Source of the DNA: an uncultured bacterium
GTDB taxonomy: Bacteria; Chloroflexota; UBA5177; JANWHV01
Assembly: GCA_963827235.1 (NCBI GenBank)
Contig: CAWHAE010000012.1
Location: 224,001-288,000 of the forward strand
Length of the DNA: 64,000 nt
Reading direction: 5' to 3'
The translations under genes were made by a program, and so were the position numbers. The notes below the pieces were generated by a model. It was given only the letters and a program-made list of their open reading frames with translations. It ran no database searches and was not told the DNA's origin. Numbering within the stretch: the stretch's first letter is position 1; every line of letters starts with the position of its first letter. Below, in pieces: positions 1 to 64,000 of this stretch.

Positions 1-1143
1 GTGCTGGCGGTGCAGGACACCACGACGTTGGACTACTCGCACCATCCGGCCACACGGGACTTGGGGTACATCGGCGATGGCTACGGCTACGGCTACGGGC
101 TGCTGGTGCACAGCACGCTGGCGGTGGCACCGGACGGCGTGCCGGTCGGGCTCTTGGCGCAAGAGGACTGGGTGCGGGAGGCGGGCAGCAAGGGGAAGAA
201 GCACCAGCGCAAGCAGCGGCCGATCGGCGAGAAGGAGAGCCAGAAGTGGCTGACGGGCCTGGCGCGCCTGAATGCCCTGGCCGTGCAGTGCCCGCAGACC
301 CAGTTCGTCAGCGTGGCTGACCGCGAGGCGGACGTCTTCGAGCTCTTCGGTGCCGAGCGCGCGCCCAACGTGGATCTGCTGGTGCGGGCCAGCTACGACC
401 GTCGGGTGGACGCGGCGGTGGGCCACCTGCGGGCCAGCCTGGCCGCGCAGCCGGTCGGCAGCACCCGGCAGGTGGTGGTGCAACGCCAGGATGGTCGCCC
501 GGCCCGGACGGCCACGCTGCAGGTCCGGTGGCAGCAGTTGACCTTCCCGGCGCCCAAGCGGCGCGCCGGCAGCACCTTGACGCCGGTGACGCTCTGGGTC
601 CTGTGGGCGCATGAAGACCAGCCGCCGCCGGATGTGGCGCCGCTGGACTGGCTGCTGCTGACCACGCTACCCCTCCCCGACGGGGCAGCGGCGGCCGGGC
701 TGCTGGACGACTACGCCTGCCGCTGGGTGATCGAGCGCTGGCACTTCGTGCTCAAGAGCGGCTGTGCCCTGGAGGCCCGCCAACTGGAGAGCCGGGCCGC
801 CCTGCAGCGCGCCCTGGCCCTCTTCAGCGTGATCGCCTGGAAGGTGCTCTCGGCCACCCTGCTGGCCCGCAGCCACCCCGACCAGCCCTGTACCGTGCTG
901 CTGGCCCCCGCGGAGTGGCAGGCTCTCTACTGCGCCATCCACAAGACCACCACCCTGCCCGCCTCCCCACCGACCCTGGCCCAGGCCGTCCGCTGGATTG
1001 CCCAACTCGGCGGCTTTATCGGCCGCACGAGCGATGGCCAGCCCGGACCCAAGGTGCTCTGGCGCGGCTTCCAGTACCTCTCGCACCTCGTCGACCTCTA
1101 CACGCTGTTCGCTCCCCAGACCGCTCATTTGCCGGCTCGCTAA
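1..1143 (+). CDS. IS4-family (IS50/Tn5-like) transposase, 5'-truncated by window edge
   Basis: DDE residues in QDTT and ADRE; YREK-type signature YACRWVIERWHFVLKSG; C-terminal LGGFIGR..DGQPG..VLWRG dimerisation motif. Confidence 0.95.
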   Translation: MLAVQDTTTLDYSHHPATRDLGYIGDGYGYGYGLLVHSTLAVAPDGVPVGLLAQEDWVREAGSKGKKHQRKQRPIGEKESQKWLTGLARLNALAVQCPQTQFVSVADREADVFELFGAERAPNVDLLVRASYDRRVDAAVGHLRASLAAQPVGSTRQVVVQRQDGRPARTATLQVRWQQLTFPAPKRRAGSTLTPVTLWVLWAHEDQPPPDVAPLDWLLLTTLPLPDGAAAAGLLDDYACRWVIERWHFVLKSGCALEARQLESRAALQRALALFSVIAWKVLSATLLARSHPDQPCTVLLAPAEWQALYCAIHKTTTLPASPPTLAQAVRWIAQLGGFIGRTSDGQPGPKVLWRGFQYLSHLVDLYTLFAPQTAHLPAR

Positions 1144-1160
1144 ATGTGGGCAATGATAAG
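1..1160 (+). mobile_element. Right part of an IS4-family insertion sequence with probable right terminal inverted repeat at 1144-1160 (ATGTGGGCAATGATAAG)
   Basis: AT-richer 17-mer immediately after the transposase stop resembles IS4/IS50-group ends; left end lies outside the window so IR pairing and target duplication cannot be verified. Confidence 0.7.
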
Positions 1161-1317
1161 CGCTGAAGGGCGGGGAGGCTCAAGGCTCGCCAAGCGTGGG
1201 CTTCGGCCCGCCCGTCCCCAACGCTCAGCCTGTGTCCCGCCTATCTGAATCGTGTTGCGCTTCAGCCCGCGTGCCTCCGGACACCGGCAACGACGTGGCG
1301 CGTGCTTGCCCGGACGC

Positions 1318-2046
1318 TCAGCCGGCGGACTGGCAGCTCCCTGCGGGCCCCTTACAGGTCCACGTCTTGCCCGGGACCTGGGCGAAGCGGGCTGGGGCGG
1401 AGGAGGGGATTCTGCCGTTCGATACGGTGACCCACTTGCCCAGCACCTTGAGCTGGAGCACGAATCCCGGTAGAGGCGCCGCCACGGCGGCACCGGCAGG
1501 CTGCACCGTGATGGTGCCACCGGCGGCCACTGCTACGCGCGCGTTCGCAGGGGCTTGCGTGAAGCTGCCCTCGCCGACCAGGATGGACTGCCCTGCGAAC
1601 CGGGCCGCGAAGGCCAGCCGCAGTCTCGGCACGACCGCGTACTGGGGAACGCCGTCCAGCTTGACGGTCAGGCGGGTCGCATTCGAGGGCACCAGGCTTC
1701 CCCTGCCCTCAATGGTGGCCAGCGTGTCCGCGTACGATACCGGCTGAACGGAGAGCGTTACCGGACCGCTCTGCCCGATCACCGTCGGAAGGTAGGACAG
1801 ACTGCCGTCAGGGCGCAGAACGGCTATGACCGGCAGGCGCGTCAGGTTTGAGACCACGACGCGGCCGCCCAGGGTGCGGCCCAGGTTGGGGTTGACCACC
1901 ACGGCCAGGCAGCCGCGAGTCTGCGCGCACGCCGGCAGGTCACCCGCACGGGCGGGGACGCTCGCCCGGGTGAGGGCAGCGGGAAGCACGACCATCCCGA
2001 TCAGCGCGGCCCACGCGGCCGAGCGAAGCAAAGAACGTGCGCTCAT
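1318..2046 (-). CDS. Secreted hypothetical protein
   Basis: ATG at 2046 with GGAGG upstream; signal peptide MSARSLLRSAAWAALIGMVVLPAA; beta-rich body with paired Cys. Confidence 0.7.
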   Translation of the reverse strand: MSARSLLRSAAWAALIGMVVLPAALTRASVPARAGDLPACAQTRGCLAVVVNPNLGRTLGGRVVVSNLTRLPVIAVLRPDGSLSYLPTVIGQSGPVTLSVQPVSYADTLATIEGRGSLVPSNATRLTVKLDGVPQYAVVPRLRLAFAARFAGQSILVGEGSFTQAPANARVAVAAGGTITVQPAGAAVAAPLPGFVLQLKVLGKWVTVSNGRIPSSAPARFAQVPGKTWTCKGPAGSCQSAG

Positions 2047-2221
2047 CGCGCCTCCAAGAGATGCCGCTCTGGTGTCACGGCTTCTATGAGCGGCTGCCCC
2101 AATTTGCGCCACTTCCACTCGTGCGCCAACCCGGCCTCGCTCCCATGCAGAGTCTAGCATTGCCCGCGCGGGGCTGTCGATGACCTGCACCGGCTAGTGC
2201 TCGTAGCGGTTGCTGCGATGA

Positions 2222-2965
2222 TCAAGTCAGCGCGTGCTGACCTGCGGGCTGCCTCGGCAGGAACACCCGCCGTATGAACTCGCGCTCGGGGACGTCGCGC
2301 TGCTCGAACGCCCGCAGCAGCTCCGTGTCATCGTAGGCCGCGGCATGGTGCGCCACGGTGTAGCAGCCGTGGCCGTCCAGGTCCACTGTGGCAAACCGGG
2401 CCACGGGCGCGCTGAAGCAGCCGAGCGAGCCCGGGTTGACGTAGCGGGCGCGCCCCTTCACGTCGGAGGCCTCGTGATTATGACCGTAGAAGATGAGCGC
2501 GGCCTGCAAAGGCTGGAAGAGCGCCTCCAGCGTCGCCGGGTCGGGCTCGACGACGAGCGGCGCGAAACCGCGTGCCGAGGCATCCAGGCCATAGTGCAGA
2601 AAGGCGCAAGCGGCACCCGCCAGCTCCTCTTCGAGACAATACGGCCAGCAGGCAATCTCGGCACGCAGGGCGGGATCGAGCATCGCGTGCACCCAGCGCT
2701 GGTGTTCTACCTCGCCTTCGCTCAGCCAGAGCGGCTGCGGCTGAGCGAGGCCGAAGGCGAACCAGGCGTCATGATTGCCCATCACACAGCGTATGCGCGG
2801 AGTGTGGTGCAGCAGGCGGTCGAGACACTCGGCAGGGTACGGTCCGATGGCAATGGCATCGCCCGTATGGTAGATCGCATCGCAGCCCAGGCGCGCGATG
2901 GCTGCCAGGGCCGCTTCCAGGGCGGGCAGATTGCCGTGAACGTCCGTGAAGACGGCGATCCGCAT
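2222..2965 (-). CDS. Metallophosphoesterase (calcineurin-like, YfcE/MJ0936 type)
   Basis: Motifs DVHGN, GD, GNHD, H, GHNH and NPGS. Confidence 0.93.
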   Translation of the reverse strand: MRIAVFTDVHGNLPALEAALAAIARLGCDAIYHTGDAIAIGPYPAECLDRLLHHTPRIRCVMGNHDAWFAFGLAQPQPLWLSEGEVEHQRWVHAMLDPALRAEIACWPYCLEEELAGAACAFLHYGLDASARGFAPLVVEPDPATLEALFQPLQAALIFYGHNHEASDVKGRARYVNPGSLGCFSAPVARFATVDLDGHGCYTVAHHAAAYDDTELLRAFEQRDVPEREFIRRVFLPRQPAGQHALT

Positions 2966-3029
2966 CGCATGCATCCTCTGCTCAATCCCGAGACGCCGGC
3001 CTCAGCCGCCGGCGGCCGGCACCTGCGGG

Positions 3030-4658
3030 CTAGATTTCCTCCGGTACCATGCGAATGGCGCCGCATGGGCACTCCTGCGCGCACATGCCGCATCCCTTGC
3101 AGAAATCGTAATTGAAGGCGAAGCGCTTGCCATGGCCCAGCTTGATCACCGCGTTGTCGGGACAGCAGCCGAAGCAGTTGTCGCATTCAAAGCAGTTGCC
3201 GCACGAAAGGCAGCGGCGGGCCTCGTAGAGGGCATTCGACTCGTCGAGTCCGCCGGTCACTTCCTCGAAGGTCGTGCGCCGCCGGATCATGTCCAGCTCC
3301 GGCTGCACGGTCTGCGGGGCGTCGGTGTAGTACCACGTGTTGAGCTTGTCGAAGGACGCGAGCTCCAGCTTGGCCGGCTCCTCATAGGTCGCACCGTGCA
3401 GGTAGGCGTCGATGCAGCGGGCGGCCCGCTTGCCGTGGCCCACGCTGGCCGTGATCGTGCGCTCGCCCGGCACCATATCGCCGCCGGCGAAGATGCCCGG
3501 GTAGCCGGTCATGAGCTGGCCGTCGACCTCGACCACGCCGTCTCTGCTGTATTTCACGCCGGGAATGCGCTGCACTACGCCGGAGTCGACGTCCTGGCCG
3601 AGGGCCAACACCAGGCTGTCGCCGGCGATGGTTTCGAACTCGCCGGTAGGCTGGGGCCAGCCGTGCTCGTCGAGCACCATCTTCTCGATGGTGAGACTGC
3701 CCTCGTCCATCTGCTTCACCGTGCTGAGCCAGCGCACCGTCACGCCTTCCTCGAGCGCTTCCTGCACCTCGAAATCGTGCGCGGGCATGTGCTCCCGGTT
3801 ACGCCGGTACACGATGACCGCTTCCGCCCCGAGCCGTTGCGCCGTACGAGCGGCATCCAGCGCCGTGTTGCCTCCGCCGTACACGATGACCCGGCGCCCA
3901 AGCTGCATTGGCTCCTGATCGGTTTCGACATCGCGCAACATGGTGACGGCGTCCAGGATCCGGCTGGCATCCGGCGTTGGGATGTCGATGCGCTTGGCCA
4001 GATGGGCGCCGATGGCGACGAAGCACGCATCGTAGCCTCCTGCCTTCATGGCAATCGGAATGTCCGCCACCTTGGCCGCGGAAATCAACGTCACGCCAAG
4101 GTCGCGCATGCGCTGAATCTCCGCGTCCAGGACCTCACGTGGCAGACGGTAGGCCGGGATGCCGTAGCGCATCATGCCGCCCGGCTCTTTCTCGGCGTCC
4201 ACGATCGTGACCGAGTGACCCATGCGAGCCAGATGGTAGGCGGCTGCCAGGCCGCTGGGGCCTGCCCCGATCACCAGAATCTTCTTGCCGGATGGCGGCG
4301 CCGTGACCTCGACGTTCCAGCCTTCCGAGATCGCCAGGTCGCCCAGGAATCGCTCGACGGCGTGGATGTCCACTGCCGTGTCCAGTTGCGCCCGGTTGCA
4401 CACCCCTTCGCAGGTGTGGTAGCAGGCACGGCCCATCACCGCCGGCATCGGGTTATCCCGCATGATCTGTTCCCAGGCGGCCCGGTAGTCGCCTTCCTCG
4501 GCGTGGTACAGCCAGGTCTGGATGTTCTCACCCGCCGGGCAAACATTGCTGCAGGGGGGCAGTCGATCCACGTAGACAGGCCTGTTGGTTCGCCAGGCGC
4601 CGGTGCGGTTGGCAAGGCTGGTGCCGACGTCCAGAGTGGTCGCGAAAGGTCTAGTCAT
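3030..4658 (-). CDS. GltD-like FAD/NAD(P)-binding Fe-S oxidoreductase with C-terminal 2x[4Fe-4S] ferredoxin domain
   Basis: PPCSNVCP, GRACYHTCEGVC, GAGPSG, GGGNTALD, then CLSCGNCFECDNCFGCCP and FCKGCGMCAQECP; start MTRPF overlaps porB stop. Confidence 0.9.
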   Translation of the reverse strand: MTRPFATTLDVGTSLANRTGAWRTNRPVYVDRLPPCSNVCPAGENIQTWLYHAEEGDYRAAWEQIMRDNPMPAVMGRACYHTCEGVCNRAQLDTAVDIHAVERFLGDLAISEGWNVEVTAPPSGKKILVIGAGPSGLAAAYHLARMGHSVTIVDAEKEPGGMMRYGIPAYRLPREVLDAEIQRMRDLGVTLISAAKVADIPIAMKAGGYDACFVAIGAHLAKRIDIPTPDASRILDAVTMLRDVETDQEPMQLGRRVIVYGGGNTALDAARTAQRLGAEAVIVYRRNREHMPAHDFEVQEALEEGVTVRWLSTVKQMDEGSLTIEKMVLDEHGWPQPTGEFETIAGDSLVLALGQDVDSGVVQRIPGVKYSRDGVVEVDGQLMTGYPGIFAGGDMVPGERTITASVGHGKRAARCIDAYLHGATYEEPAKLELASFDKLNTWYYTDAPQTVQPELDMIRRRTTFEEVTGGLDESNALYEARRCLSCGNCFECDNCFGCCPDNAVIKLGHGKRFAFNYDFCKGCGMCAQECPCGAIRMVPEEI

Positions 4659-5670
4659 TGGCGCTCTCCAGCGGTCGCAGAAGGTCGTAACGCGCGATAT
4701 TCCGGTTGGCGATGCGCTGCAGGGCGGCGAGAGTCTGCTCGGCCTGTTTCCCTCCCTTGAAGAGGTGGGCAAAGCGCTTCTGCACCTGCAGATAGTCGCT
4801 CACCGGCATCTGGCGGCGGATCGGGGTGCTCTTGGTCACTACGCCGTACTCGGCTTCGAACAGGGGGAACACGCCGCACTGCTGGGCCAGCCGGGCTACT
4901 CGGATAGTGTCTTTCGGGTCGGTGCCCCAGCCGAGCGGGCAGGGAACCAGAATCTGGATGTACCGAGCGCCTGTGAAGTCCATGGCTCGGGCCACTTTCC
5001 CTTCCAGGTCGTGGAGGTCGGCCACGCTTGCCGTGGCAACGTAGGGGATGCCGTGCGCCATGGCGATACGCGGCACGTCCTTGCCGGCGTGGAAGGCGTT
5101 ACCCGGTTCGCTGCCCACCGTGGGCGTCGTGGCGGTCCAGGCCGCGGGCGGCGTGGCGCTCGATCGCTGCGCGCCGGTGTTCATGTAGCCCTGGTTGTCG
5201 TAGCAGATATACAGCACGTCGTCGTTGCGCTCGAACATGCCCGAAAGGCAGCCGAAGCCGATGTCCGTCGTGCCGCCGTCGCCGCCCTGGGCGATCACAC
5301 GGATATGCGAGCGGCCGCTGACGCGCAGTGCAGCCGCCACACCCGAGGCGACCGCCGCGGCATTGCCGAACAGCGAGTGCAGCCACGGCAGCTGCCACGA
5401 AGTCTCCGGATAGGGAGTCGTGAATACCTCCAGGCAGCCGGTGGCATTGACGGCTACGAGCTGGTTGTTCGTGGCGCGCATGGCCGCGTCCAGCGCGTAG
5501 CGCGCACCGAGCGCCTCACCGCAACCCTGGCACGCCCGATGGCCGGAGGTGATCGCGTTCGTGCGATTCATCGACGCCTGCACCGTCCTGCTCGCCTGGT
5601 CGATCAGGCGGTTGCCGACCGTGAGGGTACCCTTCTGGTAGAACTTGACCCGCTGGGCTGCTTCGCTCAT
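4651..5670 (-). CDS. porB: Pyruvate/2-oxoacid:ferredoxin oxidoreductase beta subunit (TPP-binding)
   Basis: GHRACQGCG, GGDGGTTDIG..N TPP motif, YMNTG.QRS, PCPLGW. Confidence 0.93.
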   Translation of the reverse strand: MSEAAQRVKFYQKGTLTVGNRLIDQASRTVQASMNRTNAITSGHRACQGCGEALGARYALDAAMRATNNQLVAVNATGCLEVFTTPYPETSWQLPWLHSLFGNAAAVASGVAAALRVSGRSHIRVIAQGGDGGTTDIGFGCLSGMFERNDDVLYICYDNQGYMNTGAQRSSATPPAAWTATTPTVGSEPGNAFHAGKDVPRIAMAHGIPYVATASVADLHDLEGKVARAMDFTGARYIQILVPCPLGWGTDPKDTIRVARLAQQCGVFPLFEAEYGVVTKSTPIRRQMPVSDYLQVQKRFAHLFKGGKQAEQTLAALQRIANRNIARYDLLRPLESAND

Positions 5671-5680
5671 CGCTCTTTCC

Positions 5681-6934
5681 TCACTTGCCCTTCGCGGTCG
5701 CGGTGCTCAAGTCCCGCAAGATGCTCTCGGCGATCGGCCCAGAGCGGCGCTTGCCGTGGATGCGTGCGATCTCGCGGTTGACGACGTCCCAGTTCAAGTC
5801 CAGGAACGTCACGTCCTCGAGCCCATCCTGCTCCGCTTGCTCGAAGAGGCCGCGCAGCGATGCTTTGGTGATCGGACGGCCACCCAAGCCGGCGATGGTG
5901 GTGAAGACGGGGATGCTGCTGCCGCGCAGCGCCATACGCACGTTGGATGCAAGCGTGCCGCCGAGGCCGACCGCCAGGCTCTTCTCCACGACGACGATGC
6001 GCTTCGCGTGGGCCAGCGCCTCTCGCATCTCCTGTAGCGGAAATGGACGGAAGGTCGTGAGGACCACGGAGCCGATGGCATGGCCGTCATCGCGCATCTC
6101 GTCGATCACGTCCTTGATTGTGCCGTTCACCGAGCCCATGGCCACGACCAGCGTGTCGGCGCTTTCAGTGCGGTAGCTGTGCATGAGGCCGCCCGATGCG
6201 CGACCAAACTGCACCTCGAACTCGGCTGCTAGGGCCGGAATCACCGACAGCGCCTCGATCTGCTTGTAGTGCGCGAGGTAGCGCACTTCGCTGAACGCGT
6301 CGGGCCCGACCATGGCGCCGATCGAGACCGGCTCCGCGGGATCCAGAACCTGGGCCGGCACGAACGGCGGCAGAAAGGCGTCGACCTGCTGCTGGCTGGG
6401 CAGCTCCAGCCGCTCGAAAGCGTGCGTCAAGATGAAGCCGTCCACGCAGACCATCACCGGGCAGCTCAGTTGTTCGGCCAAGCGGAAGGCCTGGATGTGG
6501 ATGTCGATTGCTTCCTGATTGTCCTCCGCGAAGAGCATGATCCAGCCGGCGTCGCGCATCGACATGGCGTCGCTGTGGTCGTTCCAGATGTTGATCGGTG
6601 CGCCGATGGCGCGTGTGCCCAGGGTCATCACGATCGGCAGCCCGAGTCCGCTGGCGTTGTAGACGGCCTCGGCCATGAACAGCAGGCCCTGGCTCGACGT
6701 CGCGGTATACGAGCGAGCGCCCGTTGCAGACGACCCGATCGCCACGCTGAGAGCGGCGAACTCCGATTCCACATTGATGAAGGCGCAGTTGGACAGCGTC
6801 CCTTCCCTGACGAGCTCGCTCAAGCCTTCGACGATGTGGGTCTGCGGCGTGATCGGGTACGCGCAGATTACCTGGGGCCGGCACAGAGCGATCACCTGCG
6901 CCATGGCGCGAGAGCCTTCGATTTGCTTCAGCAT
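5681..6934 (-). CDS. porA: Pyruvate/2-oxoacid:ferredoxin oxidoreductase alpha subunit
   Basis: AYPITPQT, VESE, TATSSQGL, APINIWNDHSD, GLGGR motifs. Confidence 0.94.
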   Translation of the reverse strand: MLKQIEGSRAMAQVIALCRPQVICAYPITPQTHIVEGLSELVREGTLSNCAFINVESEFAALSVAIGSSATGARSYTATSSQGLLFMAEAVYNASGLGLPIVMTLGTRAIGAPINIWNDHSDAMSMRDAGWIMLFAEDNQEAIDIHIQAFRLAEQLSCPVMVCVDGFILTHAFERLELPSQQQVDAFLPPFVPAQVLDPAEPVSIGAMVGPDAFSEVRYLAHYKQIEALSVIPALAAEFEVQFGRASGGLMHSYRTESADTLVVAMGSVNGTIKDVIDEMRDDGHAIGSVVLTTFRPFPLQEMREALAHAKRIVVVEKSLAVGLGGTLASNVRMALRGSSIPVFTTIAGLGGRPITKASLRGLFEQAEQDGLEDVTFLDLNWDVVNREIARIHGKRRSGPIAESILRDLSTATAKGK

Positions 6935-7512
6935 GCCGCCGCCTCCTTTGCCCCCGCGCCCGCCACGTCCTCGAAGGCCGCGGCGGCAGCGTCGCTGTTC
7001 AGCTCACCCACCCTGCCTGGGAACCGCTCGCGCAGCGCCGCGCGCACCGACTCCAGGCCAATCACTCCAGTCATCGCCGCCAGAGCTCCCAGCAACGTTG
7101 CGTTGGGGATTGGCCGGCCCGTGTGGGCCAGTGCCAGCTCGGTGGCCGCCACGTTCTTCACGTGACCATGCGGGAATCCCGCCACGAACTCGGCGATGCC
7201 CAGCGTGGCGAAGCTCTTGGAGGAGTTGACCAGCAGGTAGCCGTCGCTTGCTAGACCCTGCAGCACGTCCAGCGAGCTGAATAGCGTCGGATCTTGAATG
7301 ACCAGTGCATCCGGCTGCATCACCGGCTCTCGCGTTCGGATAGGCTTGTCGTCAATGCGGCAAAAGGCCACCACGGGCGCACCCATGCGCTCGGACCCGA
7401 AGCTGGGAAAGGCCTGAGCGTACTTGCCTTCCATGAACGCGGCGATCGACAGCAGTTCGGCGGCCGTGACGACGCCCTGTCCACCCCTTCCGTGCACTCG
7501 AATCTGAAACAT
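6928..7512 (-). CDS. porG: Pyruvate/2-oxoacid:ferredoxin oxidoreductase gamma subunit
   Basis: MFQIRVHGRGGQGVVT, FPSFGSERMGAPV, PNATLLGA. Confidence 0.94.
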   Translation of the reverse strand: MFQIRVHGRGGQGVVTAAELLSIAAFMEGKYAQAFPSFGSERMGAPVVAFCRIDDKPIRTREPVMQPDALVIQDPTLFSSLDVLQGLASDGYLLVNSSKSFATLGIAEFVAGFPHGHVKNVAATELALAHTGRPIPNATLLGALAAMTGVIGLESVRAALRERFPGRVGELNSDAAAAAFEDVAGAGAKEAAAC

Positions 7513-7789
7513 CGCATCCCCTTGCGCGCCGGCGACCCCAGGCTTGCGGCCGAAAGCCGCGCTAGAACCGGCGCCTGAACTCCCGCGCAACGTCAATAAT
7601 CGGCACAGTGCCCTGATGCTTCAAGTGTCGTTTGGCCCAACAAGCTGGGGCCATGGTGCCCATGAGCGACGCCGCGGAGCCTGGAAACGATTACAGGCAA
7701 ACCGTCTCATCCGGCGCTCTCGCGTACTGCTCCACTGGTGCGGCTCGCGAGCGGGGATGGGCTGCAACCCGCAGGTCGATCGAAGCACG

Positions 7790-7829
7790 CTCTTGGCAAC
7801 TTCTTAGCGTCTTCTTAGGCAATTCTTAT
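7790..7829. promoter_or_regulatory. Four 11-bp-spaced direct repeats (CTCTTG/TTCTTA x3), candidate winged-helix response-regulator site
   Basis: TTCTTA at 7801, 7812 and 7823 plus CTCTTG at 7790, in the divergent por/LLM intergenic region. Confidence 0.5.
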
Positions 7830-8208
7830 CGAGCGGCTGCCGGTGTTGTGTACAGTAAGAAACGCGGCTGACATGTGAGGCCGCGATGTGTCGCCGCATC
7901 GTGGGTAGACCCGGCCCCATGCGGTGGCACAGAGATCGGTCAACACGCGCAACTGGGTTCCCGGCGTCACCCGGAGGTCGTCAACTCCCCGCTCGGCCGC
8001 CCTGGATGGCGTTGACTACGCCCGGTCCTTGGGCACGGACCACGCCGATGCCGCCGCTCACGCCCGCTTCTACGCTCGCGCTGCCGCCCGGCGGCGAGAT
8101 CGCCATGTAGCCGCCTCGAGACTGAGATTGGGCTGTGCTGCCATTCCCTGCACCGGGTACCATCCCCTTTGGCTGCCGACGCTGGTCACGTACATCCGAG
8201 GAGAGTCA

Positions 8209-9099
8209 ATGAGATTCGGCGCAGTCTTTCCCCACACCGAGTTCGGCACAGACCCTGACGCCCTGCGCGACTATGCCCAGACCGCCGAAGCCCTGGGTTT
8301 CAGCCACATAGGCGCCGACGACCACGTCATCGGACCTAACCCAAACCGGCCCGGCGGCTGGACGGGTTGGGTGACCAACAAGACCGCTTTCTACGAGCCG
8401 CTCGTGCTGTTCGGCTTCATGGCGGCGGTGACACGCCGCCTGGCGTTCACTACCTGGGTGCTGCTCTTGCCTGAGCGCCAGACGGTGCTGGTCGCCAAGC
8501 AGGCCGCTACGCTCGACATCCTGAGCGGAGGACGGCTGCGGCTGGGGTTGGGCATAGGCTGGAACGAGATCGAGTACATCGCCATGGGGGCCGATATGCG
8601 CAGTCGCGCGGTGAGGCTGGAAGAGCAGGTGCACCTGCTGCGGCAGCTGTGGACCGAGGAGTCGGTGGATTACAGGGGCCGCTGGCACACTATCCCAAAT
8701 GCCGGGTGCAGCCCGCTCCCGGTGCAGCGCCCGATCCCGATCTGGTTCGGCGGGCAGTCCGAGGCTGCGATCGGTCGCGTCGCACGGCTGGGCGATGGCT
8801 GGATGCCGCTCTATGCCGATGCCCACGAGGCCCAACCCGGCCTGGATCTGCTGGACCGTTATCTCGAGGCAGCCGGGCGCAGCCGCGCCGGTATAGGCCT
8901 GGAAGCGCGCATCCCGTATGGGTCAGGTGACCCGGCGGTTTGGCAGCGCCTGCTGCGGGACTGGCAGGCCGCGGGCGCCACCCACGCCGTCTTGCAGACC
9001 ACCGATTGCGGCCTTGCGACGCCGGCCGCCCACATGGCGGCGCTTCGTCGCTTTGCCGAGACCGTCGGTCTGGGAGCCGGTACCCTTCCATCCAGTTGA
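8209..9099 (+). CDS. LLM-class (probably F420-dependent) oxidoreductase
   Basis: MRFGAVFP, DHV, LVAKQAATLDILSGGRLRLGLGIGW..EY, PIWFGG, GDGW; GAGGAG RBS. Confidence 0.9.
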   Translation: MRFGAVFPHTEFGTDPDALRDYAQTAEALGFSHIGADDHVIGPNPNRPGGWTGWVTNKTAFYEPLVLFGFMAAVTRRLAFTTWVLLLPERQTVLVAKQAATLDILSGGRLRLGLGIGWNEIEYIAMGADMRSRAVRLEEQVHLLRQLWTEESVDYRGRWHTIPNAGCSPLPVQRPIPIWFGGQSEAAIGRVARLGDGWMPLYADAHEAQPGLDLLDRYLEAAGRSRAGIGLEARIPYGSGDPAVWQRLLRDWQAAGATHAVLQTTDCGLATPAAHMAALRRFAETVGLGAGTLPSS

Positions 9100-9154
9100 C
9101 GGTACCCTGGACTGTGGCGGCGAACACCGGGTGTGCTGACTGGTTGATAGTTGT

Positions 9155-9592
9155 ATGGATCCCGTCGAGAAGCTCATCCTCGAAGCCCAGGAGCGCGGAG
9201 ATTTCGATAACCTGCCCGGCGCGGGCAAGCCGCTCGACCTCTCAGAGAACCCATTCGTACCGGCGGACTGGCGAATGGCCTACCGTCTGCTGGCCAAGAG
9301 CGGCCACGCTCCGGATGTGGTCGAAGCCGACAAAGAGAATCGTGCTCGCATAGCCAAGCTGGAGCAACGCCTCGATCGGTTCGTTCGCCGCTGGCAGGGC
9401 CTTTCGCCCCAGGAGCGGCGCGCGAAGGGCGTGGAACGCGAGCAGCGGCTCGCCGAGTATGCCGATGAGATCCGCCAGATCAACCGCCAGATTGACGCCT
9501 ACAATTCCTACGCGCCCCGAGCAATGAGCCGCGGCACGCTTCTGCCCGACGCGATGCTGCGCGCCGCCCGGGCACGCTTGCCTCTCGACTGA
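9155..9592 (+). CDS. DUF1992 (DnaJ-associated) domain protein
   Basis: ILEAQERGDFDNLPGAGKPL..RMAYRLL signature. Confidence 0.88.
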   Translation: MDPVEKLILEAQERGDFDNLPGAGKPLDLSENPFVPADWRMAYRLLAKSGHAPDVVEADKENRARIAKLEQRLDRFVRRWQGLSPQERRAKGVEREQRLAEYADEIRQINRQIDAYNSYAPRAMSRGTLLPDAMLRAARARLPLD

Positions 9593-9754
9593 CTCGTGTC
9601 CGGACGCGGATTCCCATCTTGCCTGCTGGGTCTGGCGGGCGGATGGGTGGCCGGCTCCTATGCCGCCCAGCGGCTGCCGGAGCCGATCGTACGGCGGCTC
9701 GTGCTGCTCGTCGCTACGCTGGGCGGCACGCTCGTCATGCTCAAGGCTCTGTAG
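9593..9754 (+). pseudogene. Possible C-terminal remnant of a TauE/SafE-like membrane protein
   Basis: Start-less frame LLGLAGGWVAGSYAAQRLPEPIVRRLVLLVATLGGTLVMLKAL* resembles the last two TM helices of TauE proteins. Confidence 0.4.
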
Positions 9755-9817
9755 CCGCAACGCCGGCAGGCCCGGAACGCTTGACGGATGCACTCCGCCT
9801 GTAGTGGGCGACCGCGC

Positions 9818-11725
9818 CTAATCCTCGGCCACCACGATGATGCGGTCGCCCTCGGTGAACGTGACCGGCTTCGATTTGTCCGGGTTGACGCACACGCCAT
9901 ACTGCGCCGCCGCGTCGGAGGCGGCGGCCAGGATGCGATAGCCGATGGCGACATGACCGCGCCGGCGCGCCGCGTCGACCACTGTGTAGAAGTTGACCGG
10001 CCGGTCGAGAACGACGTAGTTGTCGGCGGCCTTCAGATACAGCTCGGAACCGTCGGCGTCGAACAGATCGTTGAACACGGGCAGCAGCTCGCTGTTTTCG
10101 GAGATCTGGGAGAGCATGAGACTGACCAGCTGGTTGCTGACGATGAAGTCGTCGGCGTGTGTCACTTGGGCCAGTTCGCGATTGCGCACGTCGAGCATCT
10201 CGCTGACGATTGGGATGCGGGATCCAGCCCGCTCGAGGATGTCGCGCAGGTGAAGCAGGCTGATCAAGGTTCGCGCATCCGCCGCCTGCGGGTCGAGAGT
10301 CTCCGCGTAACTCATGGTGATCAGGTGGTCGTATCCGGTCACCTCCAGAGCGTCCAGCACTACCCGGCTGGTGGTGTCGGCTTCCTGGAAGGTCAGCGTC
10401 TGGTGCTTCAGCCCCTCTCCACTTGCCCGCACGCTCTCCTCCACGCCGGGACCCGTGGCGACAACCTTCACGTGCGATCCAGGTGCAACATAGTTGTCCA
10501 GCTCGGCAATCACCGTGCTGCCGCTGCGATTCCAACCCAGGATCAGGGTGCGCTCGGGCGCGGGCTCCGACTCGCGCGCCTCGCGGATCGCCGACTCGTC
10601 GACGGTGCCGGGATGTGTCGAGAGACGCACCGTGTCGTCGTCTTCCGACACCGCGATCACTGCATCGCCGGCAGCGATCACGGTGCCCATGGGGGGATTC
10701 AGGGCCACGCGGCCGTCGGCAAAGCGCAGGCCGATCACGGCGGAATCCTCGTACGCCAGCAGGGACTCGCCAAACGAGCGGCCGGCCAGAGCCGGCTCCC
10801 GCTGGAAGTAAATCTCGTCGCCGCCAAAATCGAGCAGCTCCGTGTAGACGACCGAGAGTCCGGACTGTCGGCAGGTTTGCACGATGATGCGCGCCACGAG
10901 GTCATCCGAGGCGACCACCTGGGCCTCGGCACGGCCGACCAGATTGGCGAGCTCCAGGTTCCGGCTGTCGTGAAGCTCGGCTACGATGTGGTACGGCTCC
11001 GGGCGGCGGTGCGGATTGTTGGTGATCGCCAGGATCGTCTTGATCACGTGCGCGTCCGGATCGTCGACTTCGGGCGTGGGCACGATGATTGCCCTGGAAG
11101 CGTGCGGATTGACCAGCTCCAGGTCGCTCAGGTCGATCGGATTGCCGGTGCGGCAGATGATGCGCGTGGTGCCCGTATTGCCCAGGCGCGCCCGAATCGC
11201 GTCCTCCATCTCCACCTTGTCGCGATCCGCCAGGATGGCAATTGCCGCTCGCCGCTGGTTTTGATTGGCGATCACCAGCTCGGAGAGGATGGTGAAGACC
11301 TGGGGCGACCAGCCGAGAATGACAGTGTGGTCTTGCTCGACCACCAGCGAGCGTCCCTTGCGCAGGCCGTCCAGACGACTGGAGATGCCGGTGGTGAGCA
11401 GACCGATCAGGATACTGGTCAGGAAGATACCGCCGAAGGTCGTGATCAGCAGCGCTGCCAGGGCGACGGCGCTGTTGTTGGCCACGTTCTCAATCTCGCC
11501 GGTATCCAGCGTGGTGAGCAGTCCCGTCCAGGCCATGCCCGGCACGGAGAGCGCGTGACCGTCGCTGCCCTCTGGGATCTGCCGCGTGATGGTCATGAAA
11601 GCCACGACGGCGACGAGCAGGGCGGCAGAGATGAGGAACAACAACCCAATGAGCACGATTGGACCGCGAGAAAGCAGATTGTCGAAACGATAGCGCATAC
11701 GTTCGGCACGAGAAAACTTACGCAT
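9818..11725 (-). CDS. CASTOR/POLLUX/SYM8-related putative cation channel (TM + RCK domains)
   Basis: RYRFDN start, TM helices with LDTG pore-like loop, LRKGRS.VVE.DHTVILGWS, ELLDFGGDEIY, GSELYLK. Confidence 0.9.
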   Translation of the reverse strand: MRKFSRAERMRYRFDNLLSRGPIVLIGLLFLISAALLVAVVAFMTITRQIPEGSDGHALSVPGMAWTGLLTTLDTGEIENVANNSAVALAALLITTFGGIFLTSILIGLLTTGISSRLDGLRKGRSLVVEQDHTVILGWSPQVFTILSELVIANQNQRRAAIAILADRDKVEMEDAIRARLGNTGTTRIICRTGNPIDLSDLELVNPHASRAIIVPTPEVDDPDAHVIKTILAITNNPHRRPEPYHIVAELHDSRNLELANLVGRAEAQVVASDDLVARIIVQTCRQSGLSVVYTELLDFGGDEIYFQREPALAGRSFGESLLAYEDSAVIGLRFADGRVALNPPMGTVIAAGDAVIAVSEDDDTVRLSTHPGTVDESAIREARESEPAPERTLILGWNRSGSTVIAELDNYVAPGSHVKVVATGPGVEESVRASGEGLKHQTLTFQEADTTSRVVLDALEVTGYDHLITMSYAETLDPQAADARTLISLLHLRDILERAGSRIPIVSEMLDVRNRELAQVTHADDFIVSNQLVSLMLSQISENSELLPVFNDLFDADGSELYLKAADNYVVLDRPVNFYTVVDAARRRGHVAIGYRILAAASDAAAQYGVCVNPDKSKPVTFTEGDRIIVVAED

Positions 11726-12234
11726 TGGCCCTCAATCCCGTCCCTATGGCAGGAGAATCGGCGAAAAGTGCGCTAACCGCGCAGCGTTACCTGAGCGTAG
11801 CGGCATGACTCCGCCATCGCAATGGCCCGTTGGTGTGGTGGCGCATCAGCAATCAGTGATCGCGTTTCCCGCGTCCGCGTGCACCGATTGCGCTGCCGGG
11901 GCAGCGTCAACCTGGCGGAAGGACCACGGTCTTCGCGCGCGCCGCAACCGGCCGCGGCCGGCCTCGCTCCTTCCCCGGCTCGTGGCTCGTCCCAGCCAGT
12001 CGCGGGCCGTTCTCCGGCCGCCATAGCTTGCGGTCCGATGGGCCCCGCGCAGCAATAGACGTGCTCGTGCCGCGCGCAGGGACGCGACGCGCCGCAGCCG
12101 GCGCCCTGGGCGGGAGGTCACCGTGCGCTCTGGCGCGAGCCACGGCGGACTACCGCGTGTGGTGCCTCGAGGCCGCGCCTTCCGGTGCTGGAGCTGCCCG
12201 ATTCGGCGCGCGCCCGCCTGCCTCGGGCGGCGTC

Positions 12235-13422
12235 TCAGCCTTCGTGAGCGGCCAGGGCGGCCCGTCCGAGCTCGTCGATCACCACGTCGTCCTGCGGAAA
12301 GTGGACGCGGCTGCACAGGATGTCCCGGTAGTGACGCTCGAGCGCGTTGTGCCGGGTCAAGCCTGGATTCCCGATCAGGGAAACGGCGTACTCCACGGAC
12401 CAGATAACGGCGCGGCCGACCAGCTGCTTCGTCGCTCGGGCCGCGGGGCCGGCACTTGGATCGCCGGCGTCGATGCGCGCCGCGGCGCCACGCAGCAGCT
12501 CGGCCGCTTCAATCAGCCGCGCTTCGATCTCCCCGACGGCAGTCTGGAAACGGGGTAGCGAGGCGAGAGGCTTGCCCAGGTTGGCCGGCACGCGCTCGTG
12601 CAGAAAGCGTACCAGCCAGGCCCGCGCCGCCTCCGCCACGCCGAGATAGATGGCGGGGAAGGCGACGTTGCCCCACAGTCGGGCACGCGGATCCTGGCTG
12701 GCGAGCGCCTGCCCCGGCTCGGCCAGCTCGACCACGGCATGTTCGGCGACGCGCACGTCGTCGAGGATGACGTCGTCGCCGCGGCTGGCGCGCAGGCCCA
12801 GGTGATCCCAGGTGCGATCGATTCGCACCCCGGGCGCGTCGCTCCGTACCGCGAACGATCCGACACGCGGCGCTTGCTCGTCCGTGCGCGCCAGGACAAG
12901 CATCCAGCGCAGTCCCGGCGCTCCCGTGGAGTAGACCTTGTGCCCTGAGATCCGCCAGTCTCGGCCGTCTGCGACCGCCTTCGAGACCGGCATGCCGCCG
13001 CGCGACGGCGTGCCGAGCGCCGGCTCTACCTGCAGGCTATTGAGCAGCGTCGGCCGCTGCTCGGATTCGGCCAGCACCTCGGCGTAGAGCCGCTCGGGCC
13101 AGGTGCCCTGGCGGGCCTGGCCGGCGTGCAACGCGATGGTGAATGCCGCGATCAGCGCCGCGGACGGGTCACCCCGCCCGAGCGCGCGCAGGATTCGCAG
13201 CGTGTCGGAGAGCGTGCCGCCCGGACCGCCGCACTGCCTGCCCACGGTAGAGGTCAGAACGCCGGCCCGGTGCAGCAGCTCGATGCTCTCGGCGGGAAAG
13301 TCCGCGCTCCGGTCGTAGCCGGGCGCCCGCTCCGCCAGGGCGCCGCTCAGCGCTTGGAGGATGTCGTCCGAAGGCAGAGCGGGAAAGCGAGGGCCGCCCT
13401 CCGGCGGCGGGAGATCGCTCAT
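12235..13422 (-). CDS. Acyl-CoA dehydrogenase-like flavin monooxygenase (SfnB/DszC-related)
   Basis: GHKVYSTG, TWDHLGLRAS, LERHYRDILCSRVHFPQDD. Confidence 0.88.
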   Translation of the reverse strand: MSDLPPPEGGPRFPALPSDDILQALSGALAERAPGYDRSADFPAESIELLHRAGVLTSTVGRQCGGPGGTLSDTLRILRALGRGDPSAALIAAFTIALHAGQARQGTWPERLYAEVLAESEQRPTLLNSLQVEPALGTPSRGGMPVSKAVADGRDWRISGHKVYSTGAPGLRWMLVLARTDEQAPRVGSFAVRSDAPGVRIDRTWDHLGLRASRGDDVILDDVRVAEHAVVELAEPGQALASQDPRARLWGNVAFPAIYLGVAEAARAWLVRFLHERVPANLGKPLASLPRFQTAVGEIEARLIEAAELLRGAAARIDAGDPSAGPAARATKQLVGRAVIWSVEYAVSLIGNPGLTRHNALERHYRDILCSRVHFPQDDVVIDELGRAALAAHEG

Positions 13423-13946
13423 ACCGTGTTCGTGACCGACCCGGTCACGGTCTGCGGGTTTCGAATCAGGTTCAGAATCAGACTCGATCGCTGCGCCGCC
13501 GCGTGCAGGCGTTCGAGATCCTCGGCGCTGGCAGTGGGCGCGCTGAGAGTCACCTCGTAGGTGATCTTCTGCGGCTCGACGATCGCCTCCGGAAAGTCCG
13601 GATCGCCGCCGCGCGGATCGACCTCGCCATTGACCGTGACCGAGAGTGAGTCCAGTGTTATGTCCAGTTCCGCCGCTTTCACCAGGAAGATATGGGTGAG
13701 GCAGCTACCCAGGGTTCCTAGCTGAAGCTGGCCCGACGATGGACCCAGCGTATAGCCGGCATAGTCGTACCCCGAATCCGAGAGCACCTGGAAGTCCCCC
13801 AGCCGGATACGGCGCACGCCGCTGCGGCCCTCCGCCGTGACCTGGGCGGTGATCTTGCCCCTGGGATAGTTGGCCTGCCGCGATTTCTCGCGCAATGCCG
13901 CGCGAGCCGCCTTCTTCTGCACGAGATACTCTGAGAGTCCGCTCAT
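13419..13946 (-). CDS. OsmC-family protein (single conserved Cys)
   Basis: GRSGVRRIR..DFQV.SDSG...AGY.LGPSS, GSCLTH; second Cys position reads RSSL. Confidence 0.85.
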   Translation of the reverse strand: MSGLSEYLVQKKAARAALREKSRQANYPRGKITAQVTAEGRSGVRRIRLGDFQVLSDSGYDYAGYTLGPSSGQLQLGTLGSCLTHIFLVKAAELDITLDSLSVTVNGEVDPRGGDPDFPEAIVEPQKITYEVTLSAPTASAEDLERLHAAAQRSSLILNLIRNPQTVTGSVTNTV

Positions 13947-13995
13947 CGCATTCTCCTCGCTGTCTTTCACTCTCTCGTCTCGACTATGCCCGGCC

Positions 13996-15108
13996 TCAGC
14001 CTGCCACGGCGAGCGCGGCCTGCGCCGCCGCGTGCTCGCGTCGCGCCACTTCCTCGCGCACCAGGGGGATGAGGTAGCGCCCGTAGTCGATGCAATCGTT
14101 CAGCGGCTCGTAGCCGCGGATCAAGAAGCTGGTAGCGCCGATATCCACATAGTCGAGAATGGCCTGGGCAACCGTTTCCGGCGTGCCCACCAGTGCCGTC
14201 GTGTTTCCGAAGGCGCCGGCCGCCGTCGCCGTGGCAGTGAACAGCGCCCGATCGTGGCGCTCACCGCGCTCGGCGACCGCGACCAGGCGCTCGCCTCCGA
14301 CGCTGCGCGGACGGGGAGTGCCCGCACCGCCTGCGGCCAGCCACCCGCTCCGCTCGATCTTGTTCACGATTTCGTAGGCGCGCTCCCAGGCGAGCTCCTC
14401 GGTGGGAGCGAGAATCGGGCGGAAGGAGACGCTGAAGGCAGGCCCTTCCGTGCGGCCGATCCCGCGGGCGATCTGCTTCACGTCCTCGATCGTGGCCCGT
14501 GTCTCCGCCAGCGGCTCGCCGAAGAGCATGTAGTTGTCCGCCTGCTTGGCGGCGACGATACGGGCCTCGGGGGAGGACCCGCCGAAGTAGATCGGGATGC
14601 CCGGCTTCTGATACGGCAGTACCTGGGAGCGCAGCTCTTCGAAGCGGTAGAACCTTCCCGTGTGGCTCAGCGGCTCCCGGCCCGACCACACGGCCTTGAA
14701 GATGTCGAGGTATTCGTCGGTCCTGGTGTAGCGCTCCTCCTTCGTCGTGTAGTCGCCGTCCAGGCGCATCTCCGCGTCCGCGCCGCCGGTGACGATGTTC
14801 AGCGCCAGGCGCCCCTCGTGCAGCACGTCGAACGAGGCGAAGATCCGCGCCGCGTAGGTCGGCTGTATGAATCCCGGCCTGTAGGCGATCAGGAAGCGCA
14901 GGCGCTCCGTCTGCGCCGCGGCGTAGGCTGCCACCTGCACGCTGTCTGCCCTGCTGGATCCGTAGCCGACAAGGGCGCTGTCGAACCCGCCGTCCTCGTG
15001 TGCACGCGCTATCCGGCGCAGGTAGTCGCGATCCACGATCGGCAGTTTGTGCGGGTGGATTTCCGAATTGTCGTGTGTGAAAAGACTACCGATGAACTCT
15101 ACGGGCAT
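13996..15108 (-). CDS. LLM-class FMNH2-dependent monooxygenase (SsuD-related)
   Basis: ARAHEDGGFD, AYRPGF, GRLALNIVTGG, IYFGGSS, TALVGTPETVA. Confidence 0.9.
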   Translation of the reverse strand: MPVEFIGSLFTHDNSEIHPHKLPIVDRDYLRRIARAHEDGGFDSALVGYGSSRADSVQVAAYAAAQTERLRFLIAYRPGFIQPTYAARIFASFDVLHEGRLALNIVTGGADAEMRLDGDYTTKEERYTRTDEYLDIFKAVWSGREPLSHTGRFYRFEELRSQVLPYQKPGIPIYFGGSSPEARIVAAKQADNYMLFGEPLAETRATIEDVKQIARGIGRTEGPAFSVSFRPILAPTEELAWERAYEIVNKIERSGWLAAGGAGTPRPRSVGGERLVAVAERGERHDRALFTATATAAGAFGNTTALVGTPETVAQAILDYVDIGATSFLIRGYEPLNDCIDYGRYLIPLVREEVARREHAAAQAALAVAG

Positions 15109-15136
15109 GGTGTGGTCCCTTTCTCACCAGTTCTGC

Positions 15137-16840
15137 TCAGCTCGTCATCCGTGTGGAAGCCTCTGCCTTTGCCGCCGGCCGGTCTGCCCGGCGCCTGCCC
15201 GGGATCGCCTCGACGAGCTCCTGGGTGTAGGCGTGGGCGGGATGCTCCAGCACCTCGCCGGTCGGCCCCGACTCCACGATCTTTCCTTTCCGCATGACGG
15301 CGACGCGATCCGATATCTGCCTGACTACTCCCAGGTCGTGCGAGATGAAGAGGTAGCTCAGTCCCAGGGCACCCTGCAGATCGACCAGCAGCTCGAGGAT
15401 CTGCGCCTGTACGGATACGTCCAGCGACGAGACCGGCTCGTCGCAGACCACGAGGTCCGGTTCCAGGGCCAGCGCGCGGGCGATCGCCACGCGCTGCCGC
15501 TGCCCGCCTGACAGCTCCCGCGGCTTGCGCTCGCGGAGCGTGGGCGACAGCGCGACCATCTCCAGGAGCTTCCCCACCCGGTCTCGCCGGGCTCGTCGAT
15601 CGCCGATCCGGAAGGCGCGGAGCGGCTCATCAATCAGCTCGGCCACCGAGAACCGTGGATTGAGCGAGTCAAACGGATTCTGAAATACGATCTGCATCTT
15701 TCGCCGCAGCCGCCGTATCTCCTGCCTGTCGGCGGTCGCCAGGTCGACGCCGTGCACCAGTACCGAGCCTGCGGTCGGCCGATCCAGGCCGAGGACGAGC
15801 CGCGCCGTGGTCGACTTCCCCGATCCGGATTCCCCGACCAGGCTCAGGGTCTCGCCGCGCGTGATCTGCAGGCTCACGCCGTCGAGGGCCCGAACCGTCT
15901 CGCGCTTTCCCTCGCTCGCCGGTAGCTCGTACTCCTTCACGAGGTTGTCGATCACCAGCAGCGGCTCCACGGCTCCGGCCCGGCCGTGCGCCGGCGACGC
16001 CGTCGCCTGAACGCGCGGCACGAGCCTCGCCCCGTGCAGGCTGGGTGCCTTGGCGATGAGCTGCCGGCTGTACGCATGCCGCGGCGCGCACAGCACGTCG
16101 GAGGCGACGCCGTGCTCGACGAGCTGTCCGTTCTGCATGACCAGGATCCTTTGCGCGCGATCGGCAGCTACTGCCAGGTCGTGCGTGATCAGGAGCACGG
16201 CGGTCCGCGATGACGCGGTGAGCGCCGCGATGCGATCCAGGATCTGCCTCTGCACCGTGACGTCCAGCGCGCTCGTCGGCTCGTCCGCGATCAGGAGTCG
16301 CGGCCGGCAGGCCAGGCCGATGGCGATCAGCACCCGCTGCCGCAGGCCGCCGGAGAGCTCGTGTGGATACTGCAGGGCGCGCCGATCCGGATCGGGAATC
16401 CCGGCCTCGCGCAGCGCCTCCACTGCCTGGCTCCGCGCCGTGCTTCGAGTGGCCATGCCATGGATCCGCAGCACCTCCGCCACCTGGTGACCTACCCTGT
16501 GGGTGGGCGTCAGCGACACCATGGGATCCTGCGGGATGAAGCCGATTTCCTTTCCGCGCACGGTACGCCACGCCCGTTCGCCCAGCCCGGTTACCTGCCG
16601 GCCCTGAAATGTAATCGCACCCGACAATATTCGCCCGCCGGCGGGCAGGAGGCCGATCAGCGCGTGGGCCGTCGAGCTCTTTCCCGATCCCGATTCGCCG
16701 ACCACGGCCACGACCTCTCCCGGGAATACGGAGAAGGAAAGGTCGCGCACGGCTGCCACCGTGCGCCGGGCGCTGCGATACGAGATGGTCAGAGCGCGGA
16801 CGTCGAGCACGGCACGGTCCTCTGCCCTCTCGCGGATCAT
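15137..16840 (-). CDS. ABC transporter ATP-binding protein, fused double domain (Dpp/Opp type)
   Basis: Two GESGSGKS Walker A motifs, LSGG signatures, DEPTSALD and DEPVSSLD. Confidence 0.96.
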   Translation of the reverse strand: MIRERAEDRAVLDVRALTISYRSARRTVAAVRDLSFSVFPGEVVAVVGESGSGKSSTAHALIGLLPAGGRILSGAITFQGRQVTGLGERAWRTVRGKEIGFIPQDPMVSLTPTHRVGHQVAEVLRIHGMATRSTARSQAVEALREAGIPDPDRRALQYPHELSGGLRQRVLIAIGLACRPRLLIADEPTSALDVTVQRQILDRIAALTASSRTAVLLITHDLAVAADRAQRILVMQNGQLVEHGVASDVLCAPRHAYSRQLIAKAPSLHGARLVPRVQATASPAHGRAGAVEPLLVIDNLVKEYELPASEGKRETVRALDGVSLQITRGETLSLVGESGSGKSTTARLVLGLDRPTAGSVLVHGVDLATADRQEIRRLRRKMQIVFQNPFDSLNPRFSVAELIDEPLRAFRIGDRRARRDRVGKLLEMVALSPTLRERKPRELSGGQRQRVAIARALALEPDLVVCDEPVSSLDVSVQAQILELLVDLQGALGLSYLFISHDLGVVRQISDRVAVMRKGKIVESGPTGEVLEHPAHAYTQELVEAIPGRRRADRPAAKAEASTRMTS

Positions 16841-17799
16841 CGAGGTGCCCTTTCGCCTTCAAAGGCACGCGCCAGGCGGTTCGCGGAGAGGACCGTGAGC
16901 ACGATCACCAGGCCGGGAAGCGTGGTGAGCCACCAGGCCGTGGCAAGGTAGTCGCGGCCGTCGGCGACCAGGGATCCCCATTCCGGCGTGGGCGGCTTCG
17001 CGCCGAGACCGAGAAAGCTGAGCGAGGCCACTGCAAGGATCGCCTGGCCGAATTCCAGCGCAGCCAGCACCAGCACCGGACCGGCGGCGTTGGGCAGGAC
17101 GTGCCGCCTCAGGATCGAAAACGCCGTCGATCCCGAGGCGCGCCCTGCCTCCACGTACGTCGACGTCGACACGCGCAGGACTTCCGACCGCATCACACGG
17201 GCGAAACCGGCGACGCTGGTAATGCCCACGGCAATGCCCACGTGCAGGGTGCCGAACCCCAGCGCGGAGACGATGGCCAGGGCGAGGATCAGGCTGGGCA
17301 CCGCGAGCATGACCTCCATGCAGCGCATCACGGCATCTTCGATCCAGCCTCCGAGGTAGCCCGCCGTCAGCCCCAGGCTGCTGCCGATCACCAGGCCCAG
17401 CAGCACGGCAAGCAGCGTCGCCTGCAGCGTCAGACTCGTGCCGTAGATCACCCGCGTGAGCTCGTCGCGGCCGAGCACGTCGGTGCCGAACCAGTGCGCC
17501 GGACTGGGTGCCAGCAGGCTATCGTTCGGGTTGCCGGCCAATGGGTTCCGGCCGGAGAACAATCCCGGCACGAAAGCCCAGGCGATCACGACGGCCGTCA
17601 CCAGTGCGGACAGGACGAGCTCGATCCGGCGAGCCAGGAACGGCGCCGCGTCGACTGCGCCCCGCCTCAGGAAGCTCGAGGGCCGTTCGCCCCGTCGCAC
17701 CGTCGAGCCTGCCGCCGAGATCGCGCTGTTTCTCCGGTGCCGCGGCGCCCAGCATGAGCTCAGACATGGAGCCACCTGACTTCCCGTATCATCGTGCAC
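16837..17799 (-). CDS. ABC transporter permease (DppC-like); true start uncertain
   Basis: HWFGTDVLGRD, EAA-loop YVEAGRASG, RHVLPN, LSFLGLG..PPTPEWG. Confidence 0.9.
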   Translation of the reverse strand: MHDDTGSQVAPCLSSCWAPRHRRNSAISAAGSTVRRGERPSSFLRRGAVDAAPFLARRIELVLSALVTAVVIAWAFVPGLFSGRNPLAGNPNDSLLAPSPAHWFGTDVLGRDELTRVIYGTSLTLQATLLAVLLGLVIGSSLGLTAGYLGGWIEDAVMRCMEVMLAVPSLILALAIVSALGFGTLHVGIAVGITSVAGFARVMRSEVLRVSTSTYVEAGRASGSTAFSILRRHVLPNAAGPVLVLAALEFGQAILAVASLSFLGLGAKPPTPEWGSLVADGRDYLATAWWLTTLPGLVIVLTVLSANRLARAFEGERAPR

Positions 17800-18745
17800 G
17801 CCTCGCGGCCGTCGCGATGCGCGGATCGATCCAGCAGTAGATCAGGTCGACGGCCAGGCTCACCAGCACGAAGATCGTGGCGCTGAGCACGACGGCACCC
17901 TGTATGACCGGAATGTCCTCGGCATCTACCGCCTGGAAGATCACTCGCCCGACCCCGGCCCTGGAGAAGATAGTCTCCACGACCACGGAGCCGGCGAGCA
18001 GGTTGCCGACGATCACTCCCAGCATGGTGAGGGCGGGGATCGACGCCGTGCGCAGCGCGTGGCGAAGCAACACTCTCCCCCGGCCGATGCCGCGCGTGCG
18101 GGCGCTGTCGATGTAGGGCTCGGCCAGCGTCGTGCGCAGGCTCTTGGCCAGTAGCTGAGCGATGACCGACGCGGTGGGCAGCGACAGCGTGATGGCCGGC
18201 AACACCAGGCTCTTCGGGCCGATGCTTCCCAGGGCCGGAAACAGCGGCCAGTGGAACGAGAAGAGCTCGATCAGCACAAGGCCGGTCCAGAAGGTGGGCA
18301 TCGAGATGCCGATCGAGGGCAGGGTGAGCAGAAGCTGCTGCATCAGGCGGGATCGCGTGTACGTGGCAGCCAGCGCGATGCTCGCTCCCAGCAGCAGGGC
18401 AAGCAGCAGGGCCAGGGCGGCGAGCTGGAGCGTCGGCATGAACGCCTGGGCGAGCATCGTCGTGACGGTTTGCCCCGTCTGGATCGAGGTGCCGAAGTTG
18501 CCGCTCACGGCGCGGCTCAGGGCAAGAAAGTACTGCACGACGATCGGCTTGTCAAAACCGTACTCCGCCTCAATATGGGCTATCTGCGCCTGGCTGGGCA
18601 GGGTGAGCGTGGCCCCGTTGCCGCCGCCGAGCATCAGCAAGACGGGATTCCCGGGCAGCGTGTACAGGATCACGAACGAGGCGGTGAAGGCGGCCAGCAG
18701 GACGAACGCGCCCTGGGCGAGTCTGCGTGCGAGATAGAGTGCCAT
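17789..18745 (-). CDS. ABC transporter permease (DppB-like)
   Basis: GFDKPIVVQY, GNFGTS, ARTRG, RHALR, VVVETIFSRAGVG. Confidence 0.95.
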   Translation of the reverse strand: MALYLARRLAQGAFVLLAAFTASFVILYTLPGNPVLLMLGGGNGATLTLPSQAQIAHIEAEYGFDKPIVVQYFLALSRAVSGNFGTSIQTGQTVTTMLAQAFMPTLQLAALALLLALLLGASIALAATYTRSRLMQQLLLTLPSIGISMPTFWTGLVLIELFSFHWPLFPALGSIGPKSLVLPAITLSLPTASVIAQLLAKSLRTTLAEPYIDSARTRGIGRGRVLLRHALRTASIPALTMLGVIVGNLLAGSVVVETIFSRAGVGRVIFQAVDAEDIPVIQGAVVLSATIFVLVSLAVDLIYCWIDPRIATAARRAR

Positions 18746-18789
18746 CTGTCCAGCTCCGCTTCTGGTCGGCTCGGGGGAAGCTACCGGAC

Positions 18790-20400
18790 CTACTTGCTGG
18801 TCCAGGTGTCGTAGAATTCGAGACGCGTGTTGGCCTCAAAGCGCAGGCCGTGCACGTACGGCGCCACGCCGACCACCTGAATCTGCTCGTAGAGCGGAAT
18901 GGCCAGGGCGTGGGCGACGATGTATTGCTGGGCATTGGCCGCCGCGGCCTGGCGTGCGACCGGGTCCGTGGTGGCATTGAGTTGATCCAGGTAGACCTGG
19001 AGCGCCTGCGTCTTCAGGTGCGAAAGGTTGCCGACCTTGGTCGAGAAATCCAGCAGCATCGCGTTCGGATCGCCGCGCGTCAGTCCATAGGGCACCAGAT
19101 CGTAGTTGCCGGCCGCCAGCGCGGCGAGCATGGCGCCTCGCGTGGTGGTCTGGATCTGCAGATCGACCCCGATCTGAGCCAGGTTCTCCTGCACGAACTG
19201 GTAGACCGTGGTTGGTCCCGCCTGGCCGTTCAGAATGGTGACCGTGAGGCGTCGCCCGTTCTTCTGCCGTATGCCGTCCGATCCGACCTTCCAGCCGTCG
19301 TTCTCCAACAGGGTCCGGGCAGCGGCCGGGTCGTAGCTCAGCAGCGAAGACAGATCCGTGTAGTAGGGCGTGGTCGACGAGAGGATGCTGGTAGCAGGCC
19401 TGTCGGTCGGCGGCTCGAGGGTGGCTACGAGCTGCTGCCGGTTTATTCCCTTGACGATTGCCAGCCGCACGGCCTCATCCGAGAGGATGGGTGCCGAATT
19501 GTTGGCCACCAGCTCGGAGACTGTGCCCGGATTGTCGTGAGTCAGCGTGGTGAAGCCGCTGGACGTGAGGGCGGGAATGTCCTGTTTGGTAATATCGCCG
19601 GCGGCGTCGACCTGTCCCGATTCCAGGCTGCCCGAGCGCACGCTCGCGGTCGGCACGATGTCGAAGATGAGCTTGTTCAGATAGGCATCGCCGGTATGTG
19701 TGGCCACCGCGGATGGCCAGTCGTAGCCGTCGCGGCGCGTGAGCACGATCTGCTGGCTGGGCGTGTAGCTGGTCAGCACGAATGGCCCCGATCCGATGAT
19801 GCCGCCCTGGCAGCGCTGCGCGGCCGACAGCTTGTAGGTCCGCGGCGCCTCGATCCCCAGGGTCATGGTCGACGCCGCCTGCAGGAAGCCTGCGTTCGGC
19901 TGGGCAAAGCTGATCTGCAGGCTGCCGGCGTTGAGCACCTTGGTGCCCAGGTAGCCGGGTATGTAGGTCGAGCCGACGACCGCCTTGGGTCCCAGGGCGT
20001 AGATGGCGTCGAAGCTGGACTTGACGGCGACCGCGTCCAGCCGCTCGCCATCGCTGAAGGTTATGCCGTCGCGCAGCACGAACGTGAAGACGGTCGAGTT
20101 CGCGTTCACCGTCCACGAGGAGGCGAGCCAGGGAACGATCTTACCGCTTTGCGGATCTTCGTCGACCAGGGAATCGACGAATTGCCGACCCACGTTGAGA
20201 CTCACCGTCAGGTCCGACTGCTGCGGGTCGATGCAGATCGGATCGCTGCTCAGGGCGAAGGTCACCGTGCCGCCGGATTGCGGCGCCGGCCCGGAGGCGG
20301 ACGCCGGGCGCGGTGCCTGGGGCGCTGCCAGCAAGGCGGCGGTGACGGCGGCGAGCGAAGCGGCCAGGAGCCGGTACGGTCGACGAGATGTGCGGTCCAT
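18790..20400 (-). CDS. ABC transporter substrate-binding protein (family 5)
   Basis: Signal peptide, CIDPQQ, IVPWLASSW, LRDGITFSDG, IGSGPF. Confidence 0.93.
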   Translation of the reverse strand: MDRTSRRPYRLLAASLAAVTAALLAAPQAPRPASASGPAPQSGGTVTFALSSDPICIDPQQSDLTVSLNVGRQFVDSLVDEDPQSGKIVPWLASSWTVNANSTVFTFVLRDGITFSDGERLDAVAVKSSFDAIYALGPKAVVGSTYIPGYLGTKVLNAGSLQISFAQPNAGFLQAASTMTLGIEAPRTYKLSAAQRCQGGIIGSGPFVLTSYTPSQQIVLTRRDGYDWPSAVATHTGDAYLNKLIFDIVPTASVRSGSLESGQVDAAGDITKQDIPALTSSGFTTLTHDNPGTVSELVANNSAPILSDEAVRLAIVKGINRQQLVATLEPPTDRPATSILSSTTPYYTDLSSLLSYDPAAARTLLENDGWKVGSDGIRQKNGRRLTVTILNGQAGPTTVYQFVQENLAQIGVDLQIQTTTRGAMLAALAAGNYDLVPYGLTRGDPNAMLLDFSTKVGNLSHLKTQALQVYLDQLNATTDPVARQAAAANAQQYIVAHALAIPLYEQIQVVGVAPYVHGLRFEANTRLEFYDTWTSK

Positions 20401-20439
20401 GGAACTCCTTAATCTGTTCGAGAGAACGAGAGAGTGTGG

Positions 20440-20967
20440 TCAGGCGCGCGCCAGGTCGACGCGGCCCTGGATCTTCTGACCGGCCTGCACCAGGTTGAAC
20501 AGCGGGCATTGCGCCTGCACCACGGCGTGCAGCCGCTCGATGTCTTGCGCCGGCGCGGCCGAGGTGATGTGTGCCGTGTAGCTGATGTCGTGCGGGTAGA
20601 TGGGAACCTGCTCGAAGCCCGGCGTGCCGGCACGCGGATCCTGGGTGGCGGAGATCTCCACCTCGACGGCGTCGAGCGGGATCTCGAGGTCGGCGGCGTG
20701 GATGAGGAACGTGTGCGTCACGCAGCTTGCGACCGTGCCCAGGAACAGCTCCTGGGATGAAGGTCCCAGGTCGTAGCCGGCCAGGCTGGGTCCGCTGTCC
20801 AGGATCACCTGAAAGTCGCGGATGCGAATCCGCCGCACACCGCTGCGACCCTCTACTTTGACCACCGCCTTCTGCGCGATCGCGCCGGCCGCGGCCAGTG
20901 CCGCGGGCGCCCGGTTGGCGCGCACCTTCGCGCGCTTTTCGACCAAGTATTCCTGTAGCGTGCTCAT
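20440..20967 (-). CDS. OsmC-family peroxiredoxin-like protein (two Cys)
   Basis: GRSGVRRIRIRDFQV, ASCVTH and QCPL; paralogue of 13419-13946. Confidence 0.88.
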   Translation of the reverse strand: MSTLQEYLVEKRAKVRANRAPAALAAAGAIAQKAVVKVEGRSGVRRIRIRDFQVILDSGPSLAGYDLGPSSQELFLGTVASCVTHTFLIHAADLEIPLDAVEVEISATQDPRAGTPGFEQVPIYPHDISYTAHITSAAPAQDIERLHAVVQAQCPLFNLVQAGQKIQGRVDLARA

Positions 20968-21101
20968 CGCACTGCCTTTCGTTTCATCTCGCTGGCTTGC
21001 GGCCGGTGCCGGCGGTCGGGTCGAGCACCCCCTCTCTACTTCCCGGCGCGCCCTTCAATCGCAAAGGTGCTGGATACCGTCGATGGTCTGGCTGCCGAAG
21101 G

Positions 21102-21653
21102 CTATGCGCTCTCCGGCTGGCGAGCGAGGGCGCCGGGCAGACGCGCGGCTTCCTCTCCGTGCCGCCAGTGGTCGTGCGCCAGGCTGCGATACTCGCCGCG
21201 GTAGTGGAGCAGCGGCTGCACGGCACTGTCGTCGGTGCCCAGATGCTGCACCGATCCCACCAGGATGACGTGATCGCCGCCCACGTGACGCTCGACCACA
21301 CGGCACTCGAGATACGCCAGCGTATCTTCGAGCAGCGGCGCGCCCAGTGCGCCCGTTCTGCACGCGATCAGATCGAACTTGTCGGCGCGCTTGGAGGCAA
21401 ACAGCCTGGAGATTGACTCCTGTTCGCGCGCCAGGATGTTCACGGCGAAGACGGCATCCTCCTGCATCAGCGCGGGATAGGTATGGCTTCGCTCGTCGAC
21501 GCAGACCAGCACGAGCGGCGGGTCGAGGGAAAGCGAGGTGAAGGCGTTCGCGGTGAAGCCCCGCGGCTCCCCTGCCGCGTCGCGCCCGGTGACGACGGTG
21601 ACACCGGTGGCGAAGTGCCCGAGTATGTGCCGGAACGCCGCTTCCGTAACCAT
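21102..21653 (-). CDS. Flavin reductase (HpaC/DIM6 family)
   Basis: FRHILGHFATGVTVVT, SLSLDPPLV, GDHVI, PLLHYRG. Confidence 0.94.
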   Translation of the reverse strand: MVTEAAFRHILGHFATGVTVVTGRDAAGEPRGFTANAFTSLSLDPPLVLVCVDERSHTYPALMQEDAVFAVNILAREQESISRLFASKRADKFDLIACRTGALGAPLLEDTLAYLECRVVERHVGGDHVILVGSVQHLGTDDSAVQPLLHYRGEYRSLAHDHWRHGEEAARLPGALARQPESA

Positions 21654-21742
21654 GTCGCGTCCTTTGTAGCCGAAAGACGGAGCCGGGCCGGCGACTGAGC
21701 GCGCCGGGCGGCGGACGCTTCCGAACGGCCGCCCACCATGAT

Positions 21743-21818
21743 AAAGTCTATTTACTCTATCGAATTGATATCAACTATGTCTATAGGCATAATAGGGAAT
21801 CACTGTGGACTGTGTCAA
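21743..21818 (-). promoter_or_regulatory. Sigma70-type promoter of the sulfur operon overlapped by two Rrf2/CymR-like boxes
   Basis: Minus strand TTGACA (21818-21813), 18 nt, TATTAT (21794-21789); boxes GTCTAT-N7-ATCGAA (21746-21764) and GTCTAT-N7-ATAGGG (21779-21797). Confidence 0.7.
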
Positions 21819-21820
21819 GG

Positions 21821-21846
21821 GGTGCGCCTGAGGTGCGCCTGAGGTG
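21821..21846. repeat. 11-bp tandem duplication GGTGCGCCTGA
   Basis: GGTGCGCCTGA GGTGCGCCTGA GGTG read directly. Confidence 0.8.
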
Positions 21847-22099
21847 CTGCCTACCGGGCGGCTCCTGATCCCGGCCGTTTCGGCCGCCCGCTCGCTCAGC
21901 CGAGCGAGACCCGGGGGCTCTACGCACGATGGGTCTTGCTCACGTTGCCGATCGGGACGGTACTATGGACCTCGGCGCTCGCGTACAGGGCAAGACCGCT
22001 ACCATCGCCGTTGGCCGCGCTGGTCTCGCGGTACCAGGGTGGCCATCGGCTCGCTTGGGCGAAGGCGGCCGTGAAGCACGTGATTGCGGAGATCCGGCA

Positions 22100-23161
22100 T
22101 TGAACAGTGAGACCAACCTCGAGCATCGTCTCCGTACGATCGACTGGGACGACGGCCACCTGGTAATCCTGGACCAGACCCTGCTGCCCGTCGAGAAACG
22201 TGAGATTCGCCTGGATACGATGGAGGCCACGTTCGAGGCCATTCGCGAGCTCAGGGTGCGCGGCGCGCCGCTGATAGGCGTCACCGCCATCTTTGGGCTG
22301 TATCTGGGCATGCGAGAAGCGCTGGCAAGCACGGAAGAGGACCCCGGTCGGGCGCTGGACCGCTGCGTTTCCTACCTCGCCACCGCACGCCCCACCGCGG
22401 TCAATCTCACCTGGGCCCTGCAGCACGCGGCTGCCGACCTTTCCCCCTTCCTCGGCTCACCCTCCGTGCTGCTGGACAAGCTGCTTTCGCTTGCCCACGA
22501 GATGCTGGCGCGCGACGTGGCGGCAAACCGGTCGATCGGAGTCCACGGCATGCCGCTGCTGCAACATTGCCGCTCGATCCTCACGCACTGCAACGCCGGG
22601 TGGCTGGCCACCGCCGGTTACGGCACCGCGCTGTCCCCGCTCTACGTGATGCAAGAGCTGGGCATAACGACACCGCACGTGTTCGTCGACGAAACACGGC
22701 CGGTGCTGCAGGGTGCGCGGCTGACGGCCTGGGAGCTGGTGCAAGCGGGCATCCCGGCGACCCTGATCTGCGACAACATGGCCGCCACGGTCATGGCGCA
22801 GGGCCGTGTCGAGGCCGTGATCGTGGGCTGCGATCGCATGGCCGCGAACGGCGACTTCGCCAACAAGATCGGCACCCTGGGTGTGGCGATCCTGGCCAGG
22901 GAGTTCGGCATACCGTTCTACGTCGCCCTGCCCACCTCGTCGATCGACATGGCGACGCCGACCGGCGCTGGGATTCCGATCGAAGAGCGTTCCGCGGCAG
23001 AGATAGTGCAGATCGGCGGCCACGCGATCGCGCCGCCGATCGCCGTGTTCAATCCGGCGTTTGACGTCACGCCGCACCGCTATGTGGCGGCGATCGTTAC
23101 TGAGCGCCGCGTTCTCACGCCGCCATTTGACACGGCGCTGCGCGATCTCGTCGCCAAGTGA
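22100..23161 (+). CDS. mtnA: S-methyl-5-thioribose-1-phosphate isomerase
   Basis: LDQTLLP, VRGAPLIG, RPTAVNL, THCNAG.LAT..YGTA, ETRP.LQGARLT, NKIGT, NPAFDVTP; TTG start inferred. Confidence 0.95.
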   Translation: MNSETNLEHRLRTIDWDDGHLVILDQTLLPVEKREIRLDTMEATFEAIRELRVRGAPLIGVTAIFGLYLGMREALASTEEDPGRALDRCVSYLATARPTAVNLTWALQHAAADLSPFLGSPSVLLDKLLSLAHEMLARDVAANRSIGVHGMPLLQHCRSILTHCNAGWLATAGYGTALSPLYVMQELGITTPHVFVDETRPVLQGARLTAWELVQAGIPATLICDNMAATVMAQGRVEAVIVGCDRMAANGDFANKIGTLGVAILAREFGIPFYVALPTSSIDMATPTGAGIPIEERSAAEIVQIGGHAIAPPIAVFNPAFDVTPHRYVAAIVTERRVLTPPFDTALRDLVAK

Positions 23162-23193
23162 CGGGGAACCGCGCCGATGACCCGATGGATCCT

Positions 23194-24165
23194 TTACTCG
23201 AGTGGCGACTCCAGATCGGCGTGCGCCGCTTCCATGAGGATGTGAAAGGCCTGGCCCTCCACGGCGGTGCCGGCGCGGTCGAAGCTCGGCGCTCCGCAGA
23301 CGTCGCGCACGAGGCCCATCTCATCCACCCTGGCGATCGCCGCCTGCCGCATCCGCGCCGCGCTGCCGAGATAGCGCGGCGGGAGCCATCCGCCGCGTAT
23401 GCCGCGAAAAACGACGTAGGCCAGCATCTGGGCCAGATTGGTCTCCACGAAGCTGTCGGGCTCGTCCACGATGTCGAAGAAGAGCCCGTCCGGGCGCATA
23501 CGCTCCAGGCAGCCGTCCAGCGTATCACGCACGTAGCCGGCGATACGCTGCTTTTCGTCCTCCATGCTGCCGGGCAGCGCGGCGATCACTCGCGCCATGC
23601 CTGCCGCCGCCCAGCCGTTGCCCACTCCCCAGTGCTGGGCCCGCTTGAAGCGCCGCCGGTCCGCGTCCCAGACATGGTGAAAGAGACGCGCTTCGGGGTT
23701 CCATAGTGCCCGGCGAAAGCCCTCCACCTGCCGCACTGCCTCCGCGGGGTAGCCGGCCACGGCGAGGAAGGGTGGCGCCATGTACATGGCATCCACCCAG
23801 ACGAGCGGTTCACCCTGGTTATGGTAGATCACGCCGTCCGGGCTCCGCGGCGCCTTCTGCAACAGATAGTCCGCCATCTGCCGCGCCGCTTGAGCCAGGC
23901 CCGAATCCCCGGTGGCTCGTGCGGCGAACAGGACAGGCTCGCCGTTCGCCGCCGGATCGGCCACCGGAGCGCGGTCGCCGTTCAAGCCGAGGCGTCCGTC
24001 CTGGGCCTGGTTGACCACCGCATCCCTGGCCAGCAGCACCACGAGATCGCGCTCTCCAAGCTCGAGAAGCGCTTGTGCCGCCACTCCCTGTTCCCAGGCA
24101 CGCCGCTGCATGGCCAGCATGGCGCGGACCACGCCGTCTACTCTCTTCCGGTCTTCGGCGTGCAT
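23194..24165 (-). CDS. Glycoside hydrolase family 88/105 protein
   Basis: WVDAMYMAPPFLA, LFHHVWD, WGVGNGWAAAG. Confidence 0.85.
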   Translation of the reverse strand: MHAEDRKRVDGVVRAMLAMQRRAWEQGVAAQALLELGERDLVVLLARDAVVNQAQDGRLGLNGDRAPVADPAANGEPVLFAARATGDSGLAQAARQMADYLLQKAPRSPDGVIYHNQGEPLVWVDAMYMAPPFLAVAGYPAEAVRQVEGFRRALWNPEARLFHHVWDADRRRFKRAQHWGVGNGWAAAGMARVIAALPGSMEDEKQRIAGYVRDTLDGCLERMRPDGLFFDIVDEPDSFVETNLAQMLAYVVFRGIRGGWLPPRYLGSAARMRQAAIARVDEMGLVRDVCGAPSFDRAGTAVEGQAFHILMEAAHADLESPLE

Positions 24166-24460
24166 GCTTCACATCCGTTTCATGGGCAAGTACGGGTCGA
24201 TGTCGACGGTCGAAGCCGTACGGTTTTCCTCGGGAGGACTGTGCCACGGCACGCTACACCCCGCATGGTAGCGGAGTGCAGCGTGCCCTGAGCGACCTGG
24301 CAATGCTTCATGCTGGGCGGCGCACCCTCTCACCTTCACCCCACTCTGCCCGGGATAAGCCGCGCAGCGGGCACAGCGGTTGAGCCGCATCACCTCGCGC
24401 ACGCGACTGAGGCTGTGCCGCCGGTCACATCTTCTTCGACATCGGCATCGCGGTCACTTT

Positions 24461-24494
24461 GTCTATGACCGGCACCGTCTATGACCGGCACCGT
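24461..24494. repeat. 16-bp tandem duplication GTCTATGACCGGCACC
   Basis: Two exact adjacent copies followed by GT. Confidence 0.85.
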
Positions 24495-24872
24495 GAGCGG
24501 TCCGTTGCGAGCGGTGGCGGCGCTGCGACGTCGGACGAAGGTGGTGCCACGACCGATGTGCCTGCGACGACGGGAGTCGCGCGTGGCGCTGGTGACGTGC
24601 CGGCGGTTTCGCCCAGCGAAGGGTGTTTGCTCAAGCATCGTTAGCTTGACTACAATATGATGAATATGATGATCATGTCTAGCCCGCGTGCTCGTACTGC
24701 CTCTCTCACGTCATAGCGAGAATTGGGTCCCAACACACGACACCTTGACGCGTGAAGACTACGGGTCTCGCCGCCTTTCGGGCTGACGCCGAGAGGAGGA
24801 CCTCGGCCTCGGCGTCCACCACCGCATTCGACGACCTTCACGCAGGACCTCGCCGGCAGCCTGAGCCAGATC

Positions 24873-26189
24873 TTGGGCATGACCAGCGGCGGCGTGACCG
24901 GCAACTATCTGCGCGACGACGGCGGCAGCCTGTTGGCCAACGTGACCGGCGGCACGCGCACCTGGTACGGCACGGACACCCAGGGCAGCGTGCGGCAGAC
25001 GCTGGACGACGGCGGGAACTTCTTCGCTGCCCAGCCTTACGACCCCTATGGCATCCCGGAGACGAGCGGCCAGGTGGGCATCTTCGGCTACACCGGCGAG
25101 CTGCAGGACGGCACGACGAACGCCGAATACCTGCGTGCGCGATGGTACCAGCCGGGGACGGGCACGCTGCTGGGCGTGGACCCGGAGCTGGATAGCACGG
25201 GGCAGGCGTATGCGTATGCTGGGGATGACCCGGTGGATGGAAGCGATCCGAGCGGGGCTTGCTATACGGTAGTCGGAGCGAGAGTTCTTGATTTTTGGAA
25301 GAGTCTTGATGGCCGCGGTGCCTGCACCGCAAGCGATGAGAACGCCATTCGAACGTTCTCGTTTAGGCCGGATGTTGCAGTTACTCTAACGTCCTCGGAA
25401 CTCGCGCTGCTTACGGGCGATTCGTCAGCTGCCAGCGACCTTGAAGCGCAGAGGATTCTCACTGAACACGGCTTCGGATACCAAGTCAATGTGCCTCCGT
25501 GCTCTGGGTCGGGCAGCGCAAATGCACCAACCTCGCAACCCTCGCACGGATCCGCTGTGACGGCGGTGGCGGCGGTAGCAGTCGGCGTTGGGACTGCCGC
25601 TGGCGAAGAGGCGGACACTACAGGCGAAGGCTGCCTGTTAGGAGGGCTCTTCGGCTGCGTGGCTGGTGCAGTCGTTGGCGTCGCGATCGTGGTGCACACG
25701 ACCGTCAACATAGTCCGGTCGACCGGCGTCTCGACAACGGACACTTCGTCCCAAGACCAGCAGCGAACGTACCAGCGCTTTGTCGCAGACACGGGAGTAT
25801 TCGCGGATCGAGTAGAGGGTGGTGCAGCGCAGCGGGCGCGAGCCGATGCCATCCTCGTGAATCCGGGCTACGTTCTCTATGTGCCACAGGCTGTGGTGGA
25901 CGAGTTAGCCGATTCGCCTTCGGCAAGTCAGGCATTGCGCCTCGCCGGTGTTCCGGGAGGGGCCCAGATTAGAAGGATTGCGAACCCTCCACTCTTTGGT
26001 CTCGACTTACGGCAGGGAGCTATCATCTCGGATAACTTTGACCTAGCGGATGTCCGAGTTGTCGAGGCCGCCCGGCAACTCGGCATCCCGGTCCTTACAA
26101 CAGTCCATAGGCTTCAGAGCCAGGTCAAGGATGGCAACTTCCCGGAGCGGGTTGCTGCGTTTGGCCGGGTGCCGATCGTCTATGTTTAG
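24873..26189 (+). CDS. Orphan Rhs repeat-associated core with PIN-like C-terminal toxin domain
   Basis: DTQGSVR, YDPYG, FGYTGE, YLRARWY, YAYAGDDPVDGSDPSG; C-terminus FVADTGVF, YVPQAVVDEL, LADVRVVEAARQLGIPVLTT; no YD-repeat N-terminus. Confidence 0.85.
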   Translation: MGMTSGGVTGNYLRDDGGSLLANVTGGTRTWYGTDTQGSVRQTLDDGGNFFAAQPYDPYGIPETSGQVGIFGYTGELQDGTTNAEYLRARWYQPGTGTLLGVDPELDSTGQAYAYAGDDPVDGSDPSGACYTVVGARVLDFWKSLDGRGACTASDENAIRTFSFRPDVAVTLTSSELALLTGDSSAASDLEAQRILTEHGFGYQVNVPPCSGSGSANAPTSQPSHGSAVTAVAAVAVGVGTAAGEEADTTGEGCLLGGLFGCVAGAVVGVAIVVHTTVNIVRSTGVSTTDTSSQDQQRTYQRFVADTGVFADRVEGGAAQRARADAILVNPGYVLYVPQAVVDELADSPSASQALRLAGVPGGAQIRRIANPPLFGLDLRQGAIISDNFDLADVRVVEAARQLGIPVLTTVHRLQSQVKDGNFPERVAAFGRVPIVYV

Positions 26190-26271
26190 CCACGCAACGG
26201 CTATGCCTTGCGAGCAGTCGAGTAATGGAGAGACGTGAAGCGATTCTCTCACCAACACATTCCCGAGGGAG

Positions 26272-26814
26272 TTGACATTGGCAGCGAGCGCATTCCTAGA
26301 AGTCGACTTGTACTGCGTGCACTGCGGTTCGCTCCTTACCGATATGGTCTGGTTTCAATGGGGGTACTGTAGATCTCGTATTCCCGCCGACATATCGCTG
26401 TACCATCTTGGCGATTCCATACGGTGGCATGCGTGCCCGGACGGTGCAGTTCTACCTTGGACTCAGTTTGACAATGGTGCCAAGAGCTTTGGCAGCAATG
26501 TTGGTGACCCGAGCGTTACGAACCTCGTCGTTCTGGATCAAGCCCAGTTTGGGCCGGACAGACCCAACGACAGGAAAGTGTGCGGCAATTGCGGAGCCGC
26601 TATTGATGGGGCGGCTGTGGAGATCCGGGGCGGCGTCGTCGCCAAAGCATGGGTCTGGCGAGCGGGCGACTTCGACCCCCGTACGACCTACTACCTGCTA
26701 GCGGAGGACGGGCAGAGAACACCCGTGCCAGCATGGGAAGACCGTGCGATGGACCTCTTGGCGCCTGACTGCTCGCCGTGGCCGGGTGGGCAGCACGGAG
26801 CGGACGGACTCTAA
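26272..26814 (+). CDS. Hypothetical protein with two CxxC motifs, candidate immunity protein
   Basis: YCVHCG and VCGNCG; directly downstream of the Rhs toxin, GAGGGAG RBS, same reduced GC. Confidence 0.7.
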   Translation: MTLAASAFLEVDLYCVHCGSLLTDMVWFQWGYCRSRIPADISLYHLGDSIRWHACPDGAVLPWTQFDNGAKSFGSNVGDPSVTNLVVLDQAQFGPDRPNDRKVCGNCGAAIDGAAVEIRGGVVAKAWVWRAGDFDPRTTYYLLAEDGQRTPVPAWEDRAMDLLAPDCSPWPGGQHGADGL

Positions 26815-27048
26815 TGATCATCGCGATCGCCACGGCGAAACAACCATCCCCAAGGGCGCTATAACGTTCCCGCACAATGCCATCCAGGAGCTTTCCTGCG
26901 CGACTGAGCGCCCGATCGGGAAGCTCTGCTTCACCTGTGACAATCTTCCGAACCAGAGCGTACGTTTAGGCGATTTAGCAGAGCGAGCCGAACAGTGAGA
27001 GGTGAAAAGGTCCTAGTCTGAGCCAAAGACGAGGACGTCGCCGCGTCA

Positions 27049-27655
27049 AAGCCTGGCCAGAACTACCACTACGGCTACCAGTATGACAAGCCGGGACTGG
27101 TGCCGCGGGCCGCGGAGAGCCTGGCCACGGCTTCCGGGACCGCGAGCGCCACCGTCACCGCGACCGGCACGCTCACGCCCACCGATACCGACACGCCGAT
27201 CCCGTCCGCGACCTCCACACCCACCGACACCGACACGCTGCCGCCGAGCGCGAGCAGCACGCCGAGCGCCACGCCCACCGGCGACGGCGCCGGGATGCCG
27301 GTCCTGCCCAACCCGGGCACGACACTGCAAGTCGCCGACACAGGCGGGCTCGCCGTGGAGCAGGCCGGCTTTGCCGAGGAGAGAGGGCGGAGGAGTGGCT
27401 ACACTCTTCCGCTACTCCACTACGGCAACCCGGAGACCAACTGCCCTCAATGATTTCGGCTACAACACCCTCAACAAGGGAAATGGGGGAAAAGGATACA
27501 ACAGTCATCCCACACATCAGAACTGTCATACATTCTCGTACATCGCCCTGAAGGTATTGACGCAGGGGCTTATCGCGAACCTGCCAAGTCCTAGCCACCA
27601 AGGAAACGAGGGCGTAGGTTGGGGTAACGAGGACACCTCTGGTACCACGTATTGA
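27049..27655 (+). pseudogene. Decayed second Rhs/toxin module (YD-like fragment, Thr/Pro linker, low-GC toxin-like remnant)
   Basis: NYHYGYQYDKPGL then ATVTATGTLTPTDTDTP...; GC drops near 27385; shifted frame carries YNSHPTHQNCHTF. Confidence 0.5.
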
Positions 27656-27906
27656 GACAGTGCGGAATTGACGTTGGGCGGCTTCCGGTGACGGGAACTG
27701 TCCCGTGCCAGTTTTGTTGGCGGATTGCCGACTTGTTTGCGGACAGGGCGTTGCTGACCTCCCCTGCGCCGGCGCGGAGCATACAAGCGAACTCGAAGCG
27801 ATCGCCAACGGCGAGAGCACCTCTGCCGTAGGCGTGCTGCCTTCCGGCGTCTGTTGCACTCTGTCCAGTCATGGCTCTGCCTTGGGTCGGGGACCCAGTG
27901 CTCGTT

Positions 27907-27937
27907 CATACCGTGGTATGGCCGACTGTGGTATGAT
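27907..27937 (+). promoter_or_regulatory. TA operator palindrome and extended -10 of a leaderless promoter
   Basis: CATACC-GT-GGTATG at 27907-27920; TG-G-TATGAT at 27929-27937, 6 nt before the GTG start. Confidence 0.7.
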
Positions 27938-27943
27938 TGAGCT

Positions 27944-28198
27944 GTGAAAGTGGACAAGCTCAGCGTGTCGTTCGATCCCAATCTTGGCGATGCCGTCCGT
28001 GCTGCTGCCAAGCGGAGCGGCAGGGGTTTGTCGGGTTGGCTGGCCGAGGCTGCTGCAGCCCGGCTGCGCTCCGAGGCGTTGGCGGACTTCCTCGACAGCT
28101 GGGAGGCCGAGCACGGCGCGCTTACGGCCGAGGAACTCGCTCAAGCCACCGCCGAGCTAGGACTACCAGCCGTGCCAACAGCCGAACCGGCCGCATGA
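27944..28198 (+). CDS. Antitoxin (ribbon-helix-helix-like, VapB type)
   Basis: KLSVSFDP.L...VRAAA...G.GLSGWLAEAA; acidic tail WEAEHGALTAEEL; ATGA overlap with PIN gene. Confidence 0.85.
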   Translation: MKVDKLSVSFDPNLGDAVRAAAKRSGRGLSGWLAEAAAARLRSEALADFLDSWEAEHGALTAEELAQATAELGLPAVPTAEPAA

Positions 28199-28578
28199 GC
28201 GCGCTGGTGCTGGACGCCGGGGCCCTGGTGGCCGTGGATCGCAGTGATCGCGCGATGCTAGCACGCTTGCGGGTCGCAGAGCGCAGCGGCATGGAGCTGC
28301 GAAGCAACGGCGTGGTCGTCGCACAGGTCTGGCGAGACCCGAGCGGACGCCAGGCGATCCTAGCCCGCCTGCTTCGCGCTGTCGATGTCCAGCCGGTCGA
28401 CCTGCGGCTGGGCCAAGCGGCCGGTGTGCTCTTGGGGCGGGCACGCAGCGGTGACGCCGTTGACGGCAGCGTCGTAGCTATTGCCAAACCCGGTGACCGG
28501 ATCGTCACAAGCGACGCCGAAGACATCCGCGCCCTCATCGCCGTGTCCGGTCGCCCCATCTTGGTCGTGCCCTGCTGA
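28195..28578 (+). CDS. PIN-domain toxin (VapC type)
   Basis: LVLDAGAL, VVAQVWR, DAVDGSVV, IVTSDAEDI. Confidence 0.9.
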   Translation: MSALVLDAGALVAVDRSDRAMLARLRVAERSGMELRSNGVVVAQVWRDPSGRQAILARLLRAVDVQPVDLRLGQAAGVLLGRARSGDAVDGSVVAIAKPGDRIVTSDAEDIRALIAVSGRPILVVPC

Positions 28579-28622
28579 GCCGGGCAACCACGCCGTAGCA
28601 TGCCCAGGCTAAACCTGCGTTC

Positions 28623-28973
28623 TTGAACCGCGGCGCGGCGTCGTATACGAGCATCGCCGGAGTGGATCAAGGGCAGGCCGTCCTCATCGCCGTCGAGCCC
28701 GCGCAGGTCGTGGTGGACTACCTGCCGGACGAAGATGGTATCGGGTTGTGGGTCAACGAGCTGGGCATCGGGGCGCACGGCGTCAATGTGGCGGAGGCAC
28801 GCCGCAATCTGGTCGGTGAAGTGCGCGCCTACGTCGCCAGCTTCCTGGGAGAGTTACCGGTCTATCTCACCTGGCCGGATCGCGCCCGGCTCGTGCCTCA
28901 CGTCCTGCGCCTGGCCGTGGCACGCAATGATGCCGAGCTGGCCCATCTGCTCTTCGACGCTCCAGTAGCCTAG
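28623..28973 (+). CDS. Antitoxin, HicB-like fold; possibly 5'-truncated
   Basis: DEDGIGLWVNELGIGAHGVNVAEARRNLVGEVRAY..WPDRARLVPHV; stop 1 nt before next start. Confidence 0.6.
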   Translation: MNRGAASYTSIAGVDQGQAVLIAVEPAQVVVDYLPDEDGIGLWVNELGIGAHGVNVAEARRNLVGEVRAYVASFLGELPVYLTWPDRARLVPHVLRLAVARNDAELAHLLFDAPVA

Positions 28974-28974
28974 C

Positions 28975-29385
28975 GTGGCCGAACGACACCCAACCTGGGG
29001 CGAACTGCGGCAATTCTGTGAACGCCAGAACCTTCGGCCCTCTCGAACCGATCACGACTTCTACGACAAAGTGCTTCCAGATGGCAGCACAGCAGGAACC
29101 AAGATCTCTCTCGGCGTGTCGGAGACCGACCCGATGCCGCCATCGTTGTGGTCGCGCATCCGGCGCCGCCGGCTTCGCCTTCGCGTGGAGAGCGAGTTCT
29201 GGCAAGGGCTGGAAGGCAAGGGCGTCGCACACGATGTCCCGCCCACGCCCGAGCGGACGCAGCAGCTGCCTCACCACCTCATCCGACATCTGCGCGACGA
29301 CCGGCATTGGTCGGAGGACCAGATCGCACTCGTTTCACGGGAAGAAGCGCAGCATCTACTCAATGCCTGGTTCAGCCGCGAATAG
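28975..29385 (+). CDS. HicA-like toxin with C-terminal helical extension
   Basis: TWGELRQFC, TDHDFYDKVLPDG..TKIS, LWSRI..L...EFW. Confidence 0.7.
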   Translation: MAERHPTWGELRQFCERQNLRPSRTDHDFYDKVLPDGSTAGTKISLGVSETDPMPPSLWSRIRRRRLRLRVESEFWQGLEGKGVAHDVPPTPERTQQLPHHLIRHLRDDRHWSEDQIALVSREEAQHLLNAWFSRE

Positions 29386-29460
29386 GCAAGATCGCCGGCG
29401 TACAGGCCGTGCTCGCCAGACCGTGGCAGGGCAAGGATGGCTCGCACACGGTGGCTGACC

Positions 29461-29660
29461 AGTGAACCACCGCCCACCTACGTCAGCCGCGATGAGATCG
29501 GCCAGACGGCAGAGTCGGTGCGTACGCTGGTTGGTACGGTGCAGCAGACCATCGCCGACTACGAGGCGGCGCGCGCTGAGCTGGGCAGCCTGATCGGCGA
29601 GGTGGCAAGGTCGTCGGAACAGGTATACGCGGGCTCCGGCCAGCTGGCGCAGGCAACGCA
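29461..29660 (+). pseudogene. Methyl-accepting chemotaxis protein fragment (HAMP end and methylation helix)
   Basis: VSRDEIGQTAESVR..YEAARAELGSLIGEVARSSEQVYAGSGQLAQAT with no sensor or signalling tip. Confidence 0.7.
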
Positions 29661-29794
29661 CAAACCGCCGTCTGCATCGTCGATGCGCGCCCGCCCCGAT
29701 ATCGCTGCCGCGGCCACGGTATGAGCCACTGGGTCTCCGCATTGATAGAGATACATGCTCGACCTTTCTGCTTCTTCCGCGTCGATGTGTTCCG

Positions 29795-30742
29795 TCAGCG
29801 TGCCGCCATGGCCAGTGCTGCGGCGCCTACCAGACCGGAGTCTGCGCCAAGCCCGGCGCGAACGACGGGTACGGACCTGAACGGCGGCATCGCGTCCCGC
29901 CGGATCACGTCCAGTATGTCCCGCTCCAGCAGATCGAAGGCCTGCGCCACGCCCCCGCCCATGATCACGCGCTCCGGGCTGTAAAGATGGATGAGCCCGG
30001 TGAAGCCCGCGCCCAGATAGTGCGCCTCTTCTCGCAGCAAGGCAAGGCAGACGGAGTCGGCAGCGCGCGCTCCCTCGACCACGCGCCTGGCGTCGACCGC
30101 CTCGGGAGGCGAGACTCGCCCCAGCCACCCGGCACGATCCTCAAGCGCTGCCTGCCGAGCGCGCAGGCCGAGTGCGCTGCCCGATGCGAGCGCCTCGAAG
30201 CAGGCAGTGGCACCGCATGAGCAGCGAGGCCCGTCCGCTGCCATTCTGAAGTGCCCGACGTGCCCGGCCATGCCGCGCCGCCCGTGCAACAGTCGGCCGT
30301 CGACCACGATGCCGCCGCCAATGCCTGTGCTGACCGTCACGTAGACCAGGTGCTGCAGTCCCCTGCCGGCGCCGTATTGCCACTCCCCGAAGGCCGCGGC
30401 GATACCGTCGCCCTCGACGACAACCGGCACGCCGAATTCGTCCGCCACGATGTCTCGCAGTGCGATGTTCTCCCAACCCGGCAGCGTTGGGATATGGATG
30501 ACCGTACCGGTCGTGGTGTCGAGCGGTCCCGGCGCACAAACACCAACTCCGGCGATGTGCGCTCGATCCTCGGCGTCGCAGACCTGCGCAATCAGCTGTC
30601 TGAATTGCGCAATGACCGCGGTTGGACCACCGCCCACGTCGGTACGGGTCGCCGCTCGACGGAGAATGCTGCCCCGTTGCACCAGCGCCGCACGCACCTG
30701 CGTGCCGCCGAGATCGATGCCGATTGCAAGCTCCCGGGCCAT
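29795..30742 (-). CDS. ROK-family sugar kinase
   Basis: IGIDLGGT, STGIGGG, GHVGH, CSCG..ACFE Zn motif. Confidence 0.93.
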   Translation of the reverse strand: MARELAIGIDLGGTQVRAALVQRGSILRRAATRTDVGGGPTAVIAQFRQLIAQVCDAEDRAHIAGVGVCAPGPLDTTTGTVIHIPTLPGWENIALRDIVADEFGVPVVVEGDGIAAAFGEWQYGAGRGLQHLVYVTVSTGIGGGIVVDGRLLHGRRGMAGHVGHFRMAADGPRCSCGATACFEALASGSALGLRARQAALEDRAGWLGRVSPPEAVDARRVVEGARAADSVCLALLREEAHYLGAGFTGLIHLYSPERVIMGGGVAQAFDLLERDILDVIRRDAMPPFRSVPVVRAGLGADSGLVGAAALAMAAR

Positions 30743-31458
30743 CAGATCGGCTCCCCGGGCAGCGCATGTACCCAGGCCATGCGTTCGGCAAGATTGTCGG
30801 CGCCAAAGGCCAGCGAGCCCATCACGATGCTGTCGGCACCGGCCCCGCGCAGCCCGGGTACGGTGTGCTCGCGGATACCGCCGTCCGCCGCCAGCACGAT
30901 CCGGCGGCCGCCTCCCTGGGCGGCGAGGAGTGCACGGGCTTCCCGCAGGCGGGGTTCGGCAGCCTCGTCGAGACCCTGGCCCTTGATGCCGATCTGTGTC
31001 CCCAACAGGGTGAGATGCCGGATGCGATCCAGGTAGCGCGCGGATGCAGCGACCGGGGTGTGCAGTTGCAGCACCAGACCGGCGGCAAGGCCGAGCCGCT
31101 CGATCCCGGCCAGTAGGCCGTCGACGTCCCGGTTCTCGGCGTGGATGCTGATCAGGTCCGCGCCCGCCGCGGCGAAGTGCTCGATCTGCGTCGCCAGAAT
31201 GTCGTCCGTCGCCATCAGATGCACGTGCAGCGGCACCTTGGTGCGGGCGCGGATGCTGCCGACCAGGTCGGGGAAGAAGAGGAGTGTAGGCGAGAAGTGC
31301 CCATCGGCGACGTCGATATGGTACAGATCCGCATAGGGATCGACCCGCGCGATGTCGTCGCCCAGCCGCCCAAAGTCGGCCGACCACAGCGACAACTCGG
31401 CCAGCAGCCGATTGCTCGGCAAGCGGTCCAACCAGCCAGGCATCGGTTTCATCGTCAC
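30742..31458 (-). CDS. Ribulose/allulose-phosphate 3-epimerase family protein
   Basis: SLWSADF, HIDVADGHF, HVHLM, IHAE, ADGGI. Confidence 0.9.
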   Translation of the reverse strand: MTMKPMPGWLDRLPSNRLLAELSLWSADFGRLGDDIARVDPYADLYHIDVADGHFSPTLLFFPDLVGSIRARTKVPLHVHLMATDDILATQIEHFAAAGADLISIHAENRDVDGLLAGIERLGLAAGLVLQLHTPVAASARYLDRIRHLTLLGTQIGIKGQGLDEAAEPRLREARALLAAQGGGRRIVLAADGGIREHTVPGLRGAGADSIVMGSLAFGADNLAERMAWVHALPGEPI

Positions 31459-32258
31459 ATCTCCCCAAGAAAGGCCGCCAGGACAGCCCGGAAGTCACTG
31501 CGATAGCGATCCCGGCTGTCCGCTTTGGAGGCAATCTCGACCAGGCGGGCACCCGGAATCTGGTCGGCGAGTGCCGCGGCATAGGCGAGCGGGTGCACGA
31601 AATCGCGTTGAGTCCCGATGACCAGGGTCGGCACCCGAATGGCGTTAAGTTCCCGGGCGGAGATGCCCGGGCCGTCGGCCGCGATGCGGACCAACAGCTC
31701 GGCGGTGACCGAGACCGGCTCACGTGCAAAGAAGCCGTACAGCGAGGCGAGGTTGTCCGGTGCCTCGGCCGCCAGCTGCCGCGCGAGATCGGAGTTCTCG
31801 AAGCGCGCCCGAGCTTCGGCAGGCGGATAGCGTCGGAGCAGCTCGCCGACCACGGCATTCGGCCGCATATTGGCCGGCGCGGCGTCAAGGACCCACGCCG
31901 GCCGCGCCAGCACCAGCGCGCGCACGAGATCTGGCCGTAGCACGGCCAGCCGGAGGGCGATGGCCGCCCCCATGGAGATGCCGCCGAGCACCACCGGTTT
32001 GTCCGCCAGTGCCTCGATGACAAATGCGACGTCCTCGGTGAACGTTGCCAGCGAAAACTGCTCCGGCGCGCCCACATCCGATCGACCGTGGCCGCGGCAC
32101 TCGAGCGTCAGACAGCGCCAGCCGCGGTCCGGCGGGAAGACATCCGCCGTCTGGCTCGCATCGCCGCACAACCCATGCTGAAAGACCATCGGTCGGCCAC
32201 GCTCGATCTCCGACACGGCGAAGCGCAGGTCGCCATGCTGGTGCGCTGAGAATGTCAT
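31455..32258 (-). CDS. Alpha/beta hydrolase
   Basis: FQHGLCG, CRGHGRS, GISMG nucleophile elbow. Confidence 0.9.
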   Translation of the reverse strand: MTFSAHQHGDLRFAVSEIERGRPMVFQHGLCGDASQTADVFPPDRGWRCLTLECRGHGRSDVGAPEQFSLATFTEDVAFVIEALADKPVVLGGISMGAAIALRLAVLRPDLVRALVLARPAWVLDAAPANMRPNAVVGELLRRYPPAEARARFENSDLARQLAAEAPDNLASLYGFFAREPVSVTAELLVRIAADGPGISARELNAIRVPTLVIGTQRDFVHPLAYAAALADQIPGARLVEIASKADSRDRYRSDFRAVLAAFLGEM

Positions 32259-33095
32259 GAGTCCCGGTCCGCGGCCGCCAGCGCCGCTCGCAGGTAGACG
32301 GCAGTGCCGGCGGCCTCCTGCGCCGCCAGGCCGTGCGTGACCACGGTGCCGCGGAACCCCGACCGGCGCACGAGCGCCAGGACGTGGTAGAAATCGATCC
32401 GGCCGGTGCCGGCCGCCACGACCCGGCCATCGTCAAGTCGATCCTTGGCATGGACGAGGGCGATACGATCCTGCAGCAGCTCGACGGCCTCCTCGATCAG
32501 CCTCGGGCGCTGCTCCGGCGCCGCGCCTTCGGTCAGGTTCGCGGGATCGAGGACGATGCGGATCCGCTCGCTGCCCATGGCGTCGATCAGGTCGCGGGCG
32601 CGACGGGCCGAGCTCACCACGTTGGCGGGCTCGGGCTCGACGCCGATCAGCACATCGTGTCGCTCGGCAATGGCCAGCACGCAGGCGATCTCCGCGCGGA
32701 GGTCCTCCCAGGCGGCAGCGCCGGCGTTGTCCGGGTGCCGTCGCCATTGATCCTGGGGATCGCGGCTGCCGGTGCAGACCGTCAGCAGACGGGTACCCAT
32801 CCGCTGCGCCGTGGCCGCGATGGCCTCAAAGCTCTGCCGGCCGCGCTCTCGCGCTCGCCGGGTCGGGATGGACCATGTTGTACGTCGCGGATACGGCCGC
32901 GATTGCCACTCCCGTGGCCACCGAGGCCGCATGCACGGCGGTCGCAGCCTCCTCACTGATCGTGGTCGGTAGTGGGCCCAGGCCGGAGCATGCCATGTTG
33001 TATTGCACCGCGTCGTAGCCGGCGTCGCGAGCGGCCGTCAGAACCTCCAGCGGCGTCGCTCCCGCGAACGTTTTGGCGAAGATACCAAGCTGCAT
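32255..33095 (-). pseudogene. Sugar phosphate isomerase/epimerase (xylose isomerase-like TIM barrel), frameshifted near 32856
   Basis: MQLGIFAKTF..YNMVHPDPA in one frame continues as RERGRQSF..CTGSRD..EPE..DPAN..HAKD in another; may be a sequencing error. Confidence 0.8.
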
Positions 33096-34180
33096 CAGAT
33101 GTCCTCCTCAACCTCGGCGAGCCGAACCGGCTTTCCCGTCCTCGCCGACTGGGCGATCGCCGCCATGCCACGGACCGACGCCACCCCATCGTCGATATCG
33201 GCACCGGTCATTGGCGCCCCGTGCAGAATGGCGTCCGCGAACCCCTCCACCTGGCGCCGGTAGAAGTGGCCGTCCGCCCCGAGCACGCGCGTCGTCGTCT
33301 CCGTGGCCTCGTGAAACACCTCGACGTCGCTCGTCTTGAAGAGCCAGGGATTGAACATCGTGCCGAGGACGCTGCCGTGCTCGCCGTACACCTGGAAGCC
33401 TTCGTGCCAGTCCATGCGCACGGCGACCGTCAGGTCGAGCTGGCCCAGCGCGCCGCCGGCAAAGGCCGCCTCGACGAACCAGCAGTAGGCGCCAAAGCGT
33501 TCGCGCAGTCGCGCGTTCACCTCGAGGATCTCTCCGCCCAGATAGCGCGCGGTGTCGAGCAAATGACTCCCGTGCGCGTGCATGTAGTAGCGTTCACGAT
33601 CCGCTTTCGGATCGGTCGGGGGGCGCTTGGCCTCGGCGCTGGTGACCATCAGCGGCTGTGTCGCGTCGGTCACGGCGTAGCGGTGCGTGGAGTCGCAGTA
33701 CCACGCCTTCAGCGCCAGCATCTCGCCCATCTCCGTGGCGATGAAAGCCTTGGCGCTCTGCAATCCGGCGTCGAAGCGCTTCATATGGCCGACTTGCAGC
33801 ACCAGGCCCGATCGTCGCACCGCATGCCTGAGAGCCTCGACCTCTCCGACCGAGACACCGAGCGGTTTTTCGCACAGTACGTGCTTTCCGGCTTCCAATG
33901 CCGCCAGGGCCGCCGGGACATGGAACGCGTCGGCGGTGGCGACGATCACCGCTTCCAGCACGGGATCGGCCAGCATCTCGTTGTAGTCGCGGAACGTCCT
34001 CTCCGGTTTGTGCGTCCAGGCCATGCGTTCGACCAGATCTCCTGCCACGTCGCAGATGGCATAGAGATCAGCGTTGCGGGCCTTGGTCACGCTCTCGAAA
34101 TGTGCCGCCTGGGCGATTGGACCGCAGCCCAGGATTCCCATCTTGAGGCGATGCTCGTCCTTGGATAGCACCTGTTCCAT
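33095..34180 (-). CDS. Gfo/Idh/MocA-family oxidoreductase
   Basis: GILGCGPIA, KHVLCEKP, GHMKRFD, HGSHLLD. Confidence 0.93.
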   Translation of the reverse strand: MEQVLSKDEHRLKMGILGCGPIAQAAHFESVTKARNADLYAICDVAGDLVERMAWTHKPERTFRDYNEMLADPVLEAVIVATADAFHVPAALAALEAGKHVLCEKPLGVSVGEVEALRHAVRRSGLVLQVGHMKRFDAGLQSAKAFIATEMGEMLALKAWYCDSTHRYAVTDATQPLMVTSAEAKRPPTDPKADRERYYMHAHGSHLLDTARYLGGEILEVNARLRERFGAYCWFVEAAFAGGALGQLDLTVAVRMDWHEGFQVYGEHGSVLGTMFNPWLFKTSDVEVFHEATETTTRVLGADGHFYRRQVEGFADAILHGAPMTGADIDDGVASVRGMAAIAQSARTGKPVRLAEVEEDI

Positions 34181-34799
34181 CTCCTCCCCGTCGGGTGCGG
34201 CGCGCTGCGTCCGCGCGCTTGCTGCCTGCCTGGCTCAGGACGTGGCCGCCGTCGACGATCGGGGCCCGGCCGACAACATACTCGGCCGCCCAGGCCTGAG
34301 CATAGGTCGCACCGCGCTTGGCGAGAGTACCGCCGCCGATTAGTGGGGTCGCCGCCCCCACGCGCGGTGCAGGGCCGTGCTGCTCTTGAGTATAGGACCT
34401 TGGTCCACCGGCGGCGCCTGGTCCATGCAGTGCTCGGTCGCCACGGCACCCGTCTGGTTTGTGCCCATCATGGGGATCTGCCTGCCGAGTGCCCCGCGCC
34501 TCTACAGGCGTCGTACCCCCAACATGGGGTCAGCCCACCGGCGACCGCGCGGCGGCTATCCCCGGGGTACGCCTCCCTGCAGCGTGGCAACGGCGTTCAA
34601 CCGCGGCGTGCGCCGAGCCCGCTACCTCTGTCGCGGCCGGGATGGCGATTCCTCTCCGAGTAAGGGGCAGCGTAGTTTTCGTGGCTATGTCCGTTGCCGG
34701 GATGGACTGCCGTTCGCTACGCTTGCGATCGCCGGTCCGGCGGACAAGCCGCCGGTCACGATCGGCGCGGACGCGATCAGCACGGGAGACGCAGCAGCA

Positions 34800-35258
34800 A
34801 TGGACGATGCCGAGAGGACGTGGCACGCCACGTTTGCCAAGCAGCTTTTCAACCACTCATGGGATTTGCTCGAGCGGCCGGATCGCACGGACCGGCAGGA
34901 CCACGAGATGCTTCACGCGGCGTTTGCCTCACGCTACCACTGGGGAGTCGTCGGCACCGAAGCGAACTGGGTCGTCGGCGACGGGCAGATCGCGCGCATC
35001 GCGTCCGCATTGGGTCACCAGGCACTGGCGTTGCACTACGCGACGCGGGCACTCGACACCGCGTGCGCGCAGGGTTGGCGCGACTTCCGTCTCGCCTCGT
35101 CCTACGAGACGATGGCGCGGGCGCACAGCGCCGCGGGGAACGCGGCCGAGCGCGATCGGTATCTCGCGCTGGCTCGCGATGCGCTCGATCTCATCGACGA
35201 TCCCGAGGACCGCAGAATCATCGAGGAGCAGATCGACACCGTCCCCTTGGGCGCCTGA
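34800..35258 (+). CDS. Conserved hypothetical helical (TPR-like) protein
   Basis: HATFAKQLFNHSWDLLE..MLHAAFASRYHW..YETMARA; GGGAGA upstream. Confidence 0.75.
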   Translation: MDDAERTWHATFAKQLFNHSWDLLERPDRTDRQDHEMLHAAFASRYHWGVVGTEANWVVGDGQIARIASALGHQALALHYATRALDTACAQGWRDFRLASSYETMARAHSAAGNAAERDRYLALARDALDLIDDPEDRRIIEEQIDTVPLGA

Positions 35259-35325
35259 CTCGCGGGTCCGACCTGGTTGCTCCGCTGCGCCCGGGCAATG
35301 GCCGGCCCGGCCGGGGCTGCACGAC

Positions 35326-35450
35326 TGCCCGGCCGGCGGCTCGCTGCTGGTGGTGGCGACGCTGCGCGCCGAGTTCTACTGTTCTCGTTGCGCTTCCGGT
35401 GGTGAGGGTCACGGACCGTACCGGTATGCCTGGTGGTGGCGGGGCGATGG
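35326..35450 (+). pseudogene. DUF6788-like Zn-finger fragment
   Basis: TLRAEFYCSRCASGGEGHGPYRYAWWWRG without start or tail. Confidence 0.5.
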
Positions 35451-35755
35451 AGAGCCATCTGCGCACGGAGGGCGGCGTGTTGGCACTTGCCCCTATCGCC
35501 CGATCTTTCCTCCACGCACTCTTGGCTCACCTTCGACAAGAAGTCCGACCCAAGCCATCTAGCGGATTGCCGTCCTCCGTATCGGCGGACTGTCCCGGCT
35601 CAGCGGCACGCGGGGTATTGTGGGCCCTCAGAGTCTGCTGTATGATCGCGGCACACTTAGGACCCAGTAAGCGCGGTGTTGCGAGATAGCGCACGTTCAG
35701 CACGCAGGATGACGGCCGCGCCGGTCCAGCGGGCAGCCGGAATGGCAGGTGCGGC

Positions 35756-38482
35756 ATGGCAGGGAAGTATCTCACGACCGGGCAGGCAGCTCGTCTCCTC
35801 GGTGTGTCCAACGACACGATACTCAGCGCCGTACGTGCCGGCAAACTACAAGCGTCGCATCGCACTCCGGGAGGCGCCTACCGCTTCGAGGTCGTCGACC
35901 TGGAGCACTACGTGCTGCGGCGGATCTCCGGAGACCATGTTGGACAACACGCGCGCGCGGTAGTCAGCACACAGACACAACCTTCCGTGTTCCCGTCGCC
36001 CGCCCGCAAGGACCCCGGCGCCCTGACGCACGTCGTGCCGTTGGCGGAGGACGTGACGGATCGCCGGCGCGCCGAAGCGGCACTGCAGCAAAGCGGGGCC
36101 CTGCTCAGAAGCCTGTACGAACACGCGCCCATAGGCGTGGTGCTGGTCAGCCTGGAGGGCCGCTGCCTGATGGCCAACCCGAGCTTGCAGCGCCTTCTGG
36201 GCTACGACGAAGAAGAACTGCGCGGCATGCACTTTACGGAGTACGCGCACGCGGAGGACTCCGCGGACGATCTGCAGCTGTTTGGGCAGGTCGTGGCCGG
36301 CACGCGGGACTCGTACAGCCTGGAGAAGCGCTACATCCGCAAGGATGGGCGGACGGTGTGGGGCCAGCTTGGGGTCTCCGTCGTACGGGACCAGCATGGC
36401 CTACCGCAGTTGGTCGTCCGGACGCTGCTAGACCTGAGTGAGCGGCATGCTGCAGAGGAGCGGCTACGGGGGAGCGAGGAACACTACCGCCGAATCGTGG
36501 AGACCTCGCTTGACGGCATGTTTGAGGTTGACGCCGATGACCGGTTTGTGTTCGTCAACCGGCGGTTAGCCGACATCACCGGGTACGCACCCAACGAGAT
36601 GCTCGGGATGCCAAGCGCGCTCCTGCGCGAAGAGAAGGAGCAGACCGGTTTCGAGGCACGGGCAGCAGCCCGCAGAGCTGGCGACGTGAGCAGAATGCAG
36701 TATGAGCGCACGGTCCGCCGAAAGGATGGCACGTTGCGCTGGGTGCAGATGTCAATGCTGCCGATACTCGGCGAGCGGGGTGAGTACGCAGGCGAGTTTG
36801 GCATGGTCGCCGATATCCACCAACGCAAGCAGGCCGAGCAGGCACTGCGGCAGAGTGAGCAGGAATTCCGCTTGCTGGCGGAGAACTCCAGCGACATGAT
36901 TGTCCGGCTCACGATGGATCTGGTCGTGCTGTACGCCTCGCCTGCCGCGCGCCAGTTGACCGGTTTCGAGCCGGGCGGGCTGGTTGGACGGCAGGGCCTC
37001 GAGTTCGTCCATCCCGATGATGTGGACCGCGTCAAGCACGCACTCGTCGATGTCCGCCGCGAGCCGGATGCAGACGCCATCACCTATCGCCATCTGCGCG
37101 CTGACGGGAGCTACGTCTGGGTGGAATCGACCGGTCGCGGCATTCGCGACGCATCTACGGGTGAGGTGTTGGAGATTCAGGTGACGACGCGCGACGTCTC
37201 GGAGCGCAGGCGGACGGAGGATGCGCTGCGTGAAGTGGCGCGCGAGCGCTCCGAGGAGGCGGCGATCGCGGAAGCCCTCTCTGAAGCCAGTGCCGCGTTA
37301 GGCAGCGCCCTGGAGCCGGAGCCCTTATACGCGCGCATCCTGGAGCAGATGGCGCGGGTGGTGCCCTGCACGGGTGCGTACATCTTCGGCTACCGAGGTA
37401 GCTGGGCGGTAGTTGCCGGGGCGTACGGAGAGCCGCGGCCGCCCATGGGCCTGCAGATTCCCGGGTTCGTAGGGCCCGGCGGATTGTTGGGACTCGGGGA
37501 TCAGCCCCGGCTACTGAGCGAGACGCGAGACACACCCGGCTGGCAGGTGCTCGCACCCTGGGAGGGCGAGTACGAGGTGCGCAGCACGATGATTCTCCCG
37601 CTGGTGGTCCACGGCGAGACTTACGGATGTCTGGCGGTAGGGAGCTCGGTTCCACACACGTATACCGCACAACACCTGCGGGTGGTCCGCGCCTTCAGCG
37701 AGCGTATCGAGCAGGCACTCTGGAACTCGCGCTTGTACCAGCTGGAGCAGGAGCGGGCGCGGGCGGCGGAGCACCTGGCGTCGCTGCGGAACGAGTTTGT
37801 GGCCACGGTAAGTCACGAGCTGCGCACGCCGTTGACGGCCGTGCTGGGGTATGCCGAGGTATTGTCAGGGCACTGGGATCGGATGAGCGAGGCACAGCGG
37901 AAGGCGAACGTGCAGCGTATCGTGACGGCGGCGAACCGGCAGAAGCGGCTGGTCGACGACCTGCTGCGGGTGAGCACGCTGGATGGAGACGAGACGCCGG
38001 TGCAGCGTGCTGAGGTGTCCGTGCTCGAGATCGTGTCCTGGGCGATGGACGAGGTGAAAGGGAGCTACCCGAGCCAGGCGGTCGAGGTCGCTGGGCCGCC
38101 GGATCTCGTGGTGGTGGCCGACCCGCTACGGATGGAGCAGGTGCTGGTGAACCTGCTGGATAACGCGGCGAAGTACTCGCCGGAAGGGAGCAGCATCGAG
38201 CTGGAGTGGACGCAGGAAGACGGCATGGCAGTGGTGCGGGTGCGGGACCACGGGCCGGGCATCCCGCCGGAGGGACGGGAGGTCCTCTTCTCACGCTTTG
38301 GGCGGGTACCGGGCAGCAAGATGCGGGCCGGGCACGTGGGCACGGGGCTCGGGCTCTTTCTGGGCCGGGCATATGCGCGCGCCATGGGCGGCTCGCTGGA
38401 GCTGGAGAGGACTGGGCCAGACGGCAGTGTCTTCAGTCTGCGCTTGCCCCTGTGCACTGTGCGAGTCCAACGCAGCACATAG
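35756..38482 (+). CDS. Soluble sensor histidine kinase: excisionase-type HTH + 3 PAS + GAF + HisKA + HATPase
   Basis: YLTTGQAARLLGVS..RTPGGAYRF; three PAS/PAC repeats; SHELRTPL, NLLDNAAKYS, DHGPGI, GTGLGL. Confidence 0.93.
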   Translation: MAGKYLTTGQAARLLGVSNDTILSAVRAGKLQASHRTPGGAYRFEVVDLEHYVLRRISGDHVGQHARAVVSTQTQPSVFPSPARKDPGALTHVVPLAEDVTDRRRAEAALQQSGALLRSLYEHAPIGVVLVSLEGRCLMANPSLQRLLGYDEEELRGMHFTEYAHAEDSADDLQLFGQVVAGTRDSYSLEKRYIRKDGRTVWGQLGVSVVRDQHGLPQLVVRTLLDLSERHAAEERLRGSEEHYRRIVETSLDGMFEVDADDRFVFVNRRLADITGYAPNEMLGMPSALLREEKEQTGFEARAAARRAGDVSRMQYERTVRRKDGTLRWVQMSMLPILGERGEYAGEFGMVADIHQRKQAEQALRQSEQEFRLLAENSSDMIVRLTMDLVVLYASPAARQLTGFEPGGLVGRQGLEFVHPDDVDRVKHALVDVRREPDADAITYRHLRADGSYVWVESTGRGIRDASTGEVLEIQVTTRDVSERRRTEDALREVARERSEEAAIAEALSEASAALGSALEPEPLYARILEQMARVVPCTGAYIFGYRGSWAVVAGAYGEPRPPMGLQIPGFVGPGGLLGLGDQPRLLSETRDTPGWQVLAPWEGEYEVRSTMILPLVVHGETYGCLAVGSSVPHTYTAQHLRVVRAFSERIEQALWNSRLYQLEQERARAAEHLASLRNEFVATVSHELRTPLTAVLGYAEVLSGHWDRMSEAQRKANVQRIVTAANRQKRLVDDLLRVSTLDGDETPVQRAEVSVLEIVSWAMDEVKGSYPSQAVEVAGPPDLVVVADPLRMEQVLVNLLDNAAKYSPEGSSIELEWTQEDGMAVVRVRDHGPGIPPEGREVLFSRFGRVPGSKMRAGHVGTGLGLFLGRAYARAMGGSLELERTGPDGSVFSLRLPLCTVRVQRST

Positions 38483-38520
38483 ATGACAGTGGCACACGCC
38501 CGGTGCGATGCCGGGCTGTC

Positions 38521-38557
38521 CGCCCCGAGCCGTGAACAGACATGTCGGCTCGGGGCG
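38521..38557. terminator. Hairpin between convergent kinase and TetR genes
   Basis: Perfect 12-bp inverted repeat CGCCCCGAGCCG / CGGCTCGGGGCG; no U-tract. Confidence 0.55.
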
Positions 38558-38664
38558 CGTCGCGTTTCTGGAGCCGGTCTCTGCGATGCAGCCGCCCTGC
38601 AGGTGCGGCAAAAGAGATGGCTACGCAGGGAGTCGCGTGCTCCGGCGCCGGGTCTTGGCCGCTG

Positions 38665-39417
38665 CTATGACGTAGTGCTGGAGAGGTCGCGGGATTCCTG
38701 GTCCTGGTAGGGTGGCTCACGCGTGTTCTGGCCGGCCGGCGTGCAACTCGCGATGAGCTGGGCTTCCAGGCCATGGAGGATGGCTTGGAGGCCGAACTCG
38801 AAGGTGTTCTCGGGTGCCGCGCCGTAGTCGGCGGCGGCTGTCTCGAGGCGGGCACGCAATCGTGGGAACTGCGCCCCAATCTCGCGGGCTTTCGCCATGG
38901 TGTCGCGCATCAGCCCTTCGGCGTCACCGCCGTCGCGACTGAGTTTCCTGGTGAGCGAGAGCGTCGCGGCCCGGCCGAGGGCGTTGCCAAGCACGAAGGT
39001 GAAGACGGCGGTCGCTGCCTGGTCGATCTGTGCGCCGGTGAATCCGGCTGCCTCATACACGGCGAGGCTGTGCTCATTGAAGTGGGACCTGCTGGGCCCG
39101 AACACCGGGAAGGTGCCGAAGGCCTGCACCAGCCAGGGGTGGCGAGTGAGCAGCGTGTGCAGGTCGGTGGCTAGCTGCCGGGCAGCCGTCCGCCAGTCGG
39201 TCGCAGGCAGGTCGGGCAGCGCGATCTCACCCCACAATTGGTCGCCGGCGAGGGCGATGAGATTGGCCTTGCTGCCCACGTGCCAGTAGACCGCGGTAGC
39301 CGCAGAGTCCAGCCGCTGGCCCAGCGAACGCATGCTCAGCCCTTCCAGGCCTTCGCTGTCAAGCAGGTCGATGGCGGCATCGACGATCTGTTGTCGGGTC
39401 AGCGTGTCGCGCGGCAT
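38665..39417 (-). CDS. TetR/AcrR-family regulator with TetR_C domain
   Basis: LTRQQIVDAAIDLLDSEGLEGLSMRSLG..AVYWHV, RHPW, FEFGL..ILHG. Confidence 0.95.
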   Translation of the reverse strand: MPRDTLTRQQIVDAAIDLLDSEGLEGLSMRSLGQRLDSAATAVYWHVGSKANLIALAGDQLWGEIALPDLPATDWRTAARQLATDLHTLLTRHPWLVQAFGTFPVFGPSRSHFNEHSLAVYEAAGFTGAQIDQAATAVFTFVLGNALGRAATLSLTRKLSRDGGDAEGLMRDTMAKAREIGAQFPRLRARLETAAADYGAAPENTFEFGLQAILHGLEAQLIASCTPAGQNTREPPYQDQESRDLSSTTS

Positions 39418-39423
39418 ATGCCC

Positions 39424-39521
39424 AGTATAGCGCACCGGACGTCCGTTTGCACGCTGTTCAAGAAGGTACTTGCACAGTGTTCACGTCATGTGCTACGCTC
39501 CGATGTGAACACTGTGCAAGT
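39424..39521. promoter_or_regulatory. Divergent promoters with three TetR-type operators (TTGCAC-N3-GTTCA)
   Basis: Sites 39447-39461, 39468-39484 and 39505-39521 (last two are a perfect 17-bp inverted pair); minus-strand TATACT 6 nt before the tetR ATG. Confidence 0.8.
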
Positions 39522-39585
39522 CGCCGAGGAGGCCAGCGCCGTCAACTCGGCGTCGTGCGCAATGCGAAGCAGAATGGGATATGAC

Positions 39586-40971
39586 ATGGCACATGACACG
39601 CTGTCCGATTTCGTCGAGGCGACGGCCACAAGGTTCGGCATTCCTGGCGTTGCTGCCGGGGTGTGGGCGGATGGTCGGGAGATCTATGCCTGCCACGGTG
39701 TAACCAGCGTAGAGAACCCGCTTCCCATCGACCAGGACACGCTGTACCTGCTTGGCTCGATCACAAAGACCTACACGGCGACCGCGCTGATGTGCCTCGT
39801 CGCCAGCGGCAAGGTCGAGCTGGAGGCGCCGGTGCGCCGGTACGTTCCCGAATTCAAGCTCGCGGACGAACGAGTCGCGGCGGCGGTCACCGTGTTGCAG
39901 CTACTCAACCACACCGCCGGGCTGGACTGGGCCATCATCGCTGACACCGGCGAGGGAGACGATGCACTGGTTGCGTTTGTGGCCAAGATGGCCGAGTTGA
40001 AACTGATCGCGCCACCCGGTCGGCGGGCCTCGTATAGCCAGGCAGGGTATAACCTGGTCGGGCGGATCGTGGAGAAGGTCACAGGCCTGACCTACGAGCG
40101 GGCCGTCGCGTCGCTCTTGCTCGATCCCCTGGGGCTGTCGCACAGCTTCTTCGCGCGCGACGATGTCATGACCAGGCGCTTCGCCGTCGGGCACAACCGC
40201 GGCGAGGATGGAACGCTGTCCATCGCGCGACTGTGGCGGCGTTCGCGCGGCGACAACCCCGGCGGGGGCATCGTGTCCTCGGTGGCGGACCAGCTTCGGT
40301 GGGCTCGATTCCACCTGGGTGACGGCAGCGCACCGAGCGGAGTGCGTATCCTGCCTGCCGAGGTCCTGCAGCGGATGCAGGAGCCCACGGTGGCGTTGCG
40401 GGGCAGCAGCTTGGGCGACGCCATCGGGATCTGCTGGTTCCTGCGGGACGTGGACGGCGTGCGCACCGTCGGGCACGGCGGGTCGGCGAACGGCCAGTTC
40501 GCCGAGCTGCTTACCGTACCGGAACGGGGCTTCGCCGTCGTCTCCCTCTCCAACGCCGGCCCGGATGGCATCCCCTGCAATCAGGCGGTCGTCCGTTGGG
40601 CGCTCCAGACCTATCTGGGTGTGGCCGATCGGGACCCGGAGCCGCTCCCCTATGACGAGGCGCGGGCTCGGGAGGTGGTCGGGCGCTACGAGAACGACGT
40701 CATGACGCTCACCGTCAGCACGGTTGGAGCCGGGCTGAGGCTCGAGGTTCTGATGAGGCCGGAGATCCGGGCCGCGGCGGACAAGGAACCACCCCCTGAC
40801 CACGCGCCGTTCGAGTTCGGCCTGCTGCCGGGCGACACGGGCGACTACGTCATCACCAGCGGCGCATTCAAAGGGCAGCGCGGCTTCTTCACCCGCGACG
40901 AGAGCGGCGCGGTGGCAGGTGCCGACCTCGCCGGCCGGTTGTTCACGCGGGTTCAGACAGTCTCCGGGTGA
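39586..40971 (+). CDS. Serine hydrolase, beta-lactamase class C/PBP-like family
   Basis: SITK (SxxK), LLNHTAG, YSQ (YxN-like), GHGG. Confidence 0.92.
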   Translation: MAHDTLSDFVEATATRFGIPGVAAGVWADGREIYACHGVTSVENPLPIDQDTLYLLGSITKTYTATALMCLVASGKVELEAPVRRYVPEFKLADERVAAAVTVLQLLNHTAGLDWAIIADTGEGDDALVAFVAKMAELKLIAPPGRRASYSQAGYNLVGRIVEKVTGLTYERAVASLLLDPLGLSHSFFARDDVMTRRFAVGHNRGEDGTLSIARLWRRSRGDNPGGGIVSSVADQLRWARFHLGDGSAPSGVRILPAEVLQRMQEPTVALRGSSLGDAIGICWFLRDVDGVRTVGHGGSANGQFAELLTVPERGFAVVSLSNAGPDGIPCNQAVVRWALQTYLGVADRDPEPLPYDEARAREVVGRYENDVMTLTVSTVGAGLRLEVLMRPEIRAAADKEPPPDHAPFEFGLLPGDTGDYVITSGAFKGQRGFFTRDESGAVAGADLAGRLFTRVQTVSG

Positions 40972-41202
40972 GTTCCGGCATCCGGCCTTGCACGAGTCGG
41001 GACCTCATGCAAATCCTTCATCCAGCCGCGCCCCGCGCACGCCATGATACCCCGTGCTCGCCAGGGTCGGCGCGCGCAGGGCGCAGGCCGGGCCTGGGAC
41101 GGGCGACCCAAGCTGAGCCGCCCACCCACTGGCTGGCGCTCCCACGTACTCGATACCAGCCATGCAATCCGATGAGCCTGCCACCACTGGGCGATCTCCG
41201 GG

Positions 41203-43156
41203 TCATGGGAATGGTACGCCAGCCTTGGCGAACAGAGGAGTGCCCACGTCTTCCGTGGCCGACAAGCCATCCGCCGTGCGCCCGACGGCGTAGGCGACGA
41301 GACTACCGGATGTGGCGTGGAATTCGGCGCCCACGGGACCGGGCGGGACGCTCGTACCGGAATCCGCCACCACGTCGACGGTGGTAATGCCGCCGGCGGC
41401 GGCGACATAGGTCGCCTGCGCCGTACTCCCGTCGCTGCCGTAATAGGTCGCGTCGACCTGGATCGCTTTCGTGCCCGGGTTATAGAGGTACACGTAGCGA
41501 TCGACGGCCGTGCCATCCACCAGCTGCGTCGACAGATCGGACAGAAATACGTCGTCTGAAGAGTCGCTCTGCGCCGGAAAGTCCACGCCCGGATGCCGGC
41601 CAAGGTTCGGCGAGCCGTCGTAGTACTGTGCCGATTCCACGGCAATCACGCCTGAAGCCGTCAGGTCGACGCTGTAGACGGGGACCGCCGCCGCTCCGAG
41701 CGCCTTGTTCCCGTTGATCGTCTGCCGGGTGCTCGGGCTCACCGTCACCACGGCAGAATTGCCGATGCCATGACCCGCCGCGTCGTAGAAGGTCGCGACG
41801 ACCTTGATCGCAGGCCCGCCGATGGCCGGATTCAGCACGGTCAGGAACGCCTGGTTGCCCTGCACGTTGCCGGCACCGTCCAGGCCGCCCGAGCTCGCGT
41901 AGGCGACGCGCAGGTGCATGCCCGACGTGGTCACGCCGCCGCTCACCGTGGAGCCGAACTTGCCGGAGCCGGAGCCGTCTCCGAAATAGATGACGCGCTC
42001 GGGCACAATCGGCTGGTCGCTGCTGATGATCATGCCCACCGACTTGGCGGCGCCGTCGGCGTTGAGCGTACGGATGTTCGCCGTCGCGCGGCTGAGCGCC
42101 GGCACGGTGAGCGTCACGGTCTTGGCATCGCGCGCGTCGGCTGCCAGCGGTGCCAGCAGGATGGAGACGTTCGCAGCCGCCGACGACGGGTTGAGAACGG
42201 TCAGATACTCCTGGAAGGTGGCGCCGGTATACCCCTCGGGGAAATACCAGGATTGGCCCGGCGCCGGGACGGCCTGTGCCGTGCTGCCGTCCAGGCGCGA
42301 GCCGTCGGCGGCCACGCGCGTGATCGTGCGCGTGGCGAACAGCTGCTGCGCGGACCGCACGACCGCCGCCACGAATTTGTCCGGCCCGACGTCGGCGCCG
42401 ACGGATTCCCGCAGCACGGCGGTGGGTCCGATGCTGCGGGAAACTTCGACCGGCTTGGCAACACCCTGAATGTAGTAGGTGATGGTCGCGACGACCGTCG
42501 CGGCGCTTGGGTTCAGCAGGTTGAGCACCTCGGTGAAAGTGGCCCTGCCGTTCGTCGCCGCCACGCCCGTGTAGCCCTCGGCAAAATAGGCCGTCGTGGG
42601 CCCCCCTGGGAGTGGCGTCGGGGTGGGCGACAGCCCTGCCTTGCCGGACACCGAGGGCGATGGATTGCCCTTGCTGGTCGCAGTCGGGGACGCCATCACA
42701 CCCTTGCTGGTCGCGGTCGCGGACGCCATCATACCCTTGCTGGTCGCGGTCGCGGACGCCATCACACCCTTGCTGGTCGCGGTCGCGGACGCCATCACAC
42801 CCTTGCTGGTCGCGGTCGCGGACGCTGTCGGGGTTACGGATGCGGTCACGGTCGCGGATGGGGTTACGGATGCGGTCACGGTCGCGGATGGGGTCGCGAT
42901 GGCGGTGTCTGTGGCGATCGGCGTCACGGTTGACGTCACGGTGGCCATGGTGGCCGGCGTCACCGTCGGTTCGAGTGTAGCGGTGCCGGTGATCGGCACA
43001 GTACCAGTATCGATGCTCGTCGGTGTGGAAAGATCGCTCGCCACGACACCGGGCCGCGCGGCGATCGCCCGTACCACCATCCCGGGCGAGCCTGTCGCCC
43101 AGCAAGGTGCCGGCGACAATCAGTACGAGGAACAAGCCGATAGCGCAGATCTTCAC
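41203..43156 (-). CDS. Secreted protein with Thr/Ser tandem-repeat stalk and DUF5719-like beta domains; frameshift near 43099
   Basis: Signal peptide MKICAIGLFLVLIVAGTLL after AGGAGG is out of frame with the body; YFAEGYT and WYFPEGYT..FQEYLTVLNP repeats. Confidence 0.8.
42668..42893. repeat. Coding VNTR: about 4.8 x 33 bp (ASATATSKGVM) then about 2 x 30 bp (TPSATVTASV)
   Basis: 33-bp units start at 42668, 42701, 42734, 42767 and 42800; 30-bp units from 42830. Confidence 0.9.
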
Positions 43157-43315
43157 CGGTCCTCCTTGAGATTGATACGTCGAGAGACTCGACTATCGGC
43201 CGCCTGATCGCCCGGCAAGGCGAGGTGTCCACCAGAGGCACATGCACTGGTGCCGCAGGTCGCGCTGCACGAGCAGCCATCCCGCGTACCGGTCCCACCT
43301 GACGGGGAAGCATGC

Positions 43316-43347
43316 CCGGCCGGGGTCGCCGAGGCGACCCCGGCCGG
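43316..43347 (-). terminator. Strong hairpin just after the CAP-protein stop
   Basis: CCGGCCGGGGTCGCC-GA-GGCGACCCCGGCCGG perfect inverted repeat. Confidence 0.65.
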
Positions 43348-43363
43348 CTCCGCGCCTATTGAC

Positions 43364-45465
43364 TCAGTGCCAGGTCACGGCGACGGTGGAGGACGTTGCA
43401 GCGCCCGCGGTGATGCTGGACGAGGAGCTGCTCAGCCGTGCCGTGTACTGGTGCGTCGCGGCGCCGGCCGACGACGCGGTGGCGGTGCAGGTCAGGCCGC
43501 TAGCCGCAGCTCGTGAGAATGGCGCCGTTCTCGTCGACAATATCGACGAACCAGATAGTCGGTCCCGGGTCGATGTTGGTCGAGGCGGTCAGACTCACGC
43601 TTGTGCCCGCGGCAGGCGTCGTGCTGCTGGCCGTGAAGCTCGTCAGGCAGACAGTGCCGTCCGTCGTGCAGGCGCCTGCGCCACGCCGGGCCAGCGGCCG
43701 GTGCCGCCGGTGCCGCCGGTACCACCGGCGGCCGCACTCCAGGTCACGGCGACCGTGGCGGATGTCGGCGGCACCTGGCGGTGATGCTGGACGACGAGCT
43801 GCTCAGCCGTGCCGTGTACTGGTGCGTCGCAGCGCCGGCCGACGACGCGGTGGCGGTGCAGCTCAGGCCGGAGCCGCAGCTCGTGAGAATGGCGCCGTTC
43901 TCGTCGACAATATCGACAAACCAGATGGTCGGTCCGGGATCGATGTTGGTCGATGCGGTCAGCGTCACGCTTGTGCCCGCGGCAGGCGTCGTGCTGCTGG
44001 CCGTGAAGCTCGTCAGGCAGACCGTGCCGTCCGGCGTGCAGGCGCCTGCGCCGCCGGGAGCGGCGGTGCCACCCGTGCCACCGGTACCACCGGCGGCTGC
44101 ACTCCAGGTCACGGCGACCGTGGCGGATGTCGGCGCACCTGCGCTGATGCTGGACGACGAGGTGCTCAGCCGTGCCGTGTACTGGTGCGTCGCAGCGCCG
44201 GCCGACGACGCGGTGGCGGTGCAGCTCAGGCCGGAGCCGCAGCTCGTGAGAATGGCGCCGTTCTCATCGACAATATCGACGAACCAGATGGTCGGTCCGG
44301 GATCGATGTTGGTCGATGCGGTCAGCGTCACGCTTGTGCCCGCGGCAGGCGCCGTGCTACTGGCCGTGAAGCTCGTCAGGCAGACCGTGCCGTCCGGCGT
44401 GCAGGCACCAGTGCCGCCCGTACCGCCTCCGGGAGCGGTTGCGCCGGCGATGGCGACGTCGGTGAAGTTACCGCTGGCGTCGACGGCTATGGCGTGCAGC
44501 GCGCCGGTGGCTCCCGCGGGGAGCGTTGCCGTCCAGGTGCCGTTTCCCTGGTTGGTGGCGGCAACGGTGTTGAAGGTGTTCCCGGTTTCGACAATCGATC
44601 CCGTGTAGAACACCACCCCGGTGATGGCGGTCGGGTCGCCCTGCTCGACGACGTTGGTCACCGTGGCAACCGAGCCCGCGAGGGTCGGCGCATTCAGGCT
44701 GGGCGCATTGGTGTTGGCGGTTGCGGGGGGCGTGTAGGGCGTGGCGGGCGAGTCCTGGAGGAAGTCGTCGGTGTAGTACGGCGTGAACGGGCTGGTAGGC
44801 GTGCCCGGGGCGATGCCGATGCCCACCCAATCGAAGTTGCCCAGGATATTGTGCCGATGACCCCAGGCTGACTGCGAATCCTGGTACATGAAGCCGTAAA
44901 CCGCCGAAGCCGCCGTCGACTGGCCGGCCGAGATGTTCTCGCCCTCACCGTGGCTTGCATGGGCAATTGCCGGGTTGACGGTGAACCGGGCGAAGACTCC
45001 GGTCGGCTGATTGATCGGGCTGGGGTGGTCAAAGTACGCGTACTGCGCCATCTCGCGGCTGTGGTTGAGCGAGATTTGAGAGAGGAGCGTGCCGTCCAGC
45101 TGCAGGGCGCCCAGTCCGCGGTCGGCGCGCTCCGTGTTGAAGAGGGCCAGCATCTGCTGCTGCGGCGAGAGCCCATCGAAGCCCGCGGGCAGCGTGAAGG
45201 TCGTCGCGCATCCCTCGGCCTGCCGGGCCGCGGTGAAGTTGCCGATGATGTTGGCGTCACTGGAGAAGTCGGCAGGTGGCGTGTCGTCGGCCGTGGGCGT
45301 CGTCGTTGGGCTGCAAGCCGCCGCGGCGTATGCGTGCGGCCCGGTCACAGCGCCGGCACCCAAAGCCAGCGTGCAGACGACAACGAGCGCGCAGGCGGCA
45401 CCACGAAGTAGGGCGACGTACTGCCGAAGAGTCGAGAGGGTCGAGAATCGCAGTCGTGTGCGCAT
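43364..45465 (-). CDS. Secreted CAP (SCP/PR-1) domain protein with three near-identical Cys-containing Ig-like repeats; indels in the last repeats
   Basis: LFNTERADRGL, HSREM..YFDH, GENI, WGHRHNIL, VGIG; repeats CTPDGTVCLTSF..TSCGSGLSC..VAVTW; final TWH* at 43364. Confidence 0.85.
43367..44410. repeat. Three direct repeats of about 360 bp within the CAP protein gene
   Basis: CAGGTCACGGCGAC..CAGCCGTGCCGTGTACTGGTGCGTCGC block recurs near 43371, 43740 and 44105. Confidence 0.9.
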
Positions 45466-45786
45466 AATGTTTATCCTGTCTGCTGGACATGCCATTCGAA
45501 GAATTACCTGGGGTAGACCGTGCGGTCGCGCCGCACCACTGGGAGCATGTTGCGGTCCCGCACGCCGTGATGGTGCTTTCCGGCAGGCGCTCACGCGCTT
45601 GCAGGCGCGGGCCGAGCCGGGACCATACGTGGCTGCCGGGTCGAAGGCCGTGCTGGCCGTGACCGGATCTTCGACCGCGTATCGACGAAGGTGGCTGCTC
45701 CTTTCGGCCCTGTAGGGAGCCAGTTCTGAGCTGTTACCGTATATTCTTCAGTTTGAACGTGTTTTATCCGCCCGGCCATGAAGAGA

Positions 45787-45815
45787 TCCCGCACAGTTCC
45801 CGCACTCTTGCCGCA
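45787..45815. promoter_or_regulatory. Three 11-bp-spaced direct repeats T(C/G)CCGCA upstream of the CAP gene
   Basis: TCCCGCA at 45787 and 45798, TGCCGCA at 45809. Confidence 0.35.
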
Positions 45816-46419
45816 TTCCCGCTGCATGCAGCGAGCGGCGCCCGTTCCAGCCTCGCTCAAAGCATCGGCGAGCAGAGGCCGCTCCGCCGGCAGTCCTCGG
45901 CGCCTTGTGCCGGCGTCTCCACGCCGCCCGCTCCGGCCTCACCGGTCGCGGGTGCTTGTCCGCGTCCGCTCCTCCCTGATGGTGGCCTGCACCGACAGCA
46001 GGCGCTTCGTGCCGTGCGGCAGCCCCACTGTGAGGGAGAGCGATCGGGACCGCCCATCAGCGGTCGTCCGCCGCCGGGTCAATGGCCCACGCGTCGGCTC
46101 ACACGCACAGCGTGCTCACGCGACGAACGAGCCCTGCTCACGATCTGGCTGGCGGCGAGCCGTGCCACCACTTGCCCGATCGAGCCGTCAGGTCGAATTC
46201 CTCCATACCGTTGCGGACTAGATCGCCCTCCCTCTCTTCCGTAGAAGCGTCGGGGATCCAGCAACACGAGGCAACGGCGGATTGACGCGGCCAGGCTCAT
46301 ACGGTGGGCATCAGACATGGAACAGGACGCGGATGCCGACGACGTTGCCAGGGCACTCTACTTGTTGACGCTCTGCGTCTACACCGTGCGACGTGGGCGC
46401 GCCAGACCGATCAAGAGGT

Positions 46420-46576
46420 AGCAGATCCGGTATTGCGCTGCGGCTTGATCTGGTGGTCCAGGCTGCATGGGCTGATGAGCCTGGAGGTGGAGGGACATTT
46501 CCGGTCGACGGGCTTCGATCCCGCGCTGCTCTACGACTCTGAAGTCGAGGCGCTGCTCGCCGGCGACGCCAGATGA
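46420..46576 (+). pseudogene. C-terminal WHG-domain remnant of a TetR-family regulator
   Basis: LIWWSRLHGLMSLEVEGHF....DPALLY; no HTH upstream. Confidence 0.65.
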
Positions 46577-46588
46577 GGCGCGTGCCAG

Positions 46589-46990
46589 TCAACCCGTCGG
46601 CGGACGTGTGAAAAGGATGCGGAATACCGCTTGGAAGAAAGACTCCCGCTTGCCTCCCTGCAGGTGGGAGCTGCCGTGCTCCTCAGAGAAGTCGCGCTCC
46701 TCCGCCGTCAGCTCATCGAGGCCGCCGGTGTCCCTGGCGATGCCGGTCCTCTGTGCGGCCTTGACTCGATCGATGGAGCGGAAGAACAGCGAGCGATGCG
46801 AGACGAGGCCCGCCTCACTGAGCCAGGCGACGGCCGCGCTCCGGTCGCCGCACACCCCCTCTTCTACCAGGATGTCTGCCGCTGCCAGGCAATAGGGGTT
46901 GGGCCGGCAGGTGACACTACATCCTTCGCCGCCGGCCACGCCAGGGGTGGTGGAAACCGTTTGGGCCTGTTCGCCGGCATCCGAGCTCAT
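46589..46990 (-). CDS. Hypothetical protein
   Basis: 133-aa ORF with DILVEEGVCGDRSAAVAWLSEAG resembling a helix-helix DNA-binding segment. Confidence 0.4.
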   Translation of the reverse strand: MSSDAGEQAQTVSTTPGVAGGEGCSVTCRPNPYCLAAADILVEEGVCGDRSAAVAWLSEAGLVSHRSLFFRSIDRVKAAQRTGIARDTGGLDELTAEERDFSEEHGSSHLQGGKRESFFQAVFRILFTRPPTG

Positions 46991-48054
46991 AGCAGCCGCT
47001 TCTCGACTCTGACCTGAGCGACACTATCTGTCATCGTACGACCGGGCCGTGAGAATCAGACAAACGGGGCGGAGCGTCCCGAAGCCACGCCGGCGTCGGC
47101 TGCAGCTCCGACACGGAGCCCCTCGACCGGCGCTGCGAGGCCACGCCCTGGCTCAACTTCGAGCCGGCGGCGCTCGTCAGCGTATCAACATGCCCTGATA
47201 CGGCATCGAACGTGTGGCGTCTCGAGTTACTGAAGGATTTGGTCGTGCGCTTGCACTTCCGTACTTTAGCCACGACTGTCGGCCCGGCCCCCGATCCACC
47301 GCCTATGCTCTATGTCTGTCAGTGCCACGAGGCGGTGGATGCAGAAGAACAACCCGCCGCTCTCCCAACTGCCGAGACAGCAAGCGACCCTCTCCGGTGC
47401 TGGCGAGGCTCGAGCAAGCCGGTGCGTTGTCACAGCTGGCGGCGCTCACTTCGATCCGGGGCCAGTTCCTGATCGCCGCTGGCGTACGCGCTTGCGCGAC
47501 GTCACTTCGGCGCAAGATAACGGCCTCGCGATCACCCTGACAGGTGTCGAGTGCAGAGATCCGTCAACGCCATGGCTCAGGCCGCCAATGAATGTTCATT
47601 CATTGCACGTAGCATGACCCGCAAGGCATCCAGCCGATCCAGCAGTCAGTTGCAGGGAACAATGGACGAGTCCGATATGGGCGCAGATCTGACAAACCCG
47701 CCCGTGTCTGGTGCAGCGCGAGCGTGGCCACCCCGGCTGAAGTGCTCGGCTGTCGCTGGGCTACCGCCGGCTGGCGCGTTCGTGGCGGCAGCGCCGCGCC
47801 GGGACGCGTGGCACGCAGACCTCCCCGACGCCACGCAACACGGCACAGCGTCGTGCGGTGAACGTGTGAGGGTGCCCCTCGGCCGCGCGGCGCGATGAGA
47901 GCAGTCGGCGCGTCGGTTTCTCCTCGTCAGGCCACGAATGCGGGCTGTGCTGCTTCCCGATGGGTGCCACCACTGGACCGCAGCACGGTATCTCCGTGAC
48001 ATGTAGCCTCAGGATCAGGCGGTGGGTCAGCGCAGGAGCGGCAGGAGGAAGCCA

Positions 48055-48480
48055 GTGAGCGAACAGGGACTGACGACCATGCCCAGCCCATACTCTGTCC
48101 AGGAGACCATCGACCAACTCGAACGGGTCGTGCAGGCAAGAGGATTGCGCGTGTTCGCGCGCATCGACCACGCCGCTGGCGCGGCCGAGGTCGGCTTGGC
48201 GTTACGCCCGACGACGCTGGTGCTATTCGGCCATCCCCGTGGCGGCACGGCGTTGATGCAGGACCGGCAGACGGCGGGCATTGACCTCCCGCTCAAAGCG
48301 CTCGCGTGGGAGGACGAGGACGGGCACGTCTGGCTTACCGGCAACCAGGTGGGCTGGCTGGCACAGCGGCACGCCTTGACCGCGGCCAGCAGCACCGCGG
48401 TAGCGGCGCTCGAGGAGGGGCAGCTCGCCGCCCTGCGCGCCGTCACCACATCCGTGCCGCAGGGGGAGGAGGGTGCGTGA
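48055..48480 (+). CDS. DUF302 domain protein
   Basis: FARIDHAAGA..GL.LRPT.LVLFG.P.GGT.LMQ....GIDLPLK; AGGAGG RBS. Confidence 0.92.
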   Translation: MSEQGLTTMPSPYSVQETIDQLERVVQARGLRVFARIDHAAGAAEVGLALRPTTLVLFGHPRGGTALMQDRQTAGIDLPLKALAWEDEDGHVWLTGNQVGWLAQRHALTAASSTAVAALEEGQLAALRAVTTSVPQGEEGA

Positions 48481-48599
48481 GGCCCGCACGCGGCCCGACG
48501 CTCCGCCTTGGTCCACGGCTCGGCCCATCAAGGCGAAGAGGCTATTGATTGTAGGCAATTCCTGCAATGGCGCGTTGAGCTGCAGATGGAAGTATCGCT

Positions 48600-48943
48600 A
48601 TGACCACCAACCGCCAGATCGTCGCCGACGACATGACCTGGGAGATCGTGGGACGCTCGGCCGCGTCGAAGAAGTATGCCACCACCTAGCAGTTCGTCGA
48701 CGAGGTCCTCGCACCGTTCGGCGCCCGATTCCGCCCCGACGCCCCGTCCATATCCGGGCGCTTTACGAAGTCGACGCCGCCCAGACCGCGATCGTCGTCT
48801 GGGATGGCGAAGGCATCACCACCCACGCCAACACCTACGCGTGGTTTATGACCCTGCGCGGCGGCAAGGTCGTCGACGGCACTGCGTTCTACGACAGCAT
48901 CGCCTTCAATGAACTCTGGCACGACGTCACACCCACCAGGTAG
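48600..48943 (+). pseudogene. SnoaL/NTF2-like protein pseudogene
   Basis: MTTNRQIVAD/DMTWEIVGRSAASKKY, in-frame TAG, frameshift, then NTYAWFMTLRGGKVVDGTAFYDSIAFNELW. Confidence 0.8.
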
Positions 48944-49297
48944 TCCGAACGGTAGGAGGCTCTGCCGATCAATCCGTCTCTGTTTGCACCAGCAAACGCT
49001 TCCTGTGCGTGGTGCCAGTGGGCTGCCCGCTACGCCACACGCTGAGCGCACGCTTCTGCCCCTTGCGCCACAGGTCCGCTGAAGGGCTTTATGCGGTGCG
49101 ATCCCGGCTCAGATGCGCGGCGGGCTCGACCGCTCACTTGATGGCGAGTAGCGGGCGGGCACGCACGAGACATCAACGAAACCGTCGGCCGGCGTCGACG
49201 GCGACCAGCGGCTGGCGTCGCGTCGCGATGACGGATTGTGCGGTCGCGGAAAGACATGCATGAAGACTGCCGTAGGTCGGCGCCGGGGCCGCGAGGA

Positions 49298-50311
49298 TCA
49301 CCGGGCCTTGGTGGCCACCGGCTCGGTGGGAAGGGCGCTCTCGAGCCGCTGAATTGTAGCCGTCTGGCAGGCGCTTGCAGGACGATCCTTGGTTTCGTGA
49401 CAGATGGCAGCGGTCAGGTAGTTGGCGTTGCCCAGGACACCGCTGGTGATGGGGTCGATCGGATCCTGCAGCGTCCGGGCGATGCCTGCCCAGTCGAGCC
49501 CCATGAGAGCCACCACGTCATCCTTACTAGGGTAGCCGGCGGGATTGGTGTTGAGGATATAGCGGCAGTTGATGTCGATGAACGGGACGCCACCCTGACC
49601 CAGCGTGAAATCCAGTAGTTGCTGCTCGTCGGTCAACGGCTGGAGATCGTTGCGGTTGCGATCGATGGCTTCGCGCATCACGAAATCGAGATACGGGCTG
49701 CGATAGCTCGCCCTGGCGAATGTTATGGTCGCGATGTCGCCGTCATTATCTGCCGAGCGCATGTAGCGAAGTCCGGAGAAGCTGCCAAAGCGGGCGAGCG
49801 CGTTCAGCAGACTCCAGCGTTCGGCGGCGCAGTACGGGCAGAACTCGCCGCCGATGTAGAGGACCTGTGGCTTGCTGCCGCCCGGCTTCAGGGCCGGCCA
49901 CTCGATCGCGGCCAGCGGATCGACGCGAGCCGCACCCGAAGCAGAGTGGCCTGCGCCGACCGCGGCAAGCTCATCCTCGCTGATCCCCGTGACCATCCTC
50001 ACCAGCGCCGGCGACACCGGCGCGCCAAGCGTGGGAGCGGTTGGACTCGGGACAGCGGTAGGCTGCGTCGTGATGGCAAGCTTGGCTGGCCCGCCGTGCA
50101 CGACGAACCAGACCGTGGCCGCAAGGATACCAAGCATCGCTACCAGTCCAGCGAGCATGGCTTGGTCAGTGCGCCAGCCCGACGGTGATGAGCGTGCGAT
50201 GGGTGTGAGCGACCCACGTACCCGGTCACTATCCACCGACACACCTACAGCAGGCCGCTCGGCAGTCCGACGCTGAGCGCTGTCACCGCTGTCCTGCTCT
50301 GGAACCCGCAT
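49298..50311 (-). CDS. DUF929-family membrane-anchored thioredoxin-like protein
   Basis: One TM helix, YIGGEFCPYCAAERWSL..ALARFG.FSGL, GVPFID, ANYLTAAIC; start uncertain. Confidence 0.85.
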   Translation of the reverse strand: MRVPEQDSGDSAQRRTAERPAVGVSVDSDRVRGSLTPIARSSPSGWRTDQAMLAGLVAMLGILAATVWFVVHGGPAKLAITTQPTAVPSPTAPTLGAPVSPALVRMVTGISEDELAAVGAGHSASGAARVDPLAAIEWPALKPGGSKPQVLYIGGEFCPYCAAERWSLLNALARFGSFSGLRYMRSADNDGDIATITFARASYRSPYLDFVMREAIDRNRNDLQPLTDEQQLLDFTLGQGGVPFIDINCRYILNTNPAGYPSKDDVVALMGLDWAGIARTLQDPIDPITSGVLGNANYLTAAICHETKDRPASACQTATIQRLESALPTEPVATKAR

Positions 50312-50643
50312 ACCCCGTCCCTCCGGCGTCGCAAGTATCCCTCGATTCGCGGCAAGCATAGCGCGCTGATCGACCGTAAACAATAGGAATCTGGCCATTT
50401 CGACTCCGCCGGTCGCGTCAGGTTGAGGGTGAGGGCCAGACCGAGTGCCAGGAGCCTCAGGCGCCGTGTTCGACCGCGCCATGGCCGGCAGTACGTTGCG
50501 CGTCGCCGATACGGCCCTCACTGTGCTGCAATGGCGGCAGTATGTTGGCGATCTGTGCTATCAGAAGACGTGTAGTAGCCGGCTCTGAGAGAGTCTGATC
50601 CGAACGACCTTCGCGCCAGTTGCTGCGAGCGCGTGCCGACGAG

Positions 50644-50970
50644 TCAGCCGCACGCCTTCGCGCTCTGAGCGGTTAGCTGCACTTCAGGGATGCGGCAGGC
50701 AGGCTTTCGGGCCCCTGATCGGGCATCGGGGTAGCGGCCATGAACGATGATTCGGAGGTCGCTCTGTACAGTGAACGCTTCTGCCCAGTAGGCGGCGTTG
50801 CTGTCGTCGCCGGCATTGAGCGCGGCGGCGCTGTTTTCCCTGGGCCAGGCGCAGGTACGCGCGGCCGCGGATGGCGCCTGCGTGGCGGCGGCATGCGCCG
50901 GGTATGACGCTCGAGAGGGCGCGATGATGGCCGCGACGGCGATGACACAGGCCCAGATGCCTCTAGCCAT
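50644..50970 (-). pseudogene. Truncated secreted protein
   Basis: Signal peptide ending AHA, then TCAW..N..D.NAAYW..VHGRYPDAR, after which protein-like sequence ends. Confidence 0.55.
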
Positions 50971-51094
50971 GCGACCATTATGCGGCCGTCATCCAACCGT
51001 TTCGTCCTGACAAGCCCGAAGATGTGTGCGAGCCCGGGACTGCGGGCCTCTCGCCCGTCCTCCGTGGCGGACGTGCGCACGGGCATGAGTGCCT

Positions 51095-51133
51095 GTTCAC
51101 AGATCGTTTGCAAATCGTTCACAGGTCATCACG
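51095..51133. promoter_or_regulatory. 11-bp-periodic GTTCAC direct repeats (PHO-box-like)
   Basis: GTTCAC 51095, GTTTGC 51106, GTTCAC 51117, ATCAC 51128, between divergent secreted-protein genes. Confidence 0.55.
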
Positions 51134-51220
51134 CTGCGGTTATGGCACGGTAATCAGCCACCACTACGATGTCGGCAGTGCATCAGATCCGGTGCGCACA
51201 GGTCGAAAGGAACGAGGACA

Positions 51221-51793
51221 ATGAAGCGAGGCACTGCCAGGCGCGTGTTTCTTGGGGTAGTTCTGACCACCGCGGTGGCCGTGGTCGCGTCCACTGCCGT
51301 GAGCAACCCGGTACCTGCCGCGCATGCCGGCAGCGGCTGCAGCGGGCTGCTCCAGGGCTTGCAGTCGTGGGTGGAAACCCCGGGACAGGACATGAGCACC
51401 AACGTTGCTGACTTTGAGCTCGTCTCCAGCCGGGGGGACAACCACTACGCGTCCTACACCACGGGCAGTCTGTCGCTTGATGGGAACGCGTTGACCACCG
51501 CCTACCTGCCGTTCGGTGCAACGAGCGGCACGCAGTATTTCAGCGACCGCGCCTACAGGAGTAGCAATGGGTGGCAACCCTTCGAGGCCCAGGCAACCGA
51601 CCGGCTAGGCGTCTCGATCAATACCGCTACCGGCGCCACCACGCTGACGCTCCTCAGCTGGGGCAACGGGAAGGTGCGAATCCCGACCATGCAGTGCAGC
51701 GATGGCGTGATGTACGGGTTCAGCTCCGATACGACGCACTCCCTGTATGCCTTCAGCTTCTCCGAGGGCAACGTACCGCAGGAACCCAAGTAG
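51221..51793 (+). CDS. Secreted hypothetical beta-rich protein
   Basis: GAGGA RBS, signal peptide ending AHA, QYFSDR..QPF....DRL..LTLLSWGN. Confidence 0.8.
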   Translation: MKRGTARRVFLGVVLTTAVAVVASTAVSNPVPAAHAGSGCSGLLQGLQSWVETPGQDMSTNVADFELVSSRGDNHYASYTTGSLSLDGNALTTAYLPFGATSGTQYFSDRAYRSSNGWQPFEAQATDRLGVSINTATGATTLTLLSWGNGKVRIPTMQCSDGVMYGFSSDTTHSLYAFSFSEGNVPQEPK

Positions 51794-52249
51794 CCTCTGG
51801 GGGACGAGGGCATCTTGGTGAGCAACCCTCGCCTGGACGAGGCACGCTGATTCCCATCCACGAGTGTTCACGGGAGGGCCGCGCCGCCGACATGCAGCGC
51901 GGCCTCGCCGTCGATGCCGGCTGCGCCGACAGGCATTGCCACGTTGGTACCGGCGGCGGCGATCAGGGCGGTATCGCGGTAGGCGAGTGCATGGAAATGG
52001 AAGGCCGCTGTGCGCGCAACGACCCTCTGGCGAACCCGCCCGAGCGGCAGATCAGCCTCGTTCGGCGCGCACGCGAGGGGCGCAGATCTGACTGCCGGGT
52101 GTGCGGCACATCACGCAGATCGGCGCGACTTTGATCGTGCCGGAGTCGCTGCTCAGCATGATTGCAGAGGCGATGGGATTGTCGTAGCTTGAAAATGCTG
52201 GAACAACTTGCGCGTGGGCAGCGGGAAGCGCCAAGAGCAGCAAGCCGGA

Positions 52250-52500
52250 TGCTGCAAGCTTCGCTCTACCTAGACAGGGAGTTGAGCTGGATACACAGGG
52301 CATCACTCTTCGCCGGTACTACTTCCCCTGCGGCACCAGCAAGTGGATCCCGTTCCGTCACGTGCGCCAGGTGGAGGAGCGCCCGCTCTCCTTGATTCCC
52401 GGCCGGTACCGTCTATGAGGTTCGAGCGACCTCCGGCAGCGGTTTCCGCTGGACTGGCGTCGGCTCGGCAAACGCGGTGCGATCGTCCTCGACCTGATGT
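52250..52500 (+). pseudogene. Decayed small conserved hypothetical protein
   Basis: LYLDR/VELDTQGITLRRYYFPCGTSKWIP..GRYRL*GSSDL..PLDWRR..AIVLDL with frameshift and internal TGA. Confidence 0.6.
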
Positions 52501-52541
52501 GCGTGTGCCCGCTCAACTGCTTGAGTGAAGGGAGCAAGGGG

Positions 52542-53459
52542 ATGGAATACCGGACACTTGGCAGCACTGGCACTCGGGTCAGCGCGATCGGCTTCGGTGC
52601 ATCCGAGATCGGGCACACGCCGATTGATGAGGCATCGCTGGCGCGGCTGCTGGACGCGGCGCTCGACACAGGCATCAACGTGGTCGACACCGCGGAGTGC
52701 TACCGGGCGAGCGAGGTCGATCTCGGACGCGTGTTGCCCGGCCGGCGCGACCGGCTCGTACTGGTCAGCAAGTGCGGGCACAACCCGGGCATGGAGCAGT
52801 TCGACAACTGGGATCCGCGCCTGCTCGAACAAACCATCGACCGCAGTCTGCGCCGCTTGCAGACCGACCATCTTGACGTGCTACTGCTCCACTCCTGCAC
52901 GACGGATATGCTGCAGCGCGGCGATGTCATCGCCGTCGTCGAACGGGCGCGGGCCGCTGGCAAGACCCGCTTCATCGGCTACAGCGGCGACAGCCACGCG
53001 GCGCGTTACGCCGTGGAGACCGAGCACTTCCAGGTGCTGGAAACGTCGGTGAGCATTGCCGATCAGGAGTGCATCGAGCTGACGCTGCCGCTGGCGCGCG
53101 ACCAGCACATGGGGGTGATCGCCAAGCGCTCGCTTGCGAACGTCGCCTGGGCCGGTATGATGCCACCGGAGGGCGTCGTCTACTGGCCGCGCGGCTACAT
53201 CGACAGCTATGCGGAGCGCCTGCGGGTGCTCGACTACGACTTCCTCCGGCGTGACCTGAACGAAGCGGTGGGTATCGCGCTCCGGTTCGCCCTTGGCCAG
53301 CAAGGCGTGAGCACGGCGATCATCGGCACGCGGCGGCCGGAGCGGTTGCAGGAGGACGCCGCCTACGTCGAGGCAGGCCCGCTCGATGCTGCGCAGGTAG
53401 CGGCAATTCGGGCACGCTGGCGGGAAGTAGCGATGCCAGACTGGGTCGGCACCAACTAA
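52542..53459 (+). CDS. Aldo/keto reductase
   Basis: MEYRTLG.TG..VSAIGFG, DTAECY, SKCG, SLRRLQTDHLDVLLLHS. Confidence 0.94.
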   Translation: MEYRTLGSTGTRVSAIGFGASEIGHTPIDEASLARLLDAALDTGINVVDTAECYRASEVDLGRVLPGRRDRLVLVSKCGHNPGMEQFDNWDPRLLEQTIDRSLRRLQTDHLDVLLLHSCTTDMLQRGDVIAVVERARAAGKTRFIGYSGDSHAARYAVETEHFQVLETSVSIADQECIELTLPLARDQHMGVIAKRSLANVAWAGMMPPEGVVYWPRGYIDSYAERLRVLDYDFLRRDLNEAVGIALRFALGQQGVSTAIIGTRRPERLQEDAAYVEAGPLDAAQVAAIRARWREVAMPDWVGTN

Positions 53460-54159
53460 CAGGCAGGATATCGGCGGCAAGGGATCGGCGTGGGCGGCAC
53501 CGTGAGCGCGTGCGGCGCAGCCGGACGAACCACGAAAACTCGACTCGGTAGCTGAGCCGCACCGTGTGCGAGAGCGTATGTGGGTGCGCGCTGCAGACTG
53601 CATCCTTTCTCTGGCTGGCGCGATCCCGTGACTGTGCCGGTCCAGAGTATAGCAGGCACAGCTTGGAGTACTCGCCCAAGGCTCCAGCGCTAGCGCACGC
53701 CTATCTCGCCCCTGCTATCTCGCCGGCATGCGACGCGATCTGCGCCACGGCAGCGCAGGCGACGCTGAGGCGCCTGGTGCACATGAGCGATGGGAGAAAG
53801 TAGACTGGCAACTCTAGAGCGGGATATACGATCAACCCCTTCGCCCACGCCGGGGTCGCGGATCGTTCGGCCTAGTATTCAGGAGCTAGGACTCATTGCC
53901 GCGCAGTTGGCCAACACACGAACCAGCAGCATTCGCCCCGTCGGACAGTGTCTCGTCAGAGAACTTGGCCATCCGAGACATTGCCGGGTTGCCGAGTCGC
54001 TACATGCGTGGTGATTGCACGCTACCAGCGCCCGTTGGGGTTAATGTGCCCGGGTGCGGCTACCTCGTCCGCTTTCGCCGTGGCCTCCGAATAGCTGCGT
54101 CGGTCTCCTGTCAGGGTGTGTAGAGGAAGGCGTGCTCGGTGTAGCGGGGGGCGAGCGCA

Positions 54160-54723
54160 TTACCCATGGGCATGCCGGGAGTCCCAGTCCCCCCATAGCC
54201 GCCGACAATGTCCCCCTGTGCATCGATTTCGGAGGGGATGGTTGGACTCCCCTTGGGATCCCCTCACATCGGTGTAGACACCTTTATGCAGCAAGAACCC
54301 GTGGTAGACGGCGTCGCTGTCGAGGTAGCCACCAACAATGTCCCCCTGGGGGTCGATGCCGTCGGCCCAGGTACCCTGCTGGGGTCCCGACCCGGCCTTT
54401 GGGTCGTCGAGCGTGGTATAAACGCCCTTGTGCAGCAAGAACCCGTGGTAGGTGCCGTTGCTGTCGGCGTACGAGCCCACGATTTCCTTGCGCGCGCCGA
54501 CCTGGGCGATGTCTGCAGCATAGTTGCCCGATGTGCCGTGAGGGTCGTCGATGGTGGTGAACGGGCCATGCAGCGCCAATTCATGGACGACGCTGCTTCC
54601 CGCTGCATGGGCGCGCGGCGGGGCGCCGAACTCCCTTGGCGAGCGCAGAGGTGATAGTGTGAGCAGGGTCACCAGAAGAACGGTGAGGACGCGGGTAATG
54701 CGTGCAGCGGTCATCGTGACCAT
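54160..54723 (-). pseudogene. Secreted HAF-like extracellular repeat protein, degenerate 3' end
   Basis: Signal peptide ending AHA; repeats IVGSY.D..G.YHGFLLHKGVYTTLDDP; third repeat broken across frames. Confidence 0.7.
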
Positions 54724-55451
54724 CCCTCCTTCGGTCTCGCTACTCCAATCCAGAGCCTGGTGTAGGCGCCCCTGTTTGTACAAATCCCGCTGGCAACGAA
54801 ACGAGCAGCGTGTAGCTTCTTGCGTGGCGCGGCCCTGGCACGGCCTCCTCCCTTCTCCGTAAACAGCAAACCGGCACACAACCAAACGGTCGTGGCCGGT
54901 TTCACCAGTTGCTCTCTGCAGTCCAGGGGTGGCCAGGTAGGAGCAGGCGTTAGAAAGAGGGGAGTGGCCCCGTGACTCTCGATTCTTGAGGCGCCGGACC
55001 CTTTCTACGGCTGCAGGTCATCGCATCCACGGCGTCAGTACTGCTCGCTCGACGCAGCATAGCATAGCACCCTGAGCGGGCGGGATACAGCGCGCCGCTA
55101 CACAAAACGTCGGACCAGCTCGCCAGAGCAATCCCAGACTCTGGCGGTCGTGATCGCGGTGAGCTTGAGTGGTCAAACCGCCGAATACCCGTTCGCTCTC
55201 GCCCTTCGGTAGGGCGGTTGTTGCTACCAGTACTTAGCGCATAGCGCACTCTGCTGCTTCGCGTTTGTTCGCCACTTTCCAGTTGGATCACCCCCTGATT
55301 GGTGTTGCGCACGAGTATATCACCAGGTCTCCCAGCGCGATGGGGCGGTGGGATCCGGTCCCGGACACCGGCGTCGGGTCCAGCACAAACGAGGACCCTG
55401 CCCCCGAATACAGCGGCAGGGTCCTCGGCTCATGCGCCTGCGTTCCGCGAG

Positions 55452-56165
55452 CTATTTGGGCGTGCTGTCGTTGGGCGCCACCTTCGTGAGGTTGGCAGCG
55501 TTGCCCAGCAGCTGGGTGATGTCGTGCGGTGCGAACAGGACGTGGGCCTCATTCTGCGTCAGACCCCACATGGTGAGCACCATGCCGGGCCGCACGTCGG
55601 CCATCGTGGCGGTCGGCTTGCCCACCAAGCTGACCGGCGTGGTGGGGGTCACGTCGACGAACGCGTGGTCACCGACCGGAATGGCGGCGAGCTTGCCCTC
55701 GTCGGCAGTGACGATAAGCACAAGTTGGTTAAGCGCCTGGTCGATGAAGACGACACGGCCGTTGATCTGGGTGTAGCCGACCTGAATACTGTCATCCTTC
55801 ACGGCGCCGGCCGTGATGGCCACGGAGGGCGCGGTCGAAGCAGCACCGGCGGCCACGGGCGGCGCCACCGGCGTAATGAGGACATGGTCGCCGCCGCTGA
55901 ACTCACTCAGGCTGGACTTGCCGTTGAACCGGCGGACGAGGGTTGCTGTGGGACTGATGGTGACGGTGATCTCGGGACCCGTGACGCTGCGCTGCACAAT
56001 GAGCGTATTCGGCGTAGCGCTGGGCACGGAAACGATGGTGAATGACTGGGGTCGAACTGGCATGGCCGCGGCGTGACTGGTCGCAGGCACGAGCATGCCG
56101 GCCAGGACAAGGCCACCGAATGCGGCCGTGGAGAGAATACGCGTGAAGCCGAGATTTTCCATCAT
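55452..56165 (-). CDS. Secreted OB-fold-like repeat protein (DUF5666-like)
   Basis: GGAGGA RBS, signal peptide ending SHA, two repeats ending SLSEFSGGDHV and TMADVRPGMVLT. Confidence 0.75.
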   Translation of the reverse strand: MMENLGFTRILSTAAFGGLVLAGMLVPATSHAAAMPVRPQSFTIVSVPSATPNTLIVQRSVTGPEITVTISPTATLVRRFNGKSSLSEFSGGDHVLITPVAPPVAAGAASTAPSVAITAGAVKDDSIQVGYTQINGRVVFIDQALNQLVLIVTADEGKLAAIPVGDHAFVDVTPTTPVSLVGKPTATMADVRPGMVLTMWGLTQNEAHVLFAPHDITQLLGNAANLTKVAPNDSTPK

Positions 56166-56259
56166 GATGTCCTCCTGTACAAGCAACTCTTCGGGCAACG
56201 CGGCCGGCCGGTGGTCTTGCGCCCATGTACACACTCTAGAGAGCACACATTGTCGCAAC

Positions 56260-56287
56260 GTCATCAATTCGTAAACGATGTGTAACA
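56260..56287. promoter_or_regulatory. 11-bp-spaced GTCAT/GTAAA/GTAAC repeats (PhoB/GlnR-like box)
   Basis: Repeats at 56260, 56271 and 56282 in an AT-rich upstream region. Confidence 0.4.
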
Positions 56288-56299
56288 AGAGTATTGATC

Positions 56300-56720
56300 A
56301 CATGGCGCTCCGAGTCTATGCCGGCTTCGATGGTCCGTCTCAGCTGGGCGGAAGCTCTGGCATCGTGCGATCCGACGATGCGGGCAAGGGCTTCCAGATG
56401 GGCGGCGACCCGCCCAAGCTCATCGGCTACCGCTACGGCTACGAGCCTTGGGGCCCCCTGGTCGCCGAGCCCGCTTGGCTCGCGCCCTGTATGCCAACGT
56501 CACGAGCCTGGCCCCGTACACGTATGCCCCACTCCCGGCGTTTGCAGTGCGGAGCGATGATGCAGGCGTCTCCTGGACCAGCATGATAACGCCGGCGGCT
56601 ACCCTGCCCGTGGCGGCGTTCTCGGTCAACACGGATCCGCTGTTCGGCATTCAGCCGACGGCGGAAGAAGGCGCACGCGCTGGGCGCAAGTATCGACTTT
56701 GGTCAAGCCACTCAGCTGGA
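56300..56720 (+). pseudogene. BNR/Asp-box beta-propeller protein fragment
   Basis: VRSDDAGKGF and VRSDDAGVSW in two different frames. Confidence 0.6.
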
Positions 56721-56849
56721 GTGTCCAGTGTAGTGCAGCACGAGCGAGATGCTATTATCCAGCCAGTCGGCAATGATCGGGATGAGTAGACGTGCACGCG
56801 GATTCAGAGAGCTCTCGTTCCATGTCGCCGGCAAGCAGGGCAGACGCGA

Positions 56850-57320
56850 GCAGCTTGTGCGGCACGATGCGCTGCAGCGGTTCCAGCACTCCTTCACCGC
56901 TCGGCGCGAGTTTAGCGAGCAGGTCCTCGCACTGGAATCGGAGCGCTACCGCAAGCTGAGCGATATCGTGCTGACCACTCCGTTCTTCTTCTCCGATCTG
57001 TATGTCTCACCACCACCGGACATGTTGGCCAAGCAGACTGGGGGAGATCGCGCGCTAGCCAGCCAGCTGCTTGCCGACTATGGCGCGGTGCATGATCAGT
57101 GCGCCTCGGAGTCGGGATGGCAGCAAGCAGCATACGCACTTGCCATGCGTCGTGGTCTGAAGCCTGGAACGGTCTTTATACTGCTCCGGCTCGCACTGAC
57201 CGGCAGCGACCGCAACCGCCACTATTTCCGATCACCCTGCTCCTTGGCTCGGCCGAGGTGCAGCGACGGCTAGCAGCGACACAAGCGCTGCTCTCACAAG
57301 CCGAGAGCGATCACGCGTGA
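56850..57320 (+). pseudogene. Glutamyl-tRNA-synthetase anticodon-binding-domain fragment, frameshifted near 57210
   Basis: ERYRKLSD..PFFF, GLKPGTVFILLRLALTG then PPLF..LLLG.AEVQRRL; no HIGH/KMSKS domain. Confidence 0.7.
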
Positions 57321-57393
57321 CAATACCAGCCACACGCAGCGTCGACTAGCTTGTATTAGGCAGGAGCATATTGCACAGAGGATCGACCTCTCG

Positions 57394-58191
57394 TCAGCCG
57401 CTGATGGCGATTGACGCTACCGTGCTGTCGAGCACGGCAAAACCCGGAGTGCTGGCCTGCGCGGCGGCGGGCGTATCCAGACGCGCCGCCAGGGTGGCGA
57501 TGTAGCGCTCGTAGCTCTTCGCGAACGCGTTGTAGTCGAAGTTGCCGGGAATGACGCCGGGCAACAGGCTGATGTGCACGGGGAAGATGGCCGCCACATA
57601 GTACTGCGCGTCCGCCGTCAGCCCCTGGCAGGTGTAGATGAGGCGGTTCGCGGTCACGGGGGAGACATCCGAGGCGTAGTACGTCAGGTAGCACAGGGCC
57701 TGTCCGCTCTTGAACGAGAGGTACTTCTCCTGCGCGTGGAAGATCTGCCCCGCAGGCTGCGGGGGCAGCAGCGGCAGCAACGTGACCTTCTTGAGGTTGG
57801 GATGCGCGTGGAGGATGGAGAGCAGGCGGCGCTCGACCTGGTCCCACTTGTACTCGCCGAACGAGGCGGTGCTGTACACGGCGATGGTGGGAACGGCGAT
57901 CGTGCCCGTGGGCAGCACATGGGAATAGTAGTGCGAGAAGCGGAACTCCGGGTGCGCCGGCGCCATGCCTGCCGGCATCATGTTGGGTTGGTAGGGCACC
58001 TTGGCAACGTCGACCACACGCACTTGCGTGCCTGCCAGCGCATTCACGAAGCTGACGTTCCCATGGCTCACTCGCGCGGGCGCCGACGCGACCACCGCGT
58101 GTGGCAGCGCTGCCGGCAGCCCGTATGGACCCAGAGTGGACAGGAACACGACGCAAGATGCCACCACAGCGGCCAGAACTGAACGCTTCAT
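57394..58191 (-). CDS. Secreted hypothetical protein
   Basis: Signal peptide; LPLLP..AGQIFHAQEKYL.F..G...YLTYY..D..P.....YT.QGLT.D.QYYVAA.FPV. Confidence 0.8.
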   Translation of the reverse strand: MKRSVLAAVVASCVVFLSTLGPYGLPAALPHAVVASAPARVSHGNVSFVNALAGTQVRVVDVAKVPYQPNMMPAGMAPAHPEFRFSHYYSHVLPTGTIAVPTIAVYSTASFGEYKWDQVERRLLSILHAHPNLKKVTLLPLLPPQPAGQIFHAQEKYLSFKSGQALCYLTYYASDVSPVTANRLIYTCQGLTADAQYYVAAIFPVHISLLPGVIPGNFDYNAFAKSYERYIATLAARLDTPAAAQASTPGFAVLDSTVASIAISG

Positions 58192-58543
58192 TGCACCCCC
58201 CTTCCTACGCGCCACTCGACGATGTCGCTTGTGCGAGTATACATCCGCGCCTCGCCCGCAGAGCGGCCGCCTGCTGTTGCACCTACTGAATCTCCCTGGC
58301 CACAGGGGCCAGTCAATAGGAGACACTCAAGAAGCGGGGAGGTGCCCGGGCAGCCGTGGCTTGGGCGCTGTTGCCGACGGGCGAGTAAGCCGCAGCCTGA
58401 CCAGGACTCGCCTGCAAGCGTGTCGCCGTCTGCGCCAACGCTCCTCTCGCCACTTCTGATAGGGGCGCAGGTCTCAGATTTGGTAGTGCGCTAGTCTGTT
58501 GACTCACGATACAGAACAGGCGTAATGGCTAACACCGCCGCCA

Positions 58544-58577
58544 CATCAGAGCCGGCGCGTACGTGTCGGCTCTGATG
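58544..58577 (-). terminator. Hairpin downstream of the haloperoxidase gene
   Basis: CATCAGAGCCG / CGGCTCTGATG perfect 11-bp stem. Confidence 0.55.
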
Positions 58578-58622
58578 CAGGTTAATGCGACCCGCGACGA
58601 TCTCGGCCTGGGCTGCAGGACC

Positions 58623-60350
58623 TCAGACGGTCACAATTGTGCCGTCGAACCTGGTCAGAGAGAATCCTCTGAACAGCTCGGGATAGGTCCGGGCCTCGTC
58701 GGCCAGCACGCCCATGGCCACCGCCTCGCCGAGCTGCAGCCCGGCGACAAGGTCCGAACGCCAGTGCACGCCGCCAAAGGCTCGCCCCATGGCCACGTTG
58801 CCGGCGAGCTTGTTCAGCTCGCCACCTACCGTCAGAGCTGCTCCCGTGTAGGGGTCCAGCCTGCTGCCGTCGGTGCTCGCCACTACCGAGTTGGGCAGCA
58901 ATGCCGTCTGGTCAAAGAACGCTTTCAGCACGGTCACACAGGCCCCGGCGACCGCCGCGTGACCAGCGGGGTAGGACGGGTGCAGGGGACAGCCCTCCGG
59001 ATAGGCCATGGGCATGAGACAGCTGCCGGTCCTCTGCATCACGGCCCCCAGCACGGTAGATGTCGACAGCAGGTCGGGGTGGATCGGGGCCTGGGCCAGA
59101 CCCAGCTTCTGCCTGTGCACGCGATTGCCGAACTCCTCGGGGCGTACGCGGCGGTGCACCAGCCACTTCTGGTACCAGCAGGCCTTGAGTGCGGCGTTGG
59201 CGGCCTTGGCTATCAGGTCGTAGAGATGCGGCGGACCAAAGGTGGCGAACCCTGCCTGGCACTTGGCCTGCAGATAGGGGTTGCCGGCATTGAGCGGCGC
59301 GGCCAGCTGGTAGAGGGTCAACCCGGCATTCAGGTAGGCCTGGTAGCTGAAGTCCGTGTGAAGGAAAGTGGTGAGGTCACGGCCGGTACTCAGGTAGCGG
59401 GTCGGCGGTGAGGCCGCCGGCGTGCCGCCGGGGGCGGGTGGGCGGTACTGCCCATTCTGTACTGTGAGCCAGTCTGCGAAGGTGGTGAGGTACTCGTGAG
59501 CAGGCGCGACCGAATAGCGCTGCGGCACGGTCATCGCACCGTAGGGGATAGGCAGCCAGAAGAACTGGGAGATGCAGGGTCCGGCCAGTTCACCGGGCAG
59601 ACCCACCCGGAAGATCGTGGCCGCGGTGACCGCCCCGTTGGCCGTGGGACCGCTGAAGCCGGAGAGACGACTCAGGTCTGCGCTCGCCTGGCCGATCAGC
59701 GGGTCACCGGTGTAGGAGGCGAAGGGGACATCACGGGCCAGGGCTTGCCAGTACAGTTCGGCCATCTCGGCGGCCGTCTCGGCGCTGTTGAAGGCAGGCG
59801 GGGGCGTCGCGGCCAGGCAGCAGGAGTCGGGACCTTCGAGCCCGAAGGCGAAGCCTGCCATCGGATTGGATAACTTGTTCTTGCCGCCCAGGGGAATAGC
59901 CTCGAAGCCGGCCAGGTTGCCGCTGGCGAGGGCAGCCAGGAGGGCGCTGTATGCCGCGGGGTCGACATCGCCCGGCGCATTGTGGGGCAAGCCCTTGGTG
60001 TAGTTGCCGATGCGGCTGGAGGGATACAGCGCTTCGTCCCCATTCGTGGGATGTGCCGGCAGGGTGTGGGCGCGCTGGGTGCGGGCCGCGCTGATGCGAA
60101 TGGCCTGGGCCTGATCGGCGCGTGCCACGCCCGCTAGTTGGTTCCTGGCTTGCGCGTGCTTTCGGCTAGCTTCCGCGGCAGGAGGTACCGGCATGCTTCC
60201 CAGGGCTCCGGCCGCAATCGCTATTGCAGCCATACCGCCGGTGCGACCAAGGAAGCGGCGGCGGCTTAGGCGGTCAGACGGCGCATCCCCCGTGGTAGCC
60301 GCGGTTGCGACCGCCGCGACGATCGGCGAGGCGGTAGTCGGCGTGATCAT
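58623..60350 (-). CDS. Tat-exported vanadium-dependent haloperoxidase (PAP2 superfamily)
   Basis: SRRRFLG twin-arginine signal; WYQKW.VHRR.RPE, HPSYPAGHA, ELNKLA.N..GR..GGVHWRSD. Confidence 0.92.
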   Translation of the reverse strand: MITPTTASPIVAAVATAATTGDAPSDRLSRRRFLGRTGGMAAIAIAAGALGSMPVPPAAEASRKHAQARNQLAGVARADQAQAIRISAARTQRAHTLPAHPTNGDEALYPSSRIGNYTKGLPHNAPGDVDPAAYSALLAALASGNLAGFEAIPLGGKNKLSNPMAGFAFGLEGPDSCCLAATPPPAFNSAETAAEMAELYWQALARDVPFASYTGDPLIGQASADLSRLSGFSGPTANGAVTAATIFRVGLPGELAGPCISQFFWLPIPYGAMTVPQRYSVAPAHEYLTTFADWLTVQNGQYRPPAPGGTPAASPPTRYLSTGRDLTTFLHTDFSYQAYLNAGLTLYQLAAPLNAGNPYLQAKCQAGFATFGPPHLYDLIAKAANAALKACWYQKWLVHRRVRPEEFGNRVHRQKLGLAQAPIHPDLLSTSTVLGAVMQRTGSCLMPMAYPEGCPLHPSYPAGHAAVAGACVTVLKAFFDQTALLPNSVVASTDGSRLDPYTGAALTVGGELNKLAGNVAMGRAFGGVHWRSDLVAGLQLGEAVAMGVLADEARTYPELFRGFSLTRFDGTIVTV

Positions 60351-60397
60351 CGTGCGCTCCTGTTTGGGATAACTGGTGGCATCCAAGACCGGAGTGG

Positions 60398-60436
60398 GCA
60401 GACGGGATTCACGCCGATGGTGCGAATCCCGTCTGC
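60398..60436. other. 13-bp perfect stem-loop in the haloperoxidase leader
   Basis: GCAGACGGGATTC / GAATCCCGTCTGC. Confidence 0.55.
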
Positions 60437-60506
60437 AGCGTCAGTGCCGAGAGGGTCAGCCTCCCAGGCAGTGGACAGCGGGCATGCCCGTTCGGAGCGA
60501 TGTGCG

Positions 60507-60968
60507 CTAGCTGCCGGCGAAGACGATGAAGTCGTCGCTGACAATCATGCCGTTGACCACGGCAAAGATGTGGGCGCAGCGGCCCTTGATGACATTCGCG
60601 GGATTCAGGGCGATCTCATAGTGGACCACCATCCCGGGCAGCGGGCTGCGCTCACTGACAAACTTGAGCGTGAACCCGACATGGCTAGCCGCGAAGGCTT
60701 TGTACCAGCCTTCAATCGCTGGCAGTTTGTGAAAGACACTGGTCTGGCCTGCGGGCGTGGAGACAGTCAGCGTCGCATCGGGGGTATAGACCTGAGCGAG
60801 CTGGCTGACGCTCCCTCCCCGCAAGGTGCTGTTGTACAGAGAGAAATAGGTGGCCACCACGGCTGCTGGGCTGGGAGCAGGTGCGGCGATCGTCAGGCTG
60901 GCAGTACTGCCGGTTGTGAGTGCAAGCACCAGGACGCCGCACAGCAAAGAGATGAGTCGGACGCGCAT
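60507..60968 (-). CDS. Secreted SnoaL/NTF2-like protein
   Basis: Signal peptide, VVATYFSLYN, LAQVYTPDATL, HIFAVVNGMIV; AAGGAG RBS. Confidence 0.8.
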   Translation of the reverse strand: MRVRLISLLCGVLVLALTTGSTASLTIAAPAPSPAAVVATYFSLYNSTLRGGSVSQLAQVYTPDATLTVSTPAGQTSVFHKLPAIEGWYKAFAASHVGFTLKFVSERSPLPGMVVHYEIALNPANVIKGRCAHIFAVVNGMIVSDDFIVFAGS

Positions 60969-61058
60969 AGGAGAGTCTCCTTTTCACACGGGTACGCGTG
61001 TGCCTTCATCATCACAAGTGGACTGGGGTGCTGCTGGGATGTGTCTAGCGTGGGCCAC

Positions 61059-61886
61059 CTAGCTCATGGCGCTCTCCTTCCTCACTGTTCTTTTCTCGTG
61101 CTCGTGCTCACGCGGCGTCGCCAGAATGTAGCGGAAGCGCTTGACTAGGCGCACCGTGCCTGCCGCCGTGGTGTGGTGCGCCAACGCCCGCAGTGTCGCC
61201 GTACGCACAGGCAGCGGCCCGAGCAGTTGCATTGCCGCCTGAAGCGGGCCCGTCGACGCATGGGCCTCCCATGCGGTCTCGGGATCGACGTACTCCCACG
61301 GGCACATGACCTCCTCCTCAGTCAGAGCCTGCAGCCCTGCCCTGGCAATCAACGTGTCGAGCACCCCTGGCGCCGAGAGTGCGAATGGCTCTTCTCCGAC
61401 GGCAGTGGGCAGCAGCTCGCCCAAGGCGCGAGCGATGGCCTGCCAGACCGGGTCCGGGGGCATAGCCTCGACTGCAGTTACCACTGTTGCCCCGTCACGG
61501 CTGACGCGCGTCAGCTCACGCAGGGCCACGGCGGGTTGTGCCACGTAGGGCAGGACATCGGCGGCGATCACCGCATCGAAGGAGTGCCCGGCGTAGGGCA
61601 AGAGCTCCAGGTCGCCCATTCGGAAGTCGCCGTCCGGCACGCGGCGTCGGGCGATGGTCAGCAGGGCATCGGACGCGTCCAGCCCGTTCACGAGTGCTCC
61701 CCGCTGGCCGGCGAGCACGCTGGCGCCTCCGGCTCCGCAGCCGGCGTCCAGCAGATGAGTGCCCCGATCCACGCCTGCGGCATCGAGCATGGCCAGCCAT
61801 AGCGGCCTGGATAGTGGCTCCTGCAGCTCTGCCCAGGCATACGCTGCCCCGCCCCACAGATGCCCCTGCAAGATCGCCGATCCCAT
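61059..61886 (-). CDS. Class I SAM-dependent methyltransferase
   Basis: LLDAGCGAG, GLDAS, GDLE.LPY...SFDAV. Confidence 0.9.
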   Translation of the reverse strand: MGSAILQGHLWGGAAYAWAELQEPLSRPLWLAMLDAAGVDRGTHLLDAGCGAGGASVLAGQRGALVNGLDASDALLTIARRRVPDGDFRMGDLELLPYAGHSFDAVIAADVLPYVAQPAVALRELTRVSRDGATVVTAVEAMPPDPVWQAIARALGELLPTAVGEEPFALSAPGVLDTLIARAGLQALTEEEVMCPWEYVDPETAWEAHASTGPLQAAMQLLGPLPVRTATLRALAHHTTAAGTVRLVKRFRYILATPREHEHEKRTVRKESAMS

Positions 61887-62133
61887 CCGCTTGAGTTCCT
61901 TCGCTGTGTGCTTCGTCCGGCGAGTGCCCGTACCAGCCACTCTAGGCCAGGCAGCGGCAGTCGCCCAGGCAGAATGCGCAACGTCCGGTGCATTTTCGTG
62001 CGCAATATGGTTGCAGGCCACCAGGGAATCCGGCCGCCGCCGCATATGCAGGCCGCTGGTACGATCTCAGCAAGGAGCAGGTAGCACGGCTGCTCCGCGG
62101 CGAAGCACCGGGACGAAGGGACGAACCAGCGGC

Positions 62134-64000
62134 ATGGACAGCGGGGCCGAGGACGTGGCCCGGCGTGGGTTCGCGACCCTGCTGCGCCGTTACCGCCTGG
62201 CGGCTGGGCTCACGCAGGAGGAGCTGGCAGAACGCGCGCGCCTGAGCCGACGCAGCATCACGGCCATGGAACAGGGAGCGGCCCACACGCCACGCCGGGA
62301 CAGCCTGGAGCTGCTCGCCGTGGCGCTTGCCCTGGCGGGCGATGAGCGAGTCGCCTTCCTCACGGCAGGGCGCCGCCAATTCCTGGGCAGCTACGGCACG
62401 CACGGTGCGCCGTCGGCCGTGTGGGATGGGGTGCCGTTCGTCGGGCGGGTGGGCGAGTTAGCGTTGCTGGAACGTCACCTAGGGGGTGAGGGCTCCCCCT
62501 TGCTGTTGCTCGCCGGCGAGCCAGGCATCGGCAAGTCCCGCCTCTTGCACGCGGCCGTGCCCCGCGCCGCCGGTGCCGGCCTGCGCGTGCTCGAAGGTGG
62601 CTGCCAGCAGCGGGGAGGCCAGGAGCCATACGCTCCCTTCCTGGCTGCCTTCCAACGCCACCTGCTGAATCAGCGGCCGGGACAGCTCCGCGCAGATCTG
62701 CGCGGCTGCGCGTGGCTAGTTCGCCTGTTGCCGGAGCTTGCGGGTGGAGTCATCGAGCCGCTGCCAGCAGCTACCATCCCGCCCGAGCATGAGCGACGTC
62801 TGGTGTTCGCCGCGGTAGCACGTTTCCTGACCAACGTGGCCGGGCCGGCGGGCATGCTGCTGGTGCTCGACGACCTGCAGTGGGCGGGCGCCGATGCCCT
62901 TGACTTACTGGTCGCGCTGACGCGCATCGCTTCCGCGATCCGGTTGCGCATCCTGGGCGCATACCGCGACACTGAAGTGCCACCCGAGGCGCCACTCGCC
63001 GCCACGCTGGCCGACGTGATCAACGCGCGGCTGGCCACCCGGCGACGGATCAACCCGCTGTCAACGTCGGAAGCGGCGCAGCTACTCGACGATCTGCTCA
63101 CCGGCGAAGCAGCAGATCCGGATCTGCGCGAACAGGTGCTCCGGCGGGCGGGCGGGGTTCCATTCTTCCTGGTGAGCTGTGCCGAGGGCTTGCGCCAGGA
63201 TACAGAGGGCGGCGCGCGCGAAGCCGTGCCTTGGGACGTGCTGCAGAGCGTCCGCCAGCGGGTCACTACCTTGCCCGAGCCGGCGCGGCGGGTGCTCGGC
63301 ATCGCCGCGGTGATCGGCCGCACGGCACCGTATGCACTGCTGCAGGGGGTGGCAGCCCGGCCCGAGCAGGAGGTGCTCGACGCCCTAGATGCCGCTTGCC
63401 GCGCCCATTTGCTTGAGGAAGCAGGCGACGCCGCGTATCGCTTCAGCCACGATGTCATCCGCGAGGTGGTTGAGACAGACCTCGGTGCGGCACGGCGCAT
63501 GCTGTTGCATCGGGATGTCGCCCGCCAGTTGGAACGGCGCACAGGACCGCCGCCCATCGAGGAGTTGGCCTACCACTATGCGCGCAGTGATCAGCACGAG
63601 CAGGCGCTGCCCTACCTGGCACGCGCGGCGGATCGGGCGAGCAATGCCGCGGCCCACCAGGATGCGGCGGCGTTGCTTGCCCAGGCCATCGAGCTGGCCG
63701 AACGGTCTGGCCGAGTTGACCTCTTGGGCGACCTCCACACTCGTCGTGGCGCAGCGCTCTATCACATGACGCGTTGGTCGGAGGCACGTGAGGCGATGCA
63801 GGCTGCCCTCGCGCGCGTGCCGCCGGAGCGCGGCGAGCTGCGCGCGGAGATCCTGATCACCATGGCGAAAGCCGCCAACTGGGATTTCGCCGACGCTGCC
63901 GTCATCCGGCACTGCGCCGAGGAAGCCCTCTCCCTCGCTGAGCACGCCGAGCGCGAGGATCTGGCGGTCGGCGCGCTGAGCTGCTTCGTCATTGCCGAGA
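62134..64000 (+). CDS. XRE-HTH + STAND (AAA_16) ATPase + TPR regulator, 3'-truncated by window edge
   Basis: Manual translation: FATLLRRYRLAAGLTQEELAERA, FVGR, GEPGIGKS, LLVLDDLQWA, GVPFF, YRFSHDVIRE; frame consistent to the end. Confidence 0.92.
   Translation, partial: MDSGAEDVARRGFATLLRRYRLAAGLTQEELAERARLSRRSITAMEQGAAHTPRRDSLELLAVALALAGDERVAFLTAGRRQFLGSYGTHGAPSAVWDGVPFVGRVGELALLERHLGGEGSPLLLLAGEPGIGKSRLLHAAVPRAAGAGLRVLEGGCQQRGGQEPYAPFLAAFQRHLLNQRPGQLRADLRGCAWLVRLLPELAGGVIEPLPAATIPPEHERRLVFAAVARFLTNVAGPAGMLLVLDDLQWAGADALDLLVALTRIASAIRLRILGAYRDTEVPPEAPLAATLADVINARLATRRRINPLSTSEAAQLLDDLLTGEAADPDLREQVLRRAGGVPFFLVSCAEGLRQDTEGGAREAVPWDVLQSVRQRVTTLPEPARRVLGIAAVIGRTAPYALLQGVAARPEQEVLDALDAACRAHLLEEAGDAAYRFSHDVIREVVETDLGAARRMLLHRDVARQLERRTGPPPIEELAYHYARSDQHEQALPYLARAADRASNAAAHQDAAALLAQAIELAERSGRVDLLGDLHTRRGAALYHMTRWSEAREAMQAALARVPPERGELRAEILITMAKAANWDFADAAVIRHCAEEALSLAEHAEREDLAVGALSCFVIAE

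Follow-up and report, generated by a model that had tools for sequence, protein, structure and literature searches.

Rhs/YD polymorphic toxin systems, as set out in the relevant sections of Zhang et al. (2012; PMC3482391), combine a core that extends to a DPxG motif with a variable tip of low GC content and a gene in the immunity position; constant carriers exchange their tips, one tip can be common to several carrier types, toxin-immunity cassettes also occur as orphans, and the immunity types include HEAT and LRR proteins. According to the same sections, toxin-antitoxin and polymorphic toxin systems do not have metal-dependent PIN nucleases in common. PIN is named among the toxins of toxin-antitoxin systems (PMC6393860), and passages of the Menshen paper (PMC12065111) and of a 2026 BECR preprint (10.64898/2026.08.28.747851) treat PIN domains as components of a system directed against phages and not as delivered tips. 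Neither PIN nor VapC occurs in the main text of Nachmias et al. (bioRxiv 10.1101/2021.10.19.465003), whose supplements could list such a tip, of Danov et al. (PMC11297309) or of a 2023 review of nucleic-acid-targeting effectors (PMC9990079), and the word PIN is absent from the main text of Geller et al. (2021; PMC8213781). The main text of Matelska (2017) does not contain the terms RHS, polymorphic, secret-, immunity or Hint, and its supplement holds at least 12 matches to 'rhs', both of the matches listed being a fungal strain name. A full-text literature search outside subscription journals found no paper that describes a PIN tip.

The cassette described here resembles the Rhs/YD systems in the features listed above, but its tip and the CxxC protein encoded next to it are not covered by any Pfam or NCBIfam model, and it lies apart from its parent array. 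It departs from the type II VapBC arrangement, in which a free-standing cytoplasmic VapC follows an upstream gene for the DNA-binding antitoxin VapB: the PIN domain is the C-terminal part of presumably exported carriers, here fused to an Rhs core, and the partner is an unrelated, downstream four-cysteine protein with a predicted all-beta structure. The polymorphic toxin-immunity module is known; what is new is a predicted toxin fold reported as absent from such systems together with an unnamed partner family.

The window, i.e. the whole stretch of 64,000 nucleotides that was analysed, covers positions 224001-288000 of contig C12 of an 8.0-Mb genome. Core fragment, linker and tip are joined in a single open reading frame of 438 aa (24873-26189), whose in-frame starts are TTG at 24873, the first, and ATG at 24879, and which lacks the N-terminus of the carrier (Table 1). 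The Rhs-associated core model TIGR03696 scores 46.2 bits on this frame against a cut-off of 32.5, and the core terminates at 25256 in the PxxxxDPxG motif of Rhs polymorphic toxin cassettes, as an earlier sequence-only reading had proposed. The drop in GC which that reading had placed past the motif was also found: the core has a GC content of 0.688, against 0.60-0.61 for linker, tip and CxxC gene, and GC3 falls from 0.894 to 0.61-0.66. The hydrophobic segment it had pointed out was located in the linker, where it likely aids membrane crossing. Similar segments were seen by eye in several tips on contig C8, and an upstream hydrophobic segment (Kyte-Doolittle value above 1.6) is present in 27 of the 39 tip homologues with enough upstream sequence.

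Table 1. Features of the cassette and its surroundings in the window
Feature	Position	Strand	Basis
Rhs core 3' fragment	24831..25256	+	TIGR03696 above cut-off; DNA identity to C8 cores; end = DPVDGSDPSG
Pre-toxin linker with Gly/Ala/Val-rich hydrophobic segment (aa 252-281)	25257..25769	+	Kyte-Doolittle 19-mer maximum 2.42
PIN/VapC-like tip, 139 aa	25770..26189	+	D7, D13, E45, R57, D94, Q118, R127 agree with family; position 112 Val, family Asn
Candidate immunity gene, two CxxC motifs and FQWG motif, unnamed all-beta family	26272..26814	+	Likely start TTG 26278
Fragment of the Ser/Thr-rich linker that precedes the core in C8 Rhs genes; same family	27065..27385	+	83% identity to C8:27867-27524
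Possible remnant of another toxin tip, like the end of the C8 head gene's tip	27470..27655	+	38% identity over 53 aa, E 0.002; weak

The origin of the cassette was traced through its core. Positions 24831-25260 are 83-87% identical at the DNA level, over 383-433 nt, to eight Rhs cores (and one short piece) on contig C8, and the beginning of this homology agrees with the cassette start at 24831 given earlier. The C8 cores bear unrelated tips, one of which is Tox-ART-HYD1, while the cores of the remaining Rhs clusters of the genome are just 33-43% identical (protein). The C8 region (G000 C8:5500-32300; L001, L002) is the parent Rhs array of about eight cassettes, several of whose tips have no Pfam match. 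Since both the core and the Ser/Thr-rich linker match this array and the tip, like the CxxC gene, is present in a single copy in the genome, the window locus is, judging from these alignments, a segment displaced from a C8-type array, made up of a core tail, the tip with its partner gene and the broken beginning of the cassette that came next. By its similarity, the fragment at 27065-27385 is the beginning of this second, broken cassette of the same Rhs family. No full-length gene able to receive the cassette is adjacent, and the head gene of C8, which has this core in common with the cassette, shows several changes of frame (28-32 kb) in this assembly that may reflect either real decay or assembly error. 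In four genus relatives (83-92% complete), the cassette was not found.

Further downstream in the same island, two small genes (27944-28578) resemble, on visual inspection, a pair of an RHH antitoxin and a PIN toxin that stands alone; they have no match in Pfam or NCBIfam, and the profile of the tip does not match them. They are followed at 28623-29385 by a second toxin-antitoxin-like pair, comprising a PHD_like antitoxin (E 1.3e-6) and an unnamed ORF of 136 aa.

An exhaustive search of 1.84 billion representatives with the tip returned 58 matches, namely the tip itself, 55 homologues and two spurious repeat matches (P0049 and P0055), which were dropped. In all 55 homologues, which are proteins of 104-4117 aa, the domain is at the C-terminus, and several unrelated toxin carriers are among them. 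RHS_repeat was detected in five and eCIS_core in eight of the 47 homologues scanned with Pfam, TIGR03696 in four further homologues (9 scanned), an intein C-terminus directly ahead of the tip in one (a Hint carrier), and RCC1-repeat carriers at two loci. The eight proteins with an eCIS_core N-terminal to the tip have the architecture given for eCIS toxins, with an N-terminal DUF4157/eCIS core, by Geller et al. (2021; PMC8213781), whereas the window copy sits on Rhs; a search of the window genome for eCIS_core gave no match, but neither did the control. Tip exchange is directly visible in P0015 and its four cluster mates, which share 90-96% identity along about 2,100 aa and then continue, past DPSG, into four different tips, only one of which is this PIN. 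The earlier proposal of a swap-in cassette with a PIN domain as the tip of a polymorphic toxin is in line with these results, and on sequence grounds this PIN family forms C-terminal tips of polymorphic toxins that are swapped on constant carriers. One Rhs-borne member, from an Archangium gephyra MAG, carries the automatic UniRef label 'PIN domain-containing protein', so that the domain has not escaped automatic annotation.

About nine short homologues of 163-227 aa (P0030, P0033, P0045, P0047, P0048, P0051, P0053, P0059 and P0062) consist of a hydrophobic N-terminus and the PIN domain only, without a known delivery domain, and may be membrane-anchored stand-alone toxins.

The PIN assignment of the tip had originally been made from the motifs VADT, VPQAVVDEL and LAD..VEAA..LG.PVLT, all of which are present, as is the TTV read at the last acidic position, and a PIN fold was expected of the last 140 aa. 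Structure prediction indeed yielded a PIN core fold, with VapC RNases such as VapC15 (PDB 4chg) as the nearest solved folds, although the similarity to any single VapC is moderate (TM about 0.5-0.58). The window tip does not match Pfam PIN, and its best homologue reaches 22.1 bits against a gathering threshold of 23.6. Three of the usual four acidic residues had been recognized beforehand, and in the model D7, E45 and D94 correspond to the Asp after strand 1, the acid after strand 2 and the acid at the start of the fourth helix; these positions are 91-100% conserved among homologues. The passages of Matelska (2017) on this point describe the Asp or Glu after strand 4 as near-invariant across PIN domains, whereas the tip family has Asn there (43 of 53 homologues; Q, D, S, G or K in the other 10, with Asp in only 2) and, unlike VapC, possesses its own D13, R57, Q118 and R127. 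D13 may supply the fourth acid of the site. The window copy reads TTV where the family reads TxN, and Val112 is peculiar to it among 54 sequences.

This last difference bears on whether the window copy is still active. The family could be a real toxin-immunity pair while this copy is catalytically dead and decaying, with at most its immunity gene kept, and we regard this as an even bet. Such decay is suggested by the unique Val112, the absence of a carrier and, on sequence inspection, of a clear ribosome-binding site ahead of ATG 24879, the broken Rhs fragments downstream, the frameshifted head gene and the failure to find the cassette in the genus relatives. On the other hand, both reading frames are open, every other conserved residue listed for the tip in Table 1 is retained, and position 112 varies in the family anyway. 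Because of Val112 and the missing carrier, the odds that the window copy is active are about even; as arming it would require recombination through its core tail, it is likely silent, and its immunity gene may still be useful. Decay of this copy is compatible with the toxin-immunity reading of the family and differs from it for this locus only. Since TTV is peculiar to a carrier-less orphan, that reading is better supported for the family than as an active weapon here.

The tip could also be a PIN-fold protein with another chemistry or target, such as DNA cleavage or non-catalytic binding of nucleic acid or ribosomes through the invariant R57, Q118 and R127. The Asn in place of the fourth acid across the family, the occurrence of DNA-acting nucleases within the PIN-like superfamily, as mentioned in parts of Matelska (2017), and the moderate TM values are compatible with this idea. 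It is nevertheless rather improbable, given the conservation of the three canonical acidic positions, the fact that the solved VapC 7by2 likewise has Asn at the position equivalent to 112, and VapC RNases as the nearest folds.

The gene behind the tip had been read as encoding a 180-aa protein with two CxxC motifs. The motifs were found at C15/C18 and C104/C107, the two pairs lying 85 residues apart, but the protein is probably slightly shorter, as TTG at 26278 (178 aa) is the more likely start because GAGGGAG lies just upstream and database record P0004 begins there. A profile of this family, which is rare in the genomes sampled (2 of 401 and 2 of 301), retrieves 24 proteins, and its cysteines are strictly kept (C15 and C18 in 25/25, C104 and C107 in 26/26 covering sequences). 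Structure prediction gives an all-beta protein (pLDDT 88) that matches no solved fold; the four cysteines likely hold a structural zinc. Precedent for an immunity protein with four cysteines and probable zinc binding that counters an RNase tip comes from the 4Cys-Imm zinc-finger family of S8-PTS (Li, Tan and Zhang 2022; PMC9424270), but there, by eye, only about 20 residues separate the CxxC pairs and the C-terminus is helical, and the partners are BECR toxins, not PIN.

The linkage of this gene to the tip was evaluated at the 14 loci that scans returned, which represent 11 distinct tips, 10 of them usable as L028 ends inside the tip. As the sequence-only reading had anticipated for similar tips elsewhere, a CxxC homologue lies directly after the tip at 6 of these 10 loci (L019, L020, L023/24, L025, L026 and L029), with HMM E values of 3e-24 to 4e-62 and identities of 35% and 46% in two pairwise checks. 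At the other four loci the place is taken by HEAT repeats (two, L022 and L030), by an unknown 237-aa ORF (one) or by an LRR gene 485 nt away (one). In the reverse direction, the profile uncovered three new CxxC genes, of which only L035 is intact and lies immediately behind a tip, so that an immediately downstream gene travelling with the tip, as expected of a cognate partner, is found here as well; L034 and L037 are broken, and no tip is present within about 1.4 kb of either. On Rhs, eCIS-core and RCC1 carriers alike, the CxxC gene begins 10-30 nt after the toxin gene and is encoded on the same strand, indicating that the partner goes with the tip and not with the carrier. At L029, the PIN-tipped gene and its CxxC gene belong to a run of eCIS-core proteins.

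Orphan copies are typical of immunity genes. The CxxC protein might alternatively accompany the tip as a chaperone, co-effector or general accessory without inhibiting it, as its absence at 4 of 10 loci, its presence without a tip in two cases and the lack of a fold match pointing to any function would allow. We consider this improbable, because the gene occupies the usual immunity position across three carrier types and copies without a tip are also common among immunity genes. A chance fusion, at this one locus, of an Rhs fragment with an ordinary VapC toxin-antitoxin gene, which the toxin-antitoxin-like pair 1.7 kb downstream might evoke, is very improbable and is refuted by the 55 C-terminal homologues on carriers and by the tip exchange in the P0015 cluster; moreover, the tip profile matches the tip alone in this genome (the downstream PIN-looking ORF has a probability of 0.5%), and no VapB-like gene lies upstream.

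Taken together, our results suggest, with a probability of roughly 0.78 at the family level, that the orphan Rhs cassette encodes a delivered antibacterial toxin, whose tip is a predicted PIN-fold, metal-dependent RNase, and that the CxxC protein is its immunity protein. Such a family system is likely: its anatomy, family membership, carriers, tip swapping and linkage were observed and both folds are predicted, while export, cleavage, RNase activity, target, binding and zinc are what we infer. Points that count against it are the Asn in place of the fourth acid, the four loci that lack the CxxC gene, the two broken CxxC genes with no tip nearby, the short homologues with no known delivery domain and the frame changes in the C8 head gene. 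By analogy with related systems, the carrier of full-length members (Rhs cage, eCIS-core protein or Hint protein) would leave the cell, cleavage at DPxG or by the Hint domain would free the tip, and the hydrophobic segment would assist its passage across the target membrane. The site formed by D7, D13, E45, D94 and N112 would then cut RNA in a metal-dependent manner and block translation, the target most likely being tRNA or rRNA as for VapC, and binding of the CxxC protein to the tip would shield the producer and its kin. It is fairly probable that PIN/VapC nucleases, regarded so far as restricted to work inside the cell in toxin-antitoxin systems and RNA processing, have been recruited as the delivered warhead of Rhs, eCIS and other systems, with a rewired site (D13, and Asn where the fourth Asp would stand) and an immunity protein of their own that binds zinc and has a fold not yet solved. 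The comparative evidence, drawn from sequences, is strong, and the biochemical claims rest on inference. If true, this would fill a gap named by the main survey of the field, which holds PIN not to occur in polymorphic toxins, and the pair would offer a test case for how a toxin fold used inside the cell is turned into a weapon for export, which RNA it cuts and how a VapC-like site is blocked by an inhibitor other than VapB.

Several variants of the two proteins and of their surroundings were also noted. Two RCC1-repeat proteins of one Acidimicrobiales genome (L019:2-1699 and L035:1953-3437) bear the PIN tip, each followed by a CxxC gene; at L019:1709-2962 the CxxC domain is fused to a further region of 290 aa, and in P0070 it occurs as a tandem duplication. 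The window genome contains more Rhs clusters (G000 C15:98000-153229, C12:1-8000, C10:207000-213000 and C7:50350-59037; L003-L007), with PT-HINT, NucA/NucB and AHH tips as well as many unnamed ones, and in the C7 cluster the DPxG motif is followed by an extension of 1,700 aa that does not look like a toxin.
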